A DNA stretch of 64,000 nucleotides from a virus. Its lineage: Duplodnaviria > Caudoviricetes. Where the stretch lies: the IMG/VR virus record IMGVR_UViG_2615840613_000003, positions 1-64,000 of that record; one strand, given 5' to 3'. The notes under the pieces were generated by a model. The model saw nothing but the letters and a program-made list of their open reading frames with translations. It did not search any database and was not told the origin of the DNA. Below are positions 1 through 64,000 of this stretch, piece after piece (position 1 is the first letter of the stretch; every line of letters starts with the position of its first letter). The position numbers and the translations under genes are program-made.

Positions 1-347
1 GCTTGGCAGCCGGCGTCACCACTTTTTTCCCAGCAGGTCTTTCAACCCCGCATTGTCGAGCATCGCATCCGCCAGCAGCCGCTTCAGCCTGGCATTCTCG
101 TCCTCGAGCGCGCGCAGACGTTTCGCCTCGCTCAGCTCCAGCCCGCCATACTTGGCCTTCCACGCATAGAAAGTCGCGCTCGACATCCCGTGCTTGCGGC
201 ACAGATCCAGCACCACCGCCCCCGCATCGGCCTCCTTCAAAATGCCAATGATCTGCTCGTCCGAAAACCGCTTCCGCTTCATCCAATCCGTCCCTCTGCT
301 GGGCCGGACTCTACTCGCAAGTGGAGGAAAAACAGGGGGTCAGGTCA
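1..347 (-). mobile_element. IS3-family insertion sequence (left end; continues beyond window start) inserted in drmD
   Basis: Minus strand starts TGACCTGACCCCCTGTTTTTCCTCCAC at 347 (TG-starting terminal IR), followed by OrfA and an A-AAA-AAG frameshift heptamer at 28-22. The helicase reading frame resumes at 348. Confidence 0.9.
16..282 (-). CDS. IS3-family transposase OrfA (HTH)
   Basis: MKRKRFSDEQIIGILKE...LCRKHGMSSATFYAWKAKYGG...LEDENARLKRLLAD is typical IS3/IS407 OrfA. It ends GGA AAA AAG TGG TGA. Confidence 0.93.
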   Translation of the reverse strand: MKRKRFSDEQIIGILKEADAGAVVLDLCRKHGMSSATFYAWKAKYGGLELSEAKRLRALEDENARLKRLLADAMLDNAGLKDLLGKKW

Positions 348-2206
348 CGACGATCGAAGGTCGGGCGGCTGGCGAGCGCAGCCAGAAGAAATTCGATGAC
401 CGCATCCTTCGGCGGGCGATAGCGAAGACCGAGGAAGACTACGCAGACGACGCACAGCGGGATGCCGCCGAGGCTGAAGCGATCGAGGAAGCGGGCAAGC
501 ATGTCCGGCCACCGACCGACGAAGAACGCCGGATGCTCGACCGATTGCGATCCTGGGCCCAACAGGCGGCTCGTCGGGCCGATGCAAAGGCCACTGCCGT
601 GCTGGGTTGGCTGGCCAGTCACCTGAAGGACGGTGACAGGTGGACGAACGAGCGGGTGATCCTGTTCACCGAGTATCGCGCCACACAGCAATGGATGCAG
701 GAGATCCTCGCATCTCACGGCTTCGGGGGCGAGCGATTGGCTCTCATCTATGGCGGCATGGACCCGAAAGAACGCGAGGGCGTGAAAGCCGCGTTCCAGG
801 CCAACCCCTCGGAATCCCCGGTGAGGATACTGCTGGCGACCGATGCCGCCTCCGAGGGCATCGATCTCCAGAACCACTGCCACCTGATGATCCACCTCGA
901 AATTCCGTACAACCCGAATGTGATGGAGCAGCGGAACGGCCGCATAGACCGCCATGGGCAACGCGCCAGCGAGGTCGTCATCTGGCACCCGGTGGATGCC
1001 GAGGGTGACCACGGTGACGATATCCTCCGTGCGCTTCGTAAATTGGATGCGATGCGCGCCGACATGGGGAGCGTGAACCCCGTCATCGCGCCTCAACTGC
1101 CCGACCTGCTCGAGGGGCGCCGCCGCGATCTCGACACGAGACAAGCCGAAGCCCGGATGGAGAAATCTCGCCGCTTCGTCAAGGCGGAGCGCGACCTACG
1201 CGAACGTGTGGCCAAACTCCATGCGCGACTGAACGAGACCCGGCACGAACAGAGGCTCGTGCCCGACCACATCGAGCGGGCGGTACGCACCGCGTTGCGT
1301 CTTGCGGACAAACCCGACTTGGAGCCCGTTTCTCTGGCCGGTGCACCAGACGGCACGGTTTTCCGAATGCCGCCGCTCTCGGGTTCCTGGTCCCGATGCC
1401 TCGAGGGTCTAGAGCACCCCTACACGCAGAAGGTCCGCCCGATCACCTTCGACCACGAGGTCGCCAAGGGCCGTGATGACGTCGTTCTCGTTCACCTGAA
1501 CCACCGGCTGGTCCAGATGAGTCTGCGGCTCCTGCGCGCGGAGATCTGGGCGCGCGACGATGTGAAGAAGCTGCACCGCGTGACCGTCCGGTCGCTTCCG
1601 GATGGGCGGATCGAGGGACCGGCCGTGGTGGTGATGTCGCGGCTCGTCGTGACCGGCGGGAACCATCATCGCCTGCACGAGGAGCTCACGGAGGCTGGCG
1701 GCTATCTGCGCGATGCCGGTTTCCGGCGGGAGGAACGGGTCACGGAGGTCCGACGATGGCTGGAGGAGTCGCACCCTGCGGACCTTTCGGATGCGACGTT
1801 CGACGCCTTGAGGACGCGCTTCGACAAACAGCGTGATTCCGTTCTGGCAGCCGTCGAGGCACGCTCGAAAGACCGGCTACGCTTCCTCGCGAACACGATC
1901 GAGACCCGGAAGCGCAAGGAGGCCGAGGACATCCGCCAAGTCCTGGACGATCTCGAACGAGCGCTGAAGACCGAGATCGCGGCGGAACAACAACCCGTGC
2001 AGCTCTCTCTTTTCTCCGAGGACGAACGCACTCAGCTCAAGCGTGACCGAGCGGCCCTCGAAGCACGCCTGGCCCGGATCCCGAAGGAGCGCGAGCAAGA
2101 GCTACGCGCGATCGAGGAACGGCACTCCAATGCCGTCGAGCGTACCTTCCCCGTGGCCGTGGTGCTGCTGGTTCCGAACTCCCTCGCGACGGAGAAGCGC
2201 GGATGA
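348..2206 (+). pseudogene. drmD: 3' part of DISARM SNF2-like helicase DrmD, interrupted by IS3
   Basis: Helicase C motifs VILFTEYRAT, LLATDAASEGIDLQ and MEQRNGRIDRHGQ. First gene of the DISARM order. The N-terminal half is replaced by IS sequence. Confidence 0.85.
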
Positions 2207-5200
2207 GCAACGATCACGAGTGGCTGAACCTCATCGAAGTCTCTGGGCCCTTTCTGGCGGTGCCGGTGCTGCGGGAAGTCTTCCCGCAAGGCCTCGAAGC
2301 TCTGCCTTCCGGGCGGCCTCAGCGGCTTCGGCGGACCTATGAGGAATGGCGCGATGCAGTCGACATGGACGACCTCGACCTTCCAGCGCTGCACGCGGCC
2401 TGGATCGACGACGTGCTGGTCACAGCGCTGGAAATGGATGAGACGGTGCTGCGCAGGGGCGCGACACTGTCTGAGAAGCTGACTGTCTCGATGCCCGAAC
2501 ACGGGGTCACGGTCGCGCCCGATCTGGCCGTCGTCAATCCGACGAACTCCGACCAACCGCTTCTGCTCATCCACGTCTACGAGCCCGACACCGATCTCGA
2601 CGCGACGCGCCGTTTCGATGGCCTCGCGATCACCCCGGCCGACCGGATGGTCGCTCTGCTCCGGGCTACGGGATGCCCCACTGGCATCGTCACCAATGGT
2701 GAGCGCTGGATGCTCGTCCACGCGCCCATCGGCGCCGTAGCAGGCTTCGCGAGCTGGTATGCGCGCCTTTGGGGTCAGGAACCGGAAACGCTGCGCGCCT
2801 TCGTCAGCCTTCTGGGCATCCGCCGCTTCTTCGGACCCGAAGAAGTAAAGCTGCCGGCGCTCTATGAGCGGTCTTTGAAGCACCAGGACGACGTGACCGA
2901 GGCGCTCGGAGAACAGGTCCGGCGCGCCGTCGAAGTGCTCGTCCAGGCACTCGACCGCGCCGATCAGGATCGCAATCGCGAACTCCTGCGCGACGTCGAT
3001 CCGCGAGAGCTCTACGAGGCCGGTCTGACGGTCATGATGCGGCTCGTCTTCCTGCTGTCTGCCGAGGAACGTGCCCTGCTCCTGCTCGGCGATCCCCGTT
3101 ACGACTCCTTCTACGCCATCTCCAGCCTGCGAATGCAGCTGCGTGCGGATTCCGAAGAGATCCTCGAGCGTCGCCGCTCTGCCTGGTCGCGGCTGCTCGC
3201 TCTGTTTCGTGGCGTGTATGGCGGTATCGATCATCCGACGCTGCGCCTTCCGGCACTCGGTGGTTCGCTGTTCGACCCGGATCGATATCCGTTCCTCGAA
3301 GGGCGAAAGAAGGGCACGAGCTGGCGGAGCGATCCAGCCGAACCGCTGCCGATCGACGACCGCACCGTTCTTCTTCTGTTGGAAGCGATCCAGACCTTCG
3401 AAGGTCGCACGCTGTCCTATCGCGCACTCGACGTGGAGCAGATCGGCCACGTCTACGAGGGCCTCCTCGAACGCACGGTGAAGCGCGTCGACGACGTCAC
3501 CCTGGAACTCGATAGCGGCGCGAAGGCCAAGAGCCCGCGCGTGACGCTCGGCGAGATCGAGTCGGCACGGCTGGATGGCCCTGCAAAAGTGGCCGAACTG
3601 CTCAAGGAACGGAGCGAGCGATCGGAGTCCGCCATCCGCAACGCCCTTGAGCGGGCGGCCGACGATCGTCTCGCCGCACGTTTGCTCACCGTCTGTCGCG
3701 GCGACGTCGGTTTGCGAGATCGCATCCTGCCCTGCGCGCCCCTCCTGCGGACCGACCCGTGGGGCTATCCGCTCGTGCACCACAAGGGCGCCTTCGTCGT
3801 CGTACTCGGCGCCGACCGGCGTGAGAGCGGCACGCATTACACGCCCAAGAGCCTGACCGAGAAGATCGTAGCAGAAACGCTGACGCCGGTCGCCTACCGC
3901 GGCCCAGCCGAAGGCAAGGTGCCCAAGGAATGGGAGCTGAATAGCGCCGAGGAGCTGCTGGATCTGAAGGTCTGCGATCCCGCTATGGGGTCCGGAGCCT
4001 TCTTGGTTCAGGCGTGCCGATGGCTCTCGGATCGTCTGGTCGAGGCTTGGTCGGTGACGGAGGCCAGCGGCAAGCAGATCGACAGCGAAGGGCGGATCGT
4101 TGACGCCTCCTCCGGAGGCTTCGACCCCCTGTCACAGGACGTAGAGGAACGCGCCATCGTCGCCCGTCGCCTCGTGGCGGAACGGTGCCTCTACGGTGTG
4201 GACAAGAACCCGCTGGCCGTGGAGCTGGCCAAGCTCTCGCTCTGGCTGACCACCATGTCGAAAGGGCGGCCCTTCGGCTTCCTCGACCACAATCTGCGCA
4301 GCGGTGACAGTCTGCTCGGGATCCACGACCTTGATCAGTTGGTCGAGCTCGACATGAACCCCACGGGCAAGGCCCAAATGCGGTTGTTCGGCCGCACCAT
4401 CCGATCAGCGGTCGACAAGGCGATTGAGCTTCGTGCGCGTCTTCGGGCGATTCCTATTCGCGACATTCACGACGTGGAAGCCATGGAAGCGCTCGACGAG
4501 CAGTCGCGTGGCGAAATGGCACTGCCGGTTCTCATCGCCGACAGCTTCGTCGGCATCATTCTGGCTGAGGACCGGGCCGGGGATAGGGCTGCACGTGTTG
4601 AAGCGCTTGCAGCATTGGCCGACGCGGCCACGAGTGGCGCCGACACTACGAAAGACCGGCTTCGACGCGATGCATCAACCGACCTGGGCAAAGACTCTCC
4701 TGATGGGACCACTCGGAACCCATTCCATTGGCCTCTAGAGTTCCCTGAAGTATTTGCGAGAAAGAACCGGGGTTTTGACGCCTTTGTGGGAAACCCACCC
4801 TTCATGGGAGGCAGACTATTAGGTCGCCGACTGGGCCTATCCTATCAAGAATACCTCAAATTCGTCCGAAACGGCGTCGTCGGCTCCCCCGATCTTTGCG
4901 CCTATTTCTTCTTGCGTGCGTTCAGTCTCATTGGAACAAGGGGCTACGTTGGCTTGCTTGCAACCAAATCGATCACAGAAACAGGCTCCCGAGTAGTTTG
5001 CCTCGACCAAATTATTGAGAAAGGCGGCGTGATCTATCGCGCGAACTCGAGATTTCCGTGGCCCGGCAATGCTGCCGTTGTCGTATCGATTGCGTGGATT
5101 GCACGCGACGAATGGAAGGATTCGAAAGTTCTCGATGACAGTGCGGTCCAAGCGATCAACGGCGCCTTGGAAGAGGACTTCCAGATAAAGCGGCCAGTGA

Positions 5201-6464
5201 AACTAAAAGCCTTGAAAGGCCTATTCTCGCAGGGACAAGACGTTATGGGTCGAGGCTTCGAGCTCACAGCCGAAGAGCGCGCCGAGATTATTTCTAAAGA
5301 CCCGAAATGCGAAGAAGTTATATTTCCACTTTTTAATGGACAAGATCTCAACACAATGCCGAGGTTGATGCCTTATAGGTGGGTGATCTACTTCCGTGAC
5401 TGGCCAGAAGACAAAGCTCGTCAGTATGAGCCGGCATTCCAGCGGGTTAAAGAGCTAGTCAAACCTTATAGGGACTCGTTAACTGGTCAGATCCACCAAG
5501 ACTGCTTTTGGAAGCTTTGGGATCTAAGACCCGGCTTAATGCGGGAATTTTCCAAAAAACTAACGTATTGGCTATCGCCTCAGTCACAAAATACCTGTGC
5601 GTGAGTCGCGTACCAACATCAGCGGTTTACAATATGCAGGTCAAAGTTCTCTTCTTCGAAGGTTGGCGGGAGTTTTCTGTTCTCCAATCCACACTACACG
5701 ATACTTGGGCGCGATGGCAGGGTGGAACTCTTGGCGCCTCAACTCTTCGCTATTCCACGTCAGCTATCCTCGAAACTTGGCCAATGCCGAGCGAGCAGGC
5801 AACGGACCAACTTGAGCTGATAGGGGAGCGGTACTTCCAAACGCGCCAACAGCTCATGCTTGAGCGCTCGGCTGGCCTCACCGAGATTTACAACCAATTC
5901 CACAATCAAGAAGATCGATCCGAGGACATGGAGCGTTTTCGGGAGTTGCACACGGAAATGGATATCGCCGTCCTAAATGCCTATGGATGGAACGATATTG
6001 ATCTTGGGCACTCATTTCGAGAGGTTGATTATTTACCCGAGAACGATCGGGTCCGCTTTACCATTTCCAATGGTGCTCGCATGGAAGTTCTAAGGCGGCT
6101 CTCCGAACTTAATCACCAAAGATTTGAAGAAGAAGTCGAGCACGGTCTGCATGGCAGAAAAGCACCAGGGGACGTCAAAGCGCGAGCTCGTTCTAGAGAA
6201 AAATCTTCTCAGCAATCCTTCAATCTTGAGGGCGCGTCCGCACTTGCGCCAAAGGTTGCGGGAAATCCAAACGGCGCGACTGAGGCGATTAGGGCATTTC
6301 TTGAGACACGGCGAACTTGGCTGAGCAAGTCGGACATCCTCACCTATGTCGACATCCCCGATGGCCAGTGGAATGCCGCGATCAACGATCTCTTGGCTCG
6401 TGGCGCCGTCGAACGCCAGGGTGAACGCCGAGGCGCCCGTTACCGAATTGCTGAGAGTGATTGA
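2203..6464 (+). pseudogene. drmMI: DISARM N6-adenine methyltransferase DrmMI, split by a -1 frameshift at ~5554-5559 (ORFs 2203-5604 and 5508-6464)
   Basis: Motif I DPAMGSGAFL and motif IV GNPPF. The second ORF continues a TRD-like C-terminus (VLQSTLHDTWAR...LRYSTSAILETWPMP...LHTEMDIAVLNAYGW). The frames join at TCCAAAAAAC. Confidence 0.8.
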
Positions 6465-6466
6465 CC

Positions 6467-9400
6467 ATGGCCGATCTGACCACGACTACCGAACCATCCT
6501 TCAGCGCCTGGATCGTTAAGCGGACATCCAACGCGCCCCGCTATTCCGTCTGTATCGACCTGGGGCCAACCGCTCACGGCGCGATCGAGGAAGGCCACTG
6601 GATCGTCGTTCTGGACGATAGCGGGAACGTCTCAGAGGTAGGGCGGATCCTCCGCATCCGCTCGGACCTCGACAACGCCACGATTTATTTCGACCATTGG
6701 CACGCCGCCGATCCATACGTACCACTCGCAAATCTAGGTTTGACCGCGCCGACCGGTCCCGCGGCGCGGCTGCCATGGGACGAATTCCTCCGGATCCTGC
6801 CGCTGCTCGGCGTTTCTGCCCCCGGCGCAGTGCCGCTGATCGAAGATGTCGTCTACACCCGCGACCTCCTGGAACTCGCCGTGCGCGACGATCTGCTCGG
6901 CCCCGCCGGCGGGCCCCACGAGCTGATCAAGGACATGAGCGTCCGCGATCGCTACCTGGTGGGTAAGCTGGCGCCGCGCCGGCCGGATGACGACCAGGCA
7001 GCACGGGTTGAACCGGCCTCGGCAGCCGAGGAGGCTGGCGACCTCGAGGATGAACGGACGGCGCCACTCCACGAGCCCGGCGCCGAGTTCGCCAGTGCAT
7101 CGGGCCGGGTGGAGCCCGAGGACGACGCGCTCGACGAGATCGACACGACGAACAACCAGTCGCTGGTTCCCTCCAGCATGGGCCTCACCTTCTGCGTGGC
7201 GCCCGATGTCGGGAAGCTGGCCGTCGATGCACGGTGGGGACGGTACGAGCGGGTCCCGAACGATGAGCACGAGATCGTCAAGACGCGAAAGAATCGCCAG
7301 ACCGGTCACCAGGAGGAGGTGAAGGTCAGGGTCTGGCAGCGCATCCCGTGTGGTGGCGTTGTCACGGTTCCGCTCGTCGACGGGCCGATCAAGCCGTCCA
7401 CTCCCGATCCCGATCAACCGGACGTCCGCCTGCAGGGGGCGGTTCGGACGAACAACAAGGGGGAGCGCCTGGTCACTTTGTTCCTCGTCAACGGGCAGTT
7501 GGAACCCGAAGACAACAAGGACCGCGCCTGGCTGTTCCAGCCGGAGATCACCGTCGAGGCCCCCGAAGATCACGGGGACAAGTCGGTCTTTCGGCGTCGC
7601 CCCTCCAACGAAGTGGTCGTCGACGACCCGGAACGCGACCGTCTCGCGCTCATCTATCGCAACAGGCTGGAGTTCGCGGTCGGACACGGGGTGTCCGTTC
7701 ACGCCGATACGACGCCCGAGGAGCCGACGAAGGCCCATCGCGTCAGAACGGAGATCATCCCGCGTTACGAAGTCGCCGTCACCGAAACGCCGGGCCTCGA
7801 TCCTAGGGACCGCCCTGCCATGCGGCGCATGGTCGACGAGGGCTGGCTCGACATGACGCGGCTGGCGGAGATGGCGCCGGACGCGCTGCGCGACGCTCTT
7901 TCGTGCCTCGTCGACGATTACGCCGTTTGGATCGGCGAACAGAAAACCCGGTTGGGGTCGGAGATCACCGGCTTCGATGATCCGGGCAAGGACGTCATTC
8001 AGCGCTGCGAGGAGATCCTGCGCCGCCTCCGAGAGGGTATGGATACTCTCTTCGCCGATCCGAAAGCGCTGGAGGCGTTCCGCTTCGCCAACCGGTCCAT
8101 GGCCATGCAGCGTGTCCGAAGCATCTACGCTCTGAAGCGCAGACGGAACGAAGCCGTCGACGTGACCACTTTGGACGTGCCGAAGAACAGATCGTGGCGC
8201 CCGTTCCAGCTGGCGTTCCTGCTCCTGTCGATCCCGTCGCTCGCCGAACCAACTCACCCGGACCGGACGAAGCCGGTCGAGGCGTTCGCCGATCTCCTCT
8301 GGTTCCCGACGGGTGGTGGCAAGACCGAGGCCTATCTCGGTGTGGCGGCCTTCGCCATGGCCATGCGCCGACTGAAGAATGATCTCGGCGGCCTCGACGC
8401 ATCACGCGGTCTCGCCGTCATCATGCGCTACACACTGCGACTGCTGACTCTGCAGCAGTTCCAGAGGGCGACGACGCTGCTCTGCGCGATGGAGGTCATC
8501 CGTCGTGCAGACGACAAGACCTGGGGCAAGGAACCTTTCACGCTCGGTCTCTGGGTCGGCAATCGCGTGACACCGGGCACGACCGAAGCGTCTCACCAGG
8601 CTGTCGAGGCCATTCGAAACAACGATCGCAACAAGGCGGGCATCGCTTCGCCTGCACAACTGACCAGCTGCCCTTGGTGCGGTTCGGAGATCTCCGGTGG
8701 TCGCGACATCGAGGTCGACAGGATCGCCGGCCGAACGCTGATCCACTGCGGCGACAAGCTGGGCGGCTGCGATTTCTCGAAGGCGAAATCCACTGGACAG
8801 CCTCACCCGGGGCTTCCCGTGAAAGTCGTCGACGAGGAAATCTATCACCGCCCGCCGACGATGATGATCGCGACCGTGGACAAGTTCGCGATGATGGCGT
8901 GGCGTCCCGAGGTTCGGAACCTTTTCGGCCGCGTCGAGCAGGAATGCGGACGCCATGGTTTGCTCTGGCCGAGTCACGACTGCGGCACGGGGCACCGAGC
9001 GAGGGGGGCATATCCGGCCGCCAGTGTGAAGCCGGTCCGCGCAATTCGACCACCAGACTTGATCATCCAGGACGAGTTCCACCTCATCAGCGGTCCGTTG
9101 GGCACCATGGTGGGTCTTTACGAGACGGCCGTCGACGAGCTGAGCAGCTGGGCTCTGGGTGACAAGAAGGTTCGCCCCAAGGTCGTGGCTTCCACCGCGA
9201 CCGTGCGGCGGGCCGATGACCAGGTGCGCAATGTGTTCATGCGCCGCATTTCCGTGTTTCCCCCTTCGGGCCTGGACGTCGAAGACAATTTCTTCTCAGT
9301 CCAGAGACCCATCCGCGAGAAACCCGGCCGACGGTACATGGGTATCTGCGCACCCGGCAGCTCTCGCCCTGCGGTGCTGATCAGGACCTACACGGCGTTC

Positions 9401-10456
9401 CTCACCGCCGCGCAGGCGCTGTTCGATCGGTTCGGCCCGGTGGCCGACCCCTATATGACCCTCGTCGGCTACTTCAACTCGCTGCGAGAACTCGGAGGGA
9501 TGAAGCGTTTGGCGGAAGACGACGTCCAAACGCGTTCCTTCCGCGTCGAGATGAGCCTGGTGGACCGACCGGGGCTCTCCCAACGGCGCGTCGAGGAAAT
9601 CAGCGAACTGACGTCGCGCGTCTCGAGTCAGGACATCCCGCGGTACCTCGATCAGCTCGAGGTTCCTTTCGATGGCACCTTCGACCCGGCATTAGGCAAA
9701 TGGGTGACCAACAGGAAGCCCGGGGAGGCCCGCCCGATCGATGTCGTTCTTGCGACGAACATGCTGTCGGTCGGTGTCGACGTGAATCGTCTCGGGGTGA
9801 TGGTCGTAAACGGTCAGCCGAAGGGAACGGCCGAATACATCCAGGCCACCAGCCGTGTGGGCCGCACGCCGCCGGGACTCGTCGCGACCGTGCTGACGTG
9901 GGCGCGGCCTCGCGACCTGTCGCACTACGAGACCTTCGAGCATTACCACGCGACCTTCTACCAGCACGTCGAGGCTCAATCCGTCACCCCGTTCTCGCCA
10001 CGGGCGTTGGATCGAGGGCTCACCGGCGCGATGCTCTCCATCATGCGTCACACCTACGATCCCTTCGCGGCAAATGACGGCGCTGGTGCCATGACCAGTC
10101 CGAGCCGCAAAGAGATGTTGGATACGATAGGCGCCGTCGCCGCTCGCACCTGGGAAGTCACGGAAGACTCGGGGAAGAAGACCCTGACCGGAGCCGAGAT
10201 GAAGAGCCGCGCTGACGATTGGGCCAATGAAGCGGGCGTAGGGGGCCGCACGCTCGTCTACCAGAAGCACGGCGCAGGACCCACTGCCTATCCGCTGCTT
10301 TCGGCGCCTGGCATCAAGCCTTGGACCGACTGGACGGTCCCGATGTCCATGCGCGAAGTCGAGCCTGGTGTCAGGCTCGTGATGGAGGACGACCGTTCGA
10401 CGAGTGATCCGACTTGGAGACCGCGGGTGACGCAGCCCCAGGAGGATCAGCAATGA
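6467..10456 (+). CDS. drmA: DISARM helicase DrmA
   Basis: Walker A PTGGGKT, IIQDEFHLI, ATNMLSVGVDV and YIQATSRVGR. Lies upstream of the DUF1998 gene. Confidence 0.92.
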   Translation: MADLTTTTEPSFSAWIVKRTSNAPRYSVCIDLGPTAHGAIEEGHWIVVLDDSGNVSEVGRILRIRSDLDNATIYFDHWHAADPYVPLANLGLTAPTGPAARLPWDEFLRILPLLGVSAPGAVPLIEDVVYTRDLLELAVRDDLLGPAGGPHELIKDMSVRDRYLVGKLAPRRPDDDQAARVEPASAAEEAGDLEDERTAPLHEPGAEFASASGRVEPEDDALDEIDTTNNQSLVPSSMGLTFCVAPDVGKLAVDARWGRYERVPNDEHEIVKTRKNRQTGHQEEVKVRVWQRIPCGGVVTVPLVDGPIKPSTPDPDQPDVRLQGAVRTNNKGERLVTLFLVNGQLEPEDNKDRAWLFQPEITVEAPEDHGDKSVFRRRPSNEVVVDDPERDRLALIYRNRLEFAVGHGVSVHADTTPEEPTKAHRVRTEIIPRYEVAVTETPGLDPRDRPAMRRMVDEGWLDMTRLAEMAPDALRDALSCLVDDYAVWIGEQKTRLGSEITGFDDPGKDVIQRCEEILRRLREGMDTLFADPKALEAFRFANRSMAMQRVRSIYALKRRRNEAVDVTTLDVPKNRSWRPFQLAFLLLSIPSLAEPTHPDRTKPVEAFADLLWFPTGGGKTEAYLGVAAFAMAMRRLKNDLGGLDASRGLAVIMRYTLRLLTLQQFQRATTLLCAMEVIRRADDKTWGKEPFTLGLWVGNRVTPGTTEASHQAVEAIRNNDRNKAGIASPAQLTSCPWCGSEISGGRDIEVDRIAGRTLIHCGDKLGGCDFSKAKSTGQPHPGLPVKVVDEEIYHRPPTMMIATVDKFAMMAWRPEVRNLFGRVEQECGRHGLLWPSHDCGTGHRARGAYPAASVKPVRAIRPPDLIIQDEFHLISGPLGTMVGLYETAVDELSSWALGDKKVRPKVVASTATVRRADDQVRNVFMRRISVFPPSGLDVEDNFFSVQRPIREKPGRRYMGICAPGSSRPAVLIRTYTAFLTAAQALFDRFGPVADPYMTLVGYFNSLRELGGMKRLAEDDVQTRSFRVEMSLVDRPGLSQRRVEEISELTSRVSSQDIPRYLDQLEVPFDGTFDPALGKWVTNRKPGEARPIDVVLATNMLSVGVDVNRLGVMVVNGQPKGTAEYIQATSRVGRTPPGLVATVLTWARPRDLSHYETFEHYHATFYQHVEAQSVTPFSPRALDRGLTGAMLSIMRHTYDPFAANDGAGAMTSPSRKEMLDTIGAVAARTWEVTEDSGKKTLTGAEMKSRADDWANEAGVGGRTLVYQKHGAGPTAYPLLSAPGIKPWTDWTVPMSMREVEPGVRLVMEDDRSTSDPTWRPRVTQPQEDQQ

Positions 10457-12294
10457 GCAGGACACCCGTAGGAGAAATTCGACCGAGCCAGTTGCTTTGG
10501 ACCTACGGCCCGGGCGCCTTGATCGACCTCCCGAACATGTCGGTGGTCACGATGGGGATCGACCGCTGGGAAAAAGACAGGTGTCAGCCGATACAAGAGG
10601 CACGGTTGCTCGCCAACGTCCGGGGCGTGCTCGGACCCCAAGTCGAATCATTGCGTATGCCGCCCGTGGGCGAGAGGGAAATCGCAGACCCATTTTCGGC
10701 CGCCGCGCTGATCGGCGTGCCCGTCAAGCCCTTCCCGCGGTGGCTGCGCTGCGTGAAATGCGGCCTGCTATCACCCTATGATGCCGGCTTGTTCAAGCTG
10801 AAGGAAAACAGGTATCGCCCGGAGCTGACGCGTTTCGTCCATGAGGGCTGTCGCGGATCGAATAACGATCAAAGGGCCAGGGATGCCGATGCGGTTCCGG
10901 CGCGCTTTCTCATGGCGTGTCGGGCTGGCCACCTGGACGACTTTGCCTGGCACTGGTTCGTTCACGGCGGATCTAGCACCTGTCGTGCGACGCTGAGGTT
11001 CTTCGAGAGCGGCGCATCACTTCAAACCGAGAACCTGTGGGTCAAATGCGATGGCTGCGGCGCATCGAAGAACATGGCGCAGGCTTTTGGTCAGGCAGGT
11101 CGCGACAACCTTCCAGCCTGCCGAGGGCGACATCCACACGTGGATCGCTTCGAGGACGATTGCACCGAGGAACCTCGCGCAATTCTCCTCGGCGCAACCA
11201 ATAGCTGGTTCCCGGTCACACTCTCGGTTCTCGCGATCCCACAGGTGGGAAGCCCTCTGGCGCAACTGGTCGCGGATGGCTGGACGTTCTTTGAAGACGT
11301 CACTTCGGCGGCCGAAGTGGCGTTCGTCGTCAAGACCCTGAAGAAGACGGCGCAGCTGCCTGGCATCGAGCAGTTCACTGACGAGCAGATTTGGTCCGCA
11401 ATCGAAACCCATCGCAATGGCGGACCGGGCGTCGAACAGAGCGACCTCAAAGGGCCGGAATGGGATGTGCTTACGGCCGAGAACCCACCCACTGACTATC
11501 CGCATTTCATGAGCAAGAAGGTGGGCGTGCCCTCGGGCTTCGGTGCGGCGATCACACGCGTTCTGCTGCTGGAGCGGCTTCGTGAGGTGAACGCCCTCCT
11601 TGGATTCACACGAGTCGAGTCTCCTGACGAAGGCACGGGAGATGAGGCAGCCCCACGGGCCCCGCTCGCACGCGCAGCACCGAACTGGGTGCCGGCCACT
11701 CAAGTTCACGGTGAAGGAATTTTCGTTCGCTTCGATGCAGATGCATTGAAGGCTTGGGCGGATAAGGATCCGGTGAAGGCTCTCGACTCTCGGCTACGGC
11801 AGGGCCATCGCGGATGGCGGCAAAAGAGGAACCTGGACCCAAACCAAGGTTACCCGGGCGTTCGTTATGTCATGCTACACACGCTCGCGCACATGCTGAT
11901 ACGGGAACTGGCATTGGAGTGCGGCTACAACGCCGCGAGTATTCGGGAGCGTATATATGCAGACGTCGAGGACGGGAGGGATCAAGCCGGATTTCTCATC
12001 TACACAGCTGCAGCAGATTCCGATGGCACTCTGGGAGGTCTCGTAGAGCTAGGAAAGCCTGAAAATCTTGGGCGACTTCTGCGCCAAGCGCTGGATCGCG
12101 CCCACATATGTGCCTCCGATCCACTCTGCGCAGAACACGATCCGAGCAAGGACCAGTCACTTCACGGGGCAGCATGTCACGCCTGTTCATTCGTCTCGGA
12201 AACATCCTGTGAGCGGGGAAACCGCTATATCGATCGTTCCCTCGTGGTACCCACCCTCGAAAATCCCGATGCAGCATTCTTCGAGACCGTCTGA
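10453..12294 (+). CDS. drmB: DISARM DUF1998 protein DrmB
   Basis: GEIRPSQLLWTYGPGALIDLP N-terminus, LHTLAHMLIRELALECGY, and C-terminal Zn motif CASDPLC...ACHAC...SC. The ATG overlaps the drmA stop. Confidence 0.92.
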   Translation: MSRTPVGEIRPSQLLWTYGPGALIDLPNMSVVTMGIDRWEKDRCQPIQEARLLANVRGVLGPQVESLRMPPVGEREIADPFSAAALIGVPVKPFPRWLRCVKCGLLSPYDAGLFKLKENRYRPELTRFVHEGCRGSNNDQRARDADAVPARFLMACRAGHLDDFAWHWFVHGGSSTCRATLRFFESGASLQTENLWVKCDGCGASKNMAQAFGQAGRDNLPACRGRHPHVDRFEDDCTEEPRAILLGATNSWFPVTLSVLAIPQVGSPLAQLVADGWTFFEDVTSAAEVAFVVKTLKKTAQLPGIEQFTDEQIWSAIETHRNGGPGVEQSDLKGPEWDVLTAENPPTDYPHFMSKKVGVPSGFGAAITRVLLLERLREVNALLGFTRVESPDEGTGDEAAPRAPLARAAPNWVPATQVHGEGIFVRFDADALKAWADKDPVKALDSRLRQGHRGWRQKRNLDPNQGYPGVRYVMLHTLAHMLIRELALECGYNAASIRERIYADVEDGRDQAGFLIYTAAADSDGTLGGLVELGKPENLGRLLRQALDRAHICASDPLCAEHDPSKDQSLHGAACHACSFVSETSCERGNRYIDRSLVVPTLENPDAAFFETV

Positions 12295-13055
12295 TGGAAG
12301 CGATACTGATCGCGGCCACAGACCTCGTGGCCATGTTATCTCCGGCGAGGATCGAAGCGCTCGCCGCTCGTGTCCGCGGCTCGATGCCGGTCGAACGATA
12401 CGGAAGCCTGCATCAGCTCGTGAGCACGCCGGCTGCTCGCGCAGCGCTTGATCGCTTGATCGCCGCCTGGAAACAGACGGAAATATCAGGCGATGTGCTG
12501 GCCGGTATCTTGGTCGGCGCAGCCTTCGCCCGCCAACAGGCGCAGCGCGAGAACAGCGTCGAACTAGTTTGGACGGGCCCGACGACACCATTCGTCGCCA
12601 CCCGCCGCACGGAGCAGGTGCTCTTGGATCTCATCGGTCACGCGCGAAGTGACTTCTTTCTCGTTAGCTTTGTTGCATACGACGTCTCCTCGGTGGTCGA
12701 TGCATTGAATGCTGCATGCGCTCGCGGCATCGACATCCGAATTCTGTTGGAGACCTCCACGAGCCATGGCGGGAGCTTGTCCGTCGATCCTATTGCTACA
12801 ATGCGGCGCTGTGTTCCTTCGGCAGCGCTGTATGTCTGGACCGACCGACCGGCACCGTTCGCCGAAGGACGGGTTCACGCGAAAGTGGCCGTTGCCGACG
12901 GCAATTCAGCCTTCTTGACCAGCGCCAACCTGACTGGGCACGCGCTGGAGAAGAATATGGAGGCCGGCGTCGTGATCAGCGGTGGACACGTCCCCGCAGG
13001 ACTGCGTGCCCATCTTCATGCTCTAATCGAGACGAAGGTCATTCGGAAAATCTAG
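12294..13055 (+). CDS. drmC: DISARM phospholipase D-family nuclease DrmC
   Basis: HKD motif HAKVAVAD plus TSANLT...NMEAG and VELVWTGP. Translationally coupled to drmB. Confidence 0.92.
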   Translation: MEAILIAATDLVAMLSPARIEALAARVRGSMPVERYGSLHQLVSTPAARAALDRLIAAWKQTEISGDVLAGILVGAAFARQQAQRENSVELVWTGPTTPFVATRRTEQVLLDLIGHARSDFFLVSFVAYDVSSVVDALNAACARGIDIRILLETSTSHGGSLSVDPIATMRRCVPSAALYVWTDRPAPFAEGRVHAKVAVADGNSAFLTSANLTGHALEKNMEAGVVISGGHVPAGLRAHLHALIETKVIRKI

Positions 13056-13063
13056 AATCACAC

Positions 13064-13477
13064 TCAGCAAATGCGCGCCTGGTCCCGCATAACGCTGTAG
13101 TCGGCGAGCATTTCGGCGAGAGCCGACCCCTCTGGCAGCAGATCGAGCTCGTCGGCTGCGCGTGCCTGGAACTCGCGGCTATACTCGACAACCGGTGGGC
13201 AGACGGTGGCCACGCGAGGGTCAGAAGCGACCGTCGCGCAGCCGGTCAGCGAGATCGTCACGATCGCGAGGGCGGCGAGCCGCCGCATCGAGCATCCGGC
13301 GATGGAGTCATTGGTCTTCTCCGAGGTTTCGAGGCGTTCCGCCAGCCGTCCCGCACGCTCGCCGGAGCGCCGGAGTGAGAGCGGGAACAGGAACACCGCG
13401 AGTGCGATGGCGCCGTAGCGCAGCGCCGCCCGCATCCATGGGGCGGAGGCGATCCCGTCAACGCCCGTGAGCGCCAC
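13064..13477 (-). pseudogene. Rz/Rz1-like spanin pair fused by an apparent 1-bp deletion
   Basis: N-terminal TM plus coiled segment, then a lipoprotein signal MRRLAALAIVTISLTGC and CPPVVEY. The alternative frame carries HRRMLDAAARRPRDRDDLADRLRDGRF*. Confidence 0.55.
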
Positions 13478-13600
13478 GGCGATGCCCTCCGGCGCAGGGT
13501 GTCGAGATTAGGGTACGAGCGGCAGGATGACGGATCGGGTCTCGGCTAAGGCGAACCCCTGGTCGGATCGGGGGGCGTCTTCGACATCTCCTACCGCCGC

Positions 13601-14677
13601 TCACCCCACCTTCACGCCCCAGAAGGACGTGTGATCGGCAGCGAAATACCCATCCGCCATTCGGAATGCGCCCTGTAGCTCGACGGTGTCGCCTTGCTCA
13701 AGCGGCGCCATGGTCTGCAGCCACAGCGCCGTCGCCTCGGAGGCGTGCGCGCCGGATATCTCGCCGAACGATCCTCGGATCTCGGTCGAGCCGTTCAGCA
13801 CCAGCCGCCCGCGCATGCGCGCCGTGGTGCTGGCATTGACCTTGTAGAGCAGTGTCGCGCCGAAGAGGTAGGTGCCGGCCACGGGTGCCACAAAGCGGTT
13901 GTTGCCGGCATCGAACGCGCCCTGGTCGTTGTAGTCGGTATTGTTGATTCCGATCTTCGTCCAGGTGTCGATGCCGACATAGTTGTCGTAGTTGGTATAG
14001 CCCTTGAAGCGCGGCAGCCTAGGCTGGTCGACGATGCCGGTGGCGTTGTCGACGATCAGCCCATTGAAGAAGGTGCTGCCGTCGGCCGAGACTGCGAGCC
14101 GGAACCTGTCCGAACCGAAGAGGCCCATCAACGCCTTGGTGACATAGGCGGTCTGGAGGGTAAGCCCGAGATCGCGGCCCGCAGCCTCCTTGTTCATGGT
14201 GTAGAACAGATCGCCGGTGCCACCCTCGGCCGCGGTCTTCGCCGTCCAGAGCGCGGCATTGAGCTTGGCTGAGAACGGATTGGCCGCATCGGCGGTCGTG
14301 CCGATGCCGAGCAGCGCCATGTTCTGCAACTCGCCGGGTGTCGCGCCGATCCAGACGGAGCCATCATAGACCAGCAGCAGGCCCTCGTCCTCGACCCATG
14401 CCCGCCAGCCGGTCCGTGGCGGAAGGCGAAGCCAGGCACCGTCGGTCCAGAGCGCGACGTTCAGATCCCAGCTCGCCCACGCCCCCGTGGCGCCCGACGC
14501 CACGATGTAGCGGTCACCATCAGCGGGGCTGCCGGGCGGGGCGGTCAGATCCCGATCGCGGACCGAGAGCTGGACGAGCCCGTCGAGCAGCCGCAGCGCC
14601 TCGTTGTGGGTGACATGCTTCTGGGCCTGCGCCGCGAGAATGTAGGGCAGCAGCAGATGGGTTGTGGCATCGGACAT
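13601..14677 (-). CDS. DUF2793 tail fibre/receptor-binding protein with C1q-like C-terminal domain
   Basis: MSDATTHLLLPYILAAQAQKHVTHNEAL...PPGSPADGDRYIV; C-terminal FDAGNNRFVAPVAGTYLF. Follows the megatron gene. Confidence 0.8.
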   Translation of the reverse strand: MSDATTHLLLPYILAAQAQKHVTHNEALRLLDGLVQLSVRDRDLTAPPGSPADGDRYIVASGATGAWASWDLNVALWTDGAWLRLPPRTGWRAWVEDEGLLLVYDGSVWIGATPGELQNMALLGIGTTADAANPFSAKLNAALWTAKTAAEGGTGDLFYTMNKEAAGRDLGLTLQTAYVTKALMGLFGSDRFRLAVSADGSTFFNGLIVDNATGIVDQPRLPRFKGYTNYDNYVGIDTWTKIGINNTDYNDQGAFDAGNNRFVAPVAGTYLFGATLLYKVNASTTARMRGRLVLNGSTEIRGSFGEISGAHASEATALWLQTMAPLEQGDTVELQGAFRMADGYFAADHTSFWGVKVG

Positions 14678-14685
14678 TGGAGTTC

Positions 14686-17600
14686 TCAGAAGCTGAGGGT
14701 GACAGTCTTGGGCGCGCCCCGCCCGATCAGAGCGGAGAGCTGGAAGATGCGGATATCGAGGCTGTTGCCGGGGCCGAGCAGAGCGCCCCAGTCGGCGGAC
14801 TGATCGGCGGCGGTGTAGACCACGCTGGTCGTGGCCGTACTCAGCACCCGCTTGACCGCCGGGCCGTCGAGGATCTCGACTTCGTAGGCTTCGACCTCCT
14901 CGGCGACTGGCACCTCGCCGGTGCCCCAGTTGTCGGCCGCGAGCGCGCGGGATCGTCGTGCCCAGCGGATCGTCAGATCGCCCGGCGATCGGGGCCTGCG
15001 CCATGGCTGCTCGACATGGGCGACCGAGAACGGCCGGAGTCCCACGCCCTCGGGCGTGAAGCTCGTGGCAATATAGGTTTCGTCGCTGACCGGACGGCTT
15101 GCAGGGCCGATGCGCCAGTTCCAGGGAAGCCCGAGATCGGCTTCGGCGATCGGCAGCGATGCGAGGCTCTCGTCCACCACCACCACCCGCGCGCCACCGG
15201 GCGCCGGATTGCCCATGGCGCCTTCCGTTCCGCGCTGCCCGCGCAGGAGCCGGGTCAGACGATAGCGCCCCGGTGCGATTAGTTCGGCCGCCCCCGCCTG
15301 CACGACTTCCCAGATGCCTGGTGTGCTCTCGACGGCGAGAGCATTGGCGCCGCCGAACAGCGCCAGATCCGTGACGCTCTCCAGCGTGCCCGAAAGCAGG
15401 TCTACCACCAGCACGTTGCCGAGATCGAAGCGTGAGGTCGGTCCCGGCCAGAAATCCGAAACCAGGACGCCGATCCGTGCCCGACCGCCGAAGGTGGTCA
15501 GCAGCTCGAAGCCATCGGACGAGCCGCTGCGGAACACCGCCATCTCGCCGGGCCATGGAACGGCATGGGCTGCGACGAAGGGGCGATGAGCAGGCTGATC
15601 CTCACTCAGTTGCGGCAGGTCCATCAATATCGCGTCGGGCGCGCCGAATACGACCGGGCGCGTCAGCGAGGCGGCACGCGGATCGCCCGGCGGCAGATCG
15701 TAGGTCGCGCGGTCCTGGCGGATCGCCTCCACTCTGCGCGCCTCGGCATCTGCGACGGAGACGAGACGGAACTCGATCTCCCGCCCGTCATGGGCGAGCC
15801 GGATCACGTCGGCGGGATCGAGAGCCAGCCGCGAGGGTGGAAGGCGGAAGGCTGCGCTTTCGCGCCCGGTCCAGGCCTCGAGCAGGGCACGACGGCAACG
15901 CCGTTCCGCCTCTTCCGGCGGAACCGCCATCGGGAAACTCTCGGAGGCGATCCGCGTCGTGTCCACGGTGATGCGCCGCGCCTCCACGAGGGCCGCGTCG
16001 TAGTCCTCGTCGGCGCGGGCGACCTGCCACTTCAGCGCCTGCGGTAGCTCGGTTTCCTGGCTGCGGGTCAGTTCCAGCACGTCACCCTCGCGGGTAGCTA
16101 CGAGGTGATCGGGGTCGATGGTCAAGACCGACGCCCGGCCACGCATCACGAAACGAATGATCCCTTCGGTCTCCACGGCGTCGAAACCAAAATGCCGCGA
16201 CAGCGTGGTGATGGAGGCGCGTGGGCTTTCCAGTGCGCCGATGACATATCCCTCGACCGCGCCCCAGAGCCCGGAGACATCAATCCGATCCTCGGGCATG
16301 CCTGCCCGCAGGCAGAGGTGCCGCACGAGGGCGGCCAGCGAGACCGCGCCAAGGCGTCCGGTCAGCCAGTGGCCGAGCCGCCAGTTCGGACCGTCGGTCC
16401 AGATGCCGGTCAGTTCCGGGAAGAACGGATAGGGCCGTGCATCCCAGGTCCAGGCAGCGCATTCAGGGATATGAACCATCCGGCCGCCATAGACTGGGGA
16501 CACCGGATTGTTCGCAGCCTCGCCCCACCAGAGATAGCTCGCCTCGAGGTAGGCGCGCTGGATCGCATCGTCGCGCCAGCCCCGCGAGAAATGTGGCGTG
16601 AAGCTCTCGGAGGACTTCGGATCGAAGAAGACGTTGGGCTGGTTGGTGCCACGATCGATGGCGGGGCAGCCGAGTTCGGTGAACCGGATCGGCTTCGACT
16701 GCGGGACCCATGCCGTCGGCGTCGCGCTCTCCACCCCGCCCGGGCGGTTGTAATGCTGGTTCGACCACCAGGCGCGCAGATCCTTGTAGCGGAAGACCCA
16801 CGGCTTTCCCGCTGCACCATCGGTGATCGGCGTTCGCACCTGAGCCGACCGATCGGCGGCGCTGGCGTAGAACCAGTCGAAGCCTTCGCCACCCGCGATG
16901 TTCGCCTGCAGATACGCCCGATCGTAGATCGCGGGCCAGCTATCGGCGGCGTCGAGATGGTCGAACCCGTCCCGCCAGTCCGACAGCGGCATGTAGTTGT
17001 CGATCCCGACAAAATCGATCTCCGGATCGGCCCAGAGCGGATCGAGGTGGAAGAACACGTCGCCGCTGCCATCGCTCGGCTGGTGCCCGAAATATTCCGA
17101 CCAGTCGGCAGCGTAGCCGATCTTCGTTCCAGTGCCCAGAATGGACCGGACATCAGCTGCCAGATCCCGATAGGCCTGCACGGCCGGATAGGTGGATACG
17201 CCTGAGCGGATGGTGGTGAGCCCCGGCATTTCCGAGCCGATCAGGAAGGCATCGACCCCGCCTGCCGCTGCACAAAGATGCGCGTAATGCAGGATCATGC
17301 GGCGGAAGCCCCACTCGCCGGCCGGACCGTTCCACGAAACATTCGTGCCCGATACGACGAAATGCGACGGCTGCGCGTTGCCGAAGAAGGCGTTGACCTG
17401 AGCGGCGGCGGCGGCCGTCTTGTCCACGGTTCCAGAAAAGCCCGCCGCGGGGGAACAGGTGATTCGCCCCCGCCAGGGGAATGTGGGCTGCCCCGTCTCC
17501 GCAGCATTGTCGGAATACGGGTTCGGCAGCGCGTTGCCGGGCGGCACGTCCATGAGAATGAACGGATAGAAGGTGACGCGCAGCCCGCGCGCCTTCATCT

Positions 17601-18651
17601 CCCGGATGGCCTGCACGACGGCGAAGTCGGACGGCGTGCCGCCATAGACCGGGCGATCCTGATCGTCGCGGCTGACGAGGAAGGCATTGGCGCGGCTGAC
17701 GCCGTTGACCGACCAGGACAGAGGCGTGGTCGACTTGGCGGACACTTCGACGCCGGGCCGCACCTTGCAGGATCCCGCGCGCAGATCGTCGCCGAACCAG
17801 GCGACGACGAGGCTCACGCTCTCGACCGCCGGGACCATGGCCTGCAGCCGGTCGAGCGCCACCACGATGTCGGTGGCATCCGGCAGCGCGTTCAGGTTTT
17901 CGGGTTGTGTCGCACCGCCTGCGGATTTGCAGATGGCCTGCGTGGCATAGGTGAACTCACCCGAGGCCGGGATTATGGTGACGGCGCGGGTCAGTCCTTC
18001 GGCCGTGTCGGGATCGGCGAGCGGCCGGAACACCTCGAAGGAAAGCTGCGGCAGGCGGTTGCCGTAGCTGGAGAGCGGCAGTTCCTCGAAGACGACATAG
18101 GCCGTGCCGCGATAGGCGGGCGTGCTCAAAGCGCCCATCTTCGCCGCGATGAAGGGATCGGCAGTCTGCACCTCGTCGCCCGGATACCAGCGCCAGGTGA
18201 CCCCGGAGAGGTCCATCGGCTTGCCGTCGGCCCAGATGCGGCCGATGCCGGTGATCGGCCCGTCGCAGAGCGCGACCGCGAAGCTCGCATAGTAGAGATA
18301 TTCCGTGGTCCTGACCTTGCCGCCGCCGCCACCCTTGCCGCCGCCTTGCGTGGTGGTCCTGGTCTCCTCGCGGAAATCGGTCGCCCAGATGATGTTGCCG
18401 CCCATGCGCATGCGGCCATAGAGGCGCGGGATGACGGCGCCCTCCGTCGAGGAGGTGATGCGCAGCGTGTCGAGACGCGCGCCCTCGATACGCTGGGTGG
18501 GCGCGAGCGACGAAATGATCCAGCTGTCGACGACCGAACCGATGCTGGAGCCGATGAAGCCGCCGATGGTCGCGGCGCTGACACCGAGGATCGCACCGCC
18601 GATGGAACCGCCGATGGCGGCGCCGGCGACGCCGAGCACGAGAGTGGCCAC
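14686..18651 (-). CDS. GTA-like baseplate multidomain protein (megatron; TIM-barrel plus phage tail domain)
   Basis: 1321 aa with GGGKGGGG, YAADWSEY, GIDNYMPLSDWRDG, FTELGCPAIDRGTNQPNVF and WTWDARPYP, as in RcGTA g15 homologues. Confidence 0.88.
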   Translation of the reverse strand: MATLVLGVAGAAIGGSIGGAILGVSAATIGGFIGSSIGSVVDSWIISSLAPTQRIEGARLDTLRITSSTEGAVIPRLYGRMRMGGNIIWATDFREETRTTTQGGGKGGGGGKVRTTEYLYYASFAVALCDGPITGIGRIWADGKPMDLSGVTWRWYPGDEVQTADPFIAAKMGALSTPAYRGTAYVVFEELPLSSYGNRLPQLSFEVFRPLADPDTAEGLTRAVTIIPASGEFTYATQAICKSAGGATQPENLNALPDATDIVVALDRLQAMVPAVESVSLVVAWFGDDLRAGSCKVRPGVEVSAKSTTPLSWSVNGVSRANAFLVSRDDQDRPVYGGTPSDFAVVQAIREMKARGLRVTFYPFILMDVPPGNALPNPYSDNAAETGQPTFPWRGRITCSPAAGFSGTVDKTAAAAAQVNAFFGNAQPSHFVVSGTNVSWNGPAGEWGFRRMILHYAHLCAAAGGVDAFLIGSEMPGLTTIRSGVSTYPAVQAYRDLAADVRSILGTGTKIGYAADWSEYFGHQPSDGSGDVFFHLDPLWADPEIDFVGIDNYMPLSDWRDGFDHLDAADSWPAIYDRAYLQANIAGGEGFDWFYASAADRSAQVRTPITDGAAGKPWVFRYKDLRAWWSNQHYNRPGGVESATPTAWVPQSKPIRFTELGCPAIDRGTNQPNVFFDPKSSESFTPHFSRGWRDDAIQRAYLEASYLWWGEAANNPVSPVYGGRMVHIPECAAWTWDARPYPFFPELTGIWTDGPNWRLGHWLTGRLGAVSLAALVRHLCLRAGMPEDRIDVSGLWGAVEGYVIGALESPRASITTLSRHFGFDAVETEGIIRFVMRGRASVLTIDPDHLVATREGDVLELTRSQETELPQALKWQVARADEDYDAALVEARRITVDTTRIASESFPMAVPPEEAERRCRRALLEAWTGRESAAFRLPPSRLALDPADVIRLAHDGREIEFRLVSVADAEARRVEAIRQDRATYDLPPGDPRAASLTRPVVFGAPDAILMDLPQLSEDQPAHRPFVAAHAVPWPGEMAVFRSGSSDGFELLTTFGGRARIGVLVSDFWPGPTSRFDLGNVLVVDLLSGTLESVTDLALFGGANALAVESTPGIWEVVQAGAAELIAPGRYRLTRLLRGQRGTEGAMGNPAPGGARVVVVDESLASLPIAEADLGLPWNWRIGPASRPVSDETYIATSFTPEGVGLRPFSVAHVEQPWRRPRSPGDLTIRWARRSRALAADNWGTGEVPVAEEVEAYEVEILDGPAVKRVLSTATTSVVYTAADQSADWGALLGPGNSLDIRIFQLSALIGRGAPKTVTLSF

Positions 18652-18653
18652 TG

Positions 18654-19130
18654 TCAGGACTTCCTTTTGCGCCGCGCCTGCTTGCGTACGGAGGCGGACG
18701 GACGGGGAAACAGGAAAGCGAAGGCGATGCGCCGCCGCCAGACGGAGGAGAGCGGCTCCTCGATGACGCCGAGCCGCTCATAGGCGTGGATGAAGCTGCC
18801 GGGGTCGGTGATGATCCCGGCATGCTTGGCGATGGCGCGGGGCTTCATGCGGAAGAGGACCAGCGCGCCGGCTGCGGCCGCCGCAGGGTCCACTTCGATC
18901 ATCATGCGCCGTACGCCTTCGGCCAGCACCTCGCGCGGGCCGGTTTCGCCCCAGTCGCGGCTGTAGGGCGGGATCGGGAACGGCTCGGGGCCGACCACCT
19001 CGCGCCAGACGCCACGGGCGAGCCCGAGGCAGTCGCAGCCCACGCGGCGCAGGCTGGCCTGGTCGTGATAGGGCGTGCCGAGCCAGGACCGCGCCGCCGC
19101 GATCACTGCGTTCGGATCGGCGGCTCTCAC
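18654..19130 (-). CDS. NlpC/P60 phage cell-wall peptidase (RcGTA g14-like)
   Basis: ARSWLGTPYHDQAS...GCDCLGLARGVWR...KHAGI. Confidence 0.9.
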   Translation of the reverse strand: MRAADPNAVIAAARSWLGTPYHDQASLRRVGCDCLGLARGVWREVVGPEPFPIPPYSRDWGETGPREVLAEGVRRMMIEVDPAAAAAGALVLFRMKPRAIAKHAGIITDPGSFIHAYERLGVIEEPLSSVWRRRIAFAFLFPRPSASVRKQARRKRKS

Positions 19131-20011
19131 AGCACGCTCCCGTCGTGCCCGCCGTCCTTCGTCGCGTAACGGAGAACGGCATCCTGGCCGGGGATATGCG
19201 GGAAGCCCCGGAAGTTGGCGACATTGGCGAACTTCGTGCCACAGGTCTCAATGCGCTTGTCGCAGCCCGCGCGAACGACGAAACCGTCACCCCCGGTGAT
19301 GGACCGCACCGGCGCTTCGAGCAGCGTCAGCACGGCGACGCCGTCGGTCAGGTCATGCGCGACGATCTCTGCCCGCCGCCCGGCATTGGCGCCGCTGGTC
19401 CATTCGACCGTGCCGAAGGTGAACCAGCCCGCGGCAAAGCCGCCGAGGCCGGAAGCCGTGAACGTCCGGTCACGCAGGAGGTCGATGACGGAGCCCGTTC
19501 CCCTGAAGGCCGATGCGTCCAGATCGACACTGCAGCGGGCATCGCCGAGCGCAGCGTCGCAAGTGGCCTGGAACGTCCGGCCGACCGTCTGTCCAAGGAC
19601 ATGCGCGAGCGAACGGACCTCCGCCACGAAGGCCAGCCGTCCGCGCCGGATCTGGCCGATGGCGCCGCGACGCATCAGCACGCGCTGCGCCGGATCGTTC
19701 CAGTTCACCCGCCACACCTCGACTTCGGCATTGTCCCAGCGGCCGTCGAGAATGTCGGTCTCGGTGATCCGGTCGGAGGTCAGCACGCCCTCGGCATCCT
19801 GCGCGTCGACGGAGAGATCGGATCCCGAACGGACCTCCGATGCCGTCAGCCCGCTCTCAGGCTCGAAATCGGTGTTGTCGAAGCTGAGCGTCCGGTCGTG
19901 GTCGGTGAAGCCAAAGGTTGCGCCATCCGCGCGCACGATCCGCCAGCACCAGGCAAGCGTCGTCGTGCCTTCGTCGAGATGGGCCTGAAACGCGGGCGAG
20001 AGAGACTTCAC
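19127..20011 (-). CDS. DUF2163 baseplate hub protein (RcGTA g13-like)
   Basis: FGFTDHDRTL, CDAALGDARC and AGCDKRIETCGTKFANVANFRGFPHIPG. Confidence 0.9.
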   Translation of the reverse strand: MKSLSPAFQAHLDEGTTTLAWCWRIVRADGATFGFTDHDRTLSFDNTDFEPESGLTASEVRSGSDLSVDAQDAEGVLTSDRITETDILDGRWDNAEVEVWRVNWNDPAQRVLMRRGAIGQIRRGRLAFVAEVRSLAHVLGQTVGRTFQATCDAALGDARCSVDLDASAFRGTGSVIDLLRDRTFTASGLGGFAAGWFTFGTVEWTSGANAGRRAEIVAHDLTDGVAVLTLLEAPVRSITGGDGFVVRAGCDKRIETCGTKFANVANFRGFPHIPGQDAVLRYATKDGGHDGSVL

Positions 20012-20217
20012 TTCCGCCCCCAGCCGCGCAGGAGCGCCACGGATGCCAGAAGCGAAGACACCACGCCACCAGTCGCACCGGTCAGGGCATAGAGATTGAA
20101 GGGCCGGATATCGAGGGTGCCGGTGGCGAGGTCGAAATCCGCCAGCCCGGCCATGGCGAGGCCGGAAGCGGCAAGGCAGGCCAGATAGACGAGGCCGCGG
20201 GCAAGGTTCCAGTTCAT
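20008..20217 (-). CDS. Small two-TM membrane protein (lysis-associated, holin-like)
   Basis: Two hydrophobic segments and a basic C-terminus; overlaps the endolysin stop. Confidence 0.5.
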   Translation of the reverse strand: MNWNLARGLVYLACLAASGLAMAGLADFDLATGTLDIRPFNLYALTGATGGVVSSLLASVALLRGWGRK

Positions 20218-20888
20218 GGACGTCCTCTGATCAGAGTGGCGAGGAATGCAGTGAGGCGAGACAGCAGCGTGGGCACCGCTGGCACGGCCGGGACCGGCGT
20301 GAGGGGAACAGCCGTCGGACTCGGAGCCGCCTCCGGGCGCAGCAGCGCCAGTGCCTCGTCCTCGGTCAGCCGTCGGATGGGTCGCGAGAAATCGACCCGG
20401 CCATTGCGGTCGACCGCCCAGACCGGGATGGTCCCGGTGGGGTAACGGCCATGGCGGAAGAGGTCGCGCTCGGCCTCGCGCCGGGGGCGGATCGCGACGG
20501 GTTTGAGCCAGCCCGTGAAGGCCTCGGCCGCCGCCACGCGGTTGCCCGCGTTCAGGTGCCGCGTCAGCGCGGCTCTCGCGATGCCGCCGGTGTTGTAGTG
20601 GAAGCTGACCAGCGCATCGAATTCGTGCGGCTCGAGCGGCATGGTCACGGCACGTCGCACCGCCGCCTCATAGGCCGCCAGATCAGTCCGGAATACCCTG
20701 AACGCTTCCCGGATACCGGCATCAAGATCGGCGGGCATGCCACGAGGCATCCGAGCCGGATCGGGAGACCCGGCTGCGGCGGTGTGGCCGATACCGAAAG
20801 TCCAGACCTGTTTCACATCGAGATAGGGTCCGGGCACGATGCCTTCGTGCCGGACGAGGGCCAGCAGGCCCCGTTCGGTCGTGTGCAT
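20214..20888 (-). CDS. Endolysin, GH24 lysozyme family
   Basis: HEG...YLD...WTFGIGHT (E-x8-D-x5-T), FDALVSFHYNTG and RREAERDLF. Confidence 0.88.
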   Translation of the reverse strand: MHTTERGLLALVRHEGIVPGPYLDVKQVWTFGIGHTAAAGSPDPARMPRGMPADLDAGIREAFRVFRTDLAAYEAAVRRAVTMPLEPHEFDALVSFHYNTGGIARAALTRHLNAGNRVAAAEAFTGWLKPVAIRPRREAERDLFRHGRYPTGTIPVWAVDRNGRVDFSRPIRRLTEDEALALLRPEAAPSPTAVPLTPVPAVPAVPTLLSRLTAFLATLIRGRP

Positions 20889-20892
20889 GGGA

Positions 20893-21024
20893 TCACCCCA
20901 GAAGCGATAGGGTCAGAATGAGAGCTGCAACGGCGATGCCGATGCGCAGGCGGTGGGCGAAAGCCTGACGCGGGGCGATGGGGTCGCAGCGAATGAAGCG
21001 CGCGAGGCGGAGAAGCTCATTCAT
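20893..21024 (-). CDS. Small membrane protein
   Basis: MNELLRLAR... with a C-terminal TM, tightly packed between the holin-like gene and the lysin. Confidence 0.45.
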   Translation of the reverse strand: MNELLRLARFIRCDPIAPRQAFAHRLRIGIAVAALILTLSLLG

Positions 21025-21367
21025 CGCCGTCGCCTTTCTTCGCCCCACGTAGCCGGGCGAGGACGAGTTCGATGAAGGCGGGGCCAAAGACGCCGACGAG
21101 ATAGGCCGCCGAACCTGCTGCGCCCCCGGCTGGGATCGCTTCTGGCGGCAAGCCAAGCCAGCTGGTGACGAGCGCCATGGAAAGGCTGCCCATCCCTGCC
21201 GCGATCAACCCGCCGAGCAGGATGTGCCGCAGCGCATCGCGCAGGCGCATCCTCGTGGTCAGCGCGTTGGTCGCCCCGCCGAGCGCGCCCCAGGCGGCCA
21301 GGATCACCGCCGTCGATGTTGCGAGCTCCTTCAGCACCGCGGCGAGGAACCCGGTCTCGTCGTTCAT
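21017..21367 (-). CDS. Putative holin (3 TM)
   Basis: Three hydrophobic helices and a charged C-terminus; upstream of the endolysin. Confidence 0.55.
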   Translation of the reverse strand: MNDETGFLAAVLKELATSTAVILAAWGALGGATNALTTRMRLRDALRHILLGGLIAAGMGSLSMALVTSWLGLPPEAIPAGGAAGSAAYLVGVFGPAFIELVLARLRGAKKGDGDE

Positions 21368-21990
21368 CTGCGGATCTCCAGCAGCGGGATGGAAGTGATC
21401 GAGCCGAGGCGTTCGAGATCGAGGGTGACGTCGAGCGCATCGGTGTCGAAGCGGACGGGCACGTCGAACGCGAAGCCCGCCGTGACGGCGACGCCTGCAC
21501 CGGGTGCGGAGCCGAAGGTGATGAGGCCGGTCGTGGTATCGACCGACCAGCCCGACATCTGTTCGACGCCCGCGAGTGCAACGCGCACGCTGCCCGCGAC
21601 CGGCTTGGCAATGCTGCGCGTCCAGGACTGCGCGCCGGAGGAGTAGCGCTTCACCAGCTGGAACTGCGTCGTCGTGCCGTCGCCGGTGCCGATCACCTGA
21701 TCGGTTGCGCCCGGCACCTGCGATGGCAGGCAGGACTTGAAGTCGGCCCAGTCCTTGAAGCGGAAGCCGTGAAGGCGGCCGTTTCGCGCCTCGAAGAAGG
21801 CGACGACCGCTGCCAGATCATCGGCTCGGCGGATACCATAGGCGACATCATACCGCCGCCGGCTGTTCGCCCAGCTGGCATTGCGTTCCTCGTCGCCTGA
21901 GGCCAGCTCCACGATCTGGGTGCGTCGCTCCGGTCCGCCGCGCGCACCACGGCTGATGTCGTCCGGGAACCGGACCTCTTGGAAAGCCAT
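21364..21990 (-). CDS. Distal tail protein, TIGR02217/DUF2460 (RcGTA g12-like)
   Basis: FQEVRFPDDISRGARGGPERRT...FFEARNGRLHGFRFKDWAD...FDVPVRFDTD. Confidence 0.9.
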   Translation of the reverse strand: MAFQEVRFPDDISRGARGGPERRTQIVELASGDEERNASWANSRRRYDVAYGIRRADDLAAVVAFFEARNGRLHGFRFKDWADFKSCLPSQVPGATDQVIGTGDGTTTQFQLVKRYSSGAQSWTRSIAKPVAGSVRVALAGVEQMSGWSVDTTTGLITFGSAPGAGVAVTAGFAFDVPVRFDTDALDVTLDLERLGSITSIPLLEIRR

Positions 21991-21999
21991 GACGAGTCC

Positions 22000-24150
22000 T
22001 CACATGCCCCTTCGGCCGAGCGAGACCGCGCGGGCGATATCGGCCGCGATCTGCGTGCGGGACTGCCGGAAGCTCTCGGCATCGCGGGCATTGATCGTGA
22101 CATTGACGGTCTGCGCGGCGGTGGGGCCGTAACCTGCTGCCTCTCGCCGCGAGAGCACCCGCTCGCCACGTTGCAGGATCGCAGGCACTTCGTCGGGCCT
22201 GAGCCCCGCCCAGCCCCCGGAATGCATGCGCGGGGCATTGGCGAAGGCGTGCGCGGGCACGATGCGGCCCGGTCCCGCAGAACCGACCATGCCGCCGGCG
22301 TGCAGGATGTTGGCGAAGATCCCGCCGCCGAGATTGCCCAAAACACCGGAAAGCACGCCTGCCAGCGGGCCGAGGATGAAACGCCGCGCAGCGAGCTTCG
22401 CCAGATCGGCGATCAGCGAGGTGACCAGGTCGCCGAACTTCAGCTTGCCGGTCTTCACGAACTCGCCGATCGCGTTCTCGGCGCTGCGGAACGCTCCGAC
22501 CAGGGCGTTGCCGATGTCGCCGCCGATCTCGCGCGCCTTCGTGGCATAGTCGGCCAGGGTCTGGCTCACTGCCGCCCATCCGGTCGCGGCAGCCTCGGCC
22601 CCAGCCTTCGTCTGCTCGCCGGCACTGCGCCCGGCGGCTCCGGCACGACCGGCAGCGGTCGTGGCATCGTTCAGAGCCGCCGTCACCCGGTCCGCCGATG
22701 TGGCGGCCTCGTCCAGCGGGTTCTCGGCGTCCCCGCCGCTCAGTGCATCGCGCAGCGCCTGCATAGCCGCGCCCACACCATCGAAGGCTCCGGCCCTGGT
22801 CTCGGCCGCGCGCCGGCGGTAGCGGTCGGCCATCGCGCCGGCATTGCTGGCGGCGTGATCGAGCATCGAGGCATAAGACTGCGCCCCGAACCAGTCGATC
22901 CGCGCGTCGGCACCGATCGTCTCGGCGACCGCATTGAATGTCGGTCCGATGGTGCCAAGGAAATCTGCCCATTTGTTCGACAGGAAGGCCATCAGCCGCA
23001 GCCAGATCGCCTCGATATCGGCGCGCAGGGCGCGGAAGTCGTCCACGAAAGAGCCGAGCGTGGCCTTGATCCCGTCCCAGACGGCGCGCGCAACATTGCC
23101 CATCAACTCGAGCGCCGAACCGAAGCCGCCCGCGCCCTTCACGAGCTGCCCGAACCAGTAGATCAGCTCGCCCGCACCGACGATCAGCGCGCCGATCCCG
23201 GTGCGGATGATCGCGCCGCGCAGCAGCGTCAGCGCACCCGACAGGCTGAAGGTCGCGACACGGGCAGCAACGAACGCCGCGACCCAGCGTCCGGCCATGA
23301 AGCCGGCGAAGGCGATGCCGATGGCCGCGAGCCTCTCGAGGTTGTCGGCAAGAAGGATCAGCCCTTCGGCCACCGTCGAGGTAGCGCCCGCCATCTGATC
23401 CCAGGTCCCGACCAGTTGCAGGGCGGCGTTGCCGATCAGGGTGAAGGCATCGCCGATGGTGGCCGGCATGCTGTCGGCTTCCTCGCGCAGCAGCTCGAGA
23501 TTGCCGATCAGAGCCGTGCGGATGACATCGCCGGTAATCGCCCCCTGCTGACCGAGGGTGCGCAGGCCCGAGACGGTGGTGCCAAGCTCGGACGCCAGCA
23601 GTTCCGCGAGCCGCCCGCCGCTCTGGATCACGGTATTGAGGTTGTCGCCGCTCAGGGTGCCGAGGGCCATGGCCTTCGAGAGTGCGTTCTGCACCGAAGC
23701 GGCGCGTTCGGCCCGCGCGCCCGAAACCACCATGGCGTTGTTTAGCGCCTCGGTGAAATCGAGGCTTTCCGCCGTCGTCAGCCCCAGTTCGCGCAGCGCC
23801 GTGGCGTTGGCGAGCCAGGATTCGGTGGTCTGCCCGAGGCTCGAATAGGTCCGGCGCGCCATGGCAGCGAGCCGGTCCATGACGGCTGCGCCCGCTTCCT
23901 GCGAGCCGGTGGCCAGATCGACCCGCGAGCGCAGGTCGGTCCAGGTATCGGCATAGGCGACGAGCTGGCGGGTGCTGATCGCCGCACCAAGAATGCCCAC
24001 GACCCGGCGCACCACCGCGCCGGTGACATCGGCCTGCCGCTCGATCCGCCTGAAGTTGCTCTCGCCCGCGTCGCCCACGCCCTGGAACTCGGCCTTCACC
24101 TGCCGACCGCCCTCGGCGACGAGGCGGACGGAGACGCGTTTCTGGGCCAT
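22000..24150 (-). CDS. Tail tape measure protein
   Basis: 716 aa, Ala/Gly-rich and helical, with C-terminal HSGG...DEVPAILQRGERVL. Follows the tail chaperone. Confidence 0.88.
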   Translation of the reverse strand: MAQKRVSVRLVAEGGRQVKAEFQGVGDAGESNFRRIERQADVTGAVVRRVVGILGAAISTRQLVAYADTWTDLRSRVDLATGSQEAGAAVMDRLAAMARRTYSSLGQTTESWLANATALRELGLTTAESLDFTEALNNAMVVSGARAERAASVQNALSKAMALGTLSGDNLNTVIQSGGRLAELLASELGTTVSGLRTLGQQGAITGDVIRTALIGNLELLREEADSMPATIGDAFTLIGNAALQLVGTWDQMAGATSTVAEGLILLADNLERLAAIGIAFAGFMAGRWVAAFVAARVATFSLSGALTLLRGAIIRTGIGALIVGAGELIYWFGQLVKGAGGFGSALELMGNVARAVWDGIKATLGSFVDDFRALRADIEAIWLRLMAFLSNKWADFLGTIGPTFNAVAETIGADARIDWFGAQSYASMLDHAASNAGAMADRYRRRAAETRAGAFDGVGAAMQALRDALSGGDAENPLDEAATSADRVTAALNDATTAAGRAGAAGRSAGEQTKAGAEAAATGWAAVSQTLADYATKAREIGGDIGNALVGAFRSAENAIGEFVKTGKLKFGDLVTSLIADLAKLAARRFILGPLAGVLSGVLGNLGGGIFANILHAGGMVGSAGPGRIVPAHAFANAPRMHSGGWAGLRPDEVPAILQRGERVLSRREAAGYGPTAAQTVNVTINARDAESFRQSRTQIAADIARAVSLGRRGM

Positions 24151-24194
24151 GGCTCATTGTTCCTGACGCGCGGGACGAGGCTTGTGGGCCGGGC

Positions 24195-24893
24195 TCATCG
24201 CTCCGGCCCCGGCGCCGACCGGGCACCGGACGCCATCTGTTCGTTGAGCTTGCGGACCATCACGGCCTCGATGTCGGGCAGGCATTCGGCAGCGATCAGC
24301 GGATCGACCCCGAGCGCCCGCGCGATAGTGAGTGCCGCCCCCATGTCCCAGCCGAGCACCGTGGCGCCGCCCATGCCGGTTGCGATGCGAAGCTGCCCGG
24401 TCAGGCGCTGCGCCAGATCCCAGACCTGCCAGCCCTCCGGCGTCAGCGGCCGGTTCGCGCGGCCCGGGCAGTCCGGGCACGGGCCTTGGCAGGCTTCGCA
24501 GTAGCGGTCGCCCCCGCCGAAGTGCCATTCGGCGAGGGTGCGGAGGCGTTTTTTTTCCGCGTCCAGCATCAGATGCGGCGTGAGGCAGCGGGTCTGGAAC
24601 GCCTCGAATACCGGCCAGATGTCCAGCAGGGCGTCGATCCCTTCCGGGGTGACGGGAACGGGATTGCCGTCGGCATCGCCGACACCCTCCCAGCCGGTGA
24701 CCACGCGGCGGGCGACCGCCTTCGCCATGACCAGCGCCTGCTCCTCTTTGCTCGCCCCTTCGGGCAGCGCCTCGACAACTGGGTCGTTGCGCGCGGCGAC
24801 CATGATCGCGGTTGTGACGGGCAGGACGTGCAGGCGCAGGCCGGGGCCCAGATCGAGCCATTTCGGCCCGCTGGAAAGGTCGAGACGGATCAT
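24195..24893 (-). CDS. Tail assembly chaperone (G and T parts in one frame)
   Basis: Lies between tail tube and tape measure genes and contains a slippery GAAAAAAAAC at 24557-24548. Confidence 0.7.
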   Translation of the reverse strand: MIRLDLSSGPKWLDLGPGLRLHVLPVTTAIMVAARNDPVVEALPEGASKEEQALVMAKAVARRVVTGWEGVGDADGNPVPVTPEGIDALLDIWPVFEAFQTRCLTPHLMLDAEKKRLRTLAEWHFGGGDRYCEACQGPCPDCPGRANRPLTPEGWQVWDLAQRLTGQLRIATGMGGATVLGWDMGAALTIARALGVDPLIAAECLPDIEAVMVRKLNEQMASGARSAPGPER

Positions 24894-24895
24894 GG

Positions 24896-25840
24896 TCAGT
24901 AGCTTTCGATGTCGTTGACGAGAACGGCGGTGCACATCCGTCCCAGCGCGGCGTCGCGGGCGGCCTGCCAGTCGAAGCTGGCCTGCACGCCCTGCGGTCC
25001 GGAAATCTCGATGCGCGGGCGGGGCAGATAGACGGCGTGGACGGTGAAGGTGAAGCTCTGGCCTGAGGTCAGGCCGTAGGCGAATTCCAGTTCGCAAGGG
25101 GCGCCGCTGATCGCCTGGCTGACGAGCGTACTGTCGGCGAAGCGGACCTCGGTGCGGCCGGTGAGCGCGGCGATCGAGGGATCGGCGCCGTCGATCATGC
25201 CGTCGGCGCGGATGGTCTCGATCCGGTCGAGGTTATTGGCATAGGTGATCTCGGTCGAGATCACGTTGCCGAGCGCCGTGCCGTTACGCTTGATCGAGCC
25301 GTTGAAATGCCCGAAGCGGATCAGGTCGAGCTCCGTCGGTGTTCCCGCGCCACTGGTCGTGGCCACCGTCTCGCCCTGCGCCACCAGCCGCGCGGTGGCG
25401 GTGAGCAGGCCCGAACGCTGCATCTGCCAGCTGAGCTGGTCCAGCACCACGCCGGAATACATGGCGTAGCGCGGCACCTCGGGCATGGCGGTTTCGATCG
25501 CCATGCTGGGCAGCGTCCAGCTGCCGGACTGGAACGTATGGGTATATGGACCGGGCGAGCTTCCGGTGGTGGTCGGCGCGCCGAAGGCCGCCTTCAGCCA
25601 GAAGCCGAACGCCTCGGCGTCGATCGGCACCACCACATCGCCATCGGCGGTTACCGCGTCCTTGATGGGCGCGAGAGGATCGCGGCCGTAGCCCAGAAGC
25701 TCCGAGTTCAGGAGCGGCTGTTCCGCCCCGAGCGTGGCGCTGGCAAAGGGCATCCTCGTATAGCCGCTGCCGGGCGGCGTGCCATAGGTCGTCTCGAACG
25801 CGAGCGCCATCCGCGCCCGCGCCCCTTGGGCGCGTGCCAT
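24896..25840 (-). CDS. Phage tail tube (major tail) protein
   Basis: MARAQGARARMALAFETTYGTPP; position upstream of chaperone and tape measure. Confidence 0.8.
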   Translation of the reverse strand: MARAQGARARMALAFETTYGTPPGSGYTRMPFASATLGAEQPLLNSELLGYGRDPLAPIKDAVTADGDVVVPIDAEAFGFWLKAAFGAPTTTGSSPGPYTHTFQSGSWTLPSMAIETAMPEVPRYAMYSGVVLDQLSWQMQRSGLLTATARLVAQGETVATTSGAGTPTELDLIRFGHFNGSIKRNGTALGNVISTEITYANNLDRIETIRADGMIDGADPSIAALTGRTEVRFADSTLVSQAISGAPCELEFAYGLTSGQSFTFTVHAVYLPRPRIEISGPQGVQASFDWQAARDAALGRMCTAVLVNDIESY

Positions 25841-25863
25841 GTCGGTCTCCTTGTCGAAGGGGT

Positions 25864-26283
25864 TCAGCCGAGCGGGTCGGCCGTGGAATAATGCAGCACC
25901 ACCGGAATGACGGCCGCCTTCAGGTTGGCCGCGCCGTCCACCGGCAGATCGACGGGCTGCGGGGCCTCTGCCTCGACCCAGTCGCAGAGACCGCCGAGCG
26001 TACGGTCCGCGGCGAGCGCCGCGCCGATGCTGGCGCAGAGCGTGTCGAAACCCGTGTCCCGGCTCGCGCCCTGCACCACGGCTTCGATCTCTGCACGGTG
26101 CTGGTAGTGATAGCGCAGGGGTGACAGCGTCACCTCGGGCTCGCCAGGTTCGCCGTCGCGCAGGATCAGCAGCCCGGCTGCCGGCACACGTTCGGGCAGC
26201 ACCTCGCCGCGGAGGGCGGTGGCGGGCAACGCCGAAAGCCGCGCGTGCAGCGCGGCGAGGACGGTTTCGCGGGTGGTGGGCAT
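25864..26283 (-). CDS. Putative tail terminator/completion protein
   Basis: MPTTRETVLAAL...ADRTLGGLCDWVE; immediately upstream of the tail tube. Confidence 0.6.
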   Translation of the reverse strand: MPTTRETVLAALHARLSALPATALRGEVLPERVPAAGLLILRDGEPGEPEVTLSPLRYHYQHRAEIEAVVQGASRDTGFDTLCASIGAALAADRTLGGLCDWVEAEAPQPVDLPVDGAANLKAAVIPVVLHYSTADPLG

Positions 26284-26314
26284 GGCGATCCCGGTTTCCG
26301 GGACCGGCCCGGCT

Positions 26315-26659
26315 TCAGTGATCCCTGTCGGGTTTCGGATCCGTGAGGGCGGCCAGCCGTCGCGGCAGGTCCGAGCGAGCATGCAGGAAATCGACGATGA
26401 TCACCTGCTCGGCGTCCTCGACGAAGATGACGAAATGCTGGCCGCAGCGCGCGAAGCGCAGATCCTCGGGCAGCTCCGGGTCGATGATCCGGCGGCAGTC
26501 CTGCGACATGGCCGTACCGGCCGCGATCTCCGTGCAGCGGGCGATCAGGTCCTCCTCATAGGCCGCTGCCTGTCGAGGGCCGAAGGTCCTGAGGGTCCAG
26601 TTCGCGATGTCGACGAGTGAGGTTTCAGCCTGCCGCGTCAGGCGCCATGGCTTCGGCAT
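26315..26659 (-). CDS. parE: RelE/ParE-family toxin
   Basis: WRLTRQAETSLVDIANWTLRTFGPRQAAAY...HFVIF...IVDFLHARSDL; coupled to the antitoxin. Confidence 0.85.
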   Translation of the reverse strand: MPKPWRLTRQAETSLVDIANWTLRTFGPRQAAAYEEDLIARCTEIAAGTAMSQDCRRIIDPELPEDLRFARCGQHFVIFVEDAEQVIIVDFLHARSDLPRRLAALTDPKPDRDH

Positions 26660-26916
26660 CAGGACGATTGGCGCGCCGAGGCAAAGGCGCGCCGGATCGC
26701 ATCTTCACCGCTCCCCTCGGCCAGATCACCGCGCCGGGCCTGTTCCAGCCCGGTCGTCAGCCGGTCGCGCAACGCGCCAAGCTCGGCTTCCTCGCGTTCG
26801 AGCAGCCGCAGGCCGGCCCGCAGGGCTTCCGAGGCATTCTGATAGCGCCCGGAGGCGACCAGGCGGTCGACCAGAGCGGATTGGGTTTCGGTTAGAACGA
26901 CGTTTCGGGTGGCCAT
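26659..26916 (-). CDS. parD: ParD-family RHH antitoxin
   Basis: RNVVLT...VDRLVASGRYQNASEALRAGLRLLE. Confidence 0.88.
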   Translation of the reverse strand: MATRNVVLTETQSALVDRLVASGRYQNASEALRAGLRLLEREEAELGALRDRLTTGLEQARRGDLAEGSGEDAIRRAFASARQSS

Positions 26917-26937
26917 CCACGGTCTCCATCAAGGATG

Positions 26938-26954
26938 TTGGCAATATATGCCAA
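26938..26954. promoter_or_regulatory. Palindromic operator upstream of parD
   Basis: TTGGCA-ATATA-TGCCAA inverted repeat ~22 bp before the parD start. Confidence 0.55.
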
Positions 26955-26981
26955 TAGTCCCTGAATGTCGACCTCCTGCTG

Positions 26982-27611
26982 TCAGGAGCCGGGCTCCACC
27001 CAGTTTGCCACGATCAGCCCCGGCACCGCATCACGCACCCGCTCCGCATCCCGCTCGAGGTCCAGCCGCTTCGGCAGTCTCACCTGCGGGACCAGCAGGA
27101 AGATCGGAACGGTGGTCAGCCCCCGGCCGGTCTTCGACCGTGATGCCACGGCACGGCCCTTCTTGTTCAGTCGCCCCTCGGCGACCAGCAGGCTCGGACC
27201 CATCCGGCGATAGACGAAGCGCAGGCGCAAGCCGGTGCGACGTTCCCATTCATCGGGAGTGATCCGCCCGCCGCGCAGGGACTTGCCCGCCGCAGGCGTC
27301 GGGATCGCCAGCCAGAACCCGTTCTTCGAGCGGATCAGCGGGCCGGTGTCGTGCGCGCCGACGATCACCGGCGCCTTCGACCAGACCAGTGCCGCCGCAT
27401 TGAGGCTGGTCCTGCCTTTCGGGAACTGCTCCGACCGGATGGTGCGGGCAAGCCGTGCTCCGAGACCCGCGCCGGTGATCTGCGCGCGCCAGGCGGTCTT
27501 GAGGCCGGTCCCGGCGTCGCGCATCGCCGTGGTGACGGCCTTCTCCCCGGCCTTCACCTCTGCTTCCATCAGGCGGACGATATCGCCGACGATGTTGACG
27601 CCGAACCTCAT
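26982..27611 (-). CDS. DUF6441-like neck/tail completion protein
   Basis: Basic protein with WLAIPT and VPIFLLVPQVRLPKRLDL, in the head-tail block. Confidence 0.6.
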   Translation of the reverse strand: MRFGVNIVGDIVRLMEAEVKAGEKAVTTAMRDAGTGLKTAWRAQITGAGLGARLARTIRSEQFPKGRTSLNAAALVWSKAPVIVGAHDTGPLIRSKNGFWLAIPTPAAGKSLRGGRITPDEWERRTGLRLRFVYRRMGPSLLVAEGRLNKKGRAVASRSKTGRGLTTVPIFLLVPQVRLPKRLDLERDAERVRDAVPGLIVANWVEPGS

Positions 27612-27919
27612 GCGGGCCTCAGGTCCACTGTCCAGACGAGCCGCTCGCGGTCGCGGACGGGTTCACCCTGAATGAGGAAGGTATCGCCACCAATCTCGAT
27701 GCGATCGCCAGGCCGGGGCTCGGCTACTTCCGTCACGCGCAGGTCGACCCGCGTCGTTTCCGACCAGAGCCGCGCATCACCGAAGTCGGTAATCGTATCG
27801 GCCCGTCGGGCGACGATGCGCACCGGAACGGGCACGCCGCCGTCAACGATGTAGACAGCATCCCGACCGATGTTCGGATCGGCAAAGAGCGCACCGACGG
27901 CGGCGGCGAAGGCGCTCAT
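27608..27919 (-). CDS. Head-tail joining protein
   Basis: MSAFAAAVGALFADPN...PRPGDRIEI...RDRERLVWTVDL; synteny. Confidence 0.65.
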   Translation of the reverse strand: MSAFAAAVGALFADPNIGRDAVYIVDGGVPVPVRIVARRADTITDFGDARLWSETTRVDLRVTEVAEPRPGDRIEIGGDTFLIQGEPVRDRERLVWTVDLRPA

Positions 27920-28254
27920 CAGAAGCTCGCGTTCAGCCGTACCCGGCCGATGGTGTCGTCGGCGCCGCTCGCCACCGCCTCGACAGCCACGCCGATGAGG
28001 GTGTTGTCGGTCGCGACCGTGGTGCAGCGCTTGTTGGTGTCGTCCCAATAGACCTTGGCGCCGACGGTCCAAGCCTGGGAGCCGACCTTTGTGATGTCGA
28101 AGATGCCGACGAGCGCGGTCTCGACGGGCTCGCCGAGGGCGGCCGCTCCCGCGGCGATGCCGAAGATGGAGCCGACGAGCAGGCCATCGCCAGAGGCGAC
28201 GGCATAGGGCGCGGTCAGGGTGATGGTGTTGCCGGGCTGGACGTAGTTTTTCAT
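27919..28254 (-). CDS. DUF2190 capsid decoration/cement protein
   Basis: MKNYVQPGNTITLTAP...GAKVYWD...LIGVAV; directly after the capsid gene. Confidence 0.85.
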   Translation of the reverse strand: MKNYVQPGNTITLTAPYAVASGDGLLVGSIFGIAAGAAALGEPVETALVGIFDITKVGSQAWTVGAKVYWDDTNKRCTTVATDNTLIGVAVEAVASGADDTIGRVRLNASF

Positions 28255-28280
28255 CGCGAGGGTCCTTTCGGAAATGCGAA

Positions 28281-28302
28281 GGGCGGCCCGTCAGGACCGC
28301 CC
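28281..28302 (-). terminator. Hairpin after the major capsid gene
   Basis: Minus strand GGGCGGTC-CTGACG-GGCCGCCC followed by TTCGCATTT. Confidence 0.45.
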
Positions 28303-28331
28303 GGATGTCAGGGTTCGGGATGGCGCGCGCG

Positions 28332-30404
28332 TTACGCGCCCGGGTTCTTGTAGAGGCCACGCCAGTCGATGGCCTTGGCGCCGAAGTCGAGGCGGCACTT
28401 GATCTCGACACCGTCGACATCGAAGCCGTTGCGCGTCTCGATGTAGGCGCCCTGCTGACCCTCGAGATAGGCGTATTCGATGGTGTCGATCTGGTTCGGG
28501 CTCGCCGCCAGATACCAGGCGGTTTCGCTGGCGGCATCGAGCCGGGGCTCGCTGATCGGTGCCAGCGTGCGGATCGACTGCGGCACGACGTTCCCGCTCT
28601 GGGCGGGCACGAGGTTCTGGGCGACCAGTTGCTCGGCCTTCAGTTCCAGCGCTGCGGGCACGATCAGGAAGGCGGGGCGGATGTTCAGCACCGTCTTCTT
28701 GTCGAGGCCAGTCTGCTTGGCCATCGCCGCGCGAGCTGCACCGACGCTGCTCACATCCAGCGCCGCACCGGTGCCTGCGAGGTTCTTGTGGTTGGCGTGG
28801 AACAGCGCCGTGCCATCGGCCATCGCCGGGTTCGCGGTAATGATCCCCCAGACGACATCGCTTTCCAGCTGGGCGATGGAGTTGCCGTACATCGCCGGGA
28901 TGCGCGTGAAAGCGTCGAGATCGTCGTTGATCAGCGTCTGGCGGGTGATCGCGACCACCCGGCCATAGGTCTTGACCTTGTAGCTCTCTTTGCTCTCGCC
29001 CAGCGTCCCGCGCTTGAACTCGCCGCTCTCGCCGACTTCCAGCAGTTGCGGCGCTTCACCGAGCTGCACCCGGTGCATCGCCTTGAAGTCGGTCGCCAGC
29101 ACCTGGCGGCAGAAGAGCGAGAAGGTCCGGGGATAGGCCTCGTAGGCCTGCCGCAGGGTCTTGTTGGTGACGGCGGCGAGGATCTCGGGGAAGTCCGAGG
29201 TCGAATGCAGGGCGCGGGTCGCAACCTCGTCGCGCGACAGGCCGCGGGTATTGACTCCGACATTGCCGAGGCTTTCGCGGGCGAGTTCCAAGAGCGTCAT
29301 GCCGCGATACTGACGCGCTGCGTCCTCCAGTGGGAAGAGCGTCGGGCTGTAGCGGTGCAGCAGCGCGTTCGCCACCGCGTCGCGGCGGGTGATGCGCTCG
29401 TCGCGCCCGCCGAGCGGGACCGACACCTGGCCGAAGGTCCGGGTTTCGTCCGACTTCGCGACGACCTGATCGAGGATCAGGCGGCGAGCTTCGTCGACAC
29501 CGACACCGCGCTTCACCAGATCCTCGGCGAAGCTGCGCTCGAGGTTCAAACGGCCCGCCAGATCGTAGATGGTCGAGACGCGGTCGCGCTCCGCCTCGCG
29601 GGCGTGGGTCGCGACAGCCTCGGTGTCGGGCGCTTCCGGTTTCGCTGGCGCGGACCTTTGGTTCGAGGGCCCGGGCTGGCTGCGCGTGTCGGTGGCATGG
29701 GCCTGCGCCTCGGCCGCGCCGGTCTTTTCGTCGGTCATGGTGGTCTCCTCGGTCGCTGCCGTTTCGCTTGTCGGGTCGGCCACGACCTCTTCAGTCGGGG
29801 CCGGAGTCTGGGTCTTCTCCGTCATCGGGGATGCTCCTTGCTCAGTGGGCGCGTCCCGGCGATGGAGGACGCAATCGTGGTGTTCGCCCTTGGCGCGGAA
29901 GCCCGCGGCAGGATCGGCGCCGACCGGCACGGCCGAGATCTCGAACGGAGTCCAGTCAACCGCCCGCCAGAGCTCGCGACCGCCATCGGGCTTGGAGATG
30001 TCGAACCGGTGGACCTGATAACCGATGGAGACCGCCCGGATGTGCCCGGCCTGGATGTCGCGCCAGATCGGCTCGACATCGGCACGCTCGCTGATCCGCA
30101 CCAGGGCGATGCCGCGCCCGTTCTCGATCCGCGCCGAACCCGGCACGACCGAGCCGATGACGGCGTCGAGCGTGTCGATCTCATGAACCTTCAGGAAGGG
30201 CGCACCCGCGTTCAGCCGTTCTAGCCGCACATGGGCAGGGTCGAGGCTCAGCTCCTCGTCATAGGGCTCGCAGAAGAACCTCGCCCGCCGGACACGCGCG
30301 CCCGCCGACCAGATCACCTCGACCGTGCGTGCGTCGTTGTCGACAGTGTTCGGCGCAAGCTCCGCCGACCGGCGAAGCGCCGGCAGTTCGATCATCGTGT
30401 CCAT
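28332..30404 (-). CDS. Prohead protease-major capsid fusion protein
   Basis: N-terminal protease (VSIGY, EISAVPVGADP), acidic linker, then capsid domain (HSTSDFP, LINDDL, DWRGLYKNPGA). Confidence 0.88.
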   Translation of the reverse strand: MDTMIELPALRRSAELAPNTVDNDARTVEVIWSAGARVRRARFFCEPYDEELSLDPAHVRLERLNAGAPFLKVHEIDTLDAVIGSVVPGSARIENGRGIALVRISERADVEPIWRDIQAGHIRAVSIGYQVHRFDISKPDGGRELWRAVDWTPFEISAVPVGADPAAGFRAKGEHHDCVLHRRDAPTEQGASPMTEKTQTPAPTEEVVADPTSETAATEETTMTDEKTGAAEAQAHATDTRSQPGPSNQRSAPAKPEAPDTEAVATHAREAERDRVSTIYDLAGRLNLERSFAEDLVKRGVGVDEARRLILDQVVAKSDETRTFGQVSVPLGGRDERITRRDAVANALLHRYSPTLFPLEDAARQYRGMTLLELARESLGNVGVNTRGLSRDEVATRALHSTSDFPEILAAVTNKTLRQAYEAYPRTFSLFCRQVLATDFKAMHRVQLGEAPQLLEVGESGEFKRGTLGESKESYKVKTYGRVVAITRQTLINDDLDAFTRIPAMYGNSIAQLESDVVWGIITANPAMADGTALFHANHKNLAGTGAALDVSSVGAARAAMAKQTGLDKKTVLNIRPAFLIVPAALELKAEQLVAQNLVPAQSGNVVPQSIRTLAPISEPRLDAASETAWYLAASPNQIDTIEYAYLEGQQGAYIETRNGFDVDGVEIKCRLDFGAKAIDWRGLYKNPGA

Positions 30405-30408
30405 GAAG

Positions 30409-31929
30409 TCAGTCCTGTTGGGCGGAGTCCGGCTGCCCCGGGTCGGGTTCCGGATTGGTTGCCGGGTCGCTCGCCTGCGCGCTGCCGGTCTTGGTGACGC
30501 GGCGGGGATCGCTATCGAGCAACAGCCCGAGCGCGTCGAGCTTGGCGTTGGTCGCGGCGATCTCGGCCAGCACGGCGTCGGGATTGCGGCCCTGCTGTGC
30601 GATCACCTCGGCCAGAGTCATGGTGCCCGAGCGGATCGCCAGCAGGTTCGCCATCGCATCCTTCTGCGGATCGACTGCCTCGAATTTCGGCGGCGACCAT
30701 TCGACCGGCACATCCGGCACCGGGATCAGCCCCGCCGCCCATGCGGCCTCGGTGAACCAGCGCCAGACCGGGGTGCAGAGCATCGGAATGAAGAGCTGCC
30801 ACTGGACAGCGTCAATCATCCGGCGGAACTCGACGAGCCCCGCCCGGATGGAGGAGTAGTTGACCTGGCTGAGATCGCCGGTGAGTAGCTCGTAGGGCAC
30901 CCGGAACCCAGCCGAGATGGTATGCAAGCTTGCGCGCTTGTACTCGCCGTAGCCGCCGGTTGCGGCCGGCTGGTTGAAGCGGATGTCCTTGCCGCCGCGG
31001 GCATAGGCGATGAGTCCTGGTTCGAACTGCTCGACCCGGTTGCCGTCGGCGTCGACCACCGCCGGGGCGATGCCCTGTTGCGCCTCCTCTTCGCCGAAGA
31101 CGATGGCGGTGACGCAGGCCTCGGTCTTCTTGCGGACGATCTCGGCCACCTCGTAATCATCGAGATCACGCAGCGCGCGGATGACCGGCGCGCCCCAAGG
31201 GACGCCGCGCGCCTGCGTGCGCTGCTTCTCGTAGACATGCGCGATCTCGCTCGCTGGAACCGGTCGGCTCTGCAGGCCGTTTTGCAGGGCGCCATAGGCG
31301 TCGCCAGGATGCTCGGCGTGGAGCCAGTAGGCCTTGCGCTTGCCGAGCGGATCGAACTCGATCCCCTGCACGAGGCGGCCCGCACCGAGCGCGCCGGATT
31401 TGGTGACGTCGAGGAAGTCGGCCTCCAGCACCTGCAATTGCAGCGGGACAGCAAGGCCGTCTGCGGCGCGGCGCAAGCGACGGCGCACCAGCACTTCGCC
31501 GGCCTCGACCATCTCACGGCAGATCAGCGTCTGAAGCCCGTAGAAGTCGAGCTGGCCGTCGGCGTCACAGGCTTCGGCCCATCGTTCGAACAGATCGTCG
31601 ACGCGGCGGTCCAGCGCCTCGTCGCCACTGGCGGCCCGCGGCATGATGCCCGCGCCAATGATGTTGTTCACCAGCACCGCCACGGCCTTGGCCGCATGCG
31701 GGTTGTTGCGCACGAGATCACGCATCCGGTCGCGCAGCAGCGCCCCGGCCATGCCGATCTCGGTATCGGCCGAGGATCCCGGCGTGCGCCAGCCATCGGT
31801 GCGACGCCCTCGCGCAGCACCGTCATAGCCCCGCGCGAGAGTCTCGAAGGCCTGCCGCGCCAGCACCCGACGTGCAGCGGCCCGCGGGGCGACCGACGCG
31901 ATGGCGCGGTCGAACCAGTTCACGGCCAT
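30409..31929 (-). CDS. Portal protein, lambda family
   Basis: LRDRMRDLVRNNP, QARGVPW, TGDLSQVNYSSIRAGL and VDPQKD. Confidence 0.92.
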   Translation of the reverse strand: MAVNWFDRAIASVAPRAAARRVLARQAFETLARGYDGAARGRRTDGWRTPGSSADTEIGMAGALLRDRMRDLVRNNPHAAKAVAVLVNNIIGAGIMPRAASGDEALDRRVDDLFERWAEACDADGQLDFYGLQTLICREMVEAGEVLVRRRLRRAADGLAVPLQLQVLEADFLDVTKSGALGAGRLVQGIEFDPLGKRKAYWLHAEHPGDAYGALQNGLQSRPVPASEIAHVYEKQRTQARGVPWGAPVIRALRDLDDYEVAEIVRKKTEACVTAIVFGEEEAQQGIAPAVVDADGNRVEQFEPGLIAYARGGKDIRFNQPAATGGYGEYKRASLHTISAGFRVPYELLTGDLSQVNYSSIRAGLVEFRRMIDAVQWQLFIPMLCTPVWRWFTEAAWAAGLIPVPDVPVEWSPPKFEAVDPQKDAMANLLAIRSGTMTLAEVIAQQGRNPDAVLAEIAATNAKLDALGLLLDSDPRRVTKTGSAQASDPATNPEPDPGQPDSAQQD

Positions 31930-32138
31930 CAGCGATCCCCGCGCGAGAAGCCCGCGAGACCGGCCACCGGCAGCGGCCGGCCGACACCCGCGATGGCGCG
32001 CTCGATGGTACGGATGCGGGCGAGCAGATCCTCGGCCGAACCATAGTCCACCGACTTGCCGTCATAGCTGACCCGCGTCGTGCCGCTGGCATAGGCCCGG
32101 CGCAGCGCCGAAAGTTCGGTGTCCGTCCAATCGGTCAT
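31929..32138 (-). CDS. gpW-like head completion protein
   Basis: LRRAYASGTTRVSYDGKSVDY; between terminase and portal. Confidence 0.8.
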   Translation of the reverse strand: MTDWTDTELSALRRAYASGTTRVSYDGKSVDYGSAEDLLARIRTIERAIAGVGRPLPVAGLAGFSRGDR

Positions 32139-34144
32139 CAGAACCATCCCTCCCGCCGCCCGAGCCAGTCGGAGCGGCGCTTTCCCTGCGGGGCGTGTCC
32201 AGGTCGATTGATCTGCCCGGCGGGATCGCTGTCGGTCGGCGCCGCCCGGAGCTGATCCTCGAGGTCACGCCATTTCTCGTCGGTCCAGCGGTCCGCGCCC
32301 GCGATCCAGGCGGCGGCGCGGGCGTAGACCCGGCAATCCAGCGCCTCGTTGCGTTCGCGCAGCTTCTGCCATTCCAGCCGGGCGAAGCCGCGCTTCGTGC
32401 GCACCGTCACAAGCTGCTCAGCCACGACCTGCTTCAGCCACTCGCTCTCGACCCATGTCGGCAGGTGGATCGTGCCGGGCGGGAACGCCGCGCCCTCGTC
32501 ACGTTCCTCGGCCGTCGGGCGCTCCAGCCGCAGGAAGCGGTAGGTTTCGGCCTTGAAGGTCGAGACCGCCACCGTCCAGAGCCGGGCGCCGCGGCGCAGG
32601 CGTTTCCCGCCCTCGGTCGCATCGACGAAGGTGGGGCCGGAGACCGGACTAGAGCGATTGAAGCCTTCGAGACCCTTGACCGGCGCGACCTGCGCGAAGC
32701 CGACTTTGCGCGACCAGGCGTAGACGGCCGGGGCTTCGTAGCCCGTGTCGATGGCGAGCCGCGCGATCCGAAGGTGCGCGCCGTTTTCATGTGGCCACGA
32801 CCGGTCCAGGAGTTCCGTCAACTGGTCCCAAGCGTCATGCCGATCCGGCCCGCCCTCGAGCACGACGTGATCGACGAGCCAGCTCTCAAGCCCTCGGCCC
32901 CAGGCCCAGACATCGACCTCGATCCGGTCCTTCTGGACATCCGCGCCCGCAGTCAGGAACAGCCCGCCCGCTGGCACCGTGCCTGGCCGCCACGCCTCTC
33001 GTCGATCGTAGAGCCGCTGCCAGTCCGGCGCCTCGCCGGTTTCGACCCATGTCTCGCCGAGAATGGTGTTGCGGAACGCCTTGATCGCCTCGTCGGAGCC
33101 TTGCGCCGCCTCCCAGCTGCGCACAATCCGTGACCAGCTGAGCCAGCCGACAGGCGAATAGAGCGCCGAGAGGTGGTAGCCGACCGTCGTGGGATCAGCG
33201 GCGACAGCGGTCGCCCGCCATTCGCCGCGCCCCAGCATCGCCGTCTTGTGGTGCTCCGCGATGGGTTGATCGCAGCTCTCGCAGAGATACTCCGCCGTCT
33301 CCGGCTTGCCCTTCTGCCAGCGCAGCCGATCGAACTTCATCCACTGCATCGCCCCGCAATGCGGGCACGGGACGAAGTAGCGCCGCTGGTCGGACGCCTC
33401 GAATTCCCGCTCGATCCGGGAGAGCCCACGGACCGTCGGGGTCGAGACCAGGAACACCTTGCGCCGGTGGGCGAAGGTCAGCGACCGTGCCTCGGCCAAG
33501 GTCACCGGATCGCCTTCCTCGTCGGCCGAGGCCGGATAGGCGTCGACCTCGTCGAGGAAGATGTAGCGCGCCGGGGCCGAGCGCAGCCCGACCGCCGAGT
33601 TCGCGCCCGTCATGATCAGGATGCCGCCAGCGAATTCCTTGGACAGCATCGTGTTGCCCGCGTCGCGCGACCGCGCGGGCTTCACCCGCTCGCGCAGCTC
33701 AGGGCTTTCGTCGATCAGCGGGTCGATCCGCTGGCGCGAGTTGCGCTTGGCCAGTTCCACGGTCGGCTGGACCGCGAGCATGGGGCCCGGGGCCTGATGG
33801 ATGGCGAACCCGATCCAGTTGTTGCCCGCCTCGGTCGCGCCGACCTGCGCGGCCTTCATGAACACGATCCGTTGCGCTGCGTCGCCGGGCGACAGCCGGT
33901 CCATGATCTCGCGCATGTAGGGCGTGCGCGCAGTGCGATACCGCCCGGGTTCGGCCGAAGCGCGGCCCGAGAGCATCCGGTGCCGGTCCGCCCATTCCGA
34001 CACGGTCAGGTCCGGGTCGGGCCGCAGCCCGTTGCCCCAGGCGCGCAGGATCTCCGCCGCGCCGTCGAAGTCCGTCAGGCCATCGCCGTTCTCACCGGAA
34101 GTCGGGCCGGACCTCGGCGAGTTCGTCGAGGTGGGCGCGTACAT
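32138..34144 (-). CDS. Terminase large subunit, GpA family (start uncertain)
   Basis: KAAQVGATE, FLDEVDAY, STPT, CPHC, ADVQKDR, DTGY and RNEALDC. Confidence 0.93.
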   Translation of the reverse strand: MYAPTSTNSPRSGPTSGENGDGLTDFDGAAEILRAWGNGLRPDPDLTVSEWADRHRMLSGRASAEPGRYRTARTPYMREIMDRLSPGDAAQRIVFMKAAQVGATEAGNNWIGFAIHQAPGPMLAVQPTVELAKRNSRQRIDPLIDESPELRERVKPARSRDAGNTMLSKEFAGGILIMTGANSAVGLRSAPARYIFLDEVDAYPASADEEGDPVTLAEARSLTFAHRRKVFLVSTPTVRGLSRIEREFEASDQRRYFVPCPHCGAMQWMKFDRLRWQKGKPETAEYLCESCDQPIAEHHKTAMLGRGEWRATAVAADPTTVGYHLSALYSPVGWLSWSRIVRSWEAAQGSDEAIKAFRNTILGETWVETGEAPDWQRLYDRREAWRPGTVPAGGLFLTAGADVQKDRIEVDVWAWGRGLESWLVDHVVLEGGPDRHDAWDQLTELLDRSWPHENGAHLRIARLAIDTGYEAPAVYAWSRKVGFAQVAPVKGLEGFNRSSPVSGPTFVDATEGGKRLRRGARLWTVAVSTFKAETYRFLRLERPTAEERDEGAAFPPGTIHLPTWVESEWLKQVVAEQLVTVRTKRGFARLEWQKLRERNEALDCRVYARAAAWIAGADRWTDEKWRDLEDQLRAAPTDSDPAGQINRPGHAPQGKRRSDWLGRREGWF

Positions 34145-34652
34145 GTTTCTCCAAGGCCTTCTGCATGGTGGCCGCCTCCACGCCGAGTTCGGCCGCCATC
34201 AGCGCCGCCGCGCGCGCCGGCCAGTTCACCCAAGCATCGCGCTCCTCGCGCGCCAGCCGGAACACGACCGCAACCGCCCGGGCGCGGTCGACGAGTTCTC
34301 CCTTGAGCTTCTGAAGCCGGATGCGCCGCTCCTGGGCCTTCAGCACCTCATTCGCGGTCTTGGCCTGCAGGAAGGTCGTGCCGCTGCCGACGGGTGGCGC
34401 GGCAAGCCCTTGTTCCCGCAGAGTGTCGCCAACGGCGGACACGGCCGCGTCGGGGACAGGTTTCAGCTTCGGCGCGGGCGGTTTCCGGGTCTTGGACGGG
34501 TCCGTCATCGCCGCCCGGCGTGTATCGCTCGCCTCTGCGTCGATGCTGCCATCCTCATGGAGGACCAGCCGTCCCGCCGCCTTCGCCTTCTGGATCGCGC
34601 CCCGCGAGAGACCGACGCGCGCGGCGTATTGGCGCTCGCTCATGCCTAGCAT
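34092..34652 (-). CDS. Terminase small subunit (Nu1-like)
   Basis: N-terminal HTH MSERQYAARVGLSRGAIQKA and coiled coil KLKGELVD; overlaps terL. Confidence 0.75.
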   Translation of the reverse strand: MLGMSERQYAARVGLSRGAIQKAKAAGRLVLHEDGSIDAEASDTRRAAMTDPSKTRKPPAPKLKPVPDAAVSAVGDTLREQGLAAPPVGSGTTFLQAKTANEVLKAQERRIRLQKLKGELVDRARAVAVVFRLAREERDAWVNWPARAAALMAAELGVEAATMQKALEKHVRAHLDELAEVRPDFR

Positions 34653-34764
34653 CGGTCGCTCCGATTATCATTCAGATTCATGTGCTTATTGAGTTGATAA
34701 GCAGCGCGACCGGAGCGAACGTCACTCCAACGACGCGATGCAACTCGACCACGGAGCCACCACG

Positions 34765-34989
34765 ATGACCCGCTGCACACAGGACAACACGAAGGCCCTC
34801 GACGCCTTCCTCGCCGCCAAGTTCGAGATCGACGCGATGCTGGAACGCCTCGCTGCTCTCAGCGCGGACCACTTCGAGGTCCACCCCGACGAGATCCACT
34901 GGGGCCATGTCGGCACCCTGAACCACTACAGCGCCAGACTGCGGGAGATCACCGATATGGCGTTCTGCGAAGGCGAACACGCCGAGTAG
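34765..34989 (+). CDS. Small hypothetical phage protein
   Basis: SD GGAG before the ATG; ALDAFLAAKFEIDAMLERL...INHWGHV-like motif IHWGHVG; pairs with the DUF3489 gene. Confidence 0.65.
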   Translation: MTRCTQDNTKALDAFLAAKFEIDAMLERLAALSADHFEVHPDEIHWGHVGTLNHYSARLREITDMAFCEGEHAE

Positions 34990-35082
34990 CGCCAGCCTCT
35001 CCGAAGCCTGCCCGCCGCGAGACGGGCTTGGGGTCGTAGAAGGGCCGCGATGGGCGCGGCCCCGACCATGGAGACGACCCCG

Positions 35083-35670
35083 ATGACCCAGCTTTCCGAC
35101 ACTCAAGCCGTGATCCTCAGCGCTGCTGCTCAGCGCGACGACGGCAACGTCCTGCCGCTGCCCGGTTCCCTGCGCGGAGGCGCCGCCGTCAAGGTGGTGG
35201 GCGCGCTTCTCTCTCGCGGACTGGTCGCGGAAACGGTGACCGACAGCCAGACGAAGGCCGACGCCGCGCTCAACCGCATCTGGCGCAACGACGAGAACGG
35301 TTGCGCCATCCTCCTGCACATTACCGACGCTGGTCTCGCCGCCATCGGCATCGAGCTGGAGGGGCCCGACACCGCGCTCACGGACGCCAACGAAACGCCG
35401 AGCGCGGACGCCCCGGAGAACACCCCGCGTGAGAGCGATCCCGCGCCCAAGGCGCGCACGCGGCGCGAGGGCACCAAGCAGGCTACCCTGATCGCCATGC
35501 TGCGCGCACCGGAAGGCGCGACCATCGCGGAGATCATGACCGCGACCGGCTGGCAGTCGCACACGGTGCGCGGCGCGATGGCCGGGGCGCTGAAGAAGAA
35601 GCTCGGGCTCGAAGTGACTTCGGAGAAGATCGAGGGACGCGGACGGGTCTACAGGCTTCCACCTGTCTGA
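35083..35670 (+). CDS. DUF3489 protein (wHTH)
   Basis: TQLSDTQAVILSAAAQR...GTKQATLIAMLRAPEGATIAEI...GWQSHTVRGAMAG. Confidence 0.82.
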   Translation: MTQLSDTQAVILSAAAQRDDGNVLPLPGSLRGGAAVKVVGALLSRGLVAETVTDSQTKADAALNRIWRNDENGCAILLHITDAGLAAIGIELEGPDTALTDANETPSADAPENTPRESDPAPKARTRREGTKQATLIAMLRAPEGATIAEIMTATGWQSHTVRGAMAGALKKKLGLEVTSEKIEGRGRVYRLPPV

Positions 35671-35693
35671 AGGCCGAAGCGTCGAACCGGATG

Positions 35694-35720
35694 CGCCGCC
35701 CTTCGGGGCGGCGGTTTACG
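35694..35720 (+). terminator. Intrinsic terminator-like hairpin
   Basis: CGCCGCCC-TTCG-GGGCGGCG followed by GTTTACG, after the DUF3489 stop. Confidence 0.55.
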
Positions 35721-35846
35721 TTTCGGCACAGCCGTGATATGCGCGTTCCCGCGAAAATCATCCCGACTTCGACCCTCATCGCTGGTTCTTCATTCGCGGC
35801 CCTCCGGACCGCAGGCATTCGCATGTCTGCAAATCCCGGAGGACGA

Positions 35847-36059
35847 ATGATGAACTACAAGCGCAAGAAATCCCGAACCAGAAGCAGGAGCGTCGGCGCG
35901 TTCCCGAACGGAACGCCGTCGCACTGGAACATCCTGTTCCACAGCCGTCCGCGCCGCCGCCGCAACGCCCGGACGATCACCCGGCTGCTGCACGGCGCCG
36001 ATCCCGATACGCTGATCTGGGATCTCGGCAACCACAAGCCGCACAAATACTACTGGTGA
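35847..36059 (+). CDS. Small basic hypothetical protein
   Basis: SD GGAGG; Arg/Lys-rich; ends KPHKYYW. Confidence 0.55.
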   Translation: MMNYKRKKSRTRSRSVGAFPNGTPSHWNILFHSRPRRRRNARTITRLLHGADPDTLIWDLGNHKPHKYYW

Positions 36060-36063
36060 TGCC

Positions 36064-36285
36064 ATGACCAATGTTTCCACCGATCACGGCACGGTCCTGC
36101 CATCAGGCTCCTCCGCCCTCGTCGTCTCCGCCGAGGGCGAGCTGTCCTTCTATCTGCCCGACAATCCGCTGGATGCACCGGTCCCGCACCTGGTCCAGCT
36201 TCTCGTGGCCGTGCTGATGCGGAGTGAGGACGAGGACTGGGTGGAGGAGATGCTCGGCATCTTCGAGGATCAGTCCCGGAACTGA
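36064..36285 (+). CDS. Small acidic hypothetical protein
   Basis: Starts 4 bp after the previous stop; acidic C-terminus. Confidence 0.45.
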   Translation: MTNVSTDHGTVLPSGSSALVVSAEGELSFYLPDNPLDAPVPHLVQLLVAVLMRSEDEDWVEEMLGIFEDQSRN

Positions 36286-36500
36286 CCGCTGACCCGGATC
36301 GCCTCGAACAGCCTCCGCAGCAGGAAGCTGCGCAGAATCGAGACGACGGTGAAGATCGCCCCGATCGCCAGCGCGTCGTTGAGGCGCGCGGGCAGACCGA
36401 ACCACGGAAAGATCACCAGCTGGGTCGCAACCGCGACGCCATAGCCGACGGCCACGTTGGCGATGGCTTCGACCAGCGACATGATGCGCGACTGCTTCAT
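36270..36500 (-). CDS. Small two-TM phage protein
   Basis: MKQSRIMSLVEAIANVAVGY...IFTVVSILRSFLLRRLFE; commonly follows phage MTases (recall). Confidence 0.7.
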   Translation of the reverse strand: MKQSRIMSLVEAIANVAVGYGVAVATQLVIFPWFGLPARLNDALAIGAIFTVVSILRSFLLRRLFEAIRVSGQFRD

Positions 36501-37455
36501 GCTGGCATCCCGTCATCGATCGGCCAGCAACTCAGCTGCGAGAGTTCTGAGCGCATGCGCCGCAACCAGCGGGACCACTCCGTTCCCTCAGAGCCGAAGC
36601 CGGTCCACCCGGTGGGCCAGCCCATCAGCGCCTCGACGAACAGCGGGTTCAAGGTTCGGCGCGCATCGGAGGTATCGCTCCCAGCCATAGGTGTCACCAG
36701 GACCTGGCGGCCAAGCAGGCCGTTCACCGGCGTGTTCGCCAACGTCGTCGCCCCATCCTTGTGGTCGCGCGCCGTCGGCGTCATCCATATCCCCGCCGCA
36801 TGGGTCAGGTCGGCACTCCTGCGGTTGCCAGCGCTCGGCTTGCAGCCGTCGCTCGCCATCGGCGTCGGCCAATCCCGCGCCATCCGGTCCAGACCCTTCT
36901 CGTCGCGCCTGTCGCCACCTCGACTGCGAAAACTGTCGGTCTGCGGCGTCGGAAGTCGGCGCGCCCCACAAGCGTGAGCGGCTCTTCATCCTCGCCATCC
37001 GCGAGGGAGACGAACTGGCCGACCCCGCGCGCCTGCTCTGGAACCCGGTCGAGTGGCGGCAACCGGACCGAATTGCTGCAGCTCTGGCCGACGCCCCGCG
37101 CCAACGCCAACGAGAACCGGCAGACGAAGCCGACGCCATCGCAGGAAGCGGGTCAGCACGGGATGAACCTCGCAACGACGGCGGCGATGTGGCCGACGCC
37201 GCAGACCGACAGTTTTCGCAGTCGAGGTGGCGACAGGCGCCGGATCCAGGGCCGCGTCTTCCATCCGCGCCACGAGGACGGCTGCGGCGTAGGTTTCTCG
37301 TTCGACATGGCCCACAGCACGATATCCGGGGATGGCGACGGCGAGCCCGAGATCGAGCCCGCCAGCGCCGGAGCAAAGCGAGAGGCCGAACAGGCATGCG
37401 TCTGCGGTTCCGGAAGTGCATCCGGAGGAAGGTAGAGCCAGGTCATGCATGTCAC
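36497..37455 (-). pseudogene. Dual-frame C5-cytosine methyltransferase, disrupted by inversion/deletion and a TGA
   Basis: Motif I LSLCSGAGGLDLG at the start. Motif VIII GAPHKRERLF lies on the opposite strand. Motif X reads RLRL*GNGVVP. No PCQ or ENV motif. The overlapping frame has WPTP repeats and LNPLFVEALMGWP. Confidence 0.8.
36905..37240. repeat. Perfect 48-bp inverted repeat (36905-36952 / 37193-37240) flanking an inverted segment
   Basis: GCGCCTGTCGCCACCTCGACTGCGAAAACTGTCGGTCTGCGGCGTCGG and its exact reverse complement. Confidence 0.92.
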
Positions 37456-38789
37456 GCGGCTATTTCGGGTTCGGTTTCAGACGCGGCCGGGGCATCCCCA
37501 AGCCGCTCGGTCCTCACCTGCGCGAATGTCCGACCGTCGCCGTCGAGGATCGCTTCGCGACCCGTTTCGGCCTGCCAGCGCTCCACGGCCACATCGACAT
37601 AGGCCGGGCTGATCTCCATCGCAAAGACGCGCCGACCATTGGCTTCGCCCGCCATGATCTGCGAGCCGGAGCCCGAGAAGGGCTCGTAGCAGAGCCCGCC
37701 GCGCGCCACGTGCTGGCGCATCGGGATCCCGAAGGCGTCGAGCGGCTTCGGCGTCGGATGGTCGGGCCGCTCGTCCCTCGCGAAGCTCGGCATCTCCCAG
37801 GTCGAGGGCAATGTCTCGTCCGCCACCTTCGGCGGTCGGTTGGGGCGCCGCCAGCCCATGAAGCACGGCTCGTGCTTCCAGAGGTAATGCGAGCGGGTCA
37901 GGACGCCCCGGTCCTTCACCCAGATGATCTGCTGGTGAACGAAGGCGCCGGCCTTCTCCCAGCAGGCCTCCAGCATCGCCTGGCGACGCGAGGCGTGCCA
38001 GCAGTACCAGGCGGCATCCTCGGTGATCGCCTCGGCGATGGCAGCGGCGATGAAGCCGTCGTAGAGGTCCGCGCCCTGCGAGCTGTCGTCCCAGGTCACG
38101 CCGTAGGACTGGCTCCAGTCCTTGTTGCGCGTCGGGTGGTTGGAGCCGTCATAATCGACGAGATACGGCGGGTCGGTCGCGAACAGCACTGCGCGCTCGC
38201 CGTTCATCAGGCGGCGGACATCGGCATGGGAGGTCGCGTCACCGCAGAGCAGACGATGCTCACCGAGGATCCACAGATCGCCGGTCCGCGAGGCCGGGTT
38301 GCGCGGCGGTTCGGGGATGGTCACCGGGGGCACGCTGGCACCGCCGCCTTCCTGGCCATCGCCCTCCTGCACATAAGCTAGCAGCTTGTCGAGCTCGCCG
38401 TCGGAAAACCCGACCAGCGACAGGTCGAAGTCCTCGGCCAGCAACTCGTTCAACTCGGCCGAGAGCAGCGCCTCGTCCCAGCTTCCCAGTTCCGTCAGCT
38501 TGTTGTCCGCGATGCGGTAGGCCCGGCGCTGCGCCTCGGTCAGATGACCGAGCACGATCACAGGCGCCTCCGTCAACCCCAGCTGCGTCGCGGCAAGCAC
38601 GCGCCCATGGCCTGCGATCAGCTCCCCGTCCTCGGCCACGAGGCAGGGCACGGTCCAGCCGAACTCGGCCATGCTGGCGGCGATCTTCGCGACCTGGTCT
38701 GCCCCGTGCACCTTCGCGTTCTTCGCGTAGGGCTGGAGCCTGGCCAGCGGCCACATCTCGATCCGCTCGGGAGCGAAGCTCAGCGTCAT
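37452..38789 (-). CDS. ParB-N domain + N6/N4 DNA methyltransferase
   Basis: IAGHGR and AYRIADNK (ParB-like); HRLLCGD, TDPPY, HPTPKP and EPFSGSGS. Confidence 0.9.
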   Translation of the reverse strand: MTLSFAPERIEMWPLARLQPYAKNAKVHGADQVAKIAASMAEFGWTVPCLVAEDGELIAGHGRVLAATQLGLTEAPVIVLGHLTEAQRRAYRIADNKLTELGSWDEALLSAELNELLAEDFDLSLVGFSDGELDKLLAYVQEGDGQEGGGASVPPVTIPEPPRNPASRTGDLWILGEHRLLCGDATSHADVRRLMNGERAVLFATDPPYLVDYDGSNHPTRNKDWSQSYGVTWDDSSQGADLYDGFIAAAIAEAITEDAAWYCWHASRRQAMLEACWEKAGAFVHQQIIWVKDRGVLTRSHYLWKHEPCFMGWRRPNRPPKVADETLPSTWEMPSFARDERPDHPTPKPLDAFGIPMRQHVARGGLCYEPFSGSGSQIMAGEANGRRVFAMEISPAYVDVAVERWQAETGREAILDGDGRTFAQVRTERLGDAPAASETEPEIAA

Positions 38790-38987
38790 GGGCAAGGCGT
38801 TTCCGTCGTGCGGGTGGATTGCCGGCTGGCTTCCGGACTCCGGATGCCGCGCTGGACTCCACGCGGGATCCAGCGGCGTCCGGCCACCAGGCCCGAAAGC
38901 CAGCATTCATTGGGGTCTGCGCGGGGTTCCGGCGGCTCCGACTTCCGGGTGGCTTCCCAAAAATCCGGCCCTGCCGCTGGCGATGCG

Positions 38988-39031
38988 CCGCGCTTCGCCC
39001 GCCAGCATACGATTTCCGCCAGGAAGGACCC
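38988..39031 (-). other. Candidate lambda-like cos site (cosQ + cosN)
   Basis: Minus strand GGGTCCT (same as lambda cosQ), 20 nt, then TGGCGGGCGAAG-CGCGG, resembling lambda cosN GGGCGGCGACCT-CGCGG. Confidence 0.5.
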
Positions 39032-39260
39032 GTGAACTCGTATGCTCAGGCGATGTTGGCGTGAACGGGCATCGATCCGTAACGAAAGGATCAGTGCGGA
39101 TCCTTTACTTGGATCGGTTCCAGTGAAAGGATCCGTGCGCTCGTGATCGCGACGCGCGCGCCCCTCCCGAGAATAGCCAGAATCTACCCAAGAACTGGGG
39201 TTTTCGTCTCTTCGAAAAGTGTCCGGCGGACACTTTCCGCTTCGCTTCGCGAGCTTGCGA

Positions 39261-39779
39261 TCATTCGCCGAGGAGCGCTCGCAGATCTTTCATCAGCAGG
39301 AAGAGATGATAGGGGTCGGTCGGACTCGGCTCGAAGTCGAACTGCTCGTACCAGGCGCGCGCTTCATCGTCCTTGGCATGAACGAGAAGCGCTCGGATAC
39401 CTGCAATTTCGGCAGCTTGAGCCGTGCGCAGCAGTGCATCCTTGAGCAATGCTTTGCCCAGCCCCTTTCCCTGCTCGGCTCGGTCGATGGCAAGCCGCGC
39501 GAGGAGCATTACCGGGATCGGATGACGGGCAAGCCCTTTGCCGACACGACCGGGAGCGTCGGCATGTTCAACGGCGCCGACCGCAAGGCTGTAATAGCCC
39601 GCGACACGCTGCTCCCTGCGGCACACGACATAGGTCTGAGCGCTGCCCGCTTTCTGGTTGACCAGAGCGTGGCGTTGCAGGAATCGATCCAGAGTTTCCT
39701 TGCCGCAATCAAACGCGTCGACCTCGTGGGAGGCATCGAGCTTTTGGACGGCAGAGAACGATTGGTTCTCCGCCGTCAC
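39261..39779 (-). CDS. GNAT acetyltransferase toxin (TacT/AtaT family)
   Basis: FDCG...LDRFL, VAGYYSL, PVMLLARLAID...QGKGLGKALLKDA and LVHAKDDEARAWYE. Confidence 0.9.
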   Translation of the reverse strand: MTAENQSFSAVQKLDASHEVDAFDCGKETLDRFLQRHALVNQKAGSAQTYVVCRREQRVAGYYSLAVGAVEHADAPGRVGKGLARHPIPVMLLARLAIDRAEQGKGLGKALLKDALLRTAQAAEIAGIRALLVHAKDDEARAWYEQFDFEPSPTDPYHLFLLMKDLRALLGE

Positions 39780-40051
39780 TCAAGCACGCTCTTCTCGGCG
39801 AGCAGTCTGGCGAGGCGTGGCTTGCTCTGGACGGGGCGGTCGAGAGCATCCTGGAAGGCTTGCCACTGGGCGTCATCCAGCCGGAACATGCGCCGATCGA
39901 CGAGCGCTTCCTCGGCGGCATGAATGCCCGCCTCGAGCAGGAACTCCGTCACGTTCTTGTGCGAAAACGTGGCTGCACGTTGCAGCAGCGCCTTCATGGT
40001 CGGCGTGGTGCGCACCTCGATACGTTCGGACTTGGCTTCGGCTACGGGCAT
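39776..40051 (-). CDS. DUF1778 RHH antitoxin (TacA family)
   Basis: KSERIEVR...LLQRAA...VTEFLL...FQDALDRP; overlaps the GNAT start. Confidence 0.9.
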   Translation of the reverse strand: MPVAEAKSERIEVRTTPTMKALLQRAATFSHKNVTEFLLEAGIHAAEEALVDRRMFRLDDAQWQAFQDALDRPVQSKPRLARLLAEKSVLE

Positions 40052-40081
40052 GGCTGATCTCCTGTCCCAATTTCTGTATCA

Positions 40082-40101
40082 TACGGACAACGTACGGACA
40101 A
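40082..40101. promoter_or_regulatory. Direct repeat, candidate TA operator
   Basis: TACGGACAA at 40082-40090 and 40093-40101, upstream of the DUF1778 gene. Confidence 0.45.
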
Positions 40102-40105
40102 GAAG

Positions 40106-40558
40106 TTAATTGGGGTGACTGGTCGGGTCCTCGCAAGCCCCTTTGACCATTTCAATCACGTAGCGGCGCGACCGGAGACGGGGGACTTTGCGCTGGTTAA
40201 GCCGCCATGCGATCACGCAGAGCGCATAGAGCCAGTGCTCGTGCGCCGCCGAGCGCTGCAATCCGACGGTCCAGCAGATGGTTTTCCAGCGCTCGCCGTA
40301 GGCGCGCAGCCAGACGATCTTGCCGTCGATCGGATCGAGCCCCACCGTCCAGCTGAGCGTCTCCTCCATCCGGCTGATCGCGGCGGGTGACGGGATGACG
40401 CGCATCGGCTTTGGCTCCTGTCCGACCTTGTCGGCGAAGCTATGGATGACCTCCGGCCAGACGCTGAAATATCCCTGCCGCCGGGGTTCGGGCAGGCGCT
40501 TGAGCACGAAGGCCGCTTCCGCGAGACGTTCCTCGACGAGGCTCGGCGTCCACCTCAC
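40106..40558 (-). CDS. DUF6362-like protein (putative late transcription regulator)
   Basis: WTPSLVEERLAEAAFVLKRLP...ISRMEETLSW...WKTICW; end of the replication module. Confidence 0.65.
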   Translation of the reverse strand: MRWTPSLVEERLAEAAFVLKRLPEPRRQGYFSVWPEVIHSFADKVGQEPKPMRVIPSPAAISRMEETLSWTVGLDPIDGKIVWLRAYGERWKTICWTVGLQRSAAHEHWLYALCVIAWRLNQRKVPRLRSRRYVIEMVKGACEDPTSHPN

Positions 40559-41088
40559 AGCACACCTCCCCGGGTCTCCATCGCCCAAAGCAGGATCGCG
40601 ATCGCGTCGGCCTCGTTGTCGTCGGCGGGTTGGAACCCGCGCTGGCGCATCGCGGCGAGCACGGCATCCTTGCCAGCGTTGCCCTTGCCCGTGGCGAAGC
40701 GTTTGATGGTGCCGACAGGAACGCCCTGATAGGCGACGCCCTCACGCTCGCACCAGGCGGTCAACGTCGCCAGGAAACCGCCGTAGAGGTGGGCGGCGTC
40801 AGTGCCGATATGGCGCCGGACCTCCTCGAAATAGATCGCGGCCAACCCACCGCTGTCGTCGGCCAGTTGTTCGAGCCAGTGCTGGAAGCGCAGGTAGCGC
40901 ATGCCGCCGCCGTCGTAGCGGCATGAGCGGAAGCTGGCGGTTCCGCTGTGCACGATCCCGCCCGCCAGGCTCGCCCAGCCCGTGGTGGTGCCGAGATCCA
41001 GGGCGAGAATGGCGCTGCCCGCGGATGTCGAGATGACCGGGGCCGGATGGGGCGCGCTCTTGGGGAGGGGTGACGGGCACTGGCTCAT
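40555..41088 (-). CDS. RuvC-like Holliday junction resolvase
   Basis: ILALDLGTTTGW, FEEVRRH, VGTIKRFATGKGNA and DDNEADA. Confidence 0.82.
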   Translation of the reverse strand: MSQCPSPLPKSAPHPAPVISTSAGSAILALDLGTTTGWASLAGGIVHSGTASFRSCRYDGGGMRYLRFQHWLEQLADDSGGLAAIYFEEVRRHIGTDAAHLYGGFLATLTAWCEREGVAYQGVPVGTIKRFATGKGNAGKDAVLAAMRQRGFQPADDNEADAIAILLWAMETRGGVL

Positions 41089-41155
41089 GGTGGTGGGTCC
41101 TTCTCGTCTGATGTCGGTGAGGGGATGGACGACACGGCGACCGCGCGCGCGAAGC

Positions 41156-41482
41156 CCCTGGGGGTGGGAGTGGGAGAACCCGCTCGGCGCGGTTCTCCCC
41201 CACCCCCGAAGGGGGTGGCTTTCACCCCCACAACTTCGAGAGCGCATCAACACCTTGAATCGTTTGGAGAAATCGAAGTTGGGACAGCCCATGGCGCGGG
41301 TCGCGTTCCCAACTTGAATCTGCGAAAGGCCGCGCAACGGAGCGCGCGGGAGCCAAGGTAGTTGGGACGAGCTTTCCCAACTTGAATGTGCGCGGGACGG
41401 CTGGGCGAAGCGCGGCGGCGCGAAAAGCAACGAAAGTAGTTGGGAAGCTGGCCGCCCAGCTCGCCGCAACTTGCCACAACTT
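41156..41482. other. Candidate replication origin (iteron-like repeats plus hairpin)
   Basis: AGTTGGGA/TCCCAACT at 41277, 41307, 41360, 41375 and 41438, extra CAACTT copies, and a GC hairpin at ~41160-41207. Directly downstream of the primase-helicase gene. Confidence 0.55.
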
Positions 41483-41522
41483 GATCCTGCGTAAGCCCGC
41501 GTAATCGGGATGAGCTGGCGCA

Positions 41523-43811
41523 TCACGAGGTCTCCTCCGTCTGATAGACCCAGACCAGAGGGTTCTCGACCGGCAGCGCCGCGCCGCTCTGCGGGCACTT
41601 GTAGGTGCTGGGAAGGACCGGGATCCGGACGGGCACGACCTCGCCGGTGTCGGGGTCTGCCGTCTCTTCTCCGGTCGGGAACGTCATGCCCTCGACGCAG
41701 AGATAGCCGAACTTCGAGCGCGAGGTTGGCAGACCGAACGGCGCGCCATCGCGAACGAACTTGATGAAACCCTTCGTGGCCAGCACGCTGATCCGTTCGC
41801 GGATCGTGTCCTTGCCGCCGAGCCCGGCCTGGTTCTCGAAGCTCTCGGCGAATTGCAGCGCGGTATAGAGCCGGCCGGCCTTGGCCTGATCGAACAGAAG
41901 CTGCAGGATGACGTCGTGCTTGCGGATGCGCTCGGCGTCGAGCTTCTCGCCGAACTCGCGACGCACGATCCGCTGGCCGGAACGATCGATTTCGACCCAA
42001 CGCCCATCGGCCTTGTCGATGACCATCGGCTCGATGCCCGGGCCGTTGCGCAGCTCGAAATGCAGCATCCGCTCGGGCCGGTCTTCATCGGGCCGGTGCA
42101 TGATGATGCCGGAGGTGTAGAAGCTGCGGAGCGATCCCGCGCCCGAGAGCGCCATGAACGGATCCTCGACCAACTGCTTCTTGGGTGTCTTGCGGGTGTG
42201 ATGGCAGAGGATCAGGCCGGCATCCGGGGCTACGGCGTCCCGTAGGGCCTCGACCCGCTCCTGCAGGAAGAAGAGCATCGCGGTGTTGTCGTTCTCCCCG
42301 CCGCCGTCCGGACCCCCATCGAAGAGATTGCGGATCGGGTCGATGCAGAGGATATCGGGCGCGCCATGGCCGTAGTGGGCGCGAACCGCGGCGATGGTCA
42401 GGCCCACGCCGCCGGCGTCGAGCAGCATGCGGACCTTCGGCGTAGCGACGAGATTATCGCGCGCCGCAGCCAGGAGCGCCGGCTCGATCCGGATGGCCTG
42501 GAGGCGCTCCCGGAGGTAATGGTACTGGATCTCCGCCTGCAGATAGAAGATCCGCAAGGGCCGGCTCGGCGCAAAGCCGAGGAAGGGCACGCCCGCCGCC
42601 ATGTGGACAAGCAGACTGATCAGGAAGTCGCTCTTGCCGACCTTGGGCGCGCCGCCGAGCACCAGCATCCCGCCGGGCGTCAGCAATCGCGGCGCGATGA
42701 TGTCGTCGGGCATCGGGCTCACGTCGTCGAGCAGCGCGCCGAGCGTGAATACCGGCAGCGCGGACATCGGCGGCACGGCGATCCGTTCGAGAGCCGGTCC
42801 GTGGCGCTCTTCATGCAGCCGCCAGAGGCGCTGTGCTTCCGAGGCGAGACGTTCGAGCGGCCAGCTGGGACGGAGCTGGGCGGCGTTGTACTGGCAGATC
42901 GCCTCCCAAGCGTCGTCGCGGCTCATGCGGCCCTCATGCGCCATGCGGACGTAGTGGCCGATGGCGGCGCTCGCCCCCTGGAAGCGGGTCCAATCGTCTG
43001 ATCCGCCTTCGCGGACGGGCGTCGTCAGGACATCGGTGATCGACGGCTTGTCCGTAGAGGGGCCTGGCTCGGATCCGACCCCGGCAAGCGGCGGCATGTC
43101 GGCGACGACATCCGCGAAGTCGCGCAGATGGACCTCGACCCGCGGGCTATGGCGGCGGATGTTGACCAGCCGCTTGAACCCACCCTTGTGATAGACCGAA
43201 CCAGCCAGGCGGATCGGCTGGTGAGCCGATCGGAAATGCGTGTCGCCGCCCACCTTGACCGCGATGTCGCCGCGCAGCCGACAGAGAAGCGCGATATCCT
43301 CGCCCTCGGCCGGTTCGCTCAAGCGCCACCAGACATGCAGCTTGTCGAGACCGTCCGGCGTCCGGCCGCCGCTTTCGACGAGCAGTGTCGGCTCGCCGAG
43401 ATGCCGGAGGAGGTGGTCGAGCTTGGCCACAATATCGCCGGCGTCGAGGTCGACCAGAACCGTCTGCATCTGCTGGACATCGGCGGCCTTGGCCTTGCCG
43501 GTCTCGGCGACCGTTCCCGGCACCACATAGAAGGCCGCGCCCTCGCGCGCTGCCCAACCGGCGAAGGAAACCGCCTTCTCCAGCAAACTGTCGTCGATCT
43601 CGATCCAGGCGTTGTGGGGTCGGCCGTCTATGCCCTGGCCCTTGTCCACGAACCCGCGCAGGGGCACCCAGCCCTCGCAGTAACCGAAGACGACGTCGAG
43701 AAAGATGGCGATCTGCTCGGGATCCGGCTCGATGTCGAACGGATCGGCCTGCGGCGTAGCGTCGTTGAAGTCGCGCCAGGGGTTGAAGTGGACGATGTTG
43801 TCGTCGCTCAT
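41523..43811 (-). CDS. Primase (RepB-like) + AAA_25/RepA helicase fusion
   Basis: LVDLD...ESGG...KLHVWW...IRLAGS in the primase part; GGAPKVGKS, CIDPIRN and LCHHTRK in the helicase part. Confidence 0.82.
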   Translation of the reverse strand: MSDDNIVHFNPWRDFNDATPQADPFDIEPDPEQIAIFLDVVFGYCEGWVPLRGFVDKGQGIDGRPHNAWIEIDDSLLEKAVSFAGWAAREGAAFYVVPGTVAETGKAKAADVQQMQTVLVDLDAGDIVAKLDHLLRHLGEPTLLVESGGRTPDGLDKLHVWWRLSEPAEGEDIALLCRLRGDIAVKVGGDTHFRSAHQPIRLAGSVYHKGGFKRLVNIRRHSPRVEVHLRDFADVVADMPPLAGVGSEPGPSTDKPSITDVLTTPVREGGSDDWTRFQGASAAIGHYVRMAHEGRMSRDDAWEAICQYNAAQLRPSWPLERLASEAQRLWRLHEERHGPALERIAVPPMSALPVFTLGALLDDVSPMPDDIIAPRLLTPGGMLVLGGAPKVGKSDFLISLLVHMAAGVPFLGFAPSRPLRIFYLQAEIQYHYLRERLQAIRIEPALLAAARDNLVATPKVRMLLDAGGVGLTIAAVRAHYGHGAPDILCIDPIRNLFDGGPDGGGENDNTAMLFFLQERVEALRDAVAPDAGLILCHHTRKTPKKQLVEDPFMALSGAGSLRSFYTSGIIMHRPDEDRPERMLHFELRNGPGIEPMVIDKADGRWVEIDRSGQRIVRREFGEKLDAERIRKHDVILQLLFDQAKAGRLYTALQFAESFENQAGLGGKDTIRERISVLATKGFIKFVRDGAPFGLPTSRSKFGYLCVEGMTFPTGEETADPDTGEVVPVRIPVLPSTYKCPQSGAALPVENPLVWVYQTEETS

Positions 43812-44575
43812 GCTGGCAGGCTCCAGCAGCGTTCCGCCCACGGGCACATCCGGCACGCGTGGAAGTCACGGGTCGTGGCGATGCGCGGCAGCAGATCCCC
43901 TGCATCCGTCGCCTGAAGGATCCGCACGGCGCGGTCGCTCATACGCTGTGCGAGCCCTGCGTCGAACGGCACGAGTTCGTGGTGCAGTTCGGCGGTGTCC
44001 TTGTTGATGGCGGTGAAGAGCGCGGGATTGTCGGAGATGCCGGGGACCTGCGCCTCCATGTAGGCCTGGTAGAGGGCGATCTGGGACGCGTAGACAGGCT
44101 TCGCGACAACCACGCCCTTGGCCACGGTCTCGCGCCAGTTCCTGGCGTTCATCGTCTTGCATTCCCAGAGCGCGGGAACGCCGATGCCCAGCAGCTGGGG
44201 TGCAGCGGCGATGATCCCATCGACATGACCGCGGATGCGGCCACCAGCGACCGAGAAACCGAATTGCTCGCCGTCCGGACGGTTGCCCTTGCGGGTATAG
44301 AGATCGAACCCGGCACCGCGCAGCCAGCGGATGGCAAGATCTTCGAGCGCGTGTCCGATCTCGAAGATCCGCAGAGTCTGCCCAGAGAACTCCAGGCCCT
44401 CATCCTTCGGCGCACCCGCGAACTCGAATTGCAGAGCGCGCTCACAGCCGTGTCCAAGGCGGGAGCCGCCGAGATAGGCCCTCGGCGCAACCGCCGCGCG
44501 TTCAGCAGCGATCGCCTCGTCGATCACCGCATTGATGCGTTCGGCGCAGGTGGGGCGGTGGTTATAGTCGAGCAT
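43808..44575 (-). CDS. PD-(D/E)XK exonuclease (Cas4/RecB-like)
   Basis: YLGGS...C, GHVDGII, WECKT, QIALYQ and CRMCPWAERC. Confidence 0.82.
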   Translation of the reverse strand: MLDYNHRPTCAERINAVIDEAIAAERAAVAPRAYLGGSRLGHGCERALQFEFAGAPKDEGLEFSGQTLRIFEIGHALEDLAIRWLRGAGFDLYTRKGNRPDGEQFGFSVAGGRIRGHVDGIIAAAPQLLGIGVPALWECKTMNARNWRETVAKGVVVAKPVYASQIALYQAYMEAQVPGISDNPALFTAINKDTAELHHELVPFDAGLAQRMSDRAVRILQATDAGDLLPRIATTRDFHACRMCPWAERCWSLPA

Positions 44576-45030
44576 CAGAACGGCACCTCCGCGTCGGCGT
44601 CGGCTGCCATGGCGTGCATGGCGTCCTGGAAGCCGCCGACGGCGACCTCGATGAGCGTGAGCACCTGCGCCTCCGTGAGGTCGGAGAAGCGCGCCTGCCA
44701 GCCGATTTCCTCCATGATCTCGGCGACCGGCTTCATGGCGGCGCGGATCGCCGCCTTCTCCTGTTCGGTGAGATCAACCATGGCCCAGCGCTCCCGCGCC
44801 AAGCGCGTCCAGAAGCCGTGGCAGGCCATCGAGCAGAACCAGACCGAGGGGCGCGGTTGCCCCGGGCGCGTACGCGCCCAGTTCGATGATTTTGGCGGCG
44901 AAGCCGCCGGGCGCACCGGGTCGAACCAGCCAAAGCCACGGGTGGGTCGCCGGCAGACAGCACAGAGCGTTCCACGCGGATGCCAGAGCCGCCGCCGGTC
45001 CTCGGCCGTGGTGGGGGAAACAGATGCCAT
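44575..45030 (-). CDS. DUF6511-like protein (Zn-finger N-terminus)
   Basis: CAVC...FCSMAC, then MVDLTEQEKAAI...EVPF. Confidence 0.65.
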   Translation of the reverse strand: MASVSPTTAEDRRRLWHPRGTLCAVCRRPTRGFGWFDPVRPAASPPKSSNWARTRPGQPRPSVWFCSMACHGFWTRLARERWAMVDLTEQEKAAIRAAMKPVAEIMEEIGWQARFSDLTEAQVLTLIEVAVGGFQDAMHAMAADADAEVPF

Positions 45031-45033
45031 GGC

Positions 45034-46737
45034 TCATGCCGCCCTCCCTATGGCTGCTTCGGGCGCGGCATCGGCCGCGCCGAAGACGAGGGAGCGGATA
45101 GCGTCGCGGTTGAAGCGAAAGGCCAGCAGCGCCGATGCCTGATAGCGGGTGAGCCCGAAATCCTGCCGGTACTCCGGCGGCAGGAAGGCAAGCTGCCGGT
45201 CGGTGGGCGGCTGGTTCAACCAGCTGCGCGTCTTGTGGGCGCTCTCGTCGCTCTCATGCTCGTTGAGCCAATCGTCGGCCGCCGCGAGGCAAACGGTGCG
45301 TTCGCCCACGGCCAACAGATGAGGCCGCTGCTTCTGCAGACCGCCGATGCCGTACCACCGGCCGTTCAGGAAGAAGACACCGCCCCAGGCATTGAAGCCG
45401 TTGGCGATGAGCGCGGCATCGTCGCCGAAGAGATCGCACCAACGGAAACTCGACCGCTTCAGGAGGTCGATCTCGGACATCACGAAGTCGCCGAGCGGCG
45501 CTGCTTCGCCGCCTTCGGGACGCTCCCAGACATGACCGCACAGCGGGCATTCGATGGTGGCGAGCGGCACGATGGCGCCGCAGTCCGGGCAATCCTTAGT
45601 GGGCGCTTCGCCGGAGGGCTCGCGACCGTTTAGGTCGACGTCCTGCTCCAGCGAACCGTGCAGCAGGGTCGAGGTGCCGAAATCCAGCACGATGCAGTCG
45701 GTCTTGATGACGCCGGGATGCTCCTCGGGCGAGACCGTGCGCAGGCCCCGGCCGACCATCTGAATCATGGTCGACTTGTAGGAGCTCGGCCGCAGCAGCA
45801 CGACGCAGCCCGTCGGCGGATGATCCCAGCCCTCGGTCAGTACCGCGACATTGACGACGACCCGCAGCTCTCCGGCGGCGTAGGCGTCGAGGGTCGTCTT
45901 GCGGTCGGTATCGGCCATGTCGCCGTGGATCAGCCCAGCGGCGACACCGGCCGCGTTGAAAGCGGCGGTCACGTTGCGCGCGTGGTCCACGGTCGAGCAG
46001 AACACCACCGTCTGGCGCTCGCCCGCCTTTTCCCGCCAGTGGCGGATGACGGAGTGCGTGACCGGCGAACGGTTCATGATCGCGTCGACCTCGGCCATGT
46101 CGAAATCGTCTGCCGTGCGGCGCACCTTGGTGAGCTGGTCCTGGACGCCGACATCGATCACGAAGGTTCGCGGCGGCACGAGATGGCCGGACGCGATCAG
46201 CTCCCCGATCCGGATCTGATCGGCGACGTTGGAGAACACCGGGCGCAGACCGCGCTTGTCGCCCCGATTGGGCGTCGCCGTGACGCCGTAGACCCGGCAC
46301 TCGGGATTGCGCTGCAGCGCGGCGTCGATGATGCGGCGATAGCTGTCGGCGGCCGCGTGGTGCGCCTCGTCGATGACCAGGAGGTCGAGCGCGGGCAGCT
46401 GGTCGAGATTGCCCGTACGCGCCAGCGTCGGCACCATCGCGAAGGTGACCTGTCCAGCCCACGACTTCTCCTTCGCATCGACGACCGAGGTCGTGATCTT
46501 CGGGTTCACCCGCCCGAACTTGCTGCGGTTCTGAGCGGTCAGCTCGTCGCGGTGGGCGAGCACGCAGGCCTTGGCGCCCGTGCTCTTCGGGGTTTCGCCG
46601 ACCATGCGACCGACGACGCCTGAGAGCATGATCGTCTTGCCGGCTCCGGTCGGGGCGACGCCGAGGGTGTTTCCGTGTTCGTGGAGCGCGCGGACGCTGC
46701 GCTCGACGAACTGCTTCTGGCGGGGACGCAGCAGCAT
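45034..46737 (-). CDS. SF2 DEAD/DEAH helicase with Zn ribbon
   Basis: PTGAGKT, IDEAHH, TATP, QMVGRGLR and CPDC...CPLC. Confidence 0.92.
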   Translation of the reverse strand: MLLRPRQKQFVERSVRALHEHGNTLGVAPTGAGKTIMLSGVVGRMVGETPKSTGAKACVLAHRDELTAQNRSKFGRVNPKITTSVVDAKEKSWAGQVTFAMVPTLARTGNLDQLPALDLLVIDEAHHAAADSYRRIIDAALQRNPECRVYGVTATPNRGDKRGLRPVFSNVADQIRIGELIASGHLVPPRTFVIDVGVQDQLTKVRRTADDFDMAEVDAIMNRSPVTHSVIRHWREKAGERQTVVFCSTVDHARNVTAAFNAAGVAAGLIHGDMADTDRKTTLDAYAAGELRVVVNVAVLTEGWDHPPTGCVVLLRPSSYKSTMIQMVGRGLRTVSPEEHPGVIKTDCIVLDFGTSTLLHGSLEQDVDLNGREPSGEAPTKDCPDCGAIVPLATIECPLCGHVWERPEGGEAAPLGDFVMSEIDLLKRSSFRWCDLFGDDAALIANGFNAWGGVFFLNGRWYGIGGLQKQRPHLLAVGERTVCLAAADDWLNEHESDESAHKTRSWLNQPPTDRQLAFLPPEYRQDFGLTRYQASALLAFRFNRDAIRSLVFGAADAAPEAAIGRAA

Positions 46738-46744
46738 GGCCGCC

Positions 46745-47344
46745 TCACTGCGCCCAGGACGGGCGCGTGCCCGCCGCCGGTGCTGAAGATTGGGACATGG
46801 AGGGCTGGGAAGGCTGAGCCTGCGGCTGCGCTGCCACACCGGGCACGCCACCCATGAGAGCGGCATACTCCTTGTGATCCGGCGTCACGGCCGCGCGGAT
46901 CTCGTTTTTCTCCTCGCCGTTGGTGTCGGTGCCAATGTCGATCCGCGCCACGAACTCGAGCCCGTCGAGATCGGCAAAGCCGCTGATGCGACGGGCGGCC
47001 TGGGCCTGAGCGGACGTGTCCTTGTCCGAAATGCCGCGCGCAGAGTTGAGCATGCCGCGGATCAGGCTGCGGCCCATGTTCGCCCAGTCCGGCCCCTTGG
47101 GGCTGTAGAGCCCGATCAGGGTGAAGATCTTGCGCCGGGCGTAGGGCCCTTCGAGAACCGTGAACTCGCCCGAGAGATAGACCGAGCCGGTGGTTCCCCG
47201 CGTGGCGTATCCGCCGGTCCAGCCCTGCGCCGGATCGTCGAATCCGCCCGGGCGGATCGTCAGGCGCACCTTGGCCAGCGTGCCCTTGGGGATGATGCTG
47301 CTGTTCTGCTTGGCGTCGTTGAAGTCGTTCCAGGATCCAGACAT
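46745..47344 (-). CDS. Putative phage ssDNA-binding protein (DUF669-like)
   Basis: DFNDAK...IPKGT...EFTVLEGPYARRKIF; Pro/Gln tail ending PSWAQ; next to the AAA recombinase. Confidence 0.6.
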   Translation of the reverse strand: MSGSWNDFNDAKQNSSIIPKGTLAKVRLTIRPGGFDDPAQGWTGGYATRGTTGSVYLSGEFTVLEGPYARRKIFTLIGLYSPKGPDWANMGRSLIRGMLNSARGISDKDTSAQAQAARRISGFADLDGLEFVARIDIGTDTNGEEKNEIRAAVTPDHKEYAALMGGVPGVAAQPQAQPSQPSMSQSSAPAAGTRPSWAQ

Positions 47345-47361
47345 GACTGGGGTCTCCTCGT

Positions 47362-48249
47362 TCAGGCGTCTTCGGAATGGGTGGGGGCGTCGGAGGTCGG
47401 CGCCGTCGCGGCCGGGGGCGGGCTGCGATAGGCCAGCCGCTCGAAGGCGGGCTTCACGGGCCCGCGGATCTTGGCCATCAGGCGGCCGAGATGAGGCTCC
47501 TCGATCAGGTCGAGACGGCCGGATCGATCCTTCGCCGGGAAGTTCCAGGGGTTGATCGTCTGGCAGACGAAGGCACGGTACGGCGCGCCGGACTCGTCCT
47601 TGATCTCCGCCATCGTCAGGACTTCATCGACGATGCCCGGCAGCTCGAGGCCGGTCTTCGAGCCGTCGATCTGCGGCTGGAAGATGCGCCGATTGAAGTC
47701 GTCGAGCTTCTCGTCGAGGATCCCGACGAACCAGACGTTCTTCGCCCGCGTGTGCTGGAGATGCGTGAGCCACGCGATCATCTCGCGGCCGTGCAGACCG
47801 TAGGCGCCGCGGACATCGGGCCTGCCGGTCTTCTCCGAGAATGCCTCGGGCTGCCCCTTGCACCATTGGAAGCAGAGCCGCCCGGCGACGGTGATCGAGT
47901 CGATGAAGACCGTGTGGTAGCAGTCGAGCGAAGCCGGATCGCCGAAGCGCTCGCACACCGCCGCGAAGTGGGCCTCGCTGTAGACCTGGTCGTCCCGCAG
48001 CGCCGGATTGGGGCCGCCGATGAAGACCGCGAAATCACGGCACTCGGTCCATGTGCGCGGCCGGACGCTGTCGCCGGACCATCCCTCGATGGCGAGGTCG
48101 CCCGCCTCCAGGTCGATGAACAATGTAGTGGCGGGGTCGAGCGTCCAGAGAAGGCTGGTCTTGCCGATCCCGGACTTGCCGAAGATCGTGCCCTTGACGC
48201 CGCGCGGCTCGGCGAGACGCTGGTCGGCGGAAATGATCGGGAGGGCCAT
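47362..48249 (-). CDS. AAA_24 / Sak4-like ATPase
   Basis: GKSGIGKT, DLEAG, FIDSIT and AKDRSGRL. Confidence 0.82.
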   Translation of the reverse strand: MALPIISADQRLAEPRGVKGTIFGKSGIGKTSLLWTLDPATTLFIDLEAGDLAIEGWSGDSVRPRTWTECRDFAVFIGGPNPALRDDQVYSEAHFAAVCERFGDPASLDCYHTVFIDSITVAGRLCFQWCKGQPEAFSEKTGRPDVRGAYGLHGREMIAWLTHLQHTRAKNVWFVGILDEKLDDFNRRIFQPQIDGSKTGLELPGIVDEVLTMAEIKDESGAPYRAFVCQTINPWNFPAKDRSGRLDLIEEPHLGRLMAKIRGPVKPAFERLAYRSPPPAATAPTSDAPTHSEDA

Positions 48250-48545
48250 CACTTGCCTCCCTTCGCCGCGATCAGGGCGTCGATCGCGACGTCCGCTCCC
48301 AGCGCGCCGGCCTTGCGGGCCTCGTCGTGGAGGGTGCGCACCGCGTCGATCTCGCGGTAGAGCGCCGATGCCCGCTCGTTCAGCCCGATGAGGGCGAAGG
48401 CCAGGTCGTCGATCGAGGCCGCCCCGACCGGCTTGACGGTCTCGTCGCGACGCTCGCCAAGGGCCGGCACCCGGATGGTCTCGGGCAGCTTGTCCAGCCC
48501 GTAATGGTGCTCGCGGAGCACCGCGAGCTTCTTCGTGATGCTCAT
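48249..48545 (-). CDS. Hypothetical protein
   Basis: Coupled to both neighbours. Confidence 0.55.
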   Translation of the reverse strand: MSITKKLAVLREHHYGLDKLPETIRVPALGERRDETVKPVGAASIDDLAFALIGLNERASALYREIDAVRTLHDEARKAGALGADVAIDALIAAKGGK

Positions 48546-49030
48546 GACGTCACCTCGGTGTTCAGGGAAAGACGGAAGCTGGGCTTGCCGGTGCGGACGG
48601 TGCGCGCGTCCTCGAAGGCGGAGCGGATGTGGCTCGGCCAGGCCGCGAACTTGCGCTCGGGCACCTTGATCGCGACATCGACGTATTCGGTAGGGTCGTC
48701 GCCCTCGGCCCGGATGCGTTCGACGAGGGCGGCGAGCTTGTCCTGGTCCCAGTCGACGCGCTTCGGCAGATCGGCGATAACGGTGACCGCGCCGTCATCG
48801 AAGCGGACCGTGCCGGTGTCCTTGCCGGCAGCCTGGCGCGCTGCGTGGGCACGATCGCCGTACTTGAGCGCGACGGCCCCATCGAGCCAGTCGCAGACGG
48901 TCTTGGCGCGACGCAGAGCATCCGCGGCCTCGTCCTGCAAGAGGACGAGCTGCTCGGCGGGCAGAGCGGCGATGTCGCCGACGGCCATGCGCCGGAGCTC
49001 ATCAAGGGAGATGCGGTTGGAGATCATCAT
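48542..49030 (-). CDS. Hypothetical phage protein
   Basis: KDTGTVRFDDG...PKRVDWDQ...ERKFAAWP; conserved-looking early gene. Confidence 0.65.
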   Translation of the reverse strand: MMISNRISLDELRRMAVGDIAALPAEQLVLLQDEAADALRRAKTVCDWLDGAVALKYGDRAHAARQAAGKDTGTVRFDDGAVTVIADLPKRVDWDQDKLAALVERIRAEGDDPTEYVDVAIKVPERKFAAWPSHIRSAFEDARTVRTGKPSFRLSLNTEVTS

Positions 49031-49040
49031 CACCACCCCC

Positions 49041-49250
49041 TCACGCCGCAGGCTTGCTGGGGTGGTCGGCAGTGCTCGCCCGGATCTGCTCGCGCTCGTA
49101 CTCCTCGACGTCTTCGAGGCGGTACACGACGCGACCGCCGAGCTTGACGAAGCGCGGGCCTTCGCCCGTCCAGCGCCAGCGCTCAAGCGTGCGGTGGCTG
49201 ATGTTCCAGCGCGCAGCCAGGTCGATCTGGTTGAGGTGTTTCGTAGCCAT
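49041..49250 (-). CDS. AlpA/excisionase-like HTH protein
   Basis: LNQIDLAARWNISHRTLERWRWTGEGPRFVKLGGRVVYRLEDVE. Confidence 0.88.
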   Translation of the reverse strand: MATKHLNQIDLAARWNISHRTLERWRWTGEGPRFVKLGGRVVYRLEDVEEYEREQIRASTADHPSKPAA

Positions 49251-49351
49251 TTGTGTCTCCTTCGGTTTTGGTCGAAAACCTGCGGAGACGATGGCTGGCC
49301 GGGAGGGAGAAAACCGACCCGGTCAGAGAGAGAAGAACAGAGAGAATTTCG

Positions 49352-50296
49352 TCAGAGCGCGAAGCCCCAGAGACCGTTCTCGGACTTCAGATAAGGTTCG
49401 AGGTCTGCCCATCGCTGCGCGCCAAATGCTTGACGCAGCGTCTTCGCGCTGGAATGGGCATGATCAAGGAGTTCCCGAGCGCTGAAGCGTCGGCCGTCCT
49501 GGTGTCCCTCAACCAGCTTGCGAATGATGGCGATATGGATGTCCGACTTGAGATCAATCGTGACGTTGCCATGGATGGTGAGTCGCTGCCCGCTCGGTGA
49601 GAGGGACAGGGGCGTATGAGGGCTGACAGCGGGTGTGCCATCGAGAGGTGCCGATAGGATTTCAGGGCTGACCGCCATTCCGTCATCGAAATCGATGGCA
49701 TCGCCGATTTACACGACGAGGTGCCCCGGCAGCCCCGGTTCATGGAGCCGACCACTGGGCGTGCTGGTCAAGAGAATGCGGACATGGGGTGTTGGTCGCC
49801 TTCGGGCCGCATCAGCCACATCTGCCCAAATCCTCCGGTCCGAAAGGCGGCGCGCGAACCAGATCGGGACCCGCTGCGGGCGACGGCCGATGCGCGCGTC
49901 GCCAAGCTCCCACAAAGCTCGTGGAACGAGCGCTCTGGCACCGCCACGGGACGCAATGTCCAGCCCGACCAGCAAGCGGGCGAAAAGGACCGGGAAGTCC
50001 ACCCCGTAGACTCCCATCCGCTCTTTCGGGACATCGACCCAGCCAGCAGACGGGCTGAAGTATCCGTAGCCGTTCCGTTCCGAGGACCAGGACAGGGAAA
50101 CCGGCTCGTCTTCGAAATCAGCCAGTGAGGCGGCCGCCGCGTTATGGCCATCGGGACGCAGCACATTCGCCGCCAGCAATTTCTCCGCGCTGTTGGCGTG
50201 ATAGTCGGAGAGCACGGCGCCGGCGACTTTGGCATCCGCGCTCTCCACGATTGAGAGGAGCAGATCAACCGCCCTCCGATCAATCGACAACGACAC
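49352..50296 (-). pseudogene. 314-codon hypothetical gene with an in-frame TAA at 49709-49711
   Basis: ORFs 49709-50296 and 49352-49678 are in the same frame and joined by HLVV*IGDAIDFDDGM. Confidence 0.7.
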
Positions 50297-51467
50297 CGCC
50301 GTCTCCGGAAAGGATGCCCCAGCGCCGGAGATACTTTTCGCCGATCAGCTGCTCCTCTTCGGTCTGGTCCTTGAGATTGCAGCCATGCGGCATCGTGATC
50401 GTCAACGGCAGCGTCCGACCGCGCTTGGCATCGCCCTTGGGATGGAACTTGATGGAGAGTTTGGCCTGCGTCGCCACCCAACCGCCGGCCAGCGGATCAT
50501 TGGCGCCGAACCGCTCCGCCGACATGCTCCAGATGGTGCGGTCGGCCTTCCGGAGACATTCCAGCGTGACGCGCTCGCCGACATTGTCGATGGGCATCAG
50601 GCGCAGCTGCTTGACCTCGACGGACTCGATCCCGTCCTCCGGATCGGTCGGAAAGTCGAAAGGATGAACCAGAACCGCGAGGTCGTAGGTGCGGAAGGGC
50701 ACCTTTTCGCTCTGGAACTCGATCCCCAGCAGGTCGCGCGCCATGAAGCGAACCATCTCCTCGCGGCTCTCGCGGTCGTTGGCGACGACCTCGATGACCC
50801 CGGTCGCCGGCTCGTAGGTCATGGCCGCTTCAAACACGGGACGGCGAGCGCGGCGGACGAGCGTCCCCGCGTCATCGAACGCCAGGAAATCGTCGAGAAG
50901 GCCTTCGCGGTAAATCGCGATCTGGACAAGCTCGCAATCCTCGCCGTCGAAGGTCGGTCGGTAGCGCCCGAAAATATCGATGTGGATGTTGTTGGAAGCG
51001 AACCGTTCGCGCAGCGCCGCCTTGAAGGCATTGATGGATGCCTCGTCCCGCCGCAGATCGAGGTTAGGCTCGCCGATGAACCCGTCCCAGCTCCGACCAC
51101 GGCGCCGCTCATCGGTGTAACGGACCTCCTAGGCATGGCGGAACCGAACCGGTTCGTTCAGGAACATCCAGAGCGCACGCGCATGGCCATTTGCCAGATC
51201 ATCGAGCACCGTGCGGTCGTCGATCACGCTGTAGAGTGCGGTCTGCCCCGCATCATCGGCCAGGGCGCTCACCCGCTCGGCGTCATTGACGATGCGGGCG
51301 CGGGCTTCGTCGTCCAATTCGTCGACGGCCCGCAAAGTGACGCGGGCGACTTCCGGCTCGGGCGCCTCCCAATCGACCTCGGTCGGAAGCTCGATGCCGG
51401 TGTGGTGGAAATAGGCCTGCAGCGACGAGGCAGGCATGTTGCGGATGAAACTCGTCACTGAGGCCAT
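50280..51467 (-). pseudogene. 395-codon hypothetical gene with an in-frame TAG at 51129-51131
   Basis: ORFs 51129-51467 and 50280-50837 are in frame; after RHA* the frame stays open (EVRYTDERRRGRSW...). Confidence 0.75.
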
Positions 51468-51479
51468 GATCGGTTCTCC

Positions 51480-51719
51480 TTAGCCCTTGATGTTGCGGGG
51501 GTCGTTCCCGTGGGAATCGGACTGGCCGATCCGGCCGTCCTGGTTGTGGATCTTGAACTCCGTCCCTGCGTTGCGGCTGATCTCCCGCCCACGGTCGATC
51601 GCCTCCCGCTTCGTGTCGAAGTGTCCGCTGGCGCGCTCGGCGCCGCCGCGGCGGACGTCCCATCCTCCACTGGGATTGGGGACCACGTGATGGGTGCCCG
51701 ATCCTTTGCCCTTGGCCAT
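51480..51719 (-). CDS. DUF2188 protein
   Basis: HHVVPNPSGGWDVRRGGAERASGHFDTKREAI...IHNQDGRI...SHGNDP. Confidence 0.88.
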   Translation of the reverse strand: MAKGKGSGTHHVVPNPSGGWDVRRGGAERASGHFDTKREAIDRGREISRNAGTEFKIHNQDGRIGQSDSHGNDPRNIKG

Positions 51720-51784
51720 GAGTGTCTTCTCCGTTTCATGGATCGATGCGCGACCATCGCAGCCGCGACTCCCAGCTTGCCATC

Positions 51785-51815
51785 ATATGTCCGAAAATAT
51801 GTCCGAAAATCGGAC
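51785..51815. promoter_or_regulatory. Candidate operator between divergent genes
   Basis: Tandem ATGTCCGAAAAT x2 (51787-51810) merging into the palindrome GTCCGA-AAA-TCGGAC (51801-51815). Confidence 0.6.
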
Positions 51816-51916
51816 GATCAAGGAAAAAATTGACGCGAAGAGTTCGATGCGCTATTATCCACCGGTCGACGGCCGTCTGGCCGCCGACAGCTTTTGATTC
51901 ACGTGCCAGGTGACGG

Positions 51917-53158
51917 ATGGGCAAGATGAGCGACGCGGTACAGCTTGGGCTTCGACTGCGGGCAACGCGCGAGCGCCGCGGCCTGAGCCAGCAGGCCGTG
52001 GCGGATGCTCTCGGACTTCCGCGAACGGCCGTTACCAACATGGAATCGGGGAACCGGGCGGTATCGACGCTGGAGCTCACGAAGCTTGCAGCGCTCTACG
52101 GCCAGTCCACGGCGTTCTTTCTATCCCCGAACGAGGAAGCGGAGGACCTGTCGATAGTCCTCCATCGGGCGCTGCCGGAGATGGCCGGGTCGCCCGAGAT
52201 CGACCAGGAGGTACGCCACATCCTCGACCTCTATCGGGAAGGCGCCGGACTCCGGGGCCTACTTGGTCAGGCGATCGAGCTCACCGTGCCCAACTATGCC
52301 GCCCGACTGTCCTCGGTTGGCGACGCGATACGGCAAGGCGAGGCCGTTGCGAAGGAGGAGCGGCGGCGTCTCGGTCTCGGCATCGCTCCGATTGTCAACA
52401 TGGCAGAGACGATCAGCGAGCAAGGGATCTGGACGGCCGCAACCGATCTGCCGGACGGCCTTTCCGGACTGTTCGTGAACCATCCGTCGATCGGCCTTGC
52501 GATCCTCGTAAACGTTCAGCATTGGCCCGTTCGACGGCGCTTTTCCTATGCTCACGAGTATGCCCACGCGCTCTTCGATCGCGAGGAGACGGTCACGACC
52601 ACGCGGCGCGAGAATGCCACGGAGCTGGTCGAGAAGCGCGCGAATGCCTTTGCTGCCGCGTTTCTCATGCCGGCTGAAGGCATGCTCGACGAGCTGCGCC
52701 AACTGGACAAGGGGCAGCCGAGCCGGCTGGCTCAGATCATCTTCGACGTGGCTGGAAACAAGGGCATCGAGGCTGAAATCCGCCCCCGTCCCGGATCGCA
52801 GGCGATCACCTATCAGGACGTGGCGTCGCTCGCGCGCCATTTTGGTGTGAGCTATGAGGCCGCCGTCTGGCGCCTGAAGAGCCTCAACCATATCAGCGCG
52901 GCCGAGACTGCAACGCTCATCGATCAGAAGGAGATGGGCAAACGATACATTCGGCTGTTCGGGTTCTTCGACCTGCTCGACGAAGGAGAGGCTCCCCCGC
53001 CACCGGAGCAGGAACTGCGCAGCCAATTGATGCGGCTCGCCATCGAGGCATACCGTCAGGATGAGATTTCGCGCGGTCGTCTCCTTGAGCTCGCCAGAAA
53101 ACTCGACGTCGACGGTGCCGAGCTCCTTGAGCTCGCGGATGCGACGCGGACGGACTGA
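51917..53158 (+). CDS. XRE HTH + ImmA/IrrE (M78) zinc metallopeptidase
   Basis: RLRATRERRGLSQQAVA HTH; RRRFSYAHEYAH (HExxH); EKRANAFAAAFLMP. Confidence 0.92.
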   Translation: MGKMSDAVQLGLRLRATRERRGLSQQAVADALGLPRTAVTNMESGNRAVSTLELTKLAALYGQSTAFFLSPNEEAEDLSIVLHRALPEMAGSPEIDQEVRHILDLYREGAGLRGLLGQAIELTVPNYAARLSSVGDAIRQGEAVAKEERRRLGLGIAPIVNMAETISEQGIWTAATDLPDGLSGLFVNHPSIGLAILVNVQHWPVRRRFSYAHEYAHALFDREETVTTTRRENATELVEKRANAFAAAFLMPAEGMLDELRQLDKGQPSRLAQIIFDVAGNKGIEAEIRPRPGSQAITYQDVASLARHFGVSYEAAVWRLKSLNHISAAETATLIDQKEMGKRYIRLFGFFDLLDEGEAPPPPEQELRSQLMRLAIEAYRQDEISRGRLLELARKLDVDGAELLELADATRTD

Positions 53159-53173
53159 TGGCGAGAACAGCAC

Positions 53174-53692
53174 ATGGGATCGGCGATCGTTGTTGCGGAC
53201 ACATCCGTCATCATCAACTTCCTGCGGATCGACCGCATGGATCTGATCGGTTCGCATCCCAGCCCGTTCATCGTGACGGACCATGTGGCGGACGAGATCG
53301 CCGACTCCTACCCTGAGCAGCAGGCGCGCTTTCACGCGGCTCTTGGGAGCGGCCACATCACGCAACACCGTATCGATGATCCCGCCGAGATGGAGATTTT
53401 TTTACGTCTCTCCATCCGAGGACGACTGGGTGCAGGCGAGCGTTCTGCCATCGCCGTGGCGCTCAACAGGGGGTGCGCGCTGGCGATCGATGATGCACGT
53501 GCGATTCGACGGGCGATCGACGAGGCAGGCATCGCCGGCAGTCCGTTGACGATTCTCCGGACACAAGACGTGATCGTCCAACTGATAAGGGCCAAGTTGT
53601 TGGAGATCGGGGCAGCTGACGCGCTCAAGGAAGACTGGCATCTCAATCACAGATTCACGATCCGGATCGGGTCGTTTGCCGAGCTGCTGTAG
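53174..53692 (+). CDS. PIN-domain protein (putative RNase toxin)
   Basis: VVADTSVIINF, VADE, LGAGERSAIAVA and LAIDD. Confidence 0.82.
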   Translation: MGSAIVVADTSVIINFLRIDRMDLIGSHPSPFIVTDHVADEIADSYPEQQARFHAALGSGHITQHRIDDPAEMEIFLRLSIRGRLGAGERSAIAVALNRGCALAIDDARAIRRAIDEAGIAGSPLTILRTQDVIVQLIRAKLLEIGAADALKEDWHLNHRFTIRIGSFAELL

Positions 53693-53872
53693 CGTATTCT
53701 CATGACCGTTCAATTGGCGGCACCCGTGTTATCACTGACCCTCCACTGGCGTGGGTGAATTGCGCCATTCTTCTAATGATTGCGGAGTATTTCGATAAGT
53801 AACGGATATTTATTGATTATCTGAATTTCACCACTACCGTTTCGCCAGCCATCTTCTGTTGCGAACGGTCTC

Positions 53873-54097
53873 ATGCAAGACGCCCGATCCGGTCCGAACC
53901 CTCTGCTGCCCGCCCGTCTGTCGACGGGCGAACGCCTCGATGAACTCGCGTGCATTCTTGCCGCGGGGCTGAGGCGTATCCTGCCAGAACAGTCCAGTTC
54001 TTTATCTGCACCTGGCGAAGACAGTTCATTCGACATTCTCGCCCTCAAACGCCGTGTTGGTCGTCGCAAACCGAGCAACCGAGTTGGAGGGCAATGA
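53873..54097 (+). CDS. Small hypothetical protein of the recombinase module
   Basis: PNPL...ERLDELACILAAGLRR; stop overlaps the DUF2924 start. Confidence 0.55.
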   Translation: MQDARSGPNPLLPARLSTGERLDELACILAAGLRRILPEQSSSLSAPGEDSSFDILALKRRVGRRKPSNRVGGQ

Positions 54098-54606
54098 TGC
54101 CAGGAACAAAGAGAAAGACTGACGCTGCGCCATGGCAACCGGGCAACCGCGATGCGGCGGAAGCGAGCGTGGTCACGCAGCTTGCAGCGCTGAAGCGAAT
54201 GACGGTGGTCGAGCTGAAGGCGAAGTGGGAAAGCCTCTTCGGCACCCCCGCTCCGAACAACAGCCGCAGTTACCTCGAGCTGAGGCTCGGCTACCGGGTC
54301 CAGGAACTGACCCTCGGCGGCCTGTCCCGCGAGACGCGGCGGACGCTGGACCTGCTGGCCGACGAAATCGAGGGCCGGGTTGGGCGCAAGACGATCATCG
54401 CGGATTCCCGCAACCCGGTGGTCGGCACCCGCCTCGTGCGCGAATGGAACGGGATGGAGCACACCGTCACGGTGATGAAGGACGGCTTCGACTGGCAGGG
54501 GCGCAAGTTCAAGTCGCTGTCGGCGGTGGCGCGGGCGATCACCGGCACGCAGTGGAACGGCTACCGCTTCTTCGGCCTCCGCGAGGCGCGGAGGGACGAC
54601 CGATGA
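54094..54606 (+). CDS. DUF2924 protein
   Basis: ELKAKWESLFG...LGYRVQEL..GGL...GTRLVREWNG...SLSAVARAITGTQWNGYRFFGL. Confidence 0.88.
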   Translation: MMPGTKRKTDAAPWQPGNRDAAEASVVTQLAALKRMTVVELKAKWESLFGTPAPNNSRSYLELRLGYRVQELTLGGLSRETRRTLDLLADEIEGRVGRKTIIADSRNPVVGTRLVREWNGMEHTVTVMKDGFDWQGRKFKSLSAVARAITGTQWNGYRFFGLREARRDDR

Positions 54607-55937
54607 ACCGTCAGGAAGCCGTCGCTATCATGCCGCGCCGCCAGCGCTGCGCCATCTATACCCGAAAGTCGAGCGAGGAAGGGCTCGACATGGAGTTCAA
54701 CAGCCTCGACGCCCAGCGCGAGGCTTGCGAGGCCTTCGTGACGAGCCAGAAGGCGGAAGGCTGGGCCACCATTCGCGAACGCTACGACGATGGCGGCTTC
54801 TCCGGTGGCACGCTGGAACGGCCCAGCCTGAAGCGTCTCATTCAGGACGTCGAAGCCGGTCTGATCGATGTGATCGTGGTCTACAAGATCGACCGGCTGT
54901 CGCGCTCGCTGATGGACTTCGCCAAACTGGTCGAGATCTTCGACCGCAATCAGGTGACCTTCGTGTCGGTCACGCAGTCGTTCAACACCACGACCTCGAT
55001 GGGCCGCCTGACCCTGAACATCCTCCTCAGCTTCGCACAGTTCGAGCGGGAGGTGATCGGCGAGCGCATCCGCGACAAGGTCGCGGCATCCCGCAGGCGC
55101 GGCATGTGGATGGGCGGTCACGTCCCGCTGGGCTACGACGTGCGCGACCGCAAGCTGGTCGTCAACGAAGCGGAAGCCGCGACGGTCCGGATGATCTTCG
55201 AGCGCTTCGTCGCCATCGGCTCCGCCACGACGCTGGCCAAAGCGCTCGCGGCCGAGGGCGTTCTGAACAAGCGCGGCAAGCCGATCGACAAGGGCTTCCT
55301 CTACAAACTGATCAACAACCGGGTCTACCTCGGAGAAGCCGTGCACAAGGGGACTTCCTATCCCGGCGAGCACGAGGCCATCATCGATCAGGCCCTCTGG
55401 GACAAGGTTCACAGCATCCTGCAGGAGAGCCCGCGCCTGCGGGCGAAGAACACCCGCCGCCAGACGCCGGCCCTGCTGAAGGGGATCATCTTCACCGAGA
55501 CGGGCACGGCGATGACGCCGACGGCGACGAAGAAGGGCACGCGCCTCTACCGCTACTATGCGTCGATGGACCTGATCCGAAACCGCCCGACCGGAGACGC
55601 CTCAGGGCCGCTGCGCTTGCCCGCCGGCATGGTCGAGGATGCCGTCGTCGGCGAAATCCGCCGCATGATCCGCGCACCCGAAGTCGCGGCGCGGACCATA
55701 AAGGCCCTTCGCGACGAGAACTCGACCGTCGAAGAGAAGGCGGTCGTCCAGGCGCTCGGCGAGTTCGACCAGCTCTGGGCGGCGCTCTATCCGGCGGAGC
55801 AAACCCGCATCGTCCAGCTTCTGGTCGAGCGGGTGACCGTCGGCGAAGACGGCATTGCCGTCGATCTGCGCCACGACGGGCTGGGCTCGGTCCTGTATGA
55901 CATGATGGCCCCCCGCCAGACGGAGGCCCGCGCATGA
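54603..55937 (+). CDS. Large serine recombinase (integrase candidate)
   Basis: CAIYTRKSS (catalytic Ser), DDGGFSGG, VYKIDRLSRS, FAQFERE and a recombinase domain. Confidence 0.93.
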   Translation: MNRQEAVAIMPRRQRCAIYTRKSSEEGLDMEFNSLDAQREACEAFVTSQKAEGWATIRERYDDGGFSGGTLERPSLKRLIQDVEAGLIDVIVVYKIDRLSRSLMDFAKLVEIFDRNQVTFVSVTQSFNTTTSMGRLTLNILLSFAQFEREVIGERIRDKVAASRRRGMWMGGHVPLGYDVRDRKLVVNEAEAATVRMIFERFVAIGSATTLAKALAAEGVLNKRGKPIDKGFLYKLINNRVYLGEAVHKGTSYPGEHEAIIDQALWDKVHSILQESPRLRAKNTRRQTPALLKGIIFTETGTAMTPTATKKGTRLYRYYASMDLIRNRPTGDASGPLRLPAGMVEDAVVGEIRRMIRAPEVAARTIKALRDENSTVEEKAVVQALGEFDQLWAALYPAEQTRIVQLLVERVTVGEDGIAVDLRHDGLGSVLYDMMAPRQTEARA

Positions 55938-56317
55938 CCGACACGACGAAAACCATCCGCGTCGTCATCCCCCTGACGATCCGCAAACGCAATGGGCGGC
56001 CGAAGATCCTCCCGCCCGACGAGGTGACAGTCCGGGACGGCCGGTCGCAAGACCCTCATGTGCTGCGCGCCATCGCCCGCGCTTGGAACTGGCGGCGGCA
56101 GCTGGAATCCGGTGCCGCTTCCACCATTCAGGATATCGCCGCGGCCGAGAAGGTCTCCGACCGGTTCGTGAGCCGCATGATGCGGCTCGCCTATCTGTCG
56201 CCGGAGGTGCTCGAACACCTCGTCATCAGGCGCGTACCACCGGCGCTTTCGCTGAACGACCTCGTCACAGTTGCCGATCGGCCGTGGGCGGAGCAGATGG
56301 ACATGGTTTTTGACTGA
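55934..56317 (+). CDS. Hypothetical HTH protein coupled to the recombinase
   Basis: ATGA overlap; TIQDIAAAEKVSDRFVSRMMRLAYLSP. Confidence 0.75.
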   Translation: MTDTTKTIRVVIPLTIRKRNGRPKILPPDEVTVRDGRSQDPHVLRAIARAWNWRRQLESGAASTIQDIAAAEKVSDRFVSRMMRLAYLSPEVLEHLVIRRVPPALSLNDLVTVADRPWAEQMDMVFD

Positions 56318-56336
56318 GCGCGCCGGCGCCCTGCCA

Positions 56337-57173
56337 TCAATGGAAGCCTGCCACGAATGCTGTGGCCGTGAGTGTGACGTGGGCATTGAGCGGCGGATAC
56401 AGTTCGAAGGCCCTCGGCTCACGCGAGAAGTTCCAAAGCCGGAACAAGCGCCATTCGGATCGGCGCTCGTCTGCCACCGCAAGCTCATTGCGGGTGATGT
56501 GGAAGGGCGTCCGTTCCCACCCGTTCGTCGTCTTCACCTCGATCAAGCGCGCCTGACCATCTGGCGCGAAACTCGCGATGTCATAGCCTGCGCCATCCCC
56601 GTCCTCCTCGGAAACCCAACGCACCTTCCGCGCCAAGTCATCACGCCCCGCCGACCGTAGCGATGCCCACTCATGCGCCAGAACGCGCTCCTCGCCGGCG
56701 CGGCCGAGGGCGCGGTTGCGCTCGTCCCGGCCTGCCACATCGAACTTCCGAGCGATGTGCAGCATCTGCTCCAGCTCCTGCGGTGGCGGCTGGTTCGACA
56801 GCGTCGGGGGTGGGCCGATCCAGATCGGTGCGGATTCTTCAAGACCCGTCGCCGGGCGCGAGTCTGGCAGACGGCCGAGCCACGCGGGGTTTATTGCCAA
56901 CCACCGTACCACCGCGTCGACGAGCGACATTTGGAAATTGAACGCAGGCTTGTAGCCGGGGATCCAGTCCTCGCCGAGCCCCTTCAGAACCGCGCTGATG
57001 TTCTGGTGCTTGAACTCGATCGATCCCTCCGAACGGCCGTTCAGCAACGGCAGGAGCGTGCGGCGATGCTCCGCCTTGCTGTACGGGCGTCCGAAGACGT
57101 CGTCGGCCAGCATCGCGAAGTAATCCGCGACGATCAGATCGTTCTCCTCATCGGTCCAAGGCTCGCTCGACAT
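56337..57173 (-). CDS. DUF3883 (NO VEIN C-terminal) PD-(D/E)XK nuclease
   Basis: GRAGEERV, GAGYDIASF, LIEVKTT and FHITRNE. Confidence 0.82.
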   Translation of the reverse strand: MSSEPWTDEENDLIVADYFAMLADDVFGRPYSKAEHRRTLLPLLNGRSEGSIEFKHQNISAVLKGLGEDWIPGYKPAFNFQMSLVDAVVRWLAINPAWLGRLPDSRPATGLEESAPIWIGPPPTLSNQPPPQELEQMLHIARKFDVAGRDERNRALGRAGEERVLAHEWASLRSAGRDDLARKVRWVSEEDGDGAGYDIASFAPDGQARLIEVKTTNGWERTPFHITRNELAVADERRSEWRLFRLWNFSREPRAFELYPPLNAHVTLTATAFVAGFH

Positions 57174-57554
57174 TAGGCCAGGCTACTGACGTCGCGGCCA
57201 TTTGTCATCGAAAGTCAAAGAACCATCGGGTCCTTGATCCCCAGCATAACGACGGGCTGCGCACGGCTTCCACCGAATATGCCTACCGCGTGTTTCCCCG
57301 GCGCCCACGCCAACCGGAAGAACGCCCGCTGAATCCACTGTCGAGCGACCTGCGAAACCCGTTGGAAACGCTGGCCTTCGCGAAGCCCAACCGGGCCGGA
57401 CGAGGTTCGCTCGGTTAGAGACGGAGGGCCGTTCAGAGACGGAAATTGGACCCGGCGCCGGTCTCCGAGGTTCGGGCGTCTCGGCTAAACGCCTTTGAAA
57501 CAAAAAGAAAAAGGCCCCCAATGGGAGCCTCATCTCGGGTTTGCACCAAGATAA

Positions 57555-57579
57555 TGGCGGAGGGAGAGGACTCTTCGAC
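57555..57579 (-). other. Degenerate tRNA-Ser-like 3' end (possible att remnant)
   Basis: Minus strand GTCGAAGAGTCCTCTCCCTCCGCCA resembles a tRNA 3' end TTCGAATCCCTCTCCCTCCGCCA. No full cloverleaf. Confidence 0.4.
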
Positions 57580-57784
57580 AAACTCGCTCGAAGTATGCCC
57601 CACATCGCGCCAGCACGCCTTCGTATTCGCAAGTGAATCTTCGCCACCGCAGAAATTCTCTGTTCAAGACAGGGAAGCGCAGTGCCCTGTGTTTGGCGTT
57701 CCCGCCAGTATTACCTTGATAGTGTTTTCCGGCCACGCCTTCGTCGTGTCGCATTCCAACTTGCCAGGACGAAAGGACACGAAA

Positions 57785-58000
57785 ATGAAGGCAACATGCA
57801 TGAACCAACTTGAACTGGCCGTGCGCTGGGGGATCAGCCATCGCACACTTGAGCGGTGGCGTTGGAACGGTGAAGGGCCGAAGTTCCTCAAGGTGGGCGG
57901 CCGGGTGGTCTATCGCCTGTCCGACGTCGAGGAATACGAGCAGTCGATTATCCGTTCCAGCACCTCCGACCCGGGTCACACTCAGCAGGCGGAAGCCTAA
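57785..58000 (+). CDS. AlpA/excisionase-like HTH protein, paralogue of 49041-49250
   Basis: MNQLELAVRWGISHRTLERWRWNGEGPKFLKVGGRVVYRLSDVEEYE. Confidence 0.82.
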   Translation: MKATCMNQLELAVRWGISHRTLERWRWNGEGPKFLKVGGRVVYRLSDVEEYEQSIIRSSTSDPGHTQQAEA

Positions 58001-58016
58001 CAATCCGAGGACGAGC

Positions 58017-58047
58017 AAGGGTCGGCCCCTGTTGGCCGACCCTTTTC
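58017..58047 (+). terminator. Intrinsic terminator
   Basis: AAGGGTCGGCC-CCTGTT-GGCCGACCCTT followed by TT. Confidence 0.65.
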
Positions 58048-58235
58048 CTGGGCCTTCACGTCGCACTGGTCTACCTCTTGCTCCTTCGGCCCATCTTTGG
58101 ATCGGAAAGACGACGTTCAGCTTGCGAGACGGATTCCTGGGTTACGACTTTACCCCTTGCCAACCTTGGAGTGCCCAGAATGGACTAGTTTGCCCTGCGT
58201 TCTCCTGTTATGGTTAGAAAAACAGTGAGGGCTGG

Positions 58236-58436
58236 ATGATGGCGGATACGCCTGACCAGGCCATGACCGTAAGGGACGTGGCAGGTTACCTGAACGTCGA
58301 CGAGAAGACCGTTTACAGGCTCGCCAAGCGCGGGGATCTGCCGGGCTTTAAGGTCGCCGGTGCATGGCGGTTTAAGCGGTCGGACCTCGATAGCTGGATC
58401 GATCAGCAGAAAAAAGCAGCGCAGAACAAGGCGTGA
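58236..58436 (+). CDS. HTH_17/MerR-like regulator heading the RM operon (Mad1-like)
   Basis: MTVRDVAGYLNVDEKTVYRLAKRGDLPGFKVAGAWRF; 10 bp before hsdM. Confidence 0.85.
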   Translation: MMADTPDQAMTVRDVAGYLNVDEKTVYRLAKRGDLPGFKVAGAWRFKRSDLDSWIDQQKKAAQNKA

Positions 58437-58446
58437 GGGGCGGCAC

Positions 58447-60579
58447 GTGAGCGATTTGAATATCAGCAACTTCATCTGGAATATTGCCGACGATGTCCTT
58501 CGAGACGTTTACGTCCGGGGGAAGTACCGAGATGTCATTCTGCCCATGACCGTTATTCGTCGTCTCGATGCTGTGCTGGAGCCGACGAAGGAAGCGGTGC
58601 TCTCCATGAAGACCCAGCTCGATAAGGCGGGGGTCGCGAACCAGCATGCCGCTCTGTGCCAAGCATCGGGAGAGGCATTTTACAACACATCTCAGTTCCG
58701 CCTGCGCGATTTGACCTCCAGAGCGCGACGGCAGCAGCTTAAGGCCGATTTCGAGGCGTACCTCGACGGATTCTCGCCGAACGTTCAGGAAGTGCTGGAT
58801 AAGTTCAAGTTCCGCAATCAGATTCCCACGCTCGTCGAAGCAGATGTCCTCGGTTTCCTGCTCGAAAAATTTCTGGACCCCTCAGTTAACCTGAGCCCAA
58901 AGCCGGTCCTCCACCAGGACGGGAGCGTCCGGCTTCCCGGCCTCGACAACCATTCTATGGGCACGATCTTCGAGGAGCTCATCCGCCGCTTCAACGAAGA
59001 GAACAATGAGGAGGCAGGCGAGCACTTCACGCCGCGCGACGTGGTAGAGCTCATGGCCTACCTCATCTTCATGCCGATCGCCGACCATATCCGGTCGGGC
59101 ACATACCTCGTGTACGACGGCGCTTGCGGCACGGGCGGCATGCTCACTGTCGCCGAAGAGACACTGATTAAGCTGGCAACCGACCACGGGAAGGAAGTTT
59201 CCGTTCACCTCTACGGACAAGAAGTCAACCCGGAAACATTCGCCATCAGCAAGGCCGACCTGATCCTGAAGGGAGAAGGCGTTGAGGCCGAAAACATGAA
59301 ATTCGGATCTACGTTGTCAGCGGATGCGTTCCCGTCCCGCGAGTTCGACTTCATGCTTTCCAATCCCCCCTACGGCAAGTCTTGGAAGACCGACTTGGAG
59401 CGCATGGGGGGGAAAAAAGAACTGCGTGACCCTCGCTTCGTGATCGAGCACGGAGGCGATCCTGAGTTCAGCCTGATCACCCGATCCAGCGATGGCCAGA
59501 TGGTGTTCCTGGCCAACATGCTCAGCAAGATGAAGAAGGCGTCTCCCCTCGGGAGCCGGATCGCCGAGGTCCATAACGGGTCCTCGCTTTTCACGGGAGA
59601 TGCGGGTTCCGGTGAAAGCAACGTCCGCCGCTGGATCATCGAAAACGACTGGCTCGAGGCCATCATCGCCCTGCCGCTGAACATCTTTTACAACACTGGC
59701 ATCGCAACCTACATCTGGGTCTTGAGCAATCGCAAGGCCGAGAACCGCAAGGGCAAGGTGCAGCTCATTGACGCCACCGCTTGGTTCAAGCCGCTCCGTA
59801 AAAATCTCGGGAAAAAGAACTGCGAACTCGGCGTTGACGATATCAAGCGCATCTGTGACGCGTTCCTCCTACAGAAGGAAGACGAGACGTCCAAAGTCTT
59901 CCCAAACGATGCGTTCGGCTATTGGAAGATCACAGTCGAGCGTCCCTTGCGCTTGAAGACGGAGCTGACGGAAGGAGCCTTACGGCGATTCCGCAAGACG
60001 TGCTCCGAAGCGGGAGAAAGCGATCTCGTCCGCGCCATCGAGGCGGTGGCGGAAGCCCGTGGTCCGGGCCCGCATTTGGACTTCAATGCCTTCGTTGCCG
60101 AGGTGGAGGACGCCGCCAGCTCGCTTGGCCTCCGTATGACGGCCAAGCGGCAGAAGCTGCTCATGTCGGCGCTCGGCCAGAAAGATGCCGCAGCGGAACC
60201 GGTGATCCGCAAAACCTCGAAGCCGAAGGCGGGGTCGGATGCGACGCAGGAAGCGCTGTATGGCAGCTATCACACGACGGTCGGCGGCAAAGCGTCGGTC
60301 GTGGAGTATGAGCCTGACACCGAGCTCAGGGATACCGAACAGGTACCGTTCCTCGAAGACGGCGGCATCGAAGCCTTCTTCCGGCGCGAGGTATTGCCGC
60401 ATGCCCCCGACGCTTGGATCGACGCCTCGAAAACGGTGATTGGTTACGAAATTTCGTTCACGCGGCATTTCTACAAGCCGCAGCCGCTGCGCACACTCGA
60501 TGAAATCGAGGCCGATATCCGAGCGCTGGAGAAAGAGACGGAGGGCTTGCTCGAAGACGTCCTCATGGGAGGGCACTAA
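58447..60579 (+). CDS. hsdM: Type I restriction-modification methyltransferase subunit M
   Basis: [37 protein letters not shown] and [11 protein letters not shown] start with SD GAGGGG. Confidence 0.93.
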
Positions 60580-60581
60580 GA

Positions 60582-62378
60582 ATGGCCACCCAGCGCTACT
60601 CCGTCACTCCCCATCCGATCGAAACGCTTCTGACTTGGGTGAAGTCCGGTGAGATTGCGATACCCGAGATCCAGCGTCCGTTCGTGTGGGATGCGACGAA
60701 GGTCCGGAACCTGCTTGACTCCCTCTATCAGGGCTATCCGGTCGGATACCTCATCGCCTGGCGAAATCCATCCGTCCGGTTGAAGGACGGTACGACATCG
60801 TCCGGCAAGCGCATCCTGATCGACGGGCAGCAGCGCGTGACGGCGCTGATGGCGGCGCTGCTCGGACAAGAGGTTCTGACCAAGGACTACGAGACCGTCC
60901 GAATCAGGATCGCATTCCATCCGGTTGATGAGCGGTTCGAGGTTTCGAACCCCGCGATCCGCAAGGACGCCGCCTGGATTCCCGATCTCGCGGCGGTCTT
61001 TTCGCCGGATGCCAGCCTCACCGAGCTGACAGACGAGTATTCCGAACGTAACCCCAATGCCGACCGCAAGCAGGTCTCGCGCATCCTGGAACGCGTCCGG
61101 AAGATCATCAACAACCACGTCGGCATCATCGAGCTGGCCGAAGACCTCGATATCGAAACCGTGACCGAGATCTTCATCCGCGTGAACTCGGCCGGTGCGT
61201 CGCTTAGCCAGGCGGACTTCGCCATGTCGAAGATCGCGGCCAACGACACCTACGGCGGCAACATGCTGCGCAAGGCTATCGACTATTTCTGCCATCTGGC
61301 CGTCGCGCCCGAGTTCCTCTCGCGCATCGAGAAGGGCGACAAGGCGTTCGCCTCCTCCGAGTTCCTTCCGAAAATGCGGTGGCTGAAGGACGTCAACGAC
61401 GACCTCTACGACCCTTCCTACACCGACATGCTGCGCGTGGCATTCACGTCCGAGTTCCGGCGCGGCAAGCTGCAGGATCTCGTGGCTTTGCTATCAGGGC
61501 GGAACTTCGAGACCAAGCAGTATGAGGAAGCCGTCGCCGAGGAGGCGTTCGCCCGCCTGAAGACCGGCGTTCTCAACTTCATCAACAAGACTCACTTCGA
61601 TCGTCTGACGATGATCCTGCGCTCGGCCGGGTTCGTCACTTCGAATCTCATCCGCAGCCAGAATGCCATTAACTTCGCCTACATCCTCTACCTGCGCGGC
61701 CGGGCGGAGGGCATGCCGGCCGCCGACATCGAGCGGCTGGTGCGGCGCTGGTATGTCATGTCGCTGTTGCGGGGACGTTACTCCGGCAGCCCCGAGACGG
61801 CATTCGATTTCGACATCCGACAGATTGAGGCGCGCGGCCTTGCGACCTATTGCGAGGCGGTGATCGATGCGGAGCTTCCCGAGAGCTTCTGGTCCACTCT
61901 GCTCCCGCAGGAGATGGATACCTCCTCGGCGTCGAGCCCCTACTTCCTCGTCTACCAGGCCGCGCAGGTGAAGTTGGGAGACCTCGGCTTCCTGTCGCGG
62001 GATATCACCGTGCGCGACCTGCTGCTGAACCGCAGCGACGTGCATCACGTCTACCCGCGCAATCACCTTAAAAAACAGGGCATGGCGCGCGGGCGGTATA
62101 ACCAGATCGCCAATTTCGTGCTTGCGCAAAGCGAGATCAACATCGGCATCGGCGACCGGCCCCCGGAGGTCTATTTCGCCGAGCTGGCAGGCCAATGCAA
62201 CGGCGGGGCGAAGAAATACGGCGGCATCACGGACATGGCCGAGATGCGGGCCAACCTCCGCATGAGCTGTCTGCCTGAAACCCTGCTCGATGGGGAAATT
62301 CCCGATTTCGGTGACTTCCTCGAGGCGCGCCGGAAGCTGATGGCAGCGAAGATCAAGACGTACTTCGAAGGGCTTTGA
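60582..62378 (+). CDS. DUF262 (GmrSD-like) protein with C-terminal HNH-like motif
   Basis: [17 protein letters not shown] and IFIRVNS (DUF262); DVHHVYP...NQIAN...N. Confidence 0.85.
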
Positions 62379-62419
62379 GATGCAGCGGTGGGGAAACAGC
62401 AGTCAGGGGGAGAACGGAA

Positions 62420-63454
62420 ATGGCTGAGCAGGACGATCTCATCGCGTCCATCGCAGCGACGACGGCCGACTATCGTGAGGCTGATGGGGAAGCCCCGACG
62501 CCAGAGCGTATCGAGCGTTGGGTCGGTCAGTTCGACGCGGCAGTTCAGCTGCCCATTCTACGGGAAATGGATCACGTCTTGAAGCGGACCTACTTCTCCC
62601 GCGATGGAACGAGAAAGTTTTTGGCGGGACTATTTCAGACCGAAAAGCTTGTCGGCGAGGATCCATGTGCCTTCTGGAAGGGCGTGAAGTTCCTCGACAT
62701 TCAGGGCGGCGGCGCGAGCCAGAAGGAGATGCTCGCGCTGTTCAGCAAGGTGCTGGAGAAGCAGTGTCGGTTCGAAGCTGCCGACTGCGGCGCAGCTCCC
62801 CACGCCTTCGTGTATCTGGATGACGCCATCTTCACCGGGAACCGTGTTAGGCGCGATCTCGAAACATGGATCGCTGAGCAGGCTCCGGCCGAAGCGAAGG
62901 TGCACGTCATCACGATCGCGCTGCATAGCGGCGGCCAGTACTACGCCAATGGAAAAATCAAGGAGGCGGCAAGGGCCGCCGGAAAGTCAATCGACCTGAC
63001 GTGGTGGCGCGCGATTGAGCTTGAGGACCGCAGGGCTCACACCACTACGTCCGATGTTCTACGGCCGGTCGCGATTCCAGACGACGAGGGCGTGAAAGCC
63101 TATGTCGGGGCAATGCGCTATCAGCCCAATCTGCGCACTGCGGGCCATGTCGGCGGAAACGGTATCTTCTCCAGCGATGCTGGACGCCAGCTACTGGAAT
63201 CGGAGTTCCTGAAGGCGGGCGTGCGCATCCGGCAGATGTGCCCGCATCTAAACCAGTACCAGCGGCCGCTGGGCAACATGATCCTTGAAACGCTCGGTTT
63301 CGGCTCGCTGATCGTAACCTTCAGAAACTGCCCCAACAATGCGCCGCTGGCGCTGTGGGCGGGGGACCCTTGGTACCCGCTCTTCCCCCGCACAACGAAC
63401 AGCGATACGTCGCTGCGCAGGTTCATGGCGATGCTGGCACAGGAAGACTTCTGA
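62420..63454 (+). CDS. Phosphoribosyltransferase-fold protein (PRTase-CE-like)
   Basis: PRPP-loop-like FVYLDDAIFTGNRV and C-terminal FRNCPNN; SD GGGGGAG. Confidence 0.7.
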   Translation: MAEQDDLIASIAATTADYREADGEAPTPERIERWVGQFDAAVQLPILREMDHVLKRTYFSRDGTRKFLAGLFQTEKLVGEDPCAFWKGVKFLDIQGGGASQKEMLALFSKVLEKQCRFEAADCGAAPHAFVYLDDAIFTGNRVRRDLETWIAEQAPAEAKVHVITIALHSGGQYYANGKIKEAARAAGKSIDLTWWRAIELEDRRAHTTTSDVLRPVAIPDDEGVKAYVGAMRYQPNLRTAGHVGGNGIFSSDAGRQLLESEFLKAGVRIRQMCPHLNQYQRPLGNMILETLGFGSLIVTFRNCPNNAPLALWAGDPWYPLFPRTTNSDTSLRRFMAMLAQEDF

Positions 63455-64000
63455 TGGCCCAGCCCAGCCAGGTTCGCACATACCACCCAGCCGAGAGCGC
63501 CGTCTTCCTTAAGACGAACGAGCGCTTTGGCGGGCTGTCGAACATGGCGCCGGGCTTCCCGATTGTCCTGAACGGCGTGCGGATCCGCACGTCGGAGGCG
63601 CTCTACCAGGCCTGCCGTTTCCCGCGCCGGCCGGACGTCCAGCGGCAGATCATCGACGACCCCAGCCCAATGACCGCAAAGATGCGGAGCAAGCCGTTCC
63701 GCTCCGACACTCGGCCGGACTGGGATGCGGTGCGGGTGAAGATCATGCGCTGGTGCCTGCGCGTGAAACTGGCGCAGAACTGGCAGACCTTCGGCAAGCT
63801 GCTGCTGTCCACCGCGGACATGCCGATTGTCGAGAAGAAGGTCCGCCGCAAGGACTTCTGGGGCGCCACGGAGCAGCCGGACGGCACGCTCGTCGGCATG
63901 AACGTGCTGGGTCGCCTGCTGATGGAGCTGCGCGAGCAGCTGAAGGGCGATGAGGCGGAGAGCCTACGGTTTATCGAGCCGCTGGCCATTCCCGACTTCC
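63454..64000 (+). CDS. NADAR (YbiA-like) N-glycosidase, truncated by the window end
   Basis: Hand translation from the TGATG overlap: GGLSNM...TSEALYQACRF...RPDWDAVRVKIMRWCLRVKLAQN...LLLST...IVE...DFWG...GMNVLGRLLMELRE. Confidence 0.88.
   Translation, partial: MAQPSQVRTYHPAESAVFLKTNERFGGLSNMAPGFPIVLNGVRIRTSEALYQACRFPRRPDVQRQIIDDPSPMTAKMRSKPFRSDTRPDWDAVRVKIMRWCLRVKLAQNWQTFGKLLLSTADMPIVEKKVRRKDFWGATEQPDGTLVGMNVLGRLLMELREQLKGDEAESLRFIEPLAIPDF

What the first reader, a model, noticed from the sequence alone, without database searches (positions are those of the whole stretch)
62420..64000. PRTase-fold + NADAR pair inside a type I RM operon: candidate writer/eraser defence or TA system
Seen: a 344-aa protein with a PRPP-binding-loop-like motif (YLDDAIFTGNR) whose stop overlaps the start of a NADAR gene (TGATG). 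The NADAR gene is absent from the ORF track because it runs off the window. Both follow hsdM and DUF262 with minimal gaps. Known: NADARs cleave N-glycosidic ribose bonds (YbiA on riboflavin intermediates; the NADAR antitoxin of DarT1 on ADP-ribosyl-guanine), and PRTases form N-ribosyl-phosphate bonds. Inference: the PRTase phosphoribosylates a nucleotide, nucleic acid or protein as a toxin or anti-phage effector and NADAR reverses it, as a DarTG1-like pair with PRTase in place of the ART. It may back up the RM system against anti-restriction phages. I know of no described PRTase-NADAR system.
Basis: partly seen in the sequence, partly recalled or inferred. Interest (0 to 1): 0.85.

Follow-up and report, generated by a model that had tools for sequence, protein, structure and literature searches.

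The report
Known PRTase–NADAR defence pair fused to HsdS
The two genes are a copy of an anti-phage pair already described in E. coli (DS-32), but here the second gene is joined in one reading frame to the DNA-recognition subunit of a restriction enzyme, which hints that the pair works on DNA.

Summary
A 344-aa phosphoribosyltransferase-fold gene (62420-63454) ends in TGATG with the start of a NADAR gene, behind hsdM and a DUF262 gene.

The pair is not undescribed. Both proteins pass the NCBIfam equivalog cut-offs for DS32_1 and DS32_2, the two genes of DS-32. DS-32 is listed among the validated anti-phage systems of the DefensePredictor work (bioRxiv 2025, Science 2026). Its authors also compare it to DarTG with a swapped toxin.

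Three points go beyond the papers I could search:
- **Fusion to HsdS.** The NADAR gene does not stop near the window's end. It runs on as one 717-aa ORF: NADAR, a disordered linker, then HsdS. hsdR follows. This fusion recurs in 13 of 16 genome loci and at least 42 of 80 metagenome loci.
- **A second fusion partner.** In another clade the same NADAR is fused to the DUF1156 DNA methyltransferase of an Hma system.
- **A tail motif.** 64 of 90 DS-32-type NADAR tails carry Q-x-x-[L/M]-F, the beta-clamp-binding consensus. None of 20 other NADARs does.

Best reading: a PRPP-dependent writer and an N-glycosidase eraser that act on DNA. This mechanism is inferred, not shown.

The parts
58360..60579 (+). 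hsdM, type I R-M methyltransferase subunit. The GTG at 58360 is the first possible start; the true start may lie up to about 100 nt later.
   Evidence: Pfam N6_Mtase 1.1e-51 and HsdM_N 8.2e-24. PADLOC MTase_I PDLC03029 846 bits, matching from residue 34.
60582..62378 (+). DUF262 / GmrSD_N-type gene nested in the operon. It is an optional extra defence-type cassette.
   Evidence: Pfam GmrSD_N 9.5e-30. PADLOC HEC-05 2.8e-33. Present in 9 of 16 related genome loci.
62420..63454 (+). DS-32A-type PRTase, 344 aa. The PRPP loop FVYLDDAIFTGNR is at 62807-62845. The CPNNAP motif is at 63329-63346.
   Evidence: NF053875 424.4 bits against a cut-off of 250. PF24390 covers the whole model. AlphaFold model pLDDT 97.1. 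Best structural matches are type I PRTases: UPRT 1i5e Z 9.0, rmsd 3.2, 123 residues aligned.
62560..63300 (+). Hypervariable core of the PRTase gene, roughly residues 110-245.
   Evidence: DNA identity falls to 53-79% here. The rest of the operon, apart from the HsdS recognition domains, is about 85-100% identical to L017 and L034. Protein identity is 77%.
63454..64000 (+). First 182 codons (NADAR domain) of the 717-aa NADAR::HsdS fusion ORF. The ORF continues on the contig to 65607. The linker is residues 203-254, with QPSLF at residues 221-225 (contig 64114-64128). HsdS starts at about residue 256.
   Evidence: NF053876 274.5 bits against a cut-off of 240, model 1-181 at residues 8-189. Pfam NADAR plus Methylase_S with 2 stretches. 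In the model the linker has pLDDT below 50. hsdR follows at contig 65600-68566, with an 8-nt overlap.

Best explanation
**Shown.** The pair is a member of the DS-32 anti-phage family: a PRTase-CE-type phosphoribosyltransferase followed by a dedicated NADAR N-glycosidase. It is built into a type I restriction-modification operon in the order hsdM, DUF262, PRTase, NADAR::hsdS, hsdR. The NADAR is the N-terminal domain of the specificity subunit HsdS. A disordered linker of about 50 residues joins the two and carries a conserved QPSLF motif.

**Inferred.** The PRTase uses PRPP to put a 5-phosphoribosyl group on a base nitrogen, most likely in replicating DNA. This blocks replication of the phage, and of the cell if it goes unchecked. 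The NADAR hydrolyses that N-ribosyl bond and so acts as eraser or antitoxin, as the NADAR partner of DarT1 does for ADP-ribosyl-guanine. The eraser is brought to DNA by a clamp-binding-type tail. In this clade it is also part of the methyltransferase/restriction complex.

My odds:
- Membership of DS-32: about 0.95.
- Writer/eraser (toxin-antitoxin-like) logic: about 0.55.
- DNA rather than a free nucleotide as the substrate: about 0.4.
For: **Identity**
- Both proteins pass the NCBIfam equivalog cut-offs.
- The PRTase has the type I PRTase fold.
- Its PRPP-loop residues D134 and D135 and the motif R302-N303-C304-P305-N306..P309 are conserved. The latter matches the PNNxP motif described for retron type III-A PRTases (PMC12746101, passage).

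**Obligate pairing**
- NADAR is adjacent in 16 of 16 genome loci, 78 of 80 metagenome loci and 4 of 4 plasmid relatives.
- Both families pass their cut-offs in the same 3 of 401 genomes.
- One 540-aa protein is a single-chain PRTase-NADAR fusion (P0250).
- One HsdS carries a scar showing that both genes were deleted together (P0016).
- In L012 the pair sits between two identical IS5-family transposase ORFs.

**Pointers to DNA**
- The NADAR is fused to HsdS in 13 of 16 genome loci and in 42 complete ORFs of 80 metagenome loci.
- Nearly all of the best 120 homologues have both domains.
- In another clade it is fused to a DUF1156 DNA methyltransferase (5 complete ORFs and 1 cut ORF).
- Q-x-x-[L/M]-F occurs in 64 of 90 tails. 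Shuffled tails give a mean of 0.66 and a maximum of 4. None of 20 other NADARs has it.
- L224 and F225 are invariant and Q221 is at least 90% conserved inside an otherwise variable linker.
- The motif equals the clamp-binding consensus QL[S/D]LF or QxxLF (PMC12309361 introduction).

**Chemistry**
- Known NADARs cut ribosyl-N bonds. Examples are ADP-ribosyl-guanine and riboflavin intermediates (PMC11543638 passages).
- The closest solved relative by sequence is YbiA, at 2.9e-15.
Against: - No activity of any DS-32 protein is reported in the text I could read. Supplements are closed.
- The two defence PRTases with reported biochemistry act on metabolism, not on DNA. ShosT disrupts purine metabolism (PMC11961720 abstract). 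The Retron-Eco11 effector lowers PRPP (PMC12746101).
- The NADAR is nearer in sequence to YbiA, a small-molecule enzyme. No DarT1-associated NADAR chain was matched at E up to 1.
- The lysine that pairs with the catalytic glutamate in E. coli C7 NADAR appears to be an invariant arginine here (R55). I aligned only to YbiA, not to C7 NADAR.
- The tail motif could bind the PRTase or some other partner instead of the clamp. The 90 tails are related sequences, so the count overstates independence.
- The DUF1156 fusions have only weak versions of the motif or none.
- Stand-alone forms lack any R-M partner, and such forms are what was validated in E. coli. R-M is therefore not needed for the basic function.
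Confidence: 0.5

Rival explanations
1. Metabolic effector. On infection the PRTase consumes PRPP or makes an aberrant nucleotide, as in ShosT and Retron-Eco11. The NADAR acts on that small molecule. It either detoxifies it in uninfected cells, or it works as a co-effector that closes a futile cycle (PRPP plus base gives a nucleotide, which is split back into base plus ribose-5-phosphate) and drains PRPP.
For: - The PRTase belongs to the same Pfam family (PF24390). PADLOC hits are only to the retron PRTase_III-A models, over the PNNxP region.
- PRPP depletion is reported for the Retron-Eco11 effector. Purine disruption is reported for ShosT (abstract only).
- The NADAR is closest to YbiA, an N-glycosidase of riboflavin-pathway intermediates.
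- A single-chain PRTase-NADAR protein exists, which suits two enzymes acting in sequence.
Against: - An enzyme of small molecules has no evident need to be tethered to HsdS or to a DNA methyltransferase, and this happened twice.
- It has no evident need for a conserved clamp-binding-type motif that other NADARs lack.
Confidence: 0.3
2. Guard of the restriction system, with PrrC-like logic. In this clade the NADAR, as part of the HsdM2-HsdS complex, keeps the PRTase silent. A phage anti-restriction protein that binds or disables the complex removes this check and triggers abortive infection. This concerns the trigger only, so it can hold together with either chemistry.
For: - The pair is nested inside two different methylation-based systems. 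These are type I R-M, and Hma between HmaA and HmaB.
- In both, the NADAR is fused to the DNA-recognition or methylation protein.
- The PRTase core varies like a recognition cassette between otherwise near-identical operons.
Against: - Stand-alone pairs exist in an E. coli prophage and on plasmids of Klebsiella, Vibrio, Bacillus and Methylobacterium. The validated system is a two-gene unit. Sensing therefore cannot depend on R-M in general.
- No binding data exist. The complex predictor was not available for this window.
Confidence: 0.25
3. The fusion has no mechanistic meaning. A two-gene toxin-antitoxin-like cassette inserted between hsdM and hsdS, lost a stop codon once, and the arrangement spread by horizontal transfer. 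At most it acts as an addiction module that stabilises the R-M island.
For: - HsdS fusions fall mostly in one well-supported PRTase clade (76 rows, SH-aLRT 98, quick tree). Few fusion events are therefore needed.
- Plain HsdS proteins 78-89% identical to the HsdS part exist without NADAR.
- The cassette can be lost cleanly (P0016).
Against: - The frame is kept open through a linker that varies in length and sequence in all complete cases. ORF lengths are 692-719 aa in genomes and 664-735 aa in metagenomes.
- There is no conserved internal start codon. The Met after the motif is absent in L018-L021.
- A second, unrelated fusion partner that also acts on DNA exists.
Confidence: 0.2

Closest known systems
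DS-32 (DS-32A PRTase + DS-32B NADAR), DefensePredictor study; NCBIfam NF053875 / NF053876
   Same: Same two families above the equivalog cut-offs, same gene order, overlapping or abutting genes.
   Different: - The NCBIfam NADAR model is 181 positions long. The E. coli relative I examined is a stand-alone 203-aa protein in a lambdoid prophage.
- Here the NADAR is the N-terminal domain of HsdS inside a type I R-M operon.
- The PRTase is only 29% identical to that E. coli relative.
DarTG1 (DarT1 ADP-ribosyltransferase + NADAR antitoxin)
   Same: A NADAR protein encoded right after an enzyme that makes an N-ribosyl bond, so writer/eraser logic is plausible. The DS-32 authors note structural similarity between DS-32B and the NADAR partner of DarT.
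   Different: - The writer has a PRTase fold, not an ART fold.
- The donor would be PRPP, not NAD+.
- No DarT family match was found in the genome, but the control genomes were silent too.
- The NADAR is closer in sequence to YbiA.
Retron type III-A PRTase effectors (for example Retron-Eco11) and ShosT
   Same: Same Pfam family PRTase-CE, a PRPP loop and the PNNxP motif. All are defence effectors.
   Different: - No reverse transcriptase, ncRNA or winged-helix tail here.
- The partner is a NADAR, not a retron or a DprA-like ShosA.
PrrC / EcoprrI (an anticodon nuclease gene nested in a type I R-M operon); recalled from my own knowledge, not from a call
   Same: A second, potentially suicidal defence module sits inside a type I R-M operon and is physically tied to the R-M proteins.
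   Different: - No homology to PrrC.
- The tie here is a covalent fusion of the presumed antidote to HsdS.
- Activation by anti-restriction factors is untested.

Membership tests
DS-32 anti-phage system | PRTase-like protein above the NF053875 equivalog cut-off | tested here: met
   424.4 bits against 250, model 1-322 of 322.
DS-32 anti-phage system | NADAR protein above the NF053876 equivalog cut-off | tested here: met
   269.5 bits for the in-window part and 274.5 bits for the whole ORF, against 240.
DS-32 anti-phage system | The two genes are adjacent, on the same strand, PRTase first | tested here: met
   TGATG overlap. The same order holds in all relatives examined.
DS-32 anti-phage system | Protects against phage | not testable with these tools
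   The preprint lists the E. coli system as validated. No data exist for this copy.
Type I phosphoribosyltransferase fold | PRTase core fold and a PRPP-binding loop with two acidic residues | tested here: met
   VIA-align gives UPRT 1i5e Z 9.0 (rmsd 3.2, 123 aligned) and 1vst Z 8.9 (rmsd 2.9, 126 aligned). 23 of the top 24 rows are PRTase-fold proteins. D134 and D135 are at least 90% conserved. Z values near 8-9 are only moderately above background, as the tool's own note says.
Retron type III-A PRTase effector | Encoded next to a retron reverse transcriptase and ncRNA | tested here: not met
   The neighbours are hsdM, DUF262, hsdS and hsdR. No RT domain appeared among the ORFs scanned.
Retron type III-A PRTase effector | PNNxP motif | tested here: met
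   C304-P305-N306-N307-A308-P309, with P309 invariant and C304, P305 and N306 at least 90% conserved. The motif is taken from PMC12746101.
DarTG toxin-antitoxin | DarT (ART-fold) toxin as the partner of the NADAR or macrodomain | tested here: not met
   The partner gene is PRTase-CE only. The genome-wide search for PF14487 found nothing, but the controls were silent, so absence from the genome is inconclusive.
DarTG toxin-antitoxin | NADAR catalytic residues (E88, K95, D171 of E. coli C7 NADAR) | tested here: inconclusive
   E48 is invariant. Seven residues on there is an invariant R55 where YbiA has K. E127 and D134 are invariant. No alignment to C7 NADAR itself was made.
Type I restriction-modification system | HsdM, HsdS (two recognition domains) and HsdR encoded together | tested here: met
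   HsdS has 2 Methylase_S stretches. HsdR has HSDR_N, SWI2_SNF2 and ResIII.
Beta-clamp-binding proteins | Q-x-x-L-F pentapeptide in a disordered region or at a terminus | tested here: met
   QPSLF at residues 221-225 lies in a linker with pLDDT below 50. Relatives end in QLSLF, QGDLF or QSLSLF.
Beta-clamp-binding proteins | Binds DnaN | not testable with these tools

The most novel reading that the evidence does not exclude
DS-32 is a reversible DNA phosphoribosylation system, in which PRPP takes the role that NAD+ has in DarTG. The NADAR eraser rides on the replisome through a beta-clamp-binding tail. In this clade it also rides on the type I methyltransferase/restriction complex, and elsewhere on an Hma methyltransferase. 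Host DNA would be kept clean while incoming phage DNA stays modified. Alternatively, an attack on the R-M complex would unleash the writer. Either way, this would be a new DNA base modification and a new way of coupling a suicide module to self/non-self marking.
Probability: 0.2. Interest if true: 0.85.

Novelty: new variant of a known kind. Interest (0 to 1): 0.55.

Why it matters
- The mechanism of DS-32 is not given in the text I could read.
- The two natural fusions and the tail motif are free experiments by evolution. They place the NADAR on DNA-recognition and DNA-methylation proteins and give it a clamp-binding-type tail. This turns 'PRTase plus NADAR, mechanism unknown' into a sharp, testable claim: a phosphoribosyl adduct on DNA that NADAR removes.
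- The finding adds a case of defence systems merged at the protein level with restriction-modification.
- It shows a PRTase core that varies like a specificity cassette.

Tried and rejected
- **Complex prediction.** Binding between the two proteins, or to DnaN, is therefore untested.
- **Foldseek against PDB.** It gave only weak hits, and the top rows (plant PEP carboxylases, TM about 0.2) are spurious. I replaced it with VIA-align wide.
- **Sequence search of solved structures.** The PRTase found nothing meaningful, best E 0.24.
- **Phage collection.** No match to the PRTase.
- **DarT search in the own genome.** Nothing found, but the control genomes were silent, so this shows little.
- **Non-DS-32 NADAR control.** My first regular expression recognised only 5 of 20 ORFs. 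I replaced it with a coordinate-based reading of all 20.
- **Tree.** The careful search did not finish in 300 s. The tree quoted is the quick one, rooted at the midpoint only.
- **Not a real gene pair.** Rejected because of the depth of conservation.
- **A separately translated hsdS.** Rejected as the general case, because no start codon is conserved in the linker. GTG or TTG starts were not examined.
- **Literature.** Searches 'NADAR'+'HsdS', 'NADAR'+'type I restriction' and 'NADAR'+'PRTase' listed no paper whose title, or whose passages where I read them, describes the fusion. The DS-32 preprint's main text has no 'clamp', 'DnaN' or 'type I restriction'. Supplements and subscription journals could not be searched.
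Full report
**What is there**

The ORF at 62420-63454 (+) encodes 344 aa (P0001). Its TGA stop shares one base with the ATG at 63454.

The PRTase:
- It matches Pfam PF24390 (PRTase-CE) over the whole model at 2.2e-58.
- It matches NCBIfam NF053875, 'DS32_1_antiphage, phosphoribosyltransferase-like anti-phage protein', at 424.4 bits against a cut-off of 250.
- PADLOC lists only the retron PRTase_III-A models, over residues 269-331.

The downstream frame:
- It matches Pfam NADAR at 6.6e-22.
- It matches NF053876, 'DS32_2_antiphage, NADAR family anti-phage protein', at 269.5 bits against 240.

Upstream lie hsdM (PADLOC MTase_I, 846 bits) and a GmrSD_N/DUF262 gene (PADLOC HEC-05, 2.8e-33). The gaps between genes are 2 nt and 41 nt.

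**The pair is already described**

A full-text search for 'DS-32' and 'NADAR' found the DefensePredictor preprint. I read the passages. [quoted passage not shown] DS-32B is structurally similar to the NADAR partner of DarT, while DS-32A is unlike DarT. The authors suggest 'TA partner swapping'.

The Science version (PMC13092281) mentions NADAR and PRTase only briefly, and without the DS numbers, in the passages I saw. Its mechanistic idea matches what those authors hint at. I could not see supplements, which may hold phage panels or mutants for DS-32.

**Beyond the window: the NADAR is part of HsdS**

The window is contig C12:1-64000 of a 90,209-nt contig. The NADAR frame stays open to 65607 and gives 717 aa (P0003). 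Its parts are:

| Residues | Content | Evidence |
|---|---|---|
| 8-189 | All 181 positions of NF053876, 274.5 bits | |
| about 190-255 | Proline-rich stretch | |
| about 256 to the end | HsdS with two Methylase_S stretches | |

hsdR (HSDR_N, SWI2_SNF2, ResIII) follows at 65600-68566 with an 8-nt overlap.

An AlphaFold model of the fusion has mean pLDDT 76.8. HsdS is confident, mostly above 85. The NADAR domain is middling. Residues 203-254 are below 50, which points to a flexible linker.

**The fusion is not a local accident**

- The best 120 homologues of the 717-aa protein are almost all about 700 aa long and carry both PF08719 and PF01420. They come from Paracoccus, Sinorhizobium, Mesorhizobium, Bradyrhizobium, Accumulibacter, and Myxococcota and Chloroflexi MAGs.
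- Of 16 genome loci found through the PRTase (62-99% identity), all have the NADAR start overlapping or abutting the PRTase stop (TGATG or TAATG).
- In 13 of the 16 the NADAR runs on into HsdS as one ORF of 692-719 aa, flanked by hsdM. hsdR is detected in 12 of the 16.
- The three exceptions are two short contigs (L008, L014) and L012. In L012 the pair sits between two identical IS5-family transposase ORFs, and the NADAR ends at 252 aa inside the linker.
- The linker varies in length and sequence but never holds a stop. The Met after the motif is missing in L018-L021. The fusion protein is therefore the likely source of HsdS.
- Plain HsdS proteins 78-89% identical to the HsdS part exist without NADAR.
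- One protein (P0016) begins with a PRTase-like N-terminus joined straight to the distal linker. This is a scar of the whole cassette being deleted.

**A wider sample**

A metagenome scan with an alignment of 81 PRTases found 392 relatives, of which the best 80 were kept (56-97% identity). A NADAR lies directly downstream in 78 of them. The other two contigs end within 70 nt of the PRTase stop.

| Class of NADAR ORF | Loci | Notes |
|---|---|---|
| Complete NADAR::HsdS fusion | 42 | 664-735 aa |
| Long fusion | 5 | 1197-1253 aa |
| Stand-alone | 12 | 206-264 aa |
| Runs off the contig | 16 | 2 have an HsdS hit; 1 (L098) has at least 1431 aa open |
| Odd | 3 | one, L047, is a 691-aa fusion that my frame walk missed |
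| No room on the contig | 2 | |

The long ORFs are NADAR plus DUF1156 plus N6-methyltransferase. An SNF2-NOV_C helicase gene lies upstream.

In genome G094 the unfused version of this arrangement sits between genes that PADLOC names HmaA, HmaB and HmaC. The NADAR stop overlaps the HmaB start.

So the same NADAR has been joined to the DNA-recognition or DNA-methylation protein of two different methylation-based systems.

**Pairing is strict over deep divergence**

- Plasmid relatives at 30-49% identity all have a 'NADAR family protein' gene next to the PRTase and no R-M genes. I examined 4 of the 7 records hit: Methylobacterium, Klebsiella, Vibrio and Bacillus cereus. The B. cereus copy lies beside Gabija.
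- An E. coli relative (PRTase 29% identical) sits in a lambdoid prophage between replication protein P and ybcN/ninE. It is 1 examined of 62 E. coli genomes, out of 5426, that matched the Klebsiella query over its NADAR part only.
- In a sample of 401 genomes of the phylum, NF053875 and NF053876 pass their cut-offs in the same three genomes (G000, G094, G182). The 31 other genomes with NADAR hits score at most 107 bits.
- One 540-aa protein is a single-chain PRTase-NADAR fusion.

**Anatomy of the PRTase**

- With 81 sequences the model has pLDDT 97.1 and pTM 0.93.
- VIA-align against about 48,000 chains puts uracil, xanthine-guanine, hypoxanthine-guanine and orotate PRTases, PyrR and PRPP synthetases on top. 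The best are 1i5e (Z 9.0, rmsd 3.2, 123 aligned) and 1vst (Z 8.9, rmsd 2.9, 126 aligned). The matches span residues about 53-309.
- The tool notes that Z 8-9 is only moderately above background. I rely on the consistency of the list and on the motif.
- Conserved residues include Y132, D134, D135 and G140 (PRPP loop), R239, R256 and E260. They also include G293-F294-G295, R302-N303-C304-P305-N306, P309 and W313.
- The last block matches the PNNxP motif that PMC12746101 gives as typical of retron-associated PRTases.

**Anatomy of the NADAR and its tail**

- The closest solved relative by sequence is E. coli YbiA (2b3w, 2.9e-15).
- E48 is invariant. Seven residues further on there is an invariant arginine (R55) where YbiA has lysine. 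E127, D134 and W136 are invariant.
- PMC11543638 names E88, K95 and D171 as the catalytic residues of E. coli C7 NADAR. I did not align to that protein.
- After the NADAR core comes a conserved segment (P176, F182, L183, L184, P188, I189), then a variable tail.
- In 62 fusion proteins the only conserved island in that tail is P220-Q221-P222-S223-L224-F225, with L224 and F225 invariant.
- Across 90 tails from all loci, 64 contain Q-x-x-[L/M]-F, in 15 spellings. Shuffled tails give a mean of 0.66 and a maximum of 4 in 1000 shuffles.
- In stand-alone proteins the motif can be the very C-terminus. Examples are QLSLF in L045 and L050 and QGDLF in L088. The E. coli prophage protein ends in QSLSLF, and the B. 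cereus protein ends in NLSLFD.
- The 26 misses include cut ORFs and near-variants. The DUF1156 fusions have RDLF, QDLF, GELF or nothing recognisable.
- As a control, none of 20 NADARs below the DS-32 cut-off from the same genome sample has the motif, and most end 0-8 residues after the core.
- The tails are related by descent, so these counts show conservation and specificity, not independent events.
- The motif equals the bacterial sliding-clamp-binding consensus, 'QL[S/D]LF or more generally QxxLF', in which positions 1, 4 and 5 matter most (PMC12309361, introduction).

**Variation**

The operons of L017 (Sphingopyxis) and L034 are about 85-100% identical to the window's in DNA (mostly 95% or more), except in two blocks:
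- the HsdS recognition domains, as expected for type I systems;
- the core of the PRTase gene, about 62560-63300, at 53-79% DNA identity.

The protein is 77% identical, and the changes lie in residues about 110-245. The first 60 residues have only 3 changes and the last 70 have 1. The PRTase core thus behaves like an exchangeable cassette. That could reflect target or trigger specificity, or escape from phage inhibitors. This is an inference.

**Tree**

A quick IQ-TREE of 101 PRTases gives the following:
- 55 of the 58 HsdS-fusion loci fall in one clade of 76 rows (SH-aLRT 98).
- Five of the six DUF1156-fusion loci fall in a neighbouring group of 13 rows (support 89); the sixth, L089, sits in a small separate group.
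- The plasmid and E. coli stand-alone forms sit on deep, long branches.

The root is the midpoint only, and the careful search did not finish. 'Stand-alone first, fusions later' is therefore a tentative order. Some stand-alone forms inside the HsdS clade keep a fragment of the hsdM 3' end upstream (L048-L052), which fits secondary excision.

**How it most likely works**

Shown: membership of DS-32, the obligate pairing, the PRTase fold with an intact PRPP loop, the NADAR with its conserved glutamate, the two fusions and the tail motif.

Inferred: the PRTase makes an N-(5-phosphoribosyl) bond and the NADAR breaks it. I favour DNA as the target, at odds of about 0.4, for two reasons:
- The eraser is tied to DNA-recognition and DNA-methylation proteins in two separate settings.
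- It carries a clamp-binding-type motif that other NADARs lack.

The main rival has odds of about 0.3. In it the enzyme perturbs PRPP or nucleotide pools, as reported for the Retron-Eco11 effector and ShosT (abstract), and the NADAR acts on the small-molecule product.

A separate question is whether the R-M complex controls the module in this clade, in a PrrC-like guard arrangement (PrrC is recalled, not from a call). I put that at about 0.25. It is compatible with either chemistry.

**Surroundings**

- A large serine recombinase gene (54606-55937), a NOV_C-domain gene (56337-57173, minus strand) and an HTH_17 gene (58236-58436) precede the operon.
- Gene-transfer-agent-like tail genes follow hsdR (Phage-tail_3 plus Rcc01698_C, and Phage_BR0599).
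- Neither family of the pair was found in 13 genomes of the same family that were searched.
- This fits a mobile island.

**Verdict**

The pair is a known kind (DS-32), so the claim of an undescribed system falls. The copy here belongs to a widespread variant that I could not find described, in which the NADAR is fused to HsdS. The fusion and the tail motif give the first sequence-based pointers to where the system acts.

Noticed in passing
60582-62378: A GmrSD_N/DUF262 gene (PADLOC HEC-05-like) is nested between hsdM and the PRTase. It is present in 9 of 16 related genome loci and absent in the rest, so it is a third, optional defence-type cassette in the same operon.
   Followed up: partly
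62560-63300: The PRTase core is a hypervariable block (53-79% DNA identity). The surrounding operon, apart from the HsdS recognition domains, is about 85-100% identical to L017 and L034. This resembles the exchange of HsdS recognition domains.
   Followed up: partly
P0016 (homologue; corresponds to contig 62420-64140): A 518-aa HsdS begins with a PRTase-like N-terminus of about 18 residues joined to the distal linker. This looks like a natural in-frame deletion of the whole PRTase-NADAR cassette.
   Followed up: partly
L012:9114-12545: In Thermaurantiacus tibetensis the PRTase and a NADAR cut at 252 aa lie between two identical IS5-family transposase ORFs, with no R-M genes nearby. This resembles a composite transposon.
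   Followed up: partly
P0250: A 540-aa protein has PRTase-CE and NADAR in one chain. It could be a true fusion or a sequencing frameshift at the overlapping stop/start. Other long forms carry N-terminal Sel1 repeats (P0298) or unassigned extensions.
   Followed up: no
contig C12 65512-65604 (residues 687-717 of the fusion): HsdS ends in a disordered, strongly acidic tail whose residues D706, E711 and D714 are at least 90% conserved in 62 fusions. Its role is unknown.
   Followed up: no
56337-57173 (-) and L022:2901-6479: A NOV_C (DUF3883-type) domain gene lies upstream of the operon in the window. The same domain ends the HmaA-like helicase that precedes the pair in the Hma-embedded relatives.
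   Followed up: no
54606-55937; contig C12 70344-77657: A large serine recombinase lies upstream, and gene-transfer-agent-like tail genes (Phage-tail_3 plus Rcc01698_C, Phage_BR0599) lie downstream of the R-M island. The island borders were not mapped.
   Followed up: no
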